DNA of 36,819 nt from Bacteroidia bacterium (GTDB taxonomy: Bacteria > Bacteroidota > Bacteroidia > UKL13-3). The first letter of the stretch is position 1; each line of letters starts with the position of its first letter. The stretch is from NCBI GenBank assembly GCA_044369215.1, contig JBIPMI010000001.1, forward strand, positions 1 to 36,819. The letters are read 5' to 3'. Position numbers and translations under genes: made by a program. The notes below the pieces were generated by a model, which ran no database searches, was not told the DNA's origin, and saw only the letters and a list, made by a program, of their open reading frames with translations. Below, piece by piece: positions 1 to 36,819 of this stretch.

Positions 1-544
1 ATGTTTGCCTGTCTTTCGGTAGGTAACCAATAATCTTAACAATGTCTTCATAAAAACCCATATCAAGCATTTTATCGGCTTCATCCAAAACCAAATGTTC
101 CAGATGATTGAACTTAATTTCTCCGGTAACCAATTGTGAAATAAGTCTACCTGGTGTTGATATGATAATGTCTGCTCCTTTTAACAAAGCCTTTCTTTGC
201 TGCTCGTAAATATGTCCATCACCACCACCAAATATAGCTGTTGAGCTAACATCGATGTAGTAACTAAAACCTTGTACCTGTTGGTCTATTTGTTGTGCAA
301 GTTCCCTTGTTGGAACCAATATCAGCGTGTTTAATCCTTTATGGCCTTTTGCTGCAATCTTATTTAAAATAGGCAATACATAAGCAGCTGTTTTACCTGT
401 GCCTGTTTGTGCACAAGCAATTAAATCATAATGGTCTAAAATAATCGGAATTGCTTTTTCCTGAATGGGAGTTGGCGTATAAAATCCCATGGCATCTAAT
501 CCATCTAAAAGCGGATATTCAAAATAAAAATCGTCAAATGTCAA
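1..544 (-). CDS. DEAD-box ATP-dependent RNA helicase, N-terminal ~181 codons (gene continues past window start)
   Basis: Absent from the ORF track because it is open at the window edge. My translation of the minus strand from TTG at 544-542 (in-frame TGA four codons upstream) gives TFDDFYFEYPLLDGLDAMGFYTPTPIQEKAIPIIL..IACAQTGTGKTAAYVLPIL..LVPTRELAQQI..STPGRL..LVLDEADKMLDMGF. These are the Q motif and motifs I, Ia, Ib and II (DEAD). Start codon choice is uncertain. Confidence 0.9.
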   Translation of the reverse strand, partial: MTFDDFYFEYPLLDGLDAMGFYTPTPIQEKAIPIILDHYDLIACAQTGTGKTAAYVLPILNKIAAKGHKGLNTLILVPTRELAQQIDQQVQGFSYYIDVSSTAIFGGGDGHIYEQQRKALLKGADIIISTPGRLISQLVTGEIKFNHLEHLVLDEADKMLDMGFYEDIVKIIGYLPKDRQT

Positions 545-595
545 AATCTGTATTCAATAAGTTTCTAAAGTACAATAAAATTTCGAAAGAGACTA

Positions 596-632
596 AATTA
601 TCGGGTTAAAACAGTGGTAAAACCCGATAATT
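596..632 (-). terminator. Hairpin downstream of asd (putative terminator)
   Basis: Perfect 12-bp stem: aattatcgggtt (596-607) pairs with aacccgataatt (621-632), with a 13-nt loop. It lies 17 nt after the asd stop on the minus strand. There is no clean U-tract, so efficiency is uncertain. Confidence 0.5.
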
Positions 633-648
633 ATTCAAAATATGACTA

Positions 649-1638
649 TTAAACTAAGTTTTTGGAAAGTAAATATTCAGCAATTTGTATAGCGTTTGTA
701 GCAGCTCCTTTTCTTAAATTATCAGCAACAATCCACATGTTTAAGCAATTGGCTTTCGATTCGTCCCTTCTAATTCGTCCAACAAATACTTCATCTTTAT
801 CATGCGCAAATAAGGGCATTGGATAGATAAATGCTTCCGGTAAATCCTGAACAATTATTCCTGCTGCTTCACTTAATGTCTTTTTGATTTCATCAATATC
901 GAACTCATTTTCAAACTCAATATTTACACTTTCACTATGACCGCCGGTTGTAGGAATTCTCACACATGTAGCAGTAACAGCAATGTTCTGATCACGCATA
1001 ATTTTTTTGGTTTCCATCACCATTTTCATCTCTTCTTTGGTATAGTCATTGTCCATAAATACATCAATCTGTGGAATTACATTTTTATCGATTTTGTATT
1101 TATAAGCCATTTCACCAGCTACACCTTGTCTTTCATTATCCATTTGTTGAACAGCTTTCACACCGGTTCCGGTAACGCTTTGATAAGTGCTTACAACAAC
1201 GCGTTTAATTCTGTTTTTAAGATGAAGTGGATTTAAAGCCAATACCATTTGTATGGTTGAACAATTTGGATTAGCAATAATTTTATCGTTTACTCCTATT
1301 TCATCAGCATTGATTTCAGGAACAATTAATTTGTTATCAGGATTCATTCTCCATGCAGATGAATTGTCGATAACAAATGTTCCAACTTCAGCAAATTTCG
1401 GTGCCCATTCAAGTGATGTACTTCCGCCTGCTGAGAACAAAGCTATAGCAGGTTTTGCATCAATGGCAGCTTGCATGCTGTGTATCTTAAAAGATTTTCC
1501 CTTGAATTGAATTTCCTTACCAACCGATTTCTCAGAAGCAACAGGAATTAATTCAGTTACAGGAAAATTTCTTTCCTCTAATACTTTCAGCATTACCGAA
1601 CCAACTAAGCCGGTAGCTCCAACAACTGCAATTTTCAT
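649..1638 (-). CDS. asd: Aspartate-semialdehyde dehydrogenase
   Basis: 329-aa ORF. N-terminal Rossmann motif MKIAVVGATGLVG, active-site NPNCSTIQMV (Cys nucleophile), and the length and layout of the short Asd type. Confidence 0.95.
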   Translation of the reverse strand: MKIAVVGATGLVGSVMLKVLEERNFPVTELIPVASEKSVGKEIQFKGKSFKIHSMQAAIDAKPAIALFSAGGSTSLEWAPKFAEVGTFVIDNSSAWRMNPDNKLIVPEINADEIGVNDKIIANPNCSTIQMVLALNPLHLKNRIKRVVVSTYQSVTGTGVKAVQQMDNERQGVAGEMAYKYKIDKNVIPQIDVFMDNDYTKEEMKMVMETKKIMRDQNIAVTATCVRIPTTGGHSESVNIEFENEFDIDEIKKTLSEAAGIIVQDLPEAFIYPMPLFAHDKDEVFVGRIRRDESKANCLNMWIVADNLRKGAATNAIQIAEYLLSKNLV

Positions 1639-1733
1639 GAATAGGGATTTTAATTGAGGCCTCTAAAATACATCCATCAACTTGAATGAAAAAATTTTTG
1701 CGATTAAAAATCCTGAACTAACTTCTAGTTGTT

Positions 1734-4700
1734 ATGAAAACATTTAGGCTGTATTCTACTCTTTTCTGTCTTTATTTTTTATTGATGATTGGCATTTCCT
1801 CATCAATAAAAGCGCAGGTTTCAGACGATTTCTCCGATTTTGATTTGAAGTCAAATCCTACTTGGTTTGGCGATGATTCGCTTTTTCAGGTAAACCTTAA
1901 TTCGGAACTTCAGTCGAATGCAAGAACCGGAACTTCAGGTGAAATTTCATTAGTAATTCCAATTCTTCCTATAGGTAAATCTTTAGTTTGGAAATCCGGT
2001 TTTCGCTATGGATTTAATCCTAGTTCACAGAATGTTTTTCGTTTTTTTCTTTATGCTGATAGTGTTACTCTTCTTAAATCAACCAACTCATTGTTCTTAC
2101 AATTTGGCGGCTCAACCGGCAGTACCGATTCACTTTTATTGGTTCACACGAATAATGGTCAAAGAAGAACTTTAGCGAGAGGACGTCCTTCCACACTCGG
2201 GAAGTCTCTTAATTCAGGCGCATTTAAGGTTTTATTCGATTCTTCAGGCTTTTTAAGTGTTTGGTTAGATACTGCTAGTTCGACTTTTTTTAACAAAGAA
2301 TTTGAGTTGCCTTTTCAGTTTGATTCTACTTTGTTTTATACAGGTTACTCTTTTAAATATACCAGCACAAATACTAAAAATTTCTTTGCTGATGATTTTT
2401 ATTTTGGACCAATTTTGTTTGATACAATTCCACCTAAAATTACCAAAGCAAATATGCTGTCGTCTCAGTTATTGGAAATTGAATTTGATGAAAGTATCGA
2501 CACTTCTTCAGAGAATTTAGAAATCATTTTAAACAATCAATTAATAGGCTTTAAAACGAATTGGGCTCAGTCAAACAAAACGCTTAGAATCATATTGGAT
2601 AATGCTTTACCAGATTCTCTTCTTGAACTAAAACTTTCAGGAATTCAAGATTTAATAGGCAATTTAATGGGTGATTCAAGTCTCTTTTTGTTTTATCATC
2701 AAATACAAAAACAAGAACTATTGTTTTCAGAAATAATGTTTGATCCTGAACCTTCAAAGGGATTGGCAAATGCAGAATATCTTGAAATATATAATGCAGG
2801 TCAATTCCCGGTTTCATTAAAGGGAATAAAAATTACTGATGGTTCCGTTACTTCTATTTTGCCTGATTTTACTTTGAAACCAGATGCATTTTTATTGTTA
2901 TATGCTGCTTCAGATAGCTCCTTGTTTCAAGGTAAATTCTCAGTTCCATTGGCTAATTTTCCAAGCCTAAACAATTCAGGTGATCGTTTACAAATTATAG
3001 GTACAGATGGTTTAATAATTGATGATGTTTCTTATGATATGTCGTGGTTTGGGACATCAGCTTTGCCTGATGGTGGTATAAGTTTGTCCTTAATTTATCC
3101 AACAAAATTATGTGAAGGAAAAAAAGCCTGGGCTGCTTCCAAAGAATCAATTGGCGGTAGTCCGGGAGAAAGAAATCTTGGATGGAATATTCTTCCTGAT
3201 ACAATAGCTCCTGTTTTAGGTACCTATCAAACGATTAATCAAACAAAAATTCTTTTAGTTTTTGATGATAAAACATCACTTGGAAAACTCAAATACCTTT
3301 TTAATTCTGATTCTATTGAGGCTGATTTTGTTTGGAGCTCTTTTTCAAACGACAGTTTTATATTCAATTGGCTTCCACTGGCAGAAAGAGAAACTCGAAT
3401 GTTTCAATTAAATAATTGGAGTGATTGTTCCGGTAATCAACTTAAACAACAAGCAGGGGTTTTTTATATGACAGCTTCTGAGGCTTATCAGAATGATGTG
3501 CTTATTCATGAAGTTTTATTTGATACCAAATTCAATAATGAATTTGTTGAATTGTTTAACAAGTCAGATCGCTTGATTCAATTAAAAAACATGCTTTTAA
3601 AAAGAGGAAGTTCATTCATTAAATTACCCGAATATCTTTTGTATCCTGATTCTTGTGTTGTTCTGTGTAAAGAGCCAAACATCAATTTTAAAAATCCGCT
3701 TGCTTTCAGTTCCTTTCCATCATTGAGTTTAAGTGATAGTTTGTTTTTATTTAATTCACTTGGATTTCGTGTACATGAGGTTTATTATAGCCAGGATTGG
3801 TATCATGATGAATTCAAAAAGCAACAAAAATCCTGGTCAATTGAAATGATAGATTCAGAAAATCCCTGCGCCGGAATGTCTAATTGGACTGCATCAAACA
3901 ACAATGAATTTAGGCATACTGCAGGGAGATTGAATTCGGTGAAGGAATCTAATTCAGACATGCTTAAGCCCGAGTTTACAAGAATTTATCCTGTTTCAAA
4001 TTCTGAAATCCTTTTCTATTTTAATGAGCCTATAGATTCAAATTCGTTGTTTGTTTTTAAAAGCGATTTATTTGATGGCTCCAAATTTATTTCGTTTAAT
4101 AATAATCAAACATTTTTATACAAAAATGAAAGTCCATTTGATACAGTAAATCTAATCAGTATAAAGTTAAATGGAATGAAAGATTGTGCAGGAAACATAC
4201 TTTTTGATACGCTTATTTCATTTAAATTTCCTGTAGAAGATTCAACTGCAATTGTTCTAAATGAAGTTTTATTTAATCCTAAAAGCGGTGGCTCTGATTT
4301 TATTGAATTGTACAATCGCTCTTCGAATTTTATCGATTTAAAAAATTATCATTTCGCTAGTTCAACAGATTTAATTTCAGACTACAAGGAGGTTTTGCCA
4401 ATTTATGAAAAGGGCTATTTTATGCCTCCAAATTCTTACCTTGTTTTTACTGAAATTAATCAGGTTGATTTTTATCCAAATGTTAATTCCAAGCTACAAT
4501 TATTTTCTAAAATCCCATCTTTACCTGATGATGGAATTTATCTTCATTTATTAGATAAAAGTGGGTATAAATTGGAAACTATGCTTGCAAGTGATGAACT
4601 ACATTTTAATACCATTGTAGACAAAGAAGGAGTTAGTTTAGAAAGACTTTCTCTATTTTCTAATTCCCAAAACAATTGGACTTCAAGTTCTGCATTTTGT

Positions 4701-5081
4701 GCTTATGCTAGTCCAACACAGAAAAACTGTATGCTTTATAAAGAGAATACTTCTAATGAAACATTAGTTATTGAGCCGGAAATTATTTCTCCTGATGGCG
4801 ATGGTTTTCAGGATTTCTTACAAATTAATTATCGGTTTACATCGAATGATATAACAATGAATTTATTTATTATCAATGAAAGGGGATTAAAAGTAAAAGA
4901 GCTTGCATTGGCTGAAAGAGTTGGATATGAAGGCTTTTTTCTCTGGGATGGAACTACAGATAATGGAAGTTTACCAAATGAGGGCGTGTATTTAGTTCGA
5001 CAAGAATTCTTTAATAGCAATGGTAAATTTGAAGTGAATCAAAAACCAATTTTGTTTACTAGAAGAGCAAGAATCGACTAA
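1734..5081 (+). CDS. Large secreted protein with three lamin-tail (LTD) domains and a C-terminal beta-sandwich (FlgD-Ig/CHU_C-like) domain
   Basis: 1115-aa ORF with signal peptide MKTFRLYSTLFCLYFLLMIGISSSIKAQ. Three LTD-type signatures: LLFSEIMFDPEPS..AEYLEIYNAG, VLIHEVLFDT..NEFVELFNKSD and IVLNEVLFNPKSGGSDFIELYNRS. Each is preceded by an Ig-like module (DTIPPKIT.., DTIAPVLG.., DMLKPEFT..). The C-terminus reads IISPDGDGFQDFL...WDGTTDNGSLPNEGVYLV. Confidence 0.8.
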   Translation: MKTFRLYSTLFCLYFLLMIGISSSIKAQVSDDFSDFDLKSNPTWFGDDSLFQVNLNSELQSNARTGTSGEISLVIPILPIGKSLVWKSGFRYGFNPSSQNVFRFFLYADSVTLLKSTNSLFLQFGGSTGSTDSLLLVHTNNGQRRTLARGRPSTLGKSLNSGAFKVLFDSSGFLSVWLDTASSTFFNKEFELPFQFDSTLFYTGYSFKYTSTNTKNFFADDFYFGPILFDTIPPKITKANMLSSQLLEIEFDESIDTSSENLEIILNNQLIGFKTNWAQSNKTLRIILDNALPDSLLELKLSGIQDLIGNLMGDSSLFLFYHQIQKQELLFSEIMFDPEPSKGLANAEYLEIYNAGQFPVSLKGIKITDGSVTSILPDFTLKPDAFLLLYAASDSSLFQGKFSVPLANFPSLNNSGDRLQIIGTDGLIIDDVSYDMSWFGTSALPDGGISLSLIYPTKLCEGKKAWAASKESIGGSPGERNLGWNILPDTIAPVLGTYQTINQTKILLVFDDKTSLGKLKYLFNSDSIEADFVWSSFSNDSFIFNWLPLAERETRMFQLNNWSDCSGNQLKQQAGVFYMTASEAYQNDVLIHEVLFDTKFNNEFVELFNKSDRLIQLKNMLLKRGSSFIKLPEYLLYPDSCVVLCKEPNINFKNPLAFSSFPSLSLSDSLFLFNSLGFRVHEVYYSQDWYHDEFKKQQKSWSIEMIDSENPCAGMSNWTASNNNEFRHTAGRLNSVKESNSDMLKPEFTRIYPVSNSEILFYFNEPIDSNSLFVFKSDLFDGSKFISFNNNQTFLYKNESPFDTVNLISIKLNGMKDCAGNILFDTLISFKFPVEDSTAIVLNEVLFNPKSGGSDFIELYNRSSNFIDLKNYHFASSTDLISDYKEVLPIYEKGYFMPPNSYLVFTEINQVDFYPNVNSKLQLFSKIPSLPDDGIYLHLLDKSGYKLETMLASDELHFNTIVDKEGVSLERLSLFSNSQNNWTSSSAFCAYASPTQKNCMLYKENTSNETLVIEPEIISPDGDGFQDFLQINYRFTSNDITMNLFIINERGLKVKELALAERVGYEGFFLWDGTTDNGSLPNEGVYLVRQEFFNSNGKFEVNQKPILFTRRARID

Positions 5082-6715
5082 GTGTTGAAATCAGGTTGTT
5101 TCCTGTAGCGATAAACTTTCATCAGAATATTAAAGAAATAAAAAAAGATGAAATAGTTTATTATTTCGCTGTATTTAACAAATGTGGTTTCAATTGGAAG
5201 TAATTTTAATTCCTGTGATAAAGCATCTTCTGTCCACCATTCTGATTTTTGAAGAATATTTCCTTCTGCATCAATAAAGCCGCTGATTCCGGTATTCGCG
5301 CTTCTTGCCACTGGTCTTCTTGTTTCAATGGCTCTTAATCTTGCATAACTAAAATGTTGCGCAAAACCTGGTGTATTTCCCCACCAGCCATCATTTGTGA
5401 TGATACAAATTACATCTGTTCCCTTGTTGATATAACTTGTTAAAAAATCAGGAAAAACAGATTCGTAACAAATAACCGGAGCAAGTCCAATTCTTTGTTT
5501 GGTATTAAACACCATACTTTCACCATCAGAACCTAAACTTCCACTAGTACCACCTAAGTCAATTGCCAACGATTCAAGAAATCCAAAAATTTGAGGATAA
5601 GGCATTTTTTCTACACCCGGAACCATTTTGTTTTTATGATAAATAGAAACAGAATCATTGCCTGACATGAGTAATGCAGTATTATAAGAATCTATATAAA
5701 CCTGATATTTTTTCCAGAACCTTGCAGTTATAGGTCGCTTTCCGTTGTCATTCGGAAATGTCTTGTATGAATCGGCACCAACAAGTAAAGTTAATCCCGA
5801 ATGTCGGCTTAAAAATTCTTTACAAGCTTTTATCAAATATTCATTTTCAATTTCACCTTCATTGATACCTCCTTGTAATGCAGTTTCCGGAAAGAGAACA
5901 AATTGAGTTGAAGGCGTAATTTTCTTTTCAGCCAGGTATATCATTTTCTCTAATTGTTCTGATGGAGTCATGCCTTCAAATTTTTCTTTATATGGATCGA
6001 TATTAGGTTGAACTACTACAATATTGGCTGTTTTCGATTGATACTTGTTCATGGTATCTCGTAGATTCTGAAGCACCAGATAGGAAAAAAGAGCCGGTAG
6101 GAACAGGTAAATGAAACCAAGGTTGAATAGTTTCTTTTTGACAAGAATTGGTTCAATACTTTTTCGTATTTGAAGCCATTCATACACTTTTTTATTTACT
6201 ATTAAAATCCAAAAACTGCCACCAAGAACACCGGTGTATTCGTACCATTGAACAGCATTTGGGAAAACCGCAAAAACGTTTCCTAAAATTAACCATGGAA
6301 ATGCGAGGTCCCAATGAAATTGCATAAGCTCCATACAAATCCATGTTCCTATAAAAATTGCGTATTCAGATTTGCCAGTTTTTTTGCTGATTGAATGCAT
6401 CAACATAAATGGCAATAACATTGGAGCGCTATTGATAAAAAAGGCAGCTATTGCACCACCTGAACTCGCATTCCATATCCACCACACAGTTCCTGCATTC
6501 CAAACAATCATTCCAATCCATGCGTATACAAAAAGCCAAAGTTTTGAATTGACTTGTTGTTTCCTGATTTGTTTCTCAAGTTCGATAAAAGGAATCAAAG
6601 CTAGGAACGCAAGTGGAAACAAAGAAAAAGGCTCCCATGAAGCAACAAGTAAAGCTGCTCCTGTTAAACTGAGAAGTAAATATCTCAGGTGATTATTTTT
6701 TACCGCCGATAACAA
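5078..6715 (-). CDS. lnt: Apolipoprotein N-acyltransferase
   Basis: 545-aa ORF. Multi-TM N-terminal half, then a CN-hydrolase domain with FPETAL (Glu), HKNKMVPGVEKMPYP (Lys), VICYESVFPDF (Cys) and ITNDGWWGNTPG. The TTG start from the track overlaps the rsmI 3' end by 23 nt, so the exact start is uncertain. Confidence 0.9.
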   Translation of the reverse strand: MLSAVKNNHLRYLLLSLTGAALLVASWEPFSLFPLAFLALIPFIELEKQIRKQQVNSKLWLFVYAWIGMIVWNAGTVWWIWNASSGGAIAAFFINSAPMLLPFMLMHSISKKTGKSEYAIFIGTWICMELMQFHWDLAFPWLILGNVFAVFPNAVQWYEYTGVLGGSFWILIVNKKVYEWLQIRKSIEPILVKKKLFNLGFIYLFLPALFSYLVLQNLRDTMNKYQSKTANIVVVQPNIDPYKEKFEGMTPSEQLEKMIYLAEKKITPSTQFVLFPETALQGGINEGEIENEYLIKACKEFLSRHSGLTLLVGADSYKTFPNDNGKRPITARFWKKYQVYIDSYNTALLMSGNDSVSIYHKNKMVPGVEKMPYPQIFGFLESLAIDLGGTSGSLGSDGESMVFNTKQRIGLAPVICYESVFPDFLTSYINKGTDVICIITNDGWWGNTPGFAQHFSYARLRAIETRRPVARSANTGISGFIDAEGNILQKSEWWTEDALSQELKLLPIETTFVKYSEIINYFIFFYFFNILMKVYRYRKQPDFNT

Positions 6716-7373
6716 TTACAAATTCTCCTTTAATAATATGTGTTTCAAAATGAGTTAAAACTTCTGCTGAAGTTCCATTTACTGTCTCTTCAAACATCTT
6801 GGTAAGTTCTCTGCTTACTGATATTTGTCGCTCCGGACCAAGGTACTCAACAAATTGTTGCAAAGCTTTTAAAAGTCGGTGAGGACTTTCATACAATACA
6901 GTAGTTCTTTCTTCTTCAGCCAATTTTTTGAGTGCAGTTTGTCTTCCCTTTTTTTCCGGAAGAAATCCGATGTATGAAAATTCATCGCAGGGCAAACCAC
7001 TTTTCACAAGGGCAGGAACAAAAGCAGTAGCGCCGGGTAAACATTCTAATGGCAATTGGTTTTCCATACAGGCTCTTGCTAACAAAAAACCGGGGTCGCT
7101 AATTCCGGGAGTGCCGGCATCACTAACCTGAGCAATGTTTTTTCCGTCTTTTAAATCGTTAATTACTTGTAATAAAACCTTGTGTTCGTTGTGCGAATGA
7201 TAGGAGTGAAGGGTCTTACTAATTCCGTAATGACTTAAAAGTTTAAGTGTTTGTCGGGTATCTTCTGCAAGAATATAATCTACCTCTTTAAGTATTCTTA
7301 ACGCTCTAAGTGTTATATCCTCAAGATTTCCGATAGGAGTAGGAACCAAATATAATTTACCGGTTTCGGCCAT
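6693..7373 (-). CDS. rsmI: 16S rRNA (cytidine1402-2'-O)-methyltransferase
   Basis: 226-aa ORF with GKLYLVPTPIGNLEDITLRALRILKEVDYILAEDTR and DAGTPGISDPG, the tetrapyrrole-methylase-fold RsmI signatures. Confidence 0.93.
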   Translation of the reverse strand: MAETGKLYLVPTPIGNLEDITLRALRILKEVDYILAEDTRQTLKLLSHYGISKTLHSYHSHNEHKVLLQVINDLKDGKNIAQVSDAGTPGISDPGFLLARACMENQLPLECLPGATAFVPALVKSGLPCDEFSYIGFLPEKKGRQTALKKLAEEERTTVLYESPHRLLKALQQFVEYLGPERQISVSRELTKMFEETVNGTSAEVLTHFETHIIKGEFVIVIGGKK

Positions 7374-7465
7374 GTCTACAAATTAAGTCGCTTTAAATCA
7401 ATATTTCATAACTTAAAAGAATTGGGAACAAAAGAATTAATATTATTGTTCAAATTTATTTAATT

Positions 7466-8248
7466 ATGAGCCGTTTATTTAATAGACTTGAGGTTTACAC
7501 GCTCTATTTTCTTGAATATTTAAAGTTCGGAGAATTCGGTTCTTTGATTCAAGCTTTTGTTTACATGTTTACAAGGAAATCTTACACCAAAGGAGGAATT
7601 GTAAGAACTTCTATGGGTAAATTTGATACCAGGCCACATACTTTAGATTTTCAGTATATCAATTATGCCTACGAAATTGGCATTAAGAGGTTTATTGAAA
7701 AAGAAAACTTCCATGTTTTTATGGATATTGGTGCATGTTTAGGTGAATATTGTATATGGCTTGGAGCAAAAGGTAAAAGGTGTTTGGCTTTTGAACCGGT
7801 AAAAGGTAGTTACGAAATGATCGATAGAAATATTGAAATCAATGGCTTAAGAGGCAATGTTAAAGCACATAATTATGGTTTGGGTAGCAAACATTCAATA
7901 GAATTTTTTAGTATTAATCAGATTAATCCGGGAGCCAGTAAACGTGTTGATGCTGAATCGGCAACTACTCAAAAGTTTGAGATTAATTCTTTGGATGAAG
8001 TTTATGCAGATTTTGGGTTTAAACCTGAAGAGAGAATTCTAATTAAGATTGATGTTGAAGGTATGGAGGTTGAAATGTTGGAAGGTGCTAGAAAATTCCT
8101 TAAATCTTGTAATAACGTGGTTTTAATTATAGAAGAAAAGTTATCCGGTGAAGGTGAAATCACACAAATATTAAATACCATTTGTAAGTTTGAATATGGC
8201 AGTATAGATGAATACAATATCTATGCACGCAAAGTTGGAAACTTATAA
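7466..8248 (+). CDS. FkbM-family SAM-dependent methyltransferase
   Basis: 260-aa ORF with a SAM motif-I-like FMDIGACLGEY followed by AFEPVKGSYEMIDRNIEINGL and IKIDVEGMEVEMLEGA, typical of FkbM-family methyltransferases. Confidence 0.8.
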   Translation: MSRLFNRLEVYTLYFLEYLKFGEFGSLIQAFVYMFTRKSYTKGGIVRTSMGKFDTRPHTLDFQYINYAYEIGIKRFIEKENFHVFMDIGACLGEYCIWLGAKGKRCLAFEPVKGSYEMIDRNIEINGLRGNVKAHNYGLGSKHSIEFFSINQINPGASKRVDAESATTQKFEINSLDEVYADFGFKPEERILIKIDVEGMEVEMLEGARKFLKSCNNVVLIIEEKLSGEGEITQILNTICKFEYGSIDEYNIYARKVGNL

Positions 8249-8267
8249 AAGAATAAAAATCTAGAAT

Positions 8268-8308
8268 AAAAAAGAGGCTGATTCATTTATATGAACAACC
8301 TCTTTTTT
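8268..8308. terminator. Bidirectional hairpin between convergent genes
   Basis: aaaaaagagg (8268-8277) pairs with cctctttttt (8299-8308), with inner pairing ttcat/atgaa. The A-run and T-run flanks allow function in both directions between the FkbM gene (+) and the DedA gene (-). Confidence 0.5.
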
Positions 8309-8310
8309 TA

Positions 8311-8949
8311 TTATAAATAACTCGAATTTTCTTCCTTCTTTTTCTTCTTGTCTTTTCGCCAATTATTGATGATAGGCAATGAAGTAACCAGGATAAATCC
8401 TATGACAATAAAGTCAAGATAATCCAATGCATTCGGGAATATTTTTCCCACATAATAACCTGCCGTAACTATTACACTTGGCCAAAGTATGGCACCAAGA
8501 ACATTGTATCCTAAAAAGATAATTGGTTTTACACGAACAATTCCTGCAAGAATTGGAGCAAATGTTCTAACGATTGGTAAAAATCTACCCATTACAAGAG
8601 CTAAACCACCATATTTTTTGTAGAAATCCTCAGCTGTAGTGATGTATTTTTTCTTGAAAAACAAGGTGTCTGGTTTGTTGTATAATGCATCTCCGGTTTT
8701 TAAACCGAAAAAATATCCTGCATAGTAACCTCCCATAGCTGCAGCGGCAATCCACATTATTAATGGCATGAGTTCCATATCAAGAACGCCAAGATAACAT
8801 AAAAGACCGGCTGTAAAGAGCAAAGAATCCCCAGGAAGGAAAAAGCCAAAGAAAACGCCATTTTCCAAAAATATTACAGATAGCAGCAAAAATTTGCCGC
8901 CATATCTAATTAATTCTTCAGGCTTAAAAAGGTCCCAAAAACTGTTCAA
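8311..8949 (-). CDS. DedA/VTT-domain family membrane protein
   Basis: 212-aa polytopic ORF with the DedA signature FLENGVFFGFFLPGDSLLFTAGLL and GRFLPIVRTFAPILAG. Confidence 0.85.
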   Translation of the reverse strand: MNSFWDLFKPEELIRYGGKFLLLSVIFLENGVFFGFFLPGDSLLFTAGLLCYLGVLDMELMPLIMWIAAAAMGGYYAGYFFGLKTGDALYNKPDTLFFKKKYITTAEDFYKKYGGLALVMGRFLPIVRTFAPILAGIVRVKPIIFLGYNVLGAILWPSVIVTAGYYVGKIFPNALDYLDFIVIGFILVTSLPIINNWRKDKKKKKEENSSYL

Positions 8950-9013
8950 TGACTTTTTATTTAAGTATACGAAATAGGGACATTTTTCCGAATAAGCAAA
9001 TGATTAAAAAAAG

Positions 9014-9526
9014 CTATTGATTTCTAAAGCCAATTGAGTTTCGACCTTTTTCTACTTTTTGGGCCTTTTCTTCAACCTCAGTTTTCATTTTATCTTTGTA
9101 TTCTTGAAGTTTATTTGCAATTTCAGCATTATCTATTCCAAGAATTTGAACAGCAAGAAGTCCGGCATTTTTTGCATTATTAATAGCAACAGTTGCAACA
9201 GGAACACCACCTGGCATCTGCACAATAGAAAGTAAAGAATCTAATCCTGATAGCGTTTTTAATTGTACAGGAACCCCAATAACAGGAAGAGTTGTGATTG
9301 CAGCGACCATACCGGGTAAATGTGCAGCACCACCGGCACCGGCAATTATTACTTTTAAGCCTCTTTCTCTCGCAGTTTTAGCATACTCATACATTCTTTC
9401 AGGAGTTCTATGAGCAGAAACTACTGTAATTTCAAAATCTATGGCAAAATCTTCCAATACTTTTGCCGCATCTTTCATTACTTCGAGATCGCTATCCGAT
9501 CCCATTATTATTCCAATTTGTTTCAT
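9014..9526 (-). CDS. purE: 5-(carboxyamino)imidazole ribonucleotide mutase
   Basis: 170-aa ORF with [25 protein letters not shown] and [17 protein letters not shown], the class I PurE signatures. Confidence 0.95.
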
Positions 9527-9542
9527 ATTAGTTGATTAAACA

Positions 9543-9562
9543 AAAAGCCCTTTCGGGCTTTT
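9543..9562 (-). terminator. Rho-independent terminator
   Basis: Stem aaaagccc/gggctttt with tetraloop. On the minus strand it reads cacaaaagcccgaaagggctttttg (GC stem plus T5), 6 nt after the stop of the 9569-9904 ORF. Confidence 0.8.
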
Positions 9563-9568
9563 GTGAAA

Positions 9569-9904
9569 TTATTCTTCTTCCTCTTCTTCAGGGCGTTCAA
9601 TACCTTCCATTAAATCTCTGATTTCTCTGAGTTCTTCACGGTTGTATTTATTGTTATGGTCACCAAGCAAATCAACTAAGTATTCTAAATTTGCTTTACC
9701 ATCCTCTTCTTCAAGAAAAAGGAAAGTGTAATCACCATTATTTTCGATTTCTTCATAAGCTAAACGAATCATTTTCACCAAACCGGGTTCGTTTAAATTG
9801 CTTTTGAAATACTCGCGTAGTTCCTTTAATTGGCTAACTACTGTTTCCTGACTGTATGCTTCTTTGCTCAGTTCGTTTTTAATTTTCGCGATAATTTCCT
9901 TCAT
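9569..9904 (-). CDS. Small acidic hypothetical protein (poly-Glu C-terminus)
   Basis: The ORF track gives 9569..9928. I prefer the internal ATG at 9904 (MKEIIAKIKNEL...) over the odd MYCIYRIK extension. The protein is helical and acidic, ends in PEEEEEE, and I recognise no family. Confidence 0.6.
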   Translation of the reverse strand: MKEIIAKIKNELSKEAYSQETVVSQLKELREYFKSNLNEPGLVKMIRLAYEEIENNGDYTFLFLEEEDGKANLEYLVDLLGDHNNKYNREELREIRDLMEGIERPEEEEEE

Positions 9905-9971
9905 TTTGATTCTATATATGCAATACAAAATTATGACTTTTGCCTTCTAAACTGAATTAATCTTCAAAATT

Positions 9972-10332
9972 ATGTTAAAGGGTTTTACACATTGATGCTT
10001 TTAGTGATGTCCAACCTATTCACAAGTTTTGCCTGGTATGCATATTTGCTGTTCCAAAAGTGATGCTGGATTAAGTTGGAAGCCCTGCCAATATTGAATC
10101 TTCTTAGTTGGTTAATAGCACTCTTTGAATATGTTTTGCAAGTGCAAGCCAACCGATAGGGATATTTACAAAATGTTGCCCCTTTTAGTATGATGGAGCT
10201 TAAACCTATTCAGGAATACCTTTCTTCAGTGGTATTTTTATTGGTTAACATTCGTTTTTTTAGAGAAAAATTGATTTGGAATCACTCTGTTGTTTTTGCA
10301 TTTATGGCTAATGGGTTGTGATTTTTATTTAA
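9972..10332 (+). pseudogene. Decayed DMT-superfamily DUF486-type small membrane protein gene
   Basis: My own translation in one frame reads VKGFYTLMLLVMSNLFTSFAWYAYLLFQK*CWIKLEALPILNLLSWLIALFEYVLQVQANR*GYLQNVAPFSMMELKPIQEYLSSVVFLLVNIRFFREKLIWNHSVVFAFMANGL*. This follows the recalled DUF486 pattern (..SN.FMTFAWYGHLKF...SWGIA.FEY..QVPANR.G....QLK.IQE...L.VF......L.E.L.WN). Disruptions: in-frame TGA (10061), in-frame TAG (10157), the only nearby ATG (9972) is out of frame, and a terminal frameshift. Confidence 0.7.
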
Positions 10333-10408
10333 AAAGTGGCAATATTTTTTTAAATGTATGTAAAGCGTAAATTTTATTATATAAATTGCATAATAATTAT
10401 TTAAGCAG

Positions 10409-11971
10409 TTGAGTGCAGATTTTTTTACCTTTTCAGAAACCCCCTTCTTTAAGTCGGTTAGCAAGAGCTTGATTTTGGTAGAAGTGATGGTTTTTCTTTA
10501 CATGCTTTTCCAAACAGGAGCTGAGGGTAATTTATTTTATTTAGCCTTATTGCAGTCTTCACTTCATGTTTTTGTTTATTTTTTGTCCAGAGTTTCACGT
10601 AGGAATCTATATGTCTGGCTAATTCCGGCCATGTTTACTTTAATGATGTACAGTAATAGCTTCGGAGGCTTAAAGGTTACATTTGCCGGATATACAATTT
10701 CCTTGGTATTTTATTCATTTTTTCTCATCAGAAATAAATGGCAGTCGTTTTTTTATATGATTTGCTTTATTTTATTAAGTGGTTTTAGTGAATACAAAAA
10801 AGGAGTTGAATTAGAAGTAATTTTGATGTTGGTTATACCGGGGATTGGTTTTACAGCTTTGTTTTATTCAGCTTTGAGATTTTTACAAAAAGCACATATT
10901 GAGTTAACCTTAAAAAACAGAGAATTGGAACAATCTCAATTGAATCTAAAAACCTTAATAGAAAATACAAATGCTCTAATTTGGGCTATTGATACCAAAT
11001 ACAAATTTTTAAATGGGAATACTGCCTTTTCTATAACCTTTCAGCACAAAACAGGAGTTTTACTAAAACCTGGTGTGAATGTATTAGAACACATTAGTTC
11101 AGAAAAAGAATATGATTTTTGGAAATCGCTTTATGATAAAGTTTTAATCGGAGAACAAGTTATTTTTGAAGAACAATTAATTGATATAGGCGAAAGTTCA
11201 GTTTTTTGGGAATATACTTTAAATCCAATGAAGCTGCCAAATGGTAAAGTTTATGGGGCTACTATTTTGGCCAAAGATATTTCGAAAAAGAAAATATTTG
11301 AACGCCGAAGACAAGAAAATGAAGCACTTTTAAATGGCGTTTTAACTAATATGCCTATTGGCTTTCAGTTGTTTGATGAGGTTGGTAATATGATTCTTAT
11401 GAACGAATCTATGAAAGATATTCTTGGAATTAAAAAACCGGAATCCCCAACTGACTTGACTTTCCTAAATGTTTTTGATGATGCTTTTATTGTATTAAAT
11501 GGTTTAGATATTCTGTTTAAAGATGTTTATCAAAAAGGATTAAATAAAAATCTAGAAATAGAGCTCGATTTTAATGTTCCGGAGAATACCTGGAGTACAT
11601 CAAGAAGAAAGATATTCTTTGAATTAAATGTATTCCCTCTTTATGATGAAAATCACCTTATAATTGCAGCTGTTTGTTTAAGCAACGAAATTACCAAGCG
11701 TAAGGCTACCGAGAAATTAATGTTAGACCAGAACAAACGACTTGAGGAGTATGCATTTACTATTTCTCACATTTTACGCAGACCTATTGCCAATATCATT
11801 TCTTTAAGCAGCCTGATAAAAAGTGATGATATACTTAAACCGGAGGATGCACAACTTGTAGAATTTTTGAATGAATCCACCCATCAATTAGACCAGATTT
11901 TAAAGGAACTTAATCAGAATATAACAATTAAACCCGATTACTTCAATGACAATAAGAATCATTCAAGTTGA
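10409..11971 (+). CDS. Membrane-anchored PAS sensor with DHp/H-box but no HATPase domain
   Basis: 520-aa ORF. About 160 aa with 5-6 hydrophobic segments, a coiled coil (ELTLKNRELEQSQLNLKTLIENT), two PAS-like regions, then the H-box LEEYAFTISHILRRPIANIISLSSLI. The ORF ends about 65 aa later, with no N/G1/F/G2 ATP-binding boxes visible. The TTG start is from the track and an internal ATG (MVFLYM..) is possible. Confidence 0.8.
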   Translation: MSADFFTFSETPFFKSVSKSLILVEVMVFLYMLFQTGAEGNLFYLALLQSSLHVFVYFLSRVSRRNLYVWLIPAMFTLMMYSNSFGGLKVTFAGYTISLVFYSFFLIRNKWQSFFYMICFILLSGFSEYKKGVELEVILMLVIPGIGFTALFYSALRFLQKAHIELTLKNRELEQSQLNLKTLIENTNALIWAIDTKYKFLNGNTAFSITFQHKTGVLLKPGVNVLEHISSEKEYDFWKSLYDKVLIGEQVIFEEQLIDIGESSVFWEYTLNPMKLPNGKVYGATILAKDISKKKIFERRRQENEALLNGVLTNMPIGFQLFDEVGNMILMNESMKDILGIKKPESPTDLTFLNVFDDAFIVLNGLDILFKDVYQKGLNKNLEIELDFNVPENTWSTSRRKIFFELNVFPLYDENHLIIAAVCLSNEITKRKATEKLMLDQNKRLEEYAFTISHILRRPIANIISLSSLIKSDDILKPEDAQLVEFLNESTHQLDQILKELNQNITIKPDYFNDNKNHSS

Positions 11972-12332
11972 TGATGATTACATCAACAACATTGCCAACG
12001 AGAGACTGATTAAAAAATTAGGTATTAGTTTTGAATCAGTAAATTTTTTAGACCCTTCTGAAGCTTTGGAATTTTTGAGTAAGGGAGATCAACAGTTCGA
12101 CTTAATGCTGTTAGACATCAATATGCCAAGATTAAATGGCTGGGAGTTTTTAGAAAAGTATAAAAGTATTGCAAAAAAATTCCCAATATTTATGTTAACA
12201 TCATCACTTGATCCATCAGACCAGAGAAAGGCTTTGGAGCACTCTTTGCTAAAAGGATTTTTTGTAAAACCTCTTACAAAAGAAATTATATTAGAGATTT
12301 TTGATATTGCAAAACTTACTGTTTTGGCATAA
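11946..12332 (+). CDS. Stand-alone response-regulator receiver domain
   Basis: 128-aa ORF overlapping the sensor by 26 nt. It has the acidic pair VDDD, phospho-acceptor context DLMLLDINMP, MLTSS and FVKPL (conserved Lys). There is no output domain. Confidence 0.9.
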   Translation: MTIRIIQVDDDYINNIANERLIKKLGISFESVNFLDPSEALEFLSKGDQQFDLMLLDINMPRLNGWEFLEKYKSIAKKFPIFMLTSSLDPSDQRKALEHSLLKGFFVKPLTKEIILEIFDIAKLTVLA

Positions 12333-12368
12333 AAAAAGCCTCGCATTTTTAAAATGCGAGGCTTTTTT
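12333..12368. terminator. Bidirectional rho-independent terminator
   Basis: Near-perfect palindrome aaaaaagcctcgcatttt / aaaatgcgaggctttttt. It starts directly after the receiver gene stop and ends 10 nt before the convergent gcvH stop. A-run and T-run flank a GC core. Confidence 0.85.
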
Positions 12369-12378
12369 ATCTTTAGTA

Positions 12379-12759
12379 CTAAGCGTTTATTAAAGTTTTA
12401 TATGCGTCTGCTTTCATTAGACCGTCTAACTCAGAAGCATTCGCAATGCTACATTTAATCATCCAGCCTTCACCATAAGGTTCAGAGTTAACTAATTCAG
12501 GAGCACCATCAACAGCACCATTAACTTCTAATACTTCTCCTGTAATTGGCATAAATAAGTCACTCACTGTTTTTACAGCCTCAACTGTTCCAAAAACATC
12601 ATTCTGGGCAACAGATTGTCCTTTAGTTGAAATATCAACATAAACAATATCACCTAATTCTTTTTGAGCGAAATCGGTAATTCCGATGTAGGCAACATCA
12701 CCTTCTACACGAACCCACTCGTGATCTTTGGTGTAAAACAGATTTTCTGGAAAATTCAT
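12379..12759 (-). CDS. gcvH: Glycine cleavage system H protein
   Basis: 126-aa ORF with [24 protein letters not shown] and lipoyl-lysine context [10 protein letters not shown]. Confidence 0.95.
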
Positions 12760-12822
12760 TTCTAAGGTTTTAAATTTTATCGGTGCTAAATTAACTTTTA
12801 AGAAGAAATAAAAAAATGAACT

Positions 12823-13545
12823 TTACATGAAGTTTTCGGCTTTCTTCAATTTTACTGAATTATTAAGCTTTTTTTCATTCCACCATTCCATAATTGATAT
12901 AGGAATTAACAAGCAACTTAAGGCGTAAATACTATCTTCAATAGGGATTGTTACTAATCGTAAGCCTATAATTTCTGATGCATTGTAAAATACTACCGGT
13001 TCAGGAGTTATGGCACCTGTAAGTACTCCATTTATAATGAAAAATGGAATTAGATGCACAAAATAGGCAAACCAAAACCACATCATCCAATCTCGTTTTA
13101 GGTAAAAATGATGTAAGGCTAATACAAATAATGCTATGCTTGAATTTACCAATGTATAGGTTTTCTCATGGTAAAGAAATATCCAAACAGCACAAATTAG
13201 CATAAAAATAATGTTTATTACATTACTTAGTTTTTTTATTAATCCGGTTTTAAAATAAGCTCTTAAACAAGCATAGATAAAAACACTTGCATAGGGTACA
13301 ACAAAGAAGAATGACCATTCTTCAATAGGCAATTCCAATAAACGTAAACTGAAGGTATAGATAGTGCTAAAGCTCCATACTCCGCTAATGGTAAACCAGT
13401 AATCCCATCCAATAAATAATATCGCATTGATTAAAATACCTAGAAATAATCCTGGCCAAAATTTGTAAAAAGCTACTTTTTTGTCAAAGGATAGAGCAAA
13501 TGGTCCAATAAATGAAAGCAGCATTAACCAAGCGTATAACGACAT
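12823..13545 (-). CDS. Lycopene cyclase domain protein (fused CrtYc/d type)
   Basis: Polytopic ORF with two copies of the conserved P-x-E-E/D motif (LPIEEWSFF and IPIEDSIYA). I place the start at ATG 13545 (MSLYAWLML..), 1 nt after the crtZ stop, rather than the track's 13590, which would overlap crtZ. Confidence 0.8.
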   Translation of the reverse strand: MSLYAWLMLLSFIGPFALSFDKKVAFYKFWPGLFLGILINAILFIGWDYWFTISGVWSFSTIYTFSLRLLELPIEEWSFFFVVPYASVFIYACLRAYFKTGLIKKLSNVINIIFMLICAVWIFLYHEKTYTLVNSSIALFVLALHHFYLKRDWMMWFWFAYFVHLIPFFIINGVLTGAITPEPVVFYNASEIIGLRLVTIPIEDSIYALSCLLIPISIMEWWNEKKLNNSVKLKKAENFM

Positions 13546-13546
13546 A

Positions 13547-13999
13547 CTATTTGCTTTGGTTAGGGTTTTCCCAGTACTTAAATGGCACAATTAACATTCC
13601 GAAATTCTCACCTTCTTCTTTTCCTAAATGTTTGTGGTGAATTTTATGCGCCCTTCTGATTGCTTTCACATAACGATTATTCATATGTGTAAATAATTTA
13701 AATCTTTGGTGAATAATGATTTCATGCACAATAAAATAAGCTAATCCATAAGCAGAAATTCCTATTCCAATATATAATCTGAAATCAGCGAACATTAATC
13801 CTGTAACATAACAATACGCGCTGGGTACTGCGAAAATTAGAAAGAATGCATCATTTTTTTCGAAGAATCCCGGTTCTACCTGGTGATGGTCTTTGTGCAA
13901 ATACCACAATAAACCATGCATCACATACTTATGTGTGAACCAAGCCATGAATTCCATGAAAATAAATGTAAAAACTACGATACCAATATTTAATGCCAT
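13547..13999 (-). CDS. crtZ: Beta-carotene 3-hydroxylase
   Basis: 150-aa ORF with the di-iron His boxes HKYVMH, HKDHH, HEIIIH and HKIHH, and the length typical of CrtZ. Confidence 0.9.
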   Translation of the reverse strand: MALNIGIVVFTFIFMEFMAWFTHKYVMHGLLWYLHKDHHQVEPGFFEKNDAFFLIFAVPSAYCYVTGLMFADFRLYIGIGISAYGLAYFIVHEIIIHQRFKLFTHMNNRYVKAIRRAHKIHHKHLGKEEGENFGMLIVPFKYWENPNQSK

Positions 14000-14029
14000 A
14001 CCCTATTAACCTCTTTGATTTAAAAATGT

Positions 14030-14686
14030 TTATTTCATAAATAAATTCAACAAAACAAAAAAGACTAACTGCACAAAATAGAGCCTGATTGCAAACACGT
14101 TTTTTTTCTGTAATTTGTTTTGAATCAACCAAAAACAGAAAATATATCCAAAAAAGAACCATGCAGTAAAGTTTTGTAATGGGATTTGGTTGTTTTGCCA
14201 ATACCAGAAATCCAACTTACTGCACAAAAGTTCAATTGGAATATCTGTAATTACCATTAAAAGTGCGGCAATTGCGGCTCCTGTGTATTGGTTCAACTTT
14301 AATTTTAATTTTTCTGCAAAATAATTGGCGCTGACAACTGATGTATAACTAACAATTATCCAATTAACCCCAATAAGGATTGGTGTTTCCATTAATTTTG
14401 GACCTAATGCTTCACCATATTTATAATTCCCGAATAATACGCCGCTATTTACTCCAACATTTTCTAGTATATAAGATGCCACAAAAATGAAGGCCAAACT
14501 TAGGTAGGTAAAATTGTTCTTGTCGGGGATTGATAATATTAACAGAACAAGTGCCAGTAATAGATTTAAAGGACTTAAAGCTGAAAATTCAGGATTCAGA
14601 ATCATTCCAACCAAGCCAATTGAATAAAATAAAATGGCAATGCTGCTATATAAAAGTGTTTTGTTTTCTATGAATTTCTTCATCAT
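14030..14686 (-). CDS. Carotenoid biosynthesis membrane protein (PF04240/DUF422-like)
   Basis: Polytopic ORF. ETPILIGVNWIIVSY and DIPIELLCSKLDFWYWQNNQIPLQNFTAWFFFG resemble the recalled family pattern, and the gene sits directly upstream of crtZ. I prefer the start at ATG 14686 (MMKKFIENK) over the track's 14710. Confidence 0.7.
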   Translation of the reverse strand: MMKKFIENKTLLYSSIAILFYSIGLVGMILNPEFSALSPLNLLLALVLLILSIPDKNNFTYLSLAFIFVASYILENVGVNSGVLFGNYKYGEALGPKLMETPILIGVNWIIVSYTSVVSANYFAEKLKLKLNQYTGAAIAALLMVITDIPIELLCSKLDFWYWQNNQIPLQNFTAWFFFGYIFCFWLIQNKLQKKNVFAIRLYFVQLVFFVLLNLFMK

Positions 14687-14803
14687 ACAAATTAATACAA
14701 GGTTTTGCATTATTAGTTTGAATTCTAAAATAAAAAAAGCAACTTCTTGAATGAAGCTGCCTTTATTTGAATTTTAGAATTATTTTTATCAGTAAAACCT
14801 TGG

Positions 14804-15631
14804 TTATTTGATTTTAGATCTCACCAGGTTTTTAGTGTTTTTATAATTGGTTAATGAAAGTGCAACTGAACCAATGAAAATTTCAGATTCAACTTTAATT
14901 ACCATATGGTTTTCATCATCAGAAACCCAAATGGTTAAAGCATCATCAGATTTAAAAAGTTCACCGGTTTTTACCTGAGGTCTGATTTTAATTGCATTGA
15001 ATTTACCTGCATCAACTTTAACAACTTCTTTTCCTAAGTATTTGATATTGTAATTGTAAACTTTCCCATCCATGTAAAACTCAGTAGGGTAGGTATCACC
15101 AATTTTAGCTTCTCTTACATCCCATAATCTCGACCAATAATAAACAGAAACCAAATCCTGAACTTTGTATGGAGTTTCAACAATACTTCCTTTTTTTGAA
15201 TTGATTTTTCTGTTTACATGATCAAACATAGCAAAGTCAGAGTCTTTGTATTTTCCTTCTTCAATTTTTTTAGTGTATTTCAAAGGAATTAATGCTTCTT
15301 CATCAATAAAACTTTCGTAATCATTTCTAACCTTATTGTACAAAGCATCAATTGTTCTTGATGAACGTGCAGAACATTTAACATTCATGGTTCTTCTACC
15401 ATTGATTATAACTGCATCAGGCATAATTTCCAAAGTAGCATAACCAGCGTTAAATGGTCCATAGTGCATTCTGTACTCCAATTTTTCTCCATAAGAAAAA
15501 GCATTGTTTTCTACTTTTGAAAATGAGTTGGTATCGTCACCCCTTCTTTTTGGTAATTCGGCTAAACCTGCATATTGTGGCAGGCTGAAGAGGATAAATG
15601 CCGATAAGAAAAAGGTTTTAGTGTTCATCAT
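14804..15631 (-). CDS. DUF3108 domain protein (secreted)
   Basis: 275-aa ORF with signal peptide MMNTKTFFLSAFILFSLPQYAG and GEKLEYRMHYGPFNAGYATLEI, matching the recalled DUF3108 N-terminal signature. Confidence 0.75.
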   Translation of the reverse strand: MMNTKTFFLSAFILFSLPQYAGLAELPKRRGDDTNSFSKVENNAFSYGEKLEYRMHYGPFNAGYATLEIMPDAVIINGRRTMNVKCSARSSRTIDALYNKVRNDYESFIDEEALIPLKYTKKIEEGKYKDSDFAMFDHVNRKINSKKGSIVETPYKVQDLVSVYYWSRLWDVREAKIGDTYPTEFYMDGKVYNYNIKYLGKEVVKVDAGKFNAIKIRPQVKTGELFKSDDALTIWVSDDENHMVIKVESEIFIGSVALSLTNYKNTKNLVRSKIK

Positions 15632-15733
15632 AATGATATGATTGTTTCAAACTTTGTACCAAATGAAATTTTATTATTGATAATAAAATAGCCTAATTAT
15701 TAAGTCCTTGACTAGCAAGTGGTAATAATTTTT

Positions 15734-15769
15734 AAAAAACAAAGCCCTTCAAATGTTTGAAGGGCTTTG
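15734..15769 (-). terminator. Rho-independent terminator of the aldehyde dehydrogenase gene
   Basis: 14-bp stem caaagcccttcaaa / tttgaagggctttg. On the minus strand it is followed by TTTTTT, and it lies 18 nt after the stop at 15787. Confidence 0.85.
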
Positions 15770-15786
15770 TCAATAATAGCTATTGA

Positions 15787-17334
15787 TTATAAATCAAACT
15801 TAATTCCTTGTGCCAAAGGAAGTTCTTTTCCGTAGTTAAGTGTATTAGTTTGTCTTCTCATATATGCTTTCCAAGAATCACTTCCACTTTCTCTTCCACC
15901 ACCTGTTTCTTTTTCTCCACCGAATGCACCACCGATTTCAGCACCACTGGTTCCAATATTAACGTTGGCAATTCCACAATCACTTCCCCAAGCACTTAAA
16001 AATTGCTCAGATTCTTGCATATTGTTTGTGAAAATACTTGAACTTAAACCTTGTTTTACTCCATTTTGTAAAGCAATTGCTTCATCAATGGTTTTAAATT
16101 TCATGATATAAAGGATAGGAGCAAATGTTTCTGCCTGAACAATTTTAAATGAATTGTTTGCTTCACAAATTGTTGGTTTCACATAACAACCCGATTCATA
16201 ACCTTCACCACTTAAAACCTCAGCACCACATAGAACATTGCCACCTTCAGCTTTCACTTGTTCAATAGCGTTTAAATATGCATTAACAGCAGCTTTATCA
16301 ATAAGTGGTCCAACTAAATTTCCGGTTAATGGATTGCCAATCGTAAGTTGAGCATAAGCTTTCACTAATTTTTCTTTCACTTGCTCGTATAAGCTTTCAT
16401 GAATAATTAGTCTTCTTGTTGTTGTGCAGCGTTGACCTGCTGTTCCAACAGCGCCAAATACCACACCAATCATAGCCAAATCGAGGTTAGCATTTTCACT
16501 CAGAATAATGGCATTGTTTCCACCTAATTCTAATAATGCTTTTCCAAATCTTTGGGCTAAGGCAGTGCCAACCGCTCTTCCCATGCGAGTAGAACCTGTT
16601 GCTGAAACCAATGGAACTTTTTCATCATGACTCATCCATTCTCCAACCTTATAATCACCATTGATTAAACTAAAAATGCCTTCTGGTAAATTATTTTCTT
16701 TTAAAATTCTTGCCATTAAATTCTGACAAGCAACTCCAGATAATGGTGTTTTTTCTGATGGCTTCCAAATACAAACATCACCACAAACAGCTGCTATCAT
16801 GCTATTCCAGCTCCAGACTGCAACCGGGAAATTAAATGCTGATATAATTCCAACAATTCCCAATGGGTGATATTGTTCGTACATTCTGTGATTTGGCCTT
16901 TCAGAGTGCATGGTTAATCCATTTAATTGACGACTCATTCCAACTGCTAAATCACAGATATCAATCATTTCCTGAACTTCACCTAAACCCTCTTGTAGGC
17001 TTTTTCCCATTTCATAACTTACAAGCTTACCTAGTGGTTCTTTATATTCTCTAAGCAAATTGCCATACTGACGAACAATTTCTCCTCTTTTTGGTGAAGG
17101 CATTTTTCTCCATATTAGAAAAGCTTCTTCTGCTTTTGCAATTACTGTTTTGTATTCCTCTTCAGTTGTAAAAGAAACAGTACCAATTAGTTTTCCGTCA
17201 ACCGGACTATATATTTCTCTTTTTTCTGCATTTGCAGAAGAGAAATGGTTTTGGCCTGTAGATGTGCCATGATTATGGGCTTCAATTCCCAATGTTTTTA
17301 AAAAATCTGTAGAGAAACTTTGTGCTGTATTCAT
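15787..17334 (-). CDS. Aldehyde dehydrogenase, ALDH7 (aminoadipate-semialdehyde/piperideine-6-carboxylate dehydrogenase) type
   Basis: 515-aa ORF with catalytic Glu context [10 protein letters not shown], catalytic Cys context [12 protein letters not shown], and a C-terminal tail ..GIKFDL resembling ALDH7-family members. Confidence 0.9.
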
Positions 17335-17368
17335 AAAAAATGGTTTAGGGATAACCCTATTTAAATAT

Positions 17369-17746
17369 TTATTTTAAAATTGCTTTGGCTACTTTAGGGT
17401 CGATAATTACTGTATCGTGCTCAAAATCGAGTTTTATTCTCCACTTTTGAAATGTGTTTACACCAAGAATTACATCCTCCGATAAACCCGGAATCACCAT
17501 AAATTCATCTGATAGTCGGATATCATTATAATAAAAATCTAACCTTGTACTGTGCGTAATTTTTAAATAATGACCTGCCGCCGCTGTTCCAATTTCTAAG
17601 GGTTTCCTTAGTTTAATAAGCTGTTCAAGGTTTTGAATAGCATCTTCACTAATACATGAAAAAGTGGCTCCAGAATCAAAAAGACAATACAAGGTCTTTT
17701 CACCTTGTGAGCCCTCAAAATGCAATGGAAGTCTAATTATTGACAT
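17369..17746 (-). CDS. Retropepsin-like (single-lobe) aspartic protease
   Basis: 125-aa ORF with the catalytic [11 protein letters not shown] (D-S-G-A) and the downstream DVILGVNTF motif, the spacing expected of dimeric retropepsin-like folds. I see no signal peptide. Confidence 0.7.
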
Positions 17747-17840
17747 TGATAATTTGATTTGAATTTCAGTTCAATTGTAATTTAAATCGGAACTACAATT
17801 TTAATTGGATTACAAAATTACAAAATTCATACTGATTACC

Positions 17841-20800
17841 TTATAATTTGAAATTTCTAATGGCTTTTAGTGGATTAAATGCATTTAAATTTAAATTAAA
17901 GCTTGTCCTCTGAAAAAAGCCAGTTTGTCCATTTGCCTCCCAATAAGATTTTACCTCTTCACTACTAGCGAATTCAAGTGGGAAATATATTCTGAAAATG
18001 TCTTTGTAAATTTGTAAATATATTCCTCCAGAATAAGTTGTCTGGTTTACATACTCGTTTTTAGAAGTGCTAGTATTAAAAGTATTTACTGGACTATAAT
18101 TTATATCGTAATAAAAGCCAATAGGAATTGGAATTTTTGGAACTGGAATGGTAAAATTAGCTGCAATAATCCACTTGTCAGTATTTCCAACATTGGCAAA
18201 ATTTCGAAATCCTGCATCCCGCATAATAATTTGATTTGCATAAACTGAGTTAACTGAGTTTGATCGAGGATATTCAGATCTGGCAAACATGGTTTGGTCG
18301 TATAAATAATCATTTTCTCCTGCTGTACCGCCCAAATTAAAGAAACTTCTTTCTTGGTTTAATTCATTAATTGTATTACCTGCTCCTTCGAATTGTTTAA
18401 AGAACATACCTCCAAAAAATCTGATACTTGCTTTTTTCTTGCCGTCTTTATACAATAATCCTTGTTCAACTGTAATGGCTAATCTGCTAATTTCACTGTT
18501 TTTTAGTCCTGATTGATAATCAATTTGTGCGTTAATTGGATACAATTTGTAATCTCTAGCATACTGGTAATTGATATTAAATATTCCTCTATGGTTTTTA
18601 AAATCATTGAAATATGAACTTCCAACTTTTTGTTCATTAACCATCACATATCTTAATGTTACACTTTGTTCAATATTTGAACGAGGGTTTTTGGGTTTCA
18701 ATTGGAATCTCACAAATGGCTCAAATTTTTCATAAGTACCAGCTTCATTGTTTACGTATGAATTTGAATCATTAACGGTTTTATTAAAATAAGCTCTATT
18801 TCCAAATCGGGCAAATTTGGCTCCAACCTGAATATTTTTTATCTTAGATTGAAGTGGGTAAAAGTTATGCCAGTATTGAGCATATCCATTTAAATCTTTG
18901 GTTTCGAAGCTATACAATGGAGTAAAAACATATTCATTTTTTGCTTGAGGAATCAAACTATTATAAAAGCCAATACCCAGCATACTTTTATTGTAGTTAT
19001 TCCAAGCATATAATGGCATAATAAATGTCTTTTTCATTTTAGGACTTTCTAAACCTAAAATAGGTTTGATTTTCCATGGAGTACCGAAGAATAATGAATT
19101 TGTTCTAACAAAATTATTTCCTTGATAGCATTCTAAAGGCGCCTCTCTAAATGCTATTCTAAAAATTAGGTTTTTCTTATCTGTTTCACTGATTTTACCA
19201 TAGTTTTCGAATGATTCAAAACTTACTTTATTAGCGGCATTAGCTTCAAACCATTTTGTTTCAACTAAACTATCTCCAATAAACATACTTATTGGAACCG
19301 GCCCTTTTAATGAACCCACATTATAGAATTTCAGTCCGTTTTTGATTTTACTAAGTTTAATATCCTGTTTCTTTTCACTACCTAAAACATCATTAAAGAA
19401 CCATGATAAGTCTTTGCCAGTAAATTTATTCGCATGATTAATAAAATCTTGTGGGAGGGGATGTTTAAATTTCCATTTTTCATAATACGATTGCATCATT
19501 TCATCAAAAACTTTTGTACCCAAGTACGATTGCAGGTAGCTAAATGCCAATGGATTTTTTGCATAAATAATTCCTCCGTAATTGGCATCTGAATAAACTG
19601 AACTATGCAGATTTCCAGCTTGGTCTTCATTTTTCCTGGCACTTAATTCATACATAAGTTTTGACTGGTCAATATCTTTTATCCCCAATTTTATCCCGCC
19701 AATACTTGCAATTCCATCCTCGTTTTTCTTACCATCTCTCGATAATCTGTTTTCATAATAAGTATTTAAACTTTCGTCCATCCAAGGATAATCTCTCTCA
19801 TTTGAACCAAGAATTCCATAAAACCAATTATGTCCTACTTCATGAATAATGGTCGTTTTATCAATACTCTGACAATTTGTAATGGTTGGATATTCCATTC
19901 CGCCGCCGGATTCCAAAGGAGTAATAACAACTGTGGCATGTGAATAAGGATATTCACCTACTTTTTTACTGTAAAAGTCTATAGCATCATTAATATATTC
20001 AACTCCCTTTTTTCTTTTTTCTTTGTCTTGATTTTCGCTTAATAACCAAGTATCAACTATTTTACCTGAGTTTAATTTCACTTCACTTTTATTAATCAGG
20101 AAATTTTTTCCGCAAAACCAGGCAAAATCATGCACACTATCTTGAATAAACAAAAGTTTTTTAGTGCTTCCAACTGCAGGATTTTCAACTTTAGGGTTTT
20201 CAACTTTTTCCTTCCACCAATTGATTTCTTCTGGATTTTGAAGGTTTCCGGTGGCAGCTAAAACATAATCTTTAGGTACTTCAATTTCAACTTCGAATCT
20301 TCCAAATTCACTGTAAAATTCGCCTTGGTCTAAGTACGACATTGGATTCCAGCCATTTGCATCATATACTGCTGGTTTTGGAAACCACTGACTAATACAG
20401 TAAATTCCGTTTTCTACACCTGCGCGGCTGTAGATTTTACCGGGTAATTTGACTACAAATGGAGTAGTAAATGTGAGTTTTTGGCCTGGTAAAAGCGCTT
20501 GTGGAAGCCTTATTCTGGCATAATCCAGTTCTTTTTCAAAAAGTAATTCTATAGGAATTCCATTTATTTGAGGTTTTAAGGAATCTATCCAGCCATGCAT
20601 TTCCTCTTTAGCAAAAAATAAATCAGTTACGCCATTTTCTAATTGTTGTTTTACCAATGGTGTTTTATTGTCTTTGTAAGCATTCGGCCATAAATGCAGA
20701 TAAAATTCATAAATGATTTCAGGCGAATTATTGGTATAAATGAATTGCTCAAATCCTTTTAAGCTGCGGTTGGTGGTGTCTAATTCAACTTGTATAGAAT

Positions 20801-20909
20801 AGTCTACATGTTGCTGCCACTTTGCCTGATTTTGCTTTTTTGGCAAAGTTTGTGATACTACAGAGCTCGTATACAAAGTTAATAGTAGTAATAAGGAATT
20901 TAATTTCAT
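17841..20909 (-). CDS. M1-family (gluzincin) metallopeptidase with long C-terminal extension
   Basis: HEVGHNWFYGILGSNERDYPWMDE is HEXXH-X18-E, with an upstream GGGMEYP (GXMEN-like). I place the start at ATG 20909 (MKLNSLLLLLTLYTSSVVSQ signal peptide) rather than the track's 20963. About 480 aa follow the catalytic domain. Confidence 0.85.
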   Translation of the reverse strand: MKLNSLLLLLTLYTSSVVSQTLPKKQNQAKWQQHVDYSIQVELDTTNRSLKGFEQFIYTNNSPEIIYEFYLHLWPNAYKDNKTPLVKQQLENGVTDLFFAKEEMHGWIDSLKPQINGIPIELLFEKELDYARIRLPQALLPGQKLTFTTPFVVKLPGKIYSRAGVENGIYCISQWFPKPAVYDANGWNPMSYLDQGEFYSEFGRFEVEIEVPKDYVLAATGNLQNPEEINWWKEKVENPKVENPAVGSTKKLLFIQDSVHDFAWFCGKNFLINKSEVKLNSGKIVDTWLLSENQDKEKRKKGVEYINDAIDFYSKKVGEYPYSHATVVITPLESGGGMEYPTITNCQSIDKTTIIHEVGHNWFYGILGSNERDYPWMDESLNTYYENRLSRDGKKNEDGIASIGGIKLGIKDIDQSKLMYELSARKNEDQAGNLHSSVYSDANYGGIIYAKNPLAFSYLQSYLGTKVFDEMMQSYYEKWKFKHPLPQDFINHANKFTGKDLSWFFNDVLGSEKKQDIKLSKIKNGLKFYNVGSLKGPVPISMFIGDSLVETKWFEANAANKVSFESFENYGKISETDKKNLIFRIAFREAPLECYQGNNFVRTNSLFFGTPWKIKPILGLESPKMKKTFIMPLYAWNNYNKSMLGIGFYNSLIPQAKNEYVFTPLYSFETKDLNGYAQYWHNFYPLQSKIKNIQVGAKFARFGNRAYFNKTVNDSNSYVNNEAGTYEKFEPFVRFQLKPKNPRSNIEQSVTLRYVMVNEQKVGSSYFNDFKNHRGIFNINYQYARDYKLYPINAQIDYQSGLKNSEISRLAITVEQGLLYKDGKKKASIRFFGGMFFKQFEGAGNTINELNQERSFFNLGGTAGENDYLYDQTMFARSEYPRSNSVNSVYANQIIMRDAGFRNFANVGNTDKWIIAANFTIPVPKIPIPIGFYYDINYSPVNTFNTSTSKNEYVNQTTYSGGIYLQIYKDIFRIYFPLEFASSEEVKSYWEANGQTGFFQRTSFNLNLNAFNPLKAIRNFKL

Positions 20910-21011
20910 TTTGCAATAATTTCTGTTAACGTAAAGTTCAAAAATTATAAAAAAATTTAACACTTCCGATACCGCTCATCAGGTTTGTTGGATTATTTTT
21001 GAAATATTAAT

Positions 21012-22424
21012 ATGTGGTCAATGGATGGAAACGATTTTTTAGGAGAAGAAACTGCCAATTTAGTGCAGAGATATGAGAAGATGCTAAGAAATAAGTCCAA
21101 AGACTATTTTGAGGCAGAGGCAATAGAGGCAATTGCAGATTATTATATCGCTCATGAGAAGTATAAAAAGGCTCAGGATGTAGTCAATTTTGGATTGGAA
21201 CTCTATCCAAATCATGTTGGATTCTGGATTAAAATGGCAGAAGTTTTTGTTTACCTGGAAAGGTTTGAAGAAGCCAGAGAAGAGCTTGAAAGAGCAGAAT
21301 TATATGAGCCGTTTAATTCCGAAATTCTGTTTTTAAAAGGCGAAGTATATCTGGCTTTAAATGAATTGTCTGAGGCTGAAGACTGGTTTCAAAAAGCTCT
21401 TATTCATGGTGATGACAAAATTGATATGCTTTTTGAAATCGCTTATGTTTATCAGGATTACGACCATTTTGGAAAAGCATCAGAATATTTCGAAGAGATT
21501 ATTACACTTGAACCGGAATTAGATCAGGCTTATTATGAAGCTGCAAGTTGTTATGATTTAACCGGGCAGTATCCTAAAGCAGTTGCTTTGTTGAATAAAC
21601 TTATCGATCAGGAACCTTATAATTCATCTGCTTGGTATAATTTAGGTGTGATGTATAGCAAAATGAATAAAAATGAAAAGGCTATTGAGGCTTTTGATTT
21701 TTGTTTAGTGATTGATGAAGATTATTCAGTAGCTAAATTCAATAAAGCCAATTCACTTGTTGAATTAGATAGGTTTGAGGAAGCTTTGGCTGAATACCTT
21801 GATGTAGTGAAAATGGAAGGTGGTGATAGTATTACTTTTTGTAATATGGGCGGATGTTGTGAACGATTAAACAGGAATGAAGAAGCCCGTGAATATTACA
21901 AAAAGGCTGCAAAGTTAAACCCTAATGTTGCCGAGGCTTGGTTTGGTGTTGGACTCACTTATGATAAAGATGGTTTTAATAAAGAAGCGCTTCAATACTT
22001 TAAAAGAGCAATTTTATTGGAACCTGAAAATCCCGAGTATTTACTCGTTTTGGCAGAGTGTGAGTTTAGAATGGGCTATAAAAAGGAAGCAGAAGCAATA
22101 TATTTAAAAATTACAGAGATGGATCCGGGTTTAATGGAAGCCTGGCTTGACTGGAGTTTTGTCAAATACTCAGACAACGATATTCAAGCCGCAATTTCTC
22201 TATTGGAAAAAGCCATTTCTTACGATAATTTCTGCCACCAGTATCACTATAGAATGGTAGTTTATCTTTTTGAAAATTTGAGAATTAAAGAAGCTTTATC
22301 TCATTTAGAAACTGCACTAACTTTAAATCATGCCGATCATTTTTTAATGTTCGAAATTAAACCGGAATTGGCTAAAGTACACGAAATTACTCTGGCAATT
22401 GAGGCATTTCGTGAGGAGCTTTAA
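21012..22424 (+). CDS. Tetratricopeptide-repeat protein
   Basis: 470-aa ORF with many 34-aa TPR-like units (e.g. AWYNLGVMYSKMNKNEKAIEAFDFCLVIDEDY and AWFGVGLTYDKDGFNKEALQYFKRAILLEPEN). Confidence 0.85.
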   Translation: MWSMDGNDFLGEETANLVQRYEKMLRNKSKDYFEAEAIEAIADYYIAHEKYKKAQDVVNFGLELYPNHVGFWIKMAEVFVYLERFEEAREELERAELYEPFNSEILFLKGEVYLALNELSEAEDWFQKALIHGDDKIDMLFEIAYVYQDYDHFGKASEYFEEIITLEPELDQAYYEAASCYDLTGQYPKAVALLNKLIDQEPYNSSAWYNLGVMYSKMNKNEKAIEAFDFCLVIDEDYSVAKFNKANSLVELDRFEEALAEYLDVVKMEGGDSITFCNMGGCCERLNRNEEAREYYKKAAKLNPNVAEAWFGVGLTYDKDGFNKEALQYFKRAILLEPENPEYLLVLAECEFRMGYKKEAEAIYLKITEMDPGLMEAWLDWSFVKYSDNDIQAAISLLEKAISYDNFCHQYHYRMVVYLFENLRIKEALSHLETALTLNHADHFLMFEIKPELAKVHEITLAIEAFREEL

Positions 22425-22602
22425 TCCTGTTTTTTATTTTGATTTTTATCCATTTGATTGAATTCGAAATTCCTAATATCAATAAACAAGTTGCGATAAT
22501 TAGTCCATAACTTAACATTACTTCAGTTGAAGTACCTGTTGGACTATTCAAGCAAAAAGAAGAGACTGGTGCAAGTAAAAAAACAAGTAATAATTTTTTC
22601 AT
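22387..22602 (-). CDS. Possible small membrane protein (71 aa)
   Basis: MKKLLLVFLLAPVSSF signal-like N-terminus, a second hydrophobic segment GLIIATCLLILGI, then a basic tail KIKIKNRIK. Its 3' end overlaps the convergent TPR gene by 38 nt. I recognise no family. Confidence 0.3.
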   Translation of the reverse strand: MKKLLLVFLLAPVSSFCLNSPTGTSTEVMLSYGLIIATCLLILGISNSIKWIKIKIKNRIKAPHEMPQLPE

Positions 22603-22755
22603 TCTTGAAATACACTTTACTGATTATTAAGTTCAATTTAATGAAAATTGAATTTAATAGTCCATATTCACCTCAATTAGTGCGTAAAATCAACATGAAA
22701 ACAAAGATATTCCATGAAAAAGAATTTATTTTCGCCCAGTTAATTATAAAATAAG

Positions 22756-23547
22756 ATGAAGAATTTTAAGTTAAAACATATTCCTGAGCGTCCGGAAAAA
22801 CCTAGAAACAAGGGTTTAACTATGGTAATGGATAAAGGTTTAAGTATCCGTGAAGCTGAAGATTTAATTGCTGTTAGTGGAGAATATACCGACATAGTTA
22901 AATTAGGATTCGGAACATCTTATGTAACACCTCGACTTCAGGAAAAGATTAAACTTTATCAGGATAATGGAATGATAGTTTACTTTGGAGGTACTTTATT
23001 TGAAGCTTATTTGGTTAGAAATCAGTTTGAAGATTATATAAAGGTTTTAGATAAATATGGAATGAATCATGCAGAGATTTCTGATGGTTCCATTGAACTG
23101 CCTCATGATTTAAAATTGGATTATATCGATAAGCTAAGTCAATATGTAACTGTTTTATCTGAAGTTGGAAGTAAAGATGTAGAGAAAATTATTCCACCTT
23201 ATCAATGGATTGAACTGATGCAAAGTGAACTTCAGGCTGGTGCTTGGAAGGTAATTGCCGAGGCCAGAGAAGCAGGAAATGTTGGTGTTTACAGAAGTAG
23301 TGGAGAAGTTCGTGAAGGTTTAGTTCAGGAAATTCTAACAAAAATTCCTGAAGAGAATATTATTTGGGAAGCCCCGCAAAAAGCACAACAAACTTATTTT
23401 ATTAAATTAGTTGGGGCCAATGTTAACCTTGGTAATATTGCTCCAAATGATATCATTCCATTAGAAACATTGAGATTGGGATTAAGAAGTGATACATTTA
23501 GTTTCTTTTTGGGCAAAGGCTCAAAGTTTATTCCTAAGAAAAAGTAA
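22756..23547 (+). CDS. comA: (2R)-phospho-3-sulfolactate synthase
   Basis: 263-aa ORF collinear with the recalled archaeal ComA sequence: GLTMVMDKGL, DIVKLGFGTSYV, VYFGGTLFE, AEISDGS, EVGSK, WEAPQKAQQ, NVNLGNIAPNDIIPLETLRLGLRSDTF. Confidence 0.9.
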   Translation: MKNFKLKHIPERPEKPRNKGLTMVMDKGLSIREAEDLIAVSGEYTDIVKLGFGTSYVTPRLQEKIKLYQDNGMIVYFGGTLFEAYLVRNQFEDYIKVLDKYGMNHAEISDGSIELPHDLKLDYIDKLSQYVTVLSEVGSKDVEKIIPPYQWIELMQSELQAGAWKVIAEAREAGNVGVYRSSGEVREGLVQEILTKIPEENIIWEAPQKAQQTYFIKLVGANVNLGNIAPNDIIPLETLRLGLRSDTFSFFLGKGSKFIPKKK

Positions 23548-23609
23548 GTATTTGAATTCATTCAAATATTTTGTTGATTTGATTTCAAAAAAGATTAGAG
23601 TAAGAGAAT

Positions 23610-24059
23610 ATGAGTTTACAAACGCAGGTAAATGCCGATATCATAACGGCAATGAAAGCAAAAGATGAAGTGAGTTTAAGAGCTTTAAGAGGACTTAAAT
23701 CTGCCATGTTATTGGCGGGTTCAGAAGCTGGTGCAAATGGTGTAGTGGAAGATGAACAAGCAATTAAGATTTTCCAGAAACTTGCCAAGCAACGTAAAGA
23801 ATCTTTGGATATTTATATTCAGAATAAAAGAGAAGATTTAGCAAAAACAGAAGCAGAAGAACTTGCAGTAATCGAAAAATACCTTCCAAAACAATTAACT
23901 GAAGAAGAAATTACAGTTGAGTTAAAACAATTACTTGCTGATGCGGGTGCTGTTTCAGCTGCAGATTTTGGAAAAGTAATGCCGCTTGCAATGAAAGCAT
24001 TTGCAGGTAGAGCTGATGGAAAAATCATTTCTGCATTAATAAAGTCGTTATTGGCGTAA
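23610..24059 (+). CDS. GatB/YqeY domain protein
   Basis: 149-aa ORF with LQTQVNADIITAMKAKDEVSLRALRGLKSAM and IEKYLPKQLTEEEI, typical of the YqeY family. Confidence 0.9.
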   Translation: MSLQTQVNADIITAMKAKDEVSLRALRGLKSAMLLAGSEAGANGVVEDEQAIKIFQKLAKQRKESLDIYIQNKREDLAKTEAEELAVIEKYLPKQLTEEEITVELKQLLADAGAVSAADFGKVMPLAMKAFAGRADGKIISALIKSLLA

Positions 24060-24081
24060 TTTTTATATTTTTATAAATGTG

Positions 24082-24104
24082 AATGGGCATCTCTGATGCC
24101 CATT
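24082..24104 (+). terminator. Hairpin terminator after the YqeY-domain gene
   Basis: 10-bp stem aatgggcatc / gatgcccatt with a 3-nt loop, 22 nt after the stop. The T-tract is weak (ttgtgtg). The hairpin ends 1 nt before the track's GTG start (24106) of the next ORF, so that extension would begin at the foot of the stem. This supports ATG 24124 as the real start. Confidence 0.6.
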
Positions 24105-24123
24105 TGTGTGTAAATTAAATGAT

Positions 24124-24831
24124 ATGACAGAAGAAGAAAGAATTAAAAGAGCCTTTCAAAAAAAGGATTGGCCAGAAATTAAAGTGAGTGATAGCTGGGC
24201 TACTTTCAAAATTATGGCCGAGTTTGTTGAGGGCTTTGAAAAAATGAGTAAAATTGGTCCTTGTGTTTCAGTTTTTGGCTCTGCCAGAACTAAAAACGAT
24301 AACAAGTATTACCTGTTGGCTGAGGAAATTGGGCGAAAGCTTGTTTCTGCCGGTTTTGGTGTTATAACAGGTGGTGGACCCGGCATTATGGAGGCCGGTA
24401 ATAAAGGTGCTTTTGAGGCTGGTGGAAAATCAGTTGGATTAAATATTGAACTGCCTTTTGAGCAATTTCATAACCGTTATATCGACCACGATAAAAATAT
24501 TAATTTTGATTACTTTTTTGTTAGAAAGGTGATGTTCGTTAAGTATGCCCAAGGCTTTATAGCAATGCCAGGTGGATTTGGTACACTTGATGAATTATTC
24601 GAATCTTTAACTCTCATTCAAACCCATAAGGTTGCTCGTTTTCCGGTTGTTCTCGTTGGAAGTGAATTCTGGGGTGGGTTGTTAGATTGGATGAAAAATA
24701 CCATGTGTGAAAAAGAAAAAAATATTAATTCGGAGGATATGTTCCTGTTTAAAGTAGTGGATACTGCTGAGGATGCTGTTAATCATATTCTCGACTACTA
24801 CTCAGAAATGAGTATCAGACCAAATTTTTAG
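24124..24831 (+). CDS. LOG-family (TIGR00730) nucleotide phosphoribohydrolase
   Basis: GGGPGIMEAGNKGA and MPGGFGTLDELFE (the PGGxGTxxE motif). I place the start at MTEEERIK. Confidence 0.9.
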   Translation: MTEEERIKRAFQKKDWPEIKVSDSWATFKIMAEFVEGFEKMSKIGPCVSVFGSARTKNDNKYYLLAEEIGRKLVSAGFGVITGGGPGIMEAGNKGAFEAGGKSVGLNIELPFEQFHNRYIDHDKNINFDYFFVRKVMFVKYAQGFIAMPGGFGTLDELFESLTLIQTHKVARFPVVLVGSEFWGGLLDWMKNTMCEKEKNINSEDMFLFKVVDTAEDAVNHILDYYSEMSIRPNF

Positions 24832-24959
24832 TTTTTAGTTTTAACCTGATTAAACAATTTTCTACAATTTTTAATTGAGTTGTGACTTTGTTTTAATTAG
24901 GAATTTCAATTAAAATACAAGTATAAGTAGTTCGTTTTTCGGACAAAAAAATATTGATA

Positions 24960-27218
24960 ATGAGTTCATTAAAAGAAGATTCCTTAAGTTATCATAGCAA
25001 AGGAAGACCGGGAAAAATTGCTGTAGTTTCTACAAAACCGACTAATACTAAAAGAGATTTAAGTTTAGCATATTCGCCCGGTGTTGCTGAACCGTGTTTG
25101 GCTATTGCTGAAAAACCTGAAGATGTTTACAAATACACTGCCAAAGGAAATCTGGTTGCAGTAATATCAAATGGTACTGCTGTTTTAGGTTTGGGTGATA
25201 TTGGTCCAGAAGCCTCCAAACCTGTTATGGAAGGTAAGGGCGTTCTTTTCAAAATCTTTGCTGATATTGATGTCTTCGATATAGAAATCAACACAAAGGA
25301 TACAGAGGAATTTATTCAAACAGTAAAAAATATTGCATGCACTTTTGGTGGAATTAATCTTGAAGATATAAAGGCACCCGAGTGTTTTGAAATTGAAAGA
25401 CGTTTGAAAGAGGAATTGGATATACCTATTATGCATGATGACCAGCATGGTACTGCAATTATTACCGGTGCTGCTTTGTTAAATGCCTTAGTTGTTGTTG
25501 GAAAGAAGATTGAGGATGTTCAGGTAGTTTATAATGGTGCCGGTGCTTCTGCTATTAGCTGTGCAAAAATTATGCAGGCATTGGGTGTAAAACCTGAAAA
25601 CTTGGTGATGTGTGATAGCAAAGGTGTTATAAGAAATGACAATCCAAATTTAGATTCAAATAAGCAACAATTCGCTACATCAAGAGATATCAAAACATTA
25701 CAGGATGCAATGATAAATGCAGATGTTTTTGTTGGTTTATCTAAGGCTGATGTTGTTACTCCAGATATGCTCAGAACAATGAATAAGGATTGTGTAGTTT
25801 TTGCATTAGCTAATCCAAATCCTGAAATTTCTTATGAGCTGGCTATGTCTTCTCGTCCTGATATTATTATGTGTACAGGAAGAAGTGATCATCCTAATCA
25901 GGTAAACAATGTTTTAGGTTTTCCTTATATTTTTAGAGGTGCTTTAGATGTAAGAGCAACTAAGATTACCGAAGAAATGAAATTAGCTGCAGTTTATGCT
26001 TTGGCTAATCTGGCAAAAGAACCTGTTCCTGAAATTGTACTTCTTGCCTATGATGAAAAGAATGTAACTTTTGGTAAAACCTATATCATTCCAAAACCAA
26101 TCGATCCTCGATTAATAACTACTGTTTCACCTGCTGTTGCCAAAGCGGCTATGGAATCAGGAGTTGCTAAAAATCCTATTACTGATTGGGAAGCTTATCA
26201 CAACCAATTATTAAATCGTTTAGGAAGAGAAAATAATTTTATTAGAGCATTGTCTGATAAAGCCAAACAGAATCCAAAACGTGTCGTATTTAGTGAAGCT
26301 GATAACTATAAAATTCTCAGAGCTGCACAAATTGTTAAAGATGATGGAATTGCTATTCCTATTTTATTGGGAAATAGAAATAAAATCCAGCAAATCATAG
26401 AAGAAAATCAAATCAACTTGGTTGATGTTCAAATCATCGATCCAATGGAAGAAGAGGCAAAACGTAATTCATACGCTGAGATTTTATACAAAAAAAGACA
26501 GCGCAGAGGAATGAGTTTGCATGAGGCAAAAAAGCTCATGCGCGACAGACATTATTTTGCTCCCATGATGGTAGAAACGGGTGAAGCGGATGCAATGATT
26601 TCTGGTTTAACAAAAAATTATCCTTCAACAATACGTCCTGCACTTCAAATTTTAGGTAAAGAAGAAAATACCTCAGTTGTTGCAGGTATGTATATTATGT
26701 TGAGTAAAAAGGGTACTTTGTTTTTCGCAGATTGCACAGTTAATCCGGTTCCAAGCGTAGATGAATTGGTAGATATTTCAAAGCTGGCTCACAATGCAGT
26801 TAAGAAATTCAATAGAAATCCAAGGATGGCATTACTTTCATATAGTAATTTTGGCTCAGCATCAGGTGATGTTCCAAGTAAAATGTCGGCAGTAAGAGAG
26901 CGTTTGAAAAAAGAATTTCCTTACATGGTAGTTGATGGTGAAATTCAAGCCAATATTGCTTTAAACCAAAAATTACTAAACGAGAATTTTCCATTTAGTG
27001 AGTTAAATGGTGAGCCCGTAAATACTTTGATTTTCCCATCATTATCAAGTGGAAACATTACTTATAAAATGTTACAGGAATTAGGTGCAGCAGAAGCGGT
27101 TGGTCCTGTTTTATTGGGATTAAAAAAATCGGCTCATGTGCTTCAATTGGGTAGTAGCATTCGTGAAATTGTAAATATGGTAACTATTGCTGTTGTTGAT
27201 GCACAAGCAAAGTCTTGA
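24960..27218 (+). CDS. maeB: NADP-dependent malic enzyme with C-terminal phosphotransacetylase-like domain
   Basis: About 752-aa ORF. The malic enzyme N-terminal and NAD(P)-binding regions ([36 protein letters not shown]) are followed by a roughly 330-aa PTA-like domain. I prefer ATG 24960 over the track's TTG at 24954. Confidence 0.93.
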
Positions 27219-27242
27219 TATTCTAAAACTCGTTTTATAAAG

Positions 27243-27279
27243 AAAGCCTGAAGCGTTTTGATATGCTTCAGGCTTTTTT
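27243..27279 (+). terminator. Rho-independent terminator of maeB
   Basis: 12-bp stem aaagcctgaagc / gcttcaggcttt followed by a T-run, 25 nt after the stop. Confidence 0.85.
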
Positions 27280-27419
27280 GTAATGTTATATCTACATTTA
27301 ACAAATTTTCAGGGAAAGAATATATTTTTATTTTTCGAAGGAATTCACCTGAATCATAGTCTAATGGATTTTATTATCTTGGTAAAAGCAATCTGAAACC
27401 AAGAATTAAACTATTCTAT

Positions 27420-28781
27420 ATGAAAAAATTATGTATCGCTTTCATTGCAATTACCTCGGCATTGCAAGGTGTTTCGCAAACAAACCCTGTCATTACATCT
27501 TGGTTGAGAAACACCACTGGTATTAAAGGTCGACATTATATTAAGAATAATTCAACTGCAATAGTTGATGCAGATTCTGCTAATGTAAAAACTATTTTGT
27601 ATTCGGCAAATTCGGTTTACATTAGAGCAAACGGTGTACCTTCTTATGTAACAGGTCCCTTTCAGGATGGTAATCCTTCACTAACTACAAGTCAAAACGC
27701 AATATTTAAATTCCCATTGAATCCAGTTAAGAATACAGGAACACTTATTGCTACTTCAGGTGGAAATATCGGTTTATTTATAAATGGTGTTGCTTTGTTT
27801 GATTACAGAGATGGTGTTTCATGGAAAAATTCAACCGGAACTATTGCAGGTGGTCCAATTGGTGGAATGGGTGATCGCGTTTGGAACCGTGATGCCATCG
27901 TTGCTGAAAGAGCAGGTTTCGATTGTGCCAAGGGACATCCTGCCATGGGTAATTATCACCATCACCAAAACCCAAGTGCATTTAAACTTGATTTAAATGT
28001 AATATCAACTGTTTGTAATTTATATGATGCTGATGGTTTATATGTAATCGATTCAACAAATCATTCTCCTTTAATTGGTTTTGCTTATGATGGATTTCCA
28101 ATTTATGGGGCTTATGCTTTCAAAAATGTTGATGGCACAGGAGGAATTGTTAGAATGAAATCGAGTTATTCATTAAGAAATATTATTGCAAGAACGCATT
28201 ATGCAAATGGTAATGATGTTACAGATGGACCAGCAATTAGTACAACTTATCCATTAGGTTATTTCAGAGAAGATTATCAATACAATGAAACATCTACTGC
28301 AACTCCAGATTATTTAGATGAACACAATGGACGTTTTTGCATCACTCCTGAGTATCCAAATGGAATCTATTGTTATTATGCAACAGTTGATGCCAATTGG
28401 AACTCCAGTTATCCTTATGCTGTTGGGCCTAATTATTATGGTGTAAAAACTGCCGCTAAGGTTAATTCAATCACAGAGGTAGTGAGTATTTATACTGGCT
28501 CTGCAACTGGATTAGAATTAGTAAATTCAGATAAACTTGATATTTCAATTTTTCCAAATCCTTCAAGTGAAATAATTGCCATACAACAAAGTGGATTGGT
28601 GTTAAAAGATTTAAAAGTTGAATTGTATGATATGAGTGGTAAATTAATTCAAACAGGACAATTATACCAAGGTTCAACCATTTCCTATTTTGATGTAAGC
28701 CAATTGCAATCCGGTGAATATTTGGTTAGGGTTTCAGATGGAAATCAAATCAAAACCAATAAAATTATTTTATCCCATTAA
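27420..28781 (+). CDS. YHYH-domain protein with type-A T9SS C-terminal sorting domain
   Basis: 453-aa ORF with a signal peptide. YHYH-domain motifs: GHPAMGNYHHHQNP, GFAYDGFPIYG, DEHNGRF, PNGIYCYYAT. The C-terminal ~80 aa (ISIFPNPSSEIIAI...VELYDMSGKLI...LQSGEYLVRV) match the Por/T9SS CTD pattern. Confidence 0.85.
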   Translation: MKKLCIAFIAITSALQGVSQTNPVITSWLRNTTGIKGRHYIKNNSTAIVDADSANVKTILYSANSVYIRANGVPSYVTGPFQDGNPSLTTSQNAIFKFPLNPVKNTGTLIATSGGNIGLFINGVALFDYRDGVSWKNSTGTIAGGPIGGMGDRVWNRDAIVAERAGFDCAKGHPAMGNYHHHQNPSAFKLDLNVISTVCNLYDADGLYVIDSTNHSPLIGFAYDGFPIYGAYAFKNVDGTGGIVRMKSSYSLRNIIARTHYANGNDVTDGPAISTTYPLGYFREDYQYNETSTATPDYLDEHNGRFCITPEYPNGIYCYYATVDANWNSSYPYAVGPNYYGVKTAAKVNSITEVVSIYTGSATGLELVNSDKLDISIFPNPSSEIIAIQQSGLVLKDLKVELYDMSGKLIQTGQLYQGSTISYFDVSQLQSGEYLVRVSDGNQIKTNKIILSH

Positions 28782-28786
28782 TGTAT

Positions 28787-28838
28787 CGCCGCGATTTATC
28801 GCGGTGGTATAAAAACACCAAGATAAATCGCGGTGTTT
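28787..28838 (+). terminator. GC-rich extended hairpin with alternative pairing, downstream of the YHYH gene
   Basis: Perfect 12-bp stem ccgcgatttatc (28789-28800) / gataaatcgcgg (28822-28833), plus an inner ggtg/cacc stem. The left arm can alternatively fold locally (ccgcgat/atcgcgg). atcgcggtg occurs as a direct repeat at 28798 and 28827. It starts 6 nt after the stop and is followed by tgtttcattatt. Confidence 0.55.
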
Positions 28839-28854
28839 CATTATTCCCCAATTG

Positions 28855-28952
28855 AAATCATAGGAAAAATTATATAAATCAAGGTCCATAAACTTCTTTT
28901 CATATAGAGAAGCAACTTTATTCCAGGTTTCAAATGTTTCTTGGAATGGGTC
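28855..28952 (-). pseudogene. Possible N-terminal remnant of a class I SAM-dependent methyltransferase gene
   Basis: My minus-strand translation reads DPFQETFETWNKVASLYEKKFMDLDLYNFSYDF. This resembles the N-terminus I recall for a Bacteroidota methyltransferase family (..W..A..Y..KFMDLDLYN.(S/T)YD.F). There is no start codon and no SAM-binding motif after it, and similarity ends where the GC-rich hairpin begins. Confidence 0.3.
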
Positions 28953-29102
28953 TATTATTGCAAGATGATTTAAAAATTCAACTACTAGAATATATAAATT
29001 TTAATCTAGAATTTAGTGATCATTTATATTTGTAGAGCTTGAAATGGTTTGGAAGTAATTAAACCGGAATTGCTGATAGGATTATAGCGAAATGACTTAT
29101 AG

Positions 29103-29903
29103 CTAATTCCTTTCTAGCTTCTTTCCATTTTTGTGACATGAAACACAATCGTTGATTTGATTAATGCCTTCTTCATTATGTTCCCTTATGATTTCATTTT
29201 TCGAATGTTCATGGCAACCAAAACAGGTGTAAGAAGTGTAATTATTTTTTGTATGGCAAGTGCTGCATTTGGTTTGATGATTTTTGTCGAGTTCAAAATA
29301 TGAATCATGTGCAAATGTAGCAGGACTCCAAGTATTGGTTTGGTGGCATTTTTCACAACTTAATTTGGTTTGATCATGTAGCTTGTCTTTGGGTTTTTGG
29401 TGGCAGCTTAAACAGTTTGTTTCTGCTATCAGCTCTTCGTGGTTAAACGATGCTGATGAAGCCCATTTTGAAGTTTGGTGACATTCAACACAACGTTTAC
29501 TTACAAATTTGTGTAATTGGTTATTTGGTTTTTTATGACATTCATTACATTCAATCAATGTTGTTTTAAGAAGTATTTCATGTTTAAAAATAGGTTTCTT
29601 GTATTCTTGATAAATGCCTTGGTGTTGAGTATGGCATTCTACACAATTTTGATTTAAAATCTTTTCATGAAATAGAGTTTTGTTAACCTTGTTGATGCTG
29701 TCTTTGCCTATGTTTATTGGGTTATGACAAGCTATACACTTTTCATTACTGACCCCACTAAATGCAGTATGACAAACAAAACAATCATTGCTTAATTTTT
29801 GATGTCCTTTTGCTAATACGCCCGGATTAATCATTAAGTAGGGTGATTTTATTAGCAATAAAACAAACAAACCTATTCCTATAAAAACTAAAAAGCTTTT
29901 CAT
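29103..29903 (-). CDS. Membrane-anchored decahaem c-type cytochrome
   Basis: 266-aa ORF with an N-terminal hydrophobic anchor/signal MKSFLVFIGIGLFVLLLI. Ten CXXCH motifs: CFVCH, CIACH, CVECH, CNECH, CVECH, CLSCH, CEKCH, CSTCH, CFGCH, CVSCH. There are 11 further His residues. The start overlaps the upstream stop (ATGA at 29900-29903). Confidence 0.9.
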   Translation of the reverse strand: MKSFLVFIGIGLFVLLLIKSPYLMINPGVLAKGHQKLSNDCFVCHTAFSGVSNEKCIACHNPINIGKDSINKVNKTLFHEKILNQNCVECHTQHQGIYQEYKKPIFKHEILLKTTLIECNECHKKPNNQLHKFVSKRCVECHQTSKWASSASFNHEELIAETNCLSCHQKPKDKLHDQTKLSCEKCHQTNTWSPATFAHDSYFELDKNHQTKCSTCHTKNNYTSYTCFGCHEHSKNEIIREHNEEGINQINDCVSCHKNGKKLERN

Positions 29904-30472
29904 GAACTAAAAATCAAGATACTGATTAAATGTAATAGGCTTAGTATTCCTAAAGTATACGCTATGGGTAAATGAATCATTCTCCATTTTTTTAAACCTT
30001 TTACAACAATGGAATCAAAAGATAAATTCTTTTCTATTTCTGATTCGCTCATACCGCTTGATACAAGTTCTTTTCTGTTCGATAGTAAATCAAGATTGGC
30101 CATTTTTAATATAAACTTTCCTACTAAACCACTTGCCACATTTATAAGTAAACTCAATATGGCCAGCCAAGGTAAAATGGCATTAAAATGTATTCCTGCA
30201 TGCACCAGTATTAATATTGAGCCAATAAAAGCAAGGGTTTCATGTATTTTTAGTAGTTGAGGTGAAGAACCTATGTGAATACTCTTGTGTTTGTTTAAAG
30301 AATAAATAAAAGAGAAAAGAATAAACACTGTTCCAATTGGACCCAGATATCTACCAATATAAAACAGATTTAAATAATGAAGCAGATAATCTAAACCTAT
30401 ACTTATAAAAATTAAACATGAATACAAGAAAACAAATGGGATGATTTGTTTAATGAATATGGGAACTTTCAT
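29900..30472 (-). CDS. Polytopic membrane protein with paired transmembrane histidines (putative di-haem b carrier)
   Basis: 190-aa ORF with about 5 hydrophobic helices. Two His pairs, each separated by 13 residues, lie within hydrophobic segments: HETLAFIGSILILVH and HLPIAYTLGILSLLH. It is translationally coupled to the cytochrome c gene. The haem-binding role is inference. Confidence 0.7.
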   Translation of the reverse strand: MKVPIFIKQIIPFVFLYSCLIFISIGLDYLLHYLNLFYIGRYLGPIGTVFILFSFIYSLNKHKSIHIGSSPQLLKIHETLAFIGSILILVHAGIHFNAILPWLAILSLLINVASGLVGKFILKMANLDLLSNRKELVSSGMSESEIEKNLSFDSIVVKGLKKWRMIHLPIAYTLGILSLLHLISILIFSS

Positions 30473-30480
30473 TAGAAGTT

Positions 30481-30975
30481 TTAATCAATATCACCATCCC
30501 TTTTAACATCCATTTGTACCGGAGTTAAATTAGTTGTAGGGTTCAATTCAGTATGCCTGATTTGTCCACCAAGGTAAGCTGTTCTAGAAACCAATATAAA
30601 GCTGATACCCGATAATAATAGTATAACTATATTTAGGGGTCTAATTAGTGGCGATTTATTCCATGCAAAAAACAAAGCCAATAATGAAAGTACACCAAGA
30701 CTTATCAAAGAAATAAGCGCAAATAAGGCAAATTCTTCATTTGCTTCGATATTAGATTTAATAATTCCTTGAATGTTTTCAACTGTTTCTTCAGCTGCTT
30801 CACCGGTTATATAGGCAATTCCTGCTCCAATGCCAGAAAGTATTAGAATATAATAACCTGCAATATTGGTTTGAGTACTTTTGACCAAGAATCCATGAAG
30901 AAGAACGAGTCCGCCAAACATAGAACCAAATAGAGGTAAATGTGTAATAAATAAATGTATATGTGTTTGGTTCAT
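30481..30975 (-). CDS. 4-TM membrane protein (DUF2231-like by recollection)
   Basis: 164-aa ORF with MNQTHIHLFITHLPLFG, the acidic loop TGEAAEETVENIQG..EANEEFA, and the C-terminal LGGQIRHTEL. It is the first gene of the three-gene operon (8-nt gap to the next ORF). Confidence 0.75.
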   Translation of the reverse strand: MNQTHIHLFITHLPLFGSMFGGLVLLHGFLVKSTQTNIAGYYILILSGIGAGIAYITGEAAEETVENIQGIIKSNIEANEEFALFALISLISLGVLSLLALFFAWNKSPLIRPLNIVILLLSGISFILVSRTAYLGGQIRHTELNPTTNLTPVQMDVKRDGDID

Positions 30976-31170
30976 GGGGTCTTTTATTGTACAATACCAT
31001 TGAAGCTTTTTAAGTAAAAGTCAAAATTTTGTATTGCTTGGTGAGTTAATAAGAATTGGCAGGCAACTTAGCTGCTTACTACAATTTCTTTACTACATAA
31101 TTTTTATAAAAGCTTATAGAATTCACACATTTTATAACAAAGTCAATGTTTTTGAGTGTGGCCAAATTTG

Positions 31171-31200
31171 GTAGTAGCAAACTATTATGTTTGCTACTAC
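31171..31200. other. Isolated perfect 12-bp stem-loop in non-coding DNA
   Basis: gtagtagcaaac (31171-31182), loop tattat, gtttgctactac (31189-31200). It has no flanking T-run and is not adjacent to a gene end. Confidence 0.6.
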
Positions 31201-31404
31201 AGAATCATAAATAATTGCTGTTGATTTTGCATTTATGTATTTGATTTATGAAATCACCAATTGGGCTTTTTTTATTTATATTGTATTCTTACGCCACTTT
31301 CTCATTAAACAAATATTCCTGGAATTCTACAAATGCCCTGCTGATATTACTTGCAATCACATGTGTTGTTCATAACCGGCTGCACTATCGTAAGTAGAGT
31401 CGGC

Positions 31405-31535
31405 TCCTCCTAGCTCTGAAAGAGCGATATACCACTAGGATAGGGCATCGCCCTATCCTTATTAAACCGACAATGCTCCCATGCCCTGAAAGGACGTCAT
31501 ACCATTCCATAAGGCGCAGCGCCATCACCTAATCC
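31405..31535 (+). repeat. Two REP-like two-hairpin units (plus orientation) at the 3' side of the RAYT gene
   Basis: Unit D1: small hairpin gctct-gaa-agagc (31413-31425) plus a 10-bp palindrome aggatagggc-atc-gccctatcct (31437-31459). Unit D2 (31476-31535) is a degenerate copy (atgccctgaaaggacgtcatacc...ggcgcagcgccatcacct) overlapping the last codons of the transposase. Confidence 0.8.
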
Positions 31536-31981
31536 CAAACATACCTCTCGTCGCATTCTACTTGATACTTCTTTAAAAAAGCACGGTATTCATCTTGAAA
31601 AGTTTTCTTATTATGGTGTTCATGTTGATTAGCTATATAGGCTTTAACAGTATCAACTTCTCTTGGATTAACAGAAAATGCTCCATATCCATCTTGCCAA
31701 TAGAAGTTTTGATAAGCTGGTCCTTTTGTTTTTATCCATTTTGATGAATGTGATTTTAGTACTTCCATCAACTTCATGAGTGGTATCTTTTTTGATAACA
31801 TACATAGTACATGGATATGGTCGGTATAGCCGCCTACTTTTATTACTGTGCATTCGAGTCTATTACAGATGCCTCCTAGGTAGGCATGAAGTTCAGCTTC
31901 CACAGATTCGTCTATTAGTGGTTGACGATATTTCGTGCTGAACACGATGTGCATGTAGTTTTTTACTAGCGATTGTCCCAT
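31529..31981 (-). CDS. IS200-like HUH/Y1 tyrosine transposase, REP-associated (RAYT-like)
   Basis: MGQSLVKNYMHIVFSTKYRQPLI.., HUH motif in YTDHIHVLC, and catalytic Tyr context VKAYIANQHEHH. I place the start at ATG 31981, because the track's 32008 start would read into a REP hairpin. There is no tnpB partner, and REP-like palindromes flank both sides. Confidence 0.88.
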   Translation of the reverse strand: MGQSLVKNYMHIVFSTKYRQPLIDESVEAELHAYLGGICNRLECTVIKVGGYTDHIHVLCMLSKKIPLMKLMEVLKSHSSKWIKTKGPAYQNFYWQDGYGAFSVNPREVDTVKAYIANQHEHHNKKTFQDEYRAFLKKYQVECDERYVWD

Positions 31982-31989
31982 AGTTTTAT

Positions 31990-32105
31990 GTCGATGGGCT
32001 ACACCCATCGTTGGTATATGTTGCCCCTTCTGGGCTGGTGTTCGTCTGTTCCAATTCGCGACGGGCTATGCCCATCGCTAGTGTATTACGCCCTTTCAGG
32101 GCTAT
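31990..32105 (-). repeat. Two REP-like units in minus orientation immediately 5' of the RAYT gene
   Basis: Reverse complements read ccagcccagaaggggcaacatataccaacgatgggtgtagcccatcga (31991-32038) and gaatagccctgaaagggcgtaatacactagcgatgggcatagcccgtcgcgaa (32055-32105). They share the architecture of the plus-strand units (small gccc..gggc hairpin, ata-acc spacer, 7-9 bp palindrome). The palindrome arms differ by compensating changes. Confidence 0.75.
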
Positions 32106-32149
32106 TCGATCGACTGGATTCGTTAACGATAATATCAATATGAATACAT

Positions 32150-32274
32150 CCCCCTAGCCCTGAAGGGGCGGTATAACCTTAGGATAGGGTATCGCCCTAT
32201 CCTAATTATCGTGTCATTTTCTCCCTAGCCCTGAATGGGCGGCATATCCCTAGGATAGGGTAACGCCCTATCCT
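32150..32274 (+). repeat. Two tandem ~71-bp REP-like units (plus orientation)
   Basis: cctagccctgaaggggcggtataaccttaggatagggtatcgccctatcct (palindrome 32181-32203) and cctagccctgaatgggcggcatatccctaggatagggtaacgccctatcct (palindrome 32252-32274). They are nearly identical to each other and to unit D1. Confidence 0.85.
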
Positions 32275-32280
32275 GAATAG

Positions 32281-32380
32281 ATATGGCATCGCTATATCCT
32301 AAATAAGGTGGCATCGCCCGAGCCCAAATAACATGTCACCGCCTTATCTCAAATGAACATGGCATCGCCTCAACCCAATT
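32281..32380 (+). repeat. Four tandem ~25-bp degenerate copies of the palindrome right half-site
   Basis: atggcatcgctatatcctaaata / ggtggcatcgcccgagcccaaata / acatgtcaccgccttatctcaaatga / acatggcatcgcctcaacccaatt. Each resembles ..ggcatcgccctatcct-a-ta of the full units but lacks the left arm. Confidence 0.65.
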
Positions 32381-32431
32381 GTGATGCTGACCGTTTTTCT
32401 TGGTGCTAAATTAATTGAATGCAATTTTTGA

Positions 32432-32813
32432 TTGTAGGTGCATTTGTACTAAAACACCATCTGGACCACGGATTAAGCTGATTTTTTTGATTACAATCAT
32501 TTCGTAATCAAGCTTTAATAAGATAGTAGTGTTTCTTTTGAATTCTTATTTTGTCATGGAAAATTTCCTTGTTGTATTTCAATATAACTACTAAAAACAC
32601 CCTCATTTAAGGAATTCCTAAATTCTTTAACTCGCAAGAATATCCGTTTATTCCTTTAATCAGCTTAATCACTGTCCATACTTTTGCCACGGATTAACCT
32701 GATTATTATGATTTTTTTGATTCAATTAATTTTAATTAGCTTAATCACAATTCATACTTTTGACTTTTAAATTTATTGCTTGTAGCTGCTCAATTGGTAC
32801 TCAAAACATCCTC
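32432..32813 (+). repeat. Second family of short imperfect dispersed repeats in a gene-free tract
   Basis: ttgtaggtgcatttgtactaaaacaccatc (32432-32461) vs ttgtagctgctcaattggtactcaaaacatcctc (32780-32813) vs aactactaaaaacaccctc (32586-32604). ccacggattaagctgatt...gatttttttgatt (32466-32492) vs ccacggattaacctgatt...gatttttttgatt (32687-32722). agcttaatcactgtccatacttttgcc (32662-32688) vs agcttaatcacaattcatacttttgac (32738-32764). Confidence 0.55.
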
Positions 32814-33002
32814 TTCTTGGGATTTCGACAAACTAAAATACGTCAACTCAGATTTAGGGAATTTCATTATCAAAATTAATCATATTCTCAGGTTGAATAA
32901 AGATTCTACTTCTTTTAAACTCCTAGTAAGCTAGTGACCGAATGAATAATAAGGGCAAATTGAACATCCGTAACGAGCCTGTCAACATGATATAGAAAAG
33001 AG

Positions 33003-33692
33003 TTATTTAGAAGGGCGAGTAGGTCGTGAGGTAAATAATATTTTGCTAGTAGAGTCAACAATAGAAAAGCCATAGTCGTGTTTATAATTTAAATTGGCTA
33101 AAGGAATCGCTTTGTTTATCTCTGCATAATTGCTCCAATAGATATCAATTCCATTTTTTTTCTTCTCCTTTATTTCATTCTCAAAATCACGTATGTGATT
33201 CGCAAGTGAATCAATCATGACAAAACCTACTCGAATCTTATCAGAATTACTGTTTCCGGCGGTTCTTAAGTCATTTATCATGGTATGAAAAACAATTTTA
33301 CCATGAGGAAGAAATATCATCTTATCCCTTGAATTCTTGTCGCAACAAAAACCGAATGTATTGATACTCGAAGGTTCAAATAGAAATTGCATGAAAAATG
33401 AGGTATACATAAAAACTAAATCTAATGTATCATTCGATTGGTTATTGATGCCAATGTCTATAAACAGAATTGGAATTGAATCTCTTTGTTCCTGAATAAG
33501 TTGATTGCTACTAGGCTCATATCGTCCACTGTGATTATTTTCGTATCCAGCACCTACTATATTCAATGAAACAGAGATTGGATGTTGATGAAGTGAGTCT
33601 TTAGCCTTTAGGGTATGAAGGTTCCTAGGACCTGGATTTTCGCCGCATGAAACAATTAAAGCTGTAGAAATAATAAATATGATATTTTTCAA
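33003..33692 (-). CDS. Hypothetical lipoprotein
   Basis: 229-aa ORF. The TTG start gives MKNIIFIISTALIVSCGEN, a lipobox-like signal with Cys at position 16. I recognise no domain. Confidence 0.65.
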   Translation of the reverse strand: MKNIIFIISTALIVSCGENPGPRNLHTLKAKDSLHQHPISVSLNIVGAGYENNHSGRYEPSSNQLIQEQRDSIPILFIDIGINNQSNDTLDLVFMYTSFFMQFLFEPSSINTFGFCCDKNSRDKMIFLPHGKIVFHTMINDLRTAGNSNSDKIRVGFVMIDSLANHIRDFENEIKEKKKNGIDIYWSNYAEINKAIPLANLNYKHDYGFSIVDSTSKILFTSRPTRPSK

Positions 33693-33802
33693 ATGGAAAA
33701 GATTAAAACTTTTAAAACAAAGCGATAAGGATTTGAGGGATATTTTGCTCCTTTATATTTTGCTTTTCTTTAGCTTAGCTTATAATATCATTTAAGAATA
33801 AA

Positions 33803-34303
33803 TCAATCTTTAATCAATAAATTATTGATCATGAATCTTATCAAATTTAGTTCTTCTTGTTCTATGTTCGAATCTTTATTAATTGAAATTGTTACTAATC
33901 TTTGTTTGTCTACTATGCCGTACCAAACCCAATTTATTTGTTTTACGGTGAATGTTGACTCTACTAAAACATCAAATTTTGTTTTATAACTTTTCCAATC
34001 TTCTTTCTTTAGATCATTCTTAAAATAGCTTTTTACAAAATCATTTAACTGTGTAATTAATTTATCATCGTTCATTCCTTTTCCAATTCCGTATGCACTA
34101 ATTGTAATGGTTATTTTTGATGTGGAATCATAAATTGTAACTATGCCATCTTCATCTTCTTTTAAAGAAAAATCTTTTGGATAATAGATGTCGTAAGCCT
34201 TTGATTTTGGTACAAATGAGGTCATTTCTTTTTTGTCTTCATGCTGACCAAATGCGTTTATACTGAAAATAAACGAAAGTATAAATAGGATTCTGTAAGT
34301 CAT
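33803..34303 (-). CDS. Hypothetical secreted protein
   Basis: 166-aa ORF with signal peptide MTYRILFILSFIFSINAFGQ. I recognise no domain. Confidence 0.65.
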   Translation of the reverse strand: MTYRILFILSFIFSINAFGQHEDKKEMTSFVPKSKAYDIYYPKDFSLKEDEDGIVTIYDSTSKITITISAYGIGKGMNDDKLITQLNDFVKSYFKNDLKKEDWKSYKTKFDVLVESTFTVKQINWVWYGIVDKQRLVTISINKDSNIEQEELNLIRFMINNLLIKD

Positions 34304-34329
34304 TTGTGTTGTATTGGTTGAAGCTTTTC

Positions 34330-34414
34330 TTTTGGTATTATTTGATAATTGGTTTAATTCATTTTAAACGAACAAACCTTATAACTCAAAAGTAATTTTT
34401 GGTATTTGATAATT
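34330..34414. repeat. Imperfect ~20-bp direct repeat in the intergenic region
   Basis: ttttggtattatttgataatt (34330-34350) and ttttggtatttgataatt (34397-34414). They are identical apart from a 3-nt indel and lie between the 287-aa ORF stop and the 166-aa ORF start. Confidence 0.5.
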
Positions 34415-34468
34415 CAAGCAGTAGAATTAAATAAATTGAAATGATTTCTTTTTGTTTTAATCTACTTT

Positions 34469-35332
34469 TTATCCAACAATTTCAGCGGATATTATTCCTT
34501 TTCTGTTGCTTCCTGAAACTCGAATGTTGTGTCCCAGAAAAAGCTCGTCATCTAAAAAGTCGAATTTGAATTTTCCACCTGAAGTAATACTCAATGTTGA
34601 AAGAGAAATTCTATTGATGAATTCGGGTTTAGTTATCTTTTTGATTGTTTCTTCTTGCCAGTCATTAGCTAATTCTAAGAGCTGTTCTGCGGCATATTGT
34701 TTTAATTCTAAGTCAAATTGTGTTTGTTGTGACCAATATTTTCTTAAATAATTTAATGCACTCTTCCAAGTCTTTTGATTGTCTACACTTACCTCCAAAT
34801 AGATGTTAATAGTATTGTTTAACCAGCTTACTTTTCCCTCAAACCAGCTTAAATCTTTATTTAATTCAAAAACGCCAAGCTCATTATCATTTAATAAAAT
34901 AGGTTTTCTATAATCTGCTAAAATTTCTAATAATTCAGAGTTTTGGATGTTCTCCTCAAGTACCTTCAATACCATTAAACGATTTGCAATTGTAGGTAAA
35001 TAGCCTTCAGGTATAGTTTTATCTTTTAATTCTCTTATTAGTAGTCGATATATTGTTCCAATTTTAAAATTATATGGCCATGATATACCAAATTCACGAC
35101 TTTGTTCTTCTGATAATAACCATGTAATCTGTCCCTCACCTATTTTTAAGAGAGAAGTTTCTACTTCTATATATGCTAAAATGAACTCTAAAGATTGCCA
35201 TGAATCACCAATTTTTACAGCACCTCCACTGAAATCACTAATCAGAACTAAAACTTCTTTTTCAGTTTTTTCATATTCATTTTCATACTCAATATAATCC
35301 TGGCCTTTCTTTATCAAATTGAATGTATTCAT
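34469..35332 (-). CDS. Hypothetical cytoplasmic protein, C-terminal half DUF2262-like (immunity-protein-like)
   Basis: 287-aa ORF with no signal peptide. The C-terminal pattern GVFELNKDLSWFEGKVSWLNNTINIYL...AAEQLLELANDWQ...ISLSTLSITSGGKFKFDFLDDELFLGHNIRVSGSNRKGIISAEIVG resembles my recollection of DUF2262. This assignment is not verified. Confidence 0.6.
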   Translation of the reverse strand: MNTFNLIKKGQDYIEYENEYEKTEKEVLVLISDFSGGAVKIGDSWQSLEFILAYIEVETSLLKIGEGQITWLLSEEQSREFGISWPYNFKIGTIYRLLIRELKDKTIPEGYLPTIANRLMVLKVLEENIQNSELLEILADYRKPILLNDNELGVFELNKDLSWFEGKVSWLNNTINIYLEVSVDNQKTWKSALNYLRKYWSQQTQFDLELKQYAAEQLLELANDWQEETIKKITKPEFINRISLSTLSITSGGKFKFDFLDDELFLGHNIRVSGSNRKGIISAEIVG

Positions 35333-35349
35333 ATTTTAATATTGGCGGT

Positions 35350-35430
35350 CTGCTGAAAATTTAATTTAGATAAACTATTTAGGGCTTTCTGAAAAAGACA
35401 GAAACAAGTTCTAATATAGATTTTCAGCAG
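35350..35430. repeat. 11-bp inverted repeat bracketing a 59-bp spacer
   Basis: ctgctgaaaat (35350-35360) pairs with attttcagcag (35420-35430), plus two further pairs after one mismatch. A small inner hairpin tttctg/cagaaa is present. It lies between the 138-aa ORF stop and the 287-aa ORF start. Confidence 0.5.
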
Positions 35431-35453
35431 GCCCAATTTAACTTTTCAATCAA

Positions 35454-35870
35454 TCATTCATCCAAGCTCTCTGCTTTTCTTTGTTCAATAATAAAGTCCT
35501 TGCCAAATGTAATTTTTTTTACCAAAGCTGAATTTGGTTCAATAATTCTCCAAAACGGAGTGATATCATTTAGCGAATTTGTTTGTGTGTACTTTTCATA
35601 ATTGGCTTCAGCAACAATACGTAAGAAAATTCCTGTTGTAACCGGACAAGTATATTCGGCATTGTTTTCAATAGCGAGGTCTTTTCGCATGCTTAGCACT
35701 GAAACCTTTTTCCCTTCGGGAATTTGTTTGATGTAGTTGTCAATAATTTGTGGGGTTGCAATATACATTTTACTATCAGCTGGTATATCTGCAAATTTGA
35801 AGTCGATATGTTTTACTTTAGCTTCCTTTTTTTCTTGAAGCTTATCGAGCCATGATTTTTTATTAGCCAT
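35454..35870 (-). CDS. MGMT-fold-like (methylated-DNA methyltransferase DNA-binding domain-like) protein lacking the PCHR cysteine
   Basis: 138-aa ORF. IKQIPEGKKVSVLSMRKDLA...CPVTTGIFLRIVAEA...ITPFWRII parallels the MGMT C-terminal domain layout (IP.G.V.TY..IA ... PCHRVV), with PFWRII in place of PCHRVV. The assignment is from recollection only. Confidence 0.55.
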   Translation of the reverse strand: MANKKSWLDKLQEKKEAKVKHIDFKFADIPADSKMYIATPQIIDNYIKQIPEGKKVSVLSMRKDLAIENNAEYTCPVTTGIFLRIVAEANYEKYTQTNSLNDITPFWRIIEPNSALVKKITFGKDFIIEQRKAESLDE

Positions 35871-35947
35871 TTTCTTTGCTCAGTTTTTAGTTAAGTGAAA
35901 CAAAAATAAATTCATTTTTTGTGATGCTAATAGATACTTTATTAAAT

Positions 35948-36819
35948 TTACTTGAATGCAGGAAGAATATACTTTTTAATCAATTCATCACTGTATGATT
36001 GAGAATTGTAGTTTCCTCCGGTGGTAACAATTACCATATTCAATTCTTTAAAGATATAAATTTTCTGTCCACCGTTTCCTTGTGCTGCAAAGGTGTAATA
36101 TTTATTTCCATTTGATTCTAGGTATTTATTCCACCATAAATAACCATAATCAACACCTTGTACAACGGAATGCTTTTTCAATGATAAATTAATCCAGTTT
36201 TCTGAAATAATTTGTTTGTTTTTCCATCTTCCATTATTTAGATACAATAGTCCCAGTTTAGCCAAATCTCTTGAAGTTAAGTAAGCCTGACAGAAGGTCT
36301 CAACACTTGATTTATCGGGTTTAAAATTCCAGACAAAATTTGATATTCCAAGTGGCTTAAACAGATTTTCTTTAGCGAAATTAGGTAATGTTTGTTTCGT
36401 TGCTTTTTCAATAATTCTACCCAATGTAATTGGATTACCAGAGCAATACATTCCCTTTCCTCCCGCACTGTCAATCATGGGTAAGTCTAATGTAAATTTC
36501 ACCCAATCTTCAGAATTGTTCATAGTTGTTTCATTACCAACTGAATTAGGATTGCTCACATCGCAATCAAGTCCGCTTTCATTTGTAAGCAGGTTTTCAA
36601 TGGTGATTTTTTCTTTTGCTTTTGATGGGTTCTGTATTGAATACTCCGGAAAAAATGAAAGCACAGTTTCATTTTTACTTTTAATATAACCTTTATCAAT
36701 TGCAATTCCTGTAAGAGCCGAAACAATGCTTTTGGTTGCAGAACGCAGCTCATGAACTTTGTTTTTGTTGTGTTCGTAAAAGTACTCTTCGAAAACCAGT
36801 TTGTTATCTTTAATGATTA
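35948..36819 (-). CDS. Beta-lactamase-family serine hydrolase (5' end beyond window)
   Basis: The track ORF 35948..36664 starts at an internal GTG. The same frame stays open to the window end and reads IKDNKLVFEEYFYEHNKNKVHELRSATKSIVSALTGIAIDKGYIK.., containing the S-x-x-K nucleophile motif (SATK). The downstream region is typical of class C/PBP4*-like serine hydrolases. Confidence 0.88.
   Translation of the reverse strand, partial: IIKDNKLVFEEYFYEHNKNKVHELRSATKSIVSALTGIAIDKGYIKSKNETVLSFFPEYSIQNPSKAKEKITIENLLTNESGLDCDVSNPNSVGNETTMNNSEDWVKFTLDLPMIDSAGGKGMYCSGNPITLGRIIEKATKQTLPNFAKENLFKPLGISNFVWNFKPDKSSVETFCQAYLTSRDLAKLGLLYLNNGRWKNKQIISENWINLSLKKHSVVQGVDYGYLWWNKYLESNGNKYYTFAAQGNGGQKIYIFKELNMVIVTTGGNYNSQSYSDELIKKYILPAFK

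Follow-up and report, generated by a model that had tools for sequence, protein, structure and literature searches.

Here, we analysed a window of 36,819 nucleotides from a Bacteroidia bacterium (UKL13-3 lineage, contig JBIPMI010000001.1), in which three intact and tightly packed minus-strand open reading frames encode a polytopic membrane protein (gene A), a second polytopic membrane protein (gene B), and a multihaem cytochrome (gene C) (Table 1). Their coordinates, the gap between A and B, and the overlap of B with C were all present as given in the original prediction, and the motifs quoted for gene A (HIHLFITHLP, GEAAEETVEN, and GGQIRHTEL) were all found in its product. Hydropathy and the secondary structure of AlphaFold models agreed on four transmembrane (TM) helices in A, five in B, and a single N-terminal anchor in C, matching the topology that had been proposed. 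The ATGA overlap of B and C implies translational coupling, and an overlap of 4 nt or 1 nt between these two genes is common to many related loci. The earlier view of the three genes as an operon-like unit is thereby supported in this genome. The promoter of the operon probably lies in the intergenic region upstream of gene A; the stretch 30482-31141 is 89% identical by blastn to a close relative (L010). A sigma-70 promoter scan showed no enrichment and a terminator scan returned none, with Bacteroidota promoters falling outside the coverage of the tool. Both flanks that had been described proved real, namely a gene fragment and a RAYT gene (Y1_Tnp, 1.2e-28) bordered by REP palindromes, and no molybdopterin, FeS, Rieske, NrfD, or oxidase gene was identified within the window.

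Table 1. Coordinates of the three genes and of associated features in the window.
Feature	Coordinates	Strand	Description
Gene A	30481..30975	-	164 aa; 4-TM membrane protein, divergent DUF2231 member
Gene B	29900..30472	-	190 aa; 5-TM protein, putative di-haem cytochrome b
Gene C	29103..29903	-	266 aa; decahaem c-type cytochrome, c3/c7 superfamily, N-terminal membrane anchor
ATGA stop/start overlap of B and C	29900..29903	-	From the ORF list and sequence
Gap between A and B, 8 nt	30473-30480	-	From the sequence
Intergenic region upstream of gene A	30976..31141	-	Probable operon promoter; conserved in a relative without B and C
B + C segment	28960..30481	.	Missing, with no trace left, from a relative of about 91% DNA identity (L010; blastn and tblastn)
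Methyltransferase 5' fragment, 111 nt	28849-28959		

The 266-residue product of gene C contains exactly 10 CXXCH motifs, which hold all 20 of its cysteines, together with 21 histidines (10 proximal and 11 others), in exact agreement with the counts first reported. Such a density of motifs is not a chance outcome, since only 3 of 20,000 composition-preserving shuffles of the protein reached even three CXXCH. Histidine is the only available distal ligand, as the protein has no methionine beyond M1 and M24, and the CXXCH motifs as well as all distal histidines are conserved among the homologues. All haems of C are accordingly predicted from these residues to be bis-His ligated, as had been proposed. 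In Pfam, C passed the gathering scores of Cytochrom_CIII (53.4 bits against 22.9), Cytochrom_c3_2 (47 against 25), and Cytochrome_C7 (43.9 against 24.8), and a sequence search of the PDB returned only cytochrome c3 (E=0.24). The number of haems among the homologues is 8, 10, or 12, with indels that correspond to steps of one di-haem unit, and C is built from repeated units of this kind. Many of the homologues have an acidic poly-Asp stretch at their C-terminus.

Two His-pair segments were located in gene B, HETLAFIGSILILVH (H77/H91) on TM3 and HLPIAYTLGILSLLH (H167/H181) on TM5, with TM4 lying between them; the AlphaFold model (pLDDT 79.8) consists of five long helices. Under the positive-inside rule, each pair is split between opposite faces of the membrane, with H77 and H167 predicted near the cytoplasmic face and H91 and H181 near the periplasmic face, while two further conserved histidines, H32 and H95, are predicted at the periplasmic surface. 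The cytoplasmic hairpin of B is conserved as well (D153, W163). In an alignment of 30 sequences from Bacteroidota and Betaproteobacteria, which included an Azonexus homologue of 41% identity, H32, H77, H91, H95, H167, and H181 were all invariant. In a larger set of 36 sequences, five of the six remained invariant and H181 was kept in at least 90%. The conservation of the four TM histidines, on which the original prediction had been made to depend, is thus found across two phyla; it supports a role for these residues as putative haem ligands, and we infer that B would bind haem b.

Profile comparisons place B at the margin of the known di-haem b families. Its best Pfam match is DUF4405 (PF14358), at 17.1 bits against a gathering score of 26.7 (E=0.0083), a sub-threshold alignment that covers residues 64-96 and hence TM3 only. 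The same family was matched by 8 of 30 B homologues at E<0.1 (best 1.3e-4), and its described feature of four central, highly conserved TM histidines is present in B. The Ni_hydr_CYTB/cytochrome b561 profile (PF01292) did not match the B of the window in the Pfam search, but was matched by 1 of 30 homologues and by 3 of 10 distant relatives (5e-5 to 6.5e-4), in each case below its gathering score of 30.1 bits. Taken together, the similarity of B to these families is weak but recurrent, and sub-threshold throughout. Ferric_reduct (PF01794) matched neither B at E<=1 nor any of 30 homologues at E<=0.1, and PepSY_TM was not matched by B at E<=1. The likeness to Nox/MsrQ-type proteins that had been put forward is therefore borne out in architecture but not in sequence: B has the ferric-reductase-type arrangement of two His pairs spaced by 12-13 residues on two parallel TM helices, and Nox/FRD proteins likewise carry His pairs 13 residues apart on two parallel helices. 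B is not represented by any model in Pfam or NCBIfam, a profile search of PDB sequences gave no match at E<=10, and a Foldseek search of its model against the PDB returned nothing significant (best E 0.65), with cytochrome b561 (4o6y) in fifth place at a TM-score of 0.30.

Genomic context identified the pair of B and C, rather than the trio, as the conserved unit. Among 80 GTDB-species loci that all contain B, gene C adjoined B downstream in every one of the 77 with sequence beyond B, and metagenome contigs displayed the same arrangement. Gene A was directly upstream of B at only 15 of the 80 loci and was found without B-C in the close relative L010 and in Runella; it is therefore an accessory partner outside the invariant core. 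The idea of a single three-gene module thus stands for the operon packing in this genome but not across genomes. The pair is very widespread: B occurs in at least 568 GTDB species, with more than 1,100 homologues, including one in the cultured Azonexus hydrophilus (CP151406.1), and its family comprises 1,594 clusters at 50% identity (E<=1e-3). It carries no name and belongs to no named complex, in keeping with the original assessment of the trio. B lacks an NCBIfam match, and C falls far below the NCBIfam cut-offs of the DmsE family (TIGR03508; 26.2 bits against 192.2), NrfH (TIGR03153; 18.8 against 134.2, with only the last 35 residues aligned), NrfB (12.8 against 167), and HmcA. Literature searches retrieved no description of DUF2231, nor of the B-C pair in Bacteroidota.

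The assignment of gene A to DUF2231 (PF09990) is drawn largely from its family. The protein of the window scored 17.8 bits against a gathering score of 26.4 (E=0.0036; profile positions 4-129 of 139), while 30 of 30 homologues matched the profile at E<0.1 (best 1.3e-6) and several of them carry a precomputed PF09990 match. The family alignment has invariant columns, and conserved residues, chiefly His and Glu (H7, H12, E59, E62, E63, E66, E80, R140, H141, and E143), are predicted to face the periplasm. At position 79, the window protein has an asparagine where its close relatives and the family carry a nearly invariant histidine. As one A homologue matched VIT1 at 5.8e-4, a remote relationship to VIT1 was tested, and it was rejected at an hhalign probability of 1%. 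A relationship between A and B through their common 'HLPI' helix start was similarly rejected (1.5%). For A, AlphaFold gave a model of low quality (pLDDT 64.7), whose Foldseek matches were generic four-helix bundles and were set aside.

The neighbourhoods of B-C in other genomes provide hints toward its electron donors and acceptors. In three proteobacterial lineages (Azonexus L002, L092, and L093), a protein of 414-423 residues is encoded 0-9 nt upstream of B. An N-terminal TM helix opens both of the sequences read (L002 and L092). Three domains were matched in the L002 protein, FAD_binding_6, NAD_binding_1, and, at the C-terminus, Fer2, while NAD_binding_1 and Fer2 are on record for L092 and L093. 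By its domains, this protein is a predicted membrane-anchored FAD/NAD(P)H and 2Fe-2S reductase. A cytoplasmic reductase adjoining B-C is missing from the window and from most Bacteroidota loci, where genes related to iron and peroxide homeostasis recur. Specifically, erythrin-VIT1 iron transporter genes were found near B-C at 16 of 85 loci (on the same strand and within 60 nt at seven), and rubrerythrin-like proteins at 10 loci, with lipoprotein signal peptides in all eight that were inspected. KatG, a P-type ATPase, and OmpR-type two-component systems also recurred. Each of the iron and peroxide neighbours is present at only 5-20% of the loci, and none in the window. The earlier statement that the module has no catalytic partner is accurate for the window but not for other genomes, given the proteobacterial reductase and the VIT1, rubrerythrin-like, and KatG neighbours in Bacteroidota. 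For the two-component systems, the best NCBIfam matches were to the heavy-metal families (CopRS/CusRS-type) and to PorY. Apart from one kinase that exceeded the PorY cut-off, these matches stayed below cut-off and do not allow a signal to be assigned.

Considering the gene structure, the conservation of ligands, and the linkage together, a conduit from membrane b haems to periplasmic c haems, as first suggested, is still the best reading of the locus. We propose, at a probability of roughly 60%, that B and C form a two-subunit bc-type inner-membrane conduit that passes electrons outward and probably serves periplasmic iron and peroxide redox chemistry. In such a complex, two b haems would be stacked through the membrane within B, one between H77 and H167 near the cytoplasm and the other between H91 and H181 close to the periplasm. 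C would sit next to B, held there by its N-terminal helix, with its ten bis-His c haems running into the periplasm, and evolution may tune the length of this chain to 8, 10, or 12 haems through gain and loss of di-haem units. For this organism, we infer the direction of flow, the donor, and the acceptor: electrons would most likely move from their source through the two b haems of B and the c-haem chain of C to periplasmic acceptors. The source would be the cytoplasmic NAD(P)H/FAD/2Fe-2S reductase, which shares the operon in Proteobacteria. Its counterpart in this Bacteroidota genome may be encoded elsewhere, or menaquinol may take its place, a possibility raised because no reductase gene adjoins B-C in the window. 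The acceptors probably belong to iron and peroxide handling, through Fe(III) reduction tied to VIT1-type transporters, exported rubrerythrin-like lipoproteins, or both. Gene A could then act as an optional membrane partner that faces the periplasm and has a putative His/Glu-rich metal site, functionally paired with the rubrerythrin-like lipoprotein and not with B-C itself.

A rather unlikely alternative is that B-C is an oxidoreductase that passes electrons from menaquinol to the periplasm, comparable to Geobacter CbcBA/CbcL or CymA, in which B itself oxidises quinol and C serves as the periplasmic output to metal-reducing, extracellular, or other anaerobic respiration. In Geobacter sulfurreducens CbcBA and the fused CbcL, as in B-C, a di-haem b membrane protein is encoded beside a membrane-anchored periplasmic multihaem c partner, and in both CbcBA and B-C the b subunit is far better conserved than the c subunit (10.1101/2021.04.15.440034). 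CbcB has four TM helices and three histidines, with a fourth ligand contributed by CbcA, which is anchored C-terminally and carries seven haems; the operon is regulated by sigma-54/BccR and supports low-potential dissimilatory Fe(III) respiration from menaquinol. B, in contrast, has five TM helices with its four histidines all on TM3 and TM5, and C is anchored N-terminally and has 8, 10, or 12 haems. The weak Ni_hydr_CYTB matches of some B relatives would suit the quinol-oxidising alternative, as would the lack of an adjoining reductase in the window and at most Bacteroidota loci. At some Flavobacteriales loci, the pair is joined by another B-like gene and by a cytochrome with 20 haems, and undescribed multihaem cytochromes are abundant in Saprospiraceae and Ignavibacteria (PMC11495043). 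However, the reductase abuts B in the proteobacterial operons, no outer-membrane porin-cytochrome or terminal reductase recurs across the 85 neighbourhoods, and the genes that do recur, unlike those around CbcBA, concern iron and peroxide homeostasis or encode the NAD(P)H reductase. Moreover, a quinol site on the periplasmic side would need no membrane-spanning pair of haems, and the lineages that host B-C are largely aerobic heterotrophs.

The opposite direction of flow was also considered, with C oxidising periplasmic Fe(II) (for example, as exported by a VIT1/MbfA-type transporter) or another reductant, and B passing the electrons to menaquinone at the cytoplasmic face, in an FdnI-like redox loop that would couple Fe(II) detoxification to energy conservation. 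MbfA-type proteins have been described as iron exporters, erythrin-VIT1 (MbfA-like) genes abut B-C at several loci, two haems stacked across the membrane fit a redox loop, and the poly-Asp tail of many C homologues could bind cations. We nevertheless regard inward flow as improbable. The NAD(P)H/FAD/2Fe-2S partner makes it thermodynamically implausible in Proteobacteria, exported rubrerythrin-like partners require a supply of electrons and not a sink, and bis-His c3-type haems usually have low potentials, which fits donating electrons and not taking them from Fe(II).

The outward conduit also shares features with other transmembrane electron-transfer systems. DUF4405 cytochromes, including the ferrosome protein FezC, are small polytopic proteins with four central conserved histidines for which haem b binding was shown experimentally (Light laboratory, mSystems 2024, PMC11334425); the assay, a pyridine haemochrome assay, was done on an Oscillospiraceae member of the family. 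They were proposed to transfer electrons through the membrane to carriers outside the cytosol, and have a connection with iron (PMC11334425). B shares their four conserved TM histidines. DUF4405 proteins, however, are described with six TM helices, and their partners are ApbE-flavinylated proteins, not c-type cytochromes. MsrQ-like (ferric-reductase domain) and PepSY-like (FoxB-type) systems resemble B-C in their bis-His di-haem core, their links to NAD_binding_1 reductases and VIT1, and a proposed role in periplasmic iron reduction. They are frequently fused to or co-localised with an NAD_binding_1 reductase and co-localise with VIT1 domains, providing a precedent for the neighbours seen here (10.1101/2021.01.07.425746). 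B differs from them in having a multihaem c wire as its periplasmic carrier, in place of a flavinylated protein or MsrP, and the reductase of B-C is a separate polypeptide with an extra 2Fe-2S domain. As in tetra- and pentahaem NrfH/CymA/NapC and decahaem MtrA/DmsE, a multihaem c protein relays inner-membrane electrons to the periplasm; unlike C, however, NrfH and CymA oxidise quinol themselves without a b-haem partner, and MtrA resides inside an outer-membrane porin, with no such porin recurring near B-C. In contrast to alternative complex III, NrfBCD, and Hmc/Tmc/Qrc, B-C is not accompanied by NrfD-type, FeS, or molybdopterin subunits, of which none was found in the window and none recurred in the 85 related neighbourhoods.

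A wider version of the outward conduit can be put forward tentatively. B-C may constitute the core of an unrecognised Nox-like export system, driven by NAD(P)H or ferredoxin, whose haem wire would supply electrons to exported rubrerythrin-type peroxidases and for the reduction of Fe(III). It could thus provide a periplasmic antioxidant and iron-redox supply in hundreds of aerobic Bacteroidota, in Ignavibacteria, and in some Proteobacteria, with DUF2231 as a membrane docking site for rubrerythrin or as a metal site. Non-respiratory delivery of electrons to the periplasm, for protein repair, iron reduction for uptake, or peroxide removal, is well worked out for few systems (DsbD, MsrPQ, the FoxB siderophore reductase, and flavinylated carriers). 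If our reading is correct, B-C would add a new family of di-haem cytochromes b and a haem 'wire' adjusted in length two haems at a time. It would also account for the electron supply of exported rubrerythrin-like lipoproteins and of VIT1-linked iron handling in Bacteroidota that abound in fresh water, soil, and wastewater. Metagenome surveys that read multihaem cytochromes as a sign of extracellular respiration would be affected too, given that this very common decahaem protein may instead serve housekeeping redox chemistry.

Comparison of close relatives revealed that B-C is a presence/absence polymorphism, with the stop codon of gene A marking the exact boundary of the segment missing from L010. 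In a second relative (L011, 92% identical), C is broken by an in-frame stop, and one of its motifs reads CFGYH in place of CFGCH. As B-C is absent from the one and C is interrupted in the other, the module is dispensable in this lineage. The suggestion that the locus is accessory or acquired DNA holds only in part: B-C is variably present among relatives of about 91% DNA identity, but it matches its flanks in G+C content (0.316), nothing in the base composition hinted at a foreign source, and the family is native to Bacteroidota. The same losses, together with N79 in place of the nearly invariant histidine of gene A and with the gene fragment and RAYT/REP insertion on the flanks, could be taken to indicate that the locus in this genome is a decaying, non-functional remnant without a current role. 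We consider this very improbable, as all three reading frames are intact and every ligand residue is preserved. In addition, intact copies of B and C that are 95-96% identical were found in other samples, and protein identity equals or exceeds DNA identity, as purifying selection predicts.

Three minus-strand ORFs form the module at exactly the coordinates of the original prediction: A (a 4-TM protein), B (a putative di-haem cytochrome b) and C (a decahaem cytochrome c). The 8-nt A–B gap, the ATGA stop/start overlap between B and C and all of the motifs quoted in that prediction were likewise found, and hydropathy together with AlphaFold secondary structure gave the expected 4 TM helices for A, 5 for B and one N-terminal anchor for C. 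The window neighbours are ordinary Bacteroidota genes, including those for malic enzyme, a YHYH/T9SS secreted protein, aldehyde dehydrogenase, M1 peptidase and apolipoprotein N-acyltransferase.

Coordinates of the module and of nearby features in the window
Feature	Position	Strand	Detail
Secreted YHYH-domain protein	27420-28781	+	T9SS sorting domain
Methyltransferase fragment	28849-28959		111 nt
C	29903-29103	-	ORF, 266 aa
B	30472-29900	-	ORF, 190 aa
A	30975-30481	-	ORF, 164 aa
A codon 79	30739-30741		Asn
RAYT/REP segment	31142-33750		2.6 kb
REP-like palindromes flanking RAYT	31405-31464, 32149-32208, 32220-32279		TAGGATAGGGCATCGCCCTATCCT and related copies
RAYT (Y1_Tnp) gene	31529-32008
Lipoprotein-like ORF	33003-33692		229 aa, without family match
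Former upstream neighbour of A	33803-34303		ORF, 166 aa

A scan of GTDB with one genome per species recovered a B homologue in at least 568 species, and an exhaustive profile search yielded 1,594 clusters of B homologues at 50% identity (E≤1e-3). Most hosts are uncultured members of the Saprospiraceae, Chitinophagaceae, Flavobacteriales and further Bacteroidota groups; Ignavibacteria and some Proteobacteria also carry it. Among the best 80 of the at least 568 species, whose loci were analyzed, B was present in 80/80, and a C homologue lay directly downstream in all 77 loci with enough sequence past B (the contig ends there in the remaining three), many junctions overlapping by 4 nt or 1 nt. 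A, in contrast, occurred in only 21 of these loci, 15 of which have it ≤250 nt upstream of B. The proposed three-gene unit thus reduces to a B–C pair, to which A is an optional addition.

The two histidine pairs of B (H77, H91, H167 and H181) proved invariant in a 30-sequence alignment that includes an Azonexus (Betaproteobacteria) protein of only 41% identity, and so did H32 and H95. A second set of 36 sequences shows H181 in at least 90% of its rows and no variation at the remaining five positions. By the positive-inside rule, the RKRK-rich TM2–TM3 loop and the long 122–169 hairpin are cytoplasmic, an assignment that is predicted to place H77/H167 near the cytoplasmic face and H91/H181 near the periplasmic face; from the sequence we infer a geometry suited to a stack of two haems spanning the membrane. 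No NCBIfam match was obtained for B, which scored 17.1 bits against DUF4405, under the 26.7-bit cut-off. DUF4405 was touched by 8 of the 30 homologues (best 1.3e-4), and prokaryotic cytochrome b561 by one of them and by 3/10 more distant relatives. Haem b binding has been demonstrated for DUF4405 proteins, whose four conserved histidines are centrally placed (PMC11334425). For B, AlphaFold returned a model of fair quality (pLDDT 79.8), and neither its fold nor profile searches gave a significant PDB match.

As predicted, C carries 10 CXXCH motifs, which use 20/20 of its cysteines, and 11 further histidines; methionine is absent after residue 24. Three or more CXXCH motifs arose in only 3/20,000 composition-preserving shuffles. 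C scored above the gathering scores of the Pfam cytochrome c3/c7 families and far under the NCBIfam cut-offs for DmsE/MtrA, NrfH, NrfB, HmcA and TmcA, and its sole PDB sequence relative is a tetrahaem cytochrome c3 (E=0.24). Homologues carry 10 (56 loci), 12 (14 loci) or 8 motifs (4 loci), the proteobacterial forms having 8. Alignment showed that these variants differ by an indel of one di-haem unit of ~45 residues, the other CXXCH motifs and distal histidines being kept. The C-terminal 30–50 residues of most homologues (alignment A4) form a charged low-complexity tail ending in poly-Asp (…DDDD), which could bind cations or mineral surfaces; C of the window and a few others (e.g. the homologue P0012) end right after the last CXXCH.

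The predicted lack of a catalytic partner holds within the window, where no respiratory catalytic subunit occurs, but not throughout the family. In Azonexus hydrophilus and two metagenomic proteobacterial lineages, a 414–423-aa protein lies 0–9 nt upstream of B, with an N-terminal TM helix in both sequences read (Azonexus and locus L092). The Azonexus protein contains FAD_binding_6, NAD_binding_1 and a C-terminal 2Fe-2S ferredoxin domain, while NAD_binding_1 and Fer2 are on record for the other two. We interpret this reductase as the cytoplasmic donor missing from the window; it argues for a chain NAD(P)H → FAD → 2Fe-2S → haem b (two) → haem c (n) → periplasm. An alternative, in which B–C would be a CbcBA-like menaquinol oxidoreductase serving dissimilatory respiration, shares its architecture with the Geobacter system (10.1101/2021.04.15.440034), but it is contradicted by the proteobacterial reductase and finds no support in the gene neighbourhoods, and we consider it unlikely.

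The proteobacterial operons are surrounded by metal-homeostasis genes (CDF, RND, ZIP, ZrgA and CobW), and the B gene of Nevskia has a divergently oriented VIT1 neighbour. Clustering of neighbour genes over 85 loci revealed recurrent erythrin-VIT1 (MbfA-like) transporters (16 loci; same strand and ≤60 nt in 7 of them), rubrerythrin-like proteins (10 loci), OmpR-type two-component systems, a P2-type ATPase (7 loci) and KatG (4 loci). Lipoprotein signal peptides in 8/8 rubrerythrin-like proteins inspected indicate that these are exported, which is unusual among rubrerythrins, and they would need a periplasmic electron donor. Fuller clusters read rubrerythrin-A-B-C in three loci (L023, L078 and L087) and B-C-VIT1-A-RR-HK-rubrerythrin in another (L027). 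In our preferred reading, B–C would export electrons to iron and peroxide chemistry in the periplasm, drawing them from a cytoplasmic reductase or, in the window genome, from menaquinol. We assign this whole chain a probability of about 0.6, and hold the bare transmembrane conduit of di-haem b plus multihaem c with greater confidence. The opposite direction, with B–C as an inward Fe(II)-oxidising redox loop, appears improbable. A published genome comparison documents the same logic for MsrQ-like and PepSY-like di-haem systems, in which NAD_binding_1 occurs as a fused or linked partner and VIT1 as a co-localised one (10.1101/2021.01.07.425746).

Rubrerythrin genes adjoin A and/or B–C in nine loci (L012, L019, L023, L027, L068, L075, L078, L087 and L097), and their products all bear lipoprotein signal peptides. 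At the C-terminus these proteins show an unusual motif, CPxCG…(H/R)C, rather than the full rubredoxin CxxC…CxxC.

Judged by its sequence, A appears to be a divergent DUF2231 protein; this family was matched by 30/30 A homologues at E<0.1. H7, H12, E59, E62, E63, E66, E80, R140, H141 and E143 are invariant, and these His/Glu residues have a predicted periplasmic location. Position 79, probably metal-binding, is His (IEAHEEF) in 3/3 close relatives retrieved (87–93% identical) and in nearly the whole family; in the window protein this almost invariant residue has been replaced by Asn (IEANEEF), a change specific to the lineage. In Runella sp. (L097/L098, 4339-8350), the A homologue is translationally coupled, through an overlapping start, to a rubrerythrin lipoprotein gene, and Rieske, DUF5777, YceI and PSCyt1-like cytochrome c genes follow, without B–C. 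The operon seems to provide the same rubrerythrin/DUF2231 pair with a different electron supply, which suggests a functional tie of A to the exported rubrerythrin, with B–C as one among several exchangeable sources of electrons.

The pairing of a di-haem b membrane protein and an electron carrier outside the cytoplasm is already known from CbcBA/CbcL and from the MsrQ, PepSY and DUF4405 systems. By formal criteria the B–C family cannot be assigned to any of these, in line with the original prediction, in which the trio was not recognised as a named complex, and our literature search found no published description of it. What sets it apart is a 5-TM subunit whose TM3 and TM5 hold all four putative ligands, a c3/c7-type wire with 8, 10 or 12 haems that is anchored at its N-terminus, a FAD/NAD plus 2Fe-2S donor in some cases, and links with DUF2231, exported rubrerythrin and VIT1.

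Comparison with two close relatives showed that the module is dispensable in this lineage. It is not foreign in composition, its G+C being that of the flanks; of 'accessory or acquired', the first part stands. In the MAG contig L010 (~91% DNA identity), A and the flanking synteny are kept, while B–C is absent without remnant, the break falling exactly at the stop codon of A; its place is taken by 480 nt that include a 73-aa ORF, which may be of the VbhA antitoxin type. L010 also carries a methyltransferase, a DUF4395 gene and a sulfatase; the window retains a fragment 91% identical to the 5' end of the methyltransferase and lacks the ~3 kb that follow. In L011 (a GTDB representative MAG, from a pond sample, 92% identical to the window), A-B-C is present, but the C gene (1613-2420) is interrupted by an in-frame stop (…NNYTS*TCFGYH…) and no longer encodes the ninth CXXCH (CFGCH to CFGYH), through either pseudogenisation or assembly error. 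Other samples contain intact B and C copies at 95–96% identity (95% for the intact C P0001), and that the locus in the window genome is a decaying remnant seems very improbable. The RAYT transposase gene and REP palindromes lie near the module, as claimed; their segment is wholly missing in L010 and hence a recent insertion, which separates A from its former upstream neighbour.

The YHYH gene is convergent to the module, and several loci from Saprospiraceae (L001, L006 and L095) encode other T9SS-tailed proteins a short way upstream of A or B. This link may be coincidental, since the YHYH gene keeps its position in the relative without B–C.

In four Flavobacteriales MAGs (L039, L042, L053 and L063), a second, longer B-like gene (284–309 aa, E ~1e-8 to B) lies ~2–5 kb downstream of B–C, followed in L039 and L042 by a 540-aa cytochrome with 20 CXXCH motifs. 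Cytochromes of 19–25 haems are encoded close by in two other loci (L073 and L081), and the B-type membrane subunit may thus pair with other, longer haem wires.
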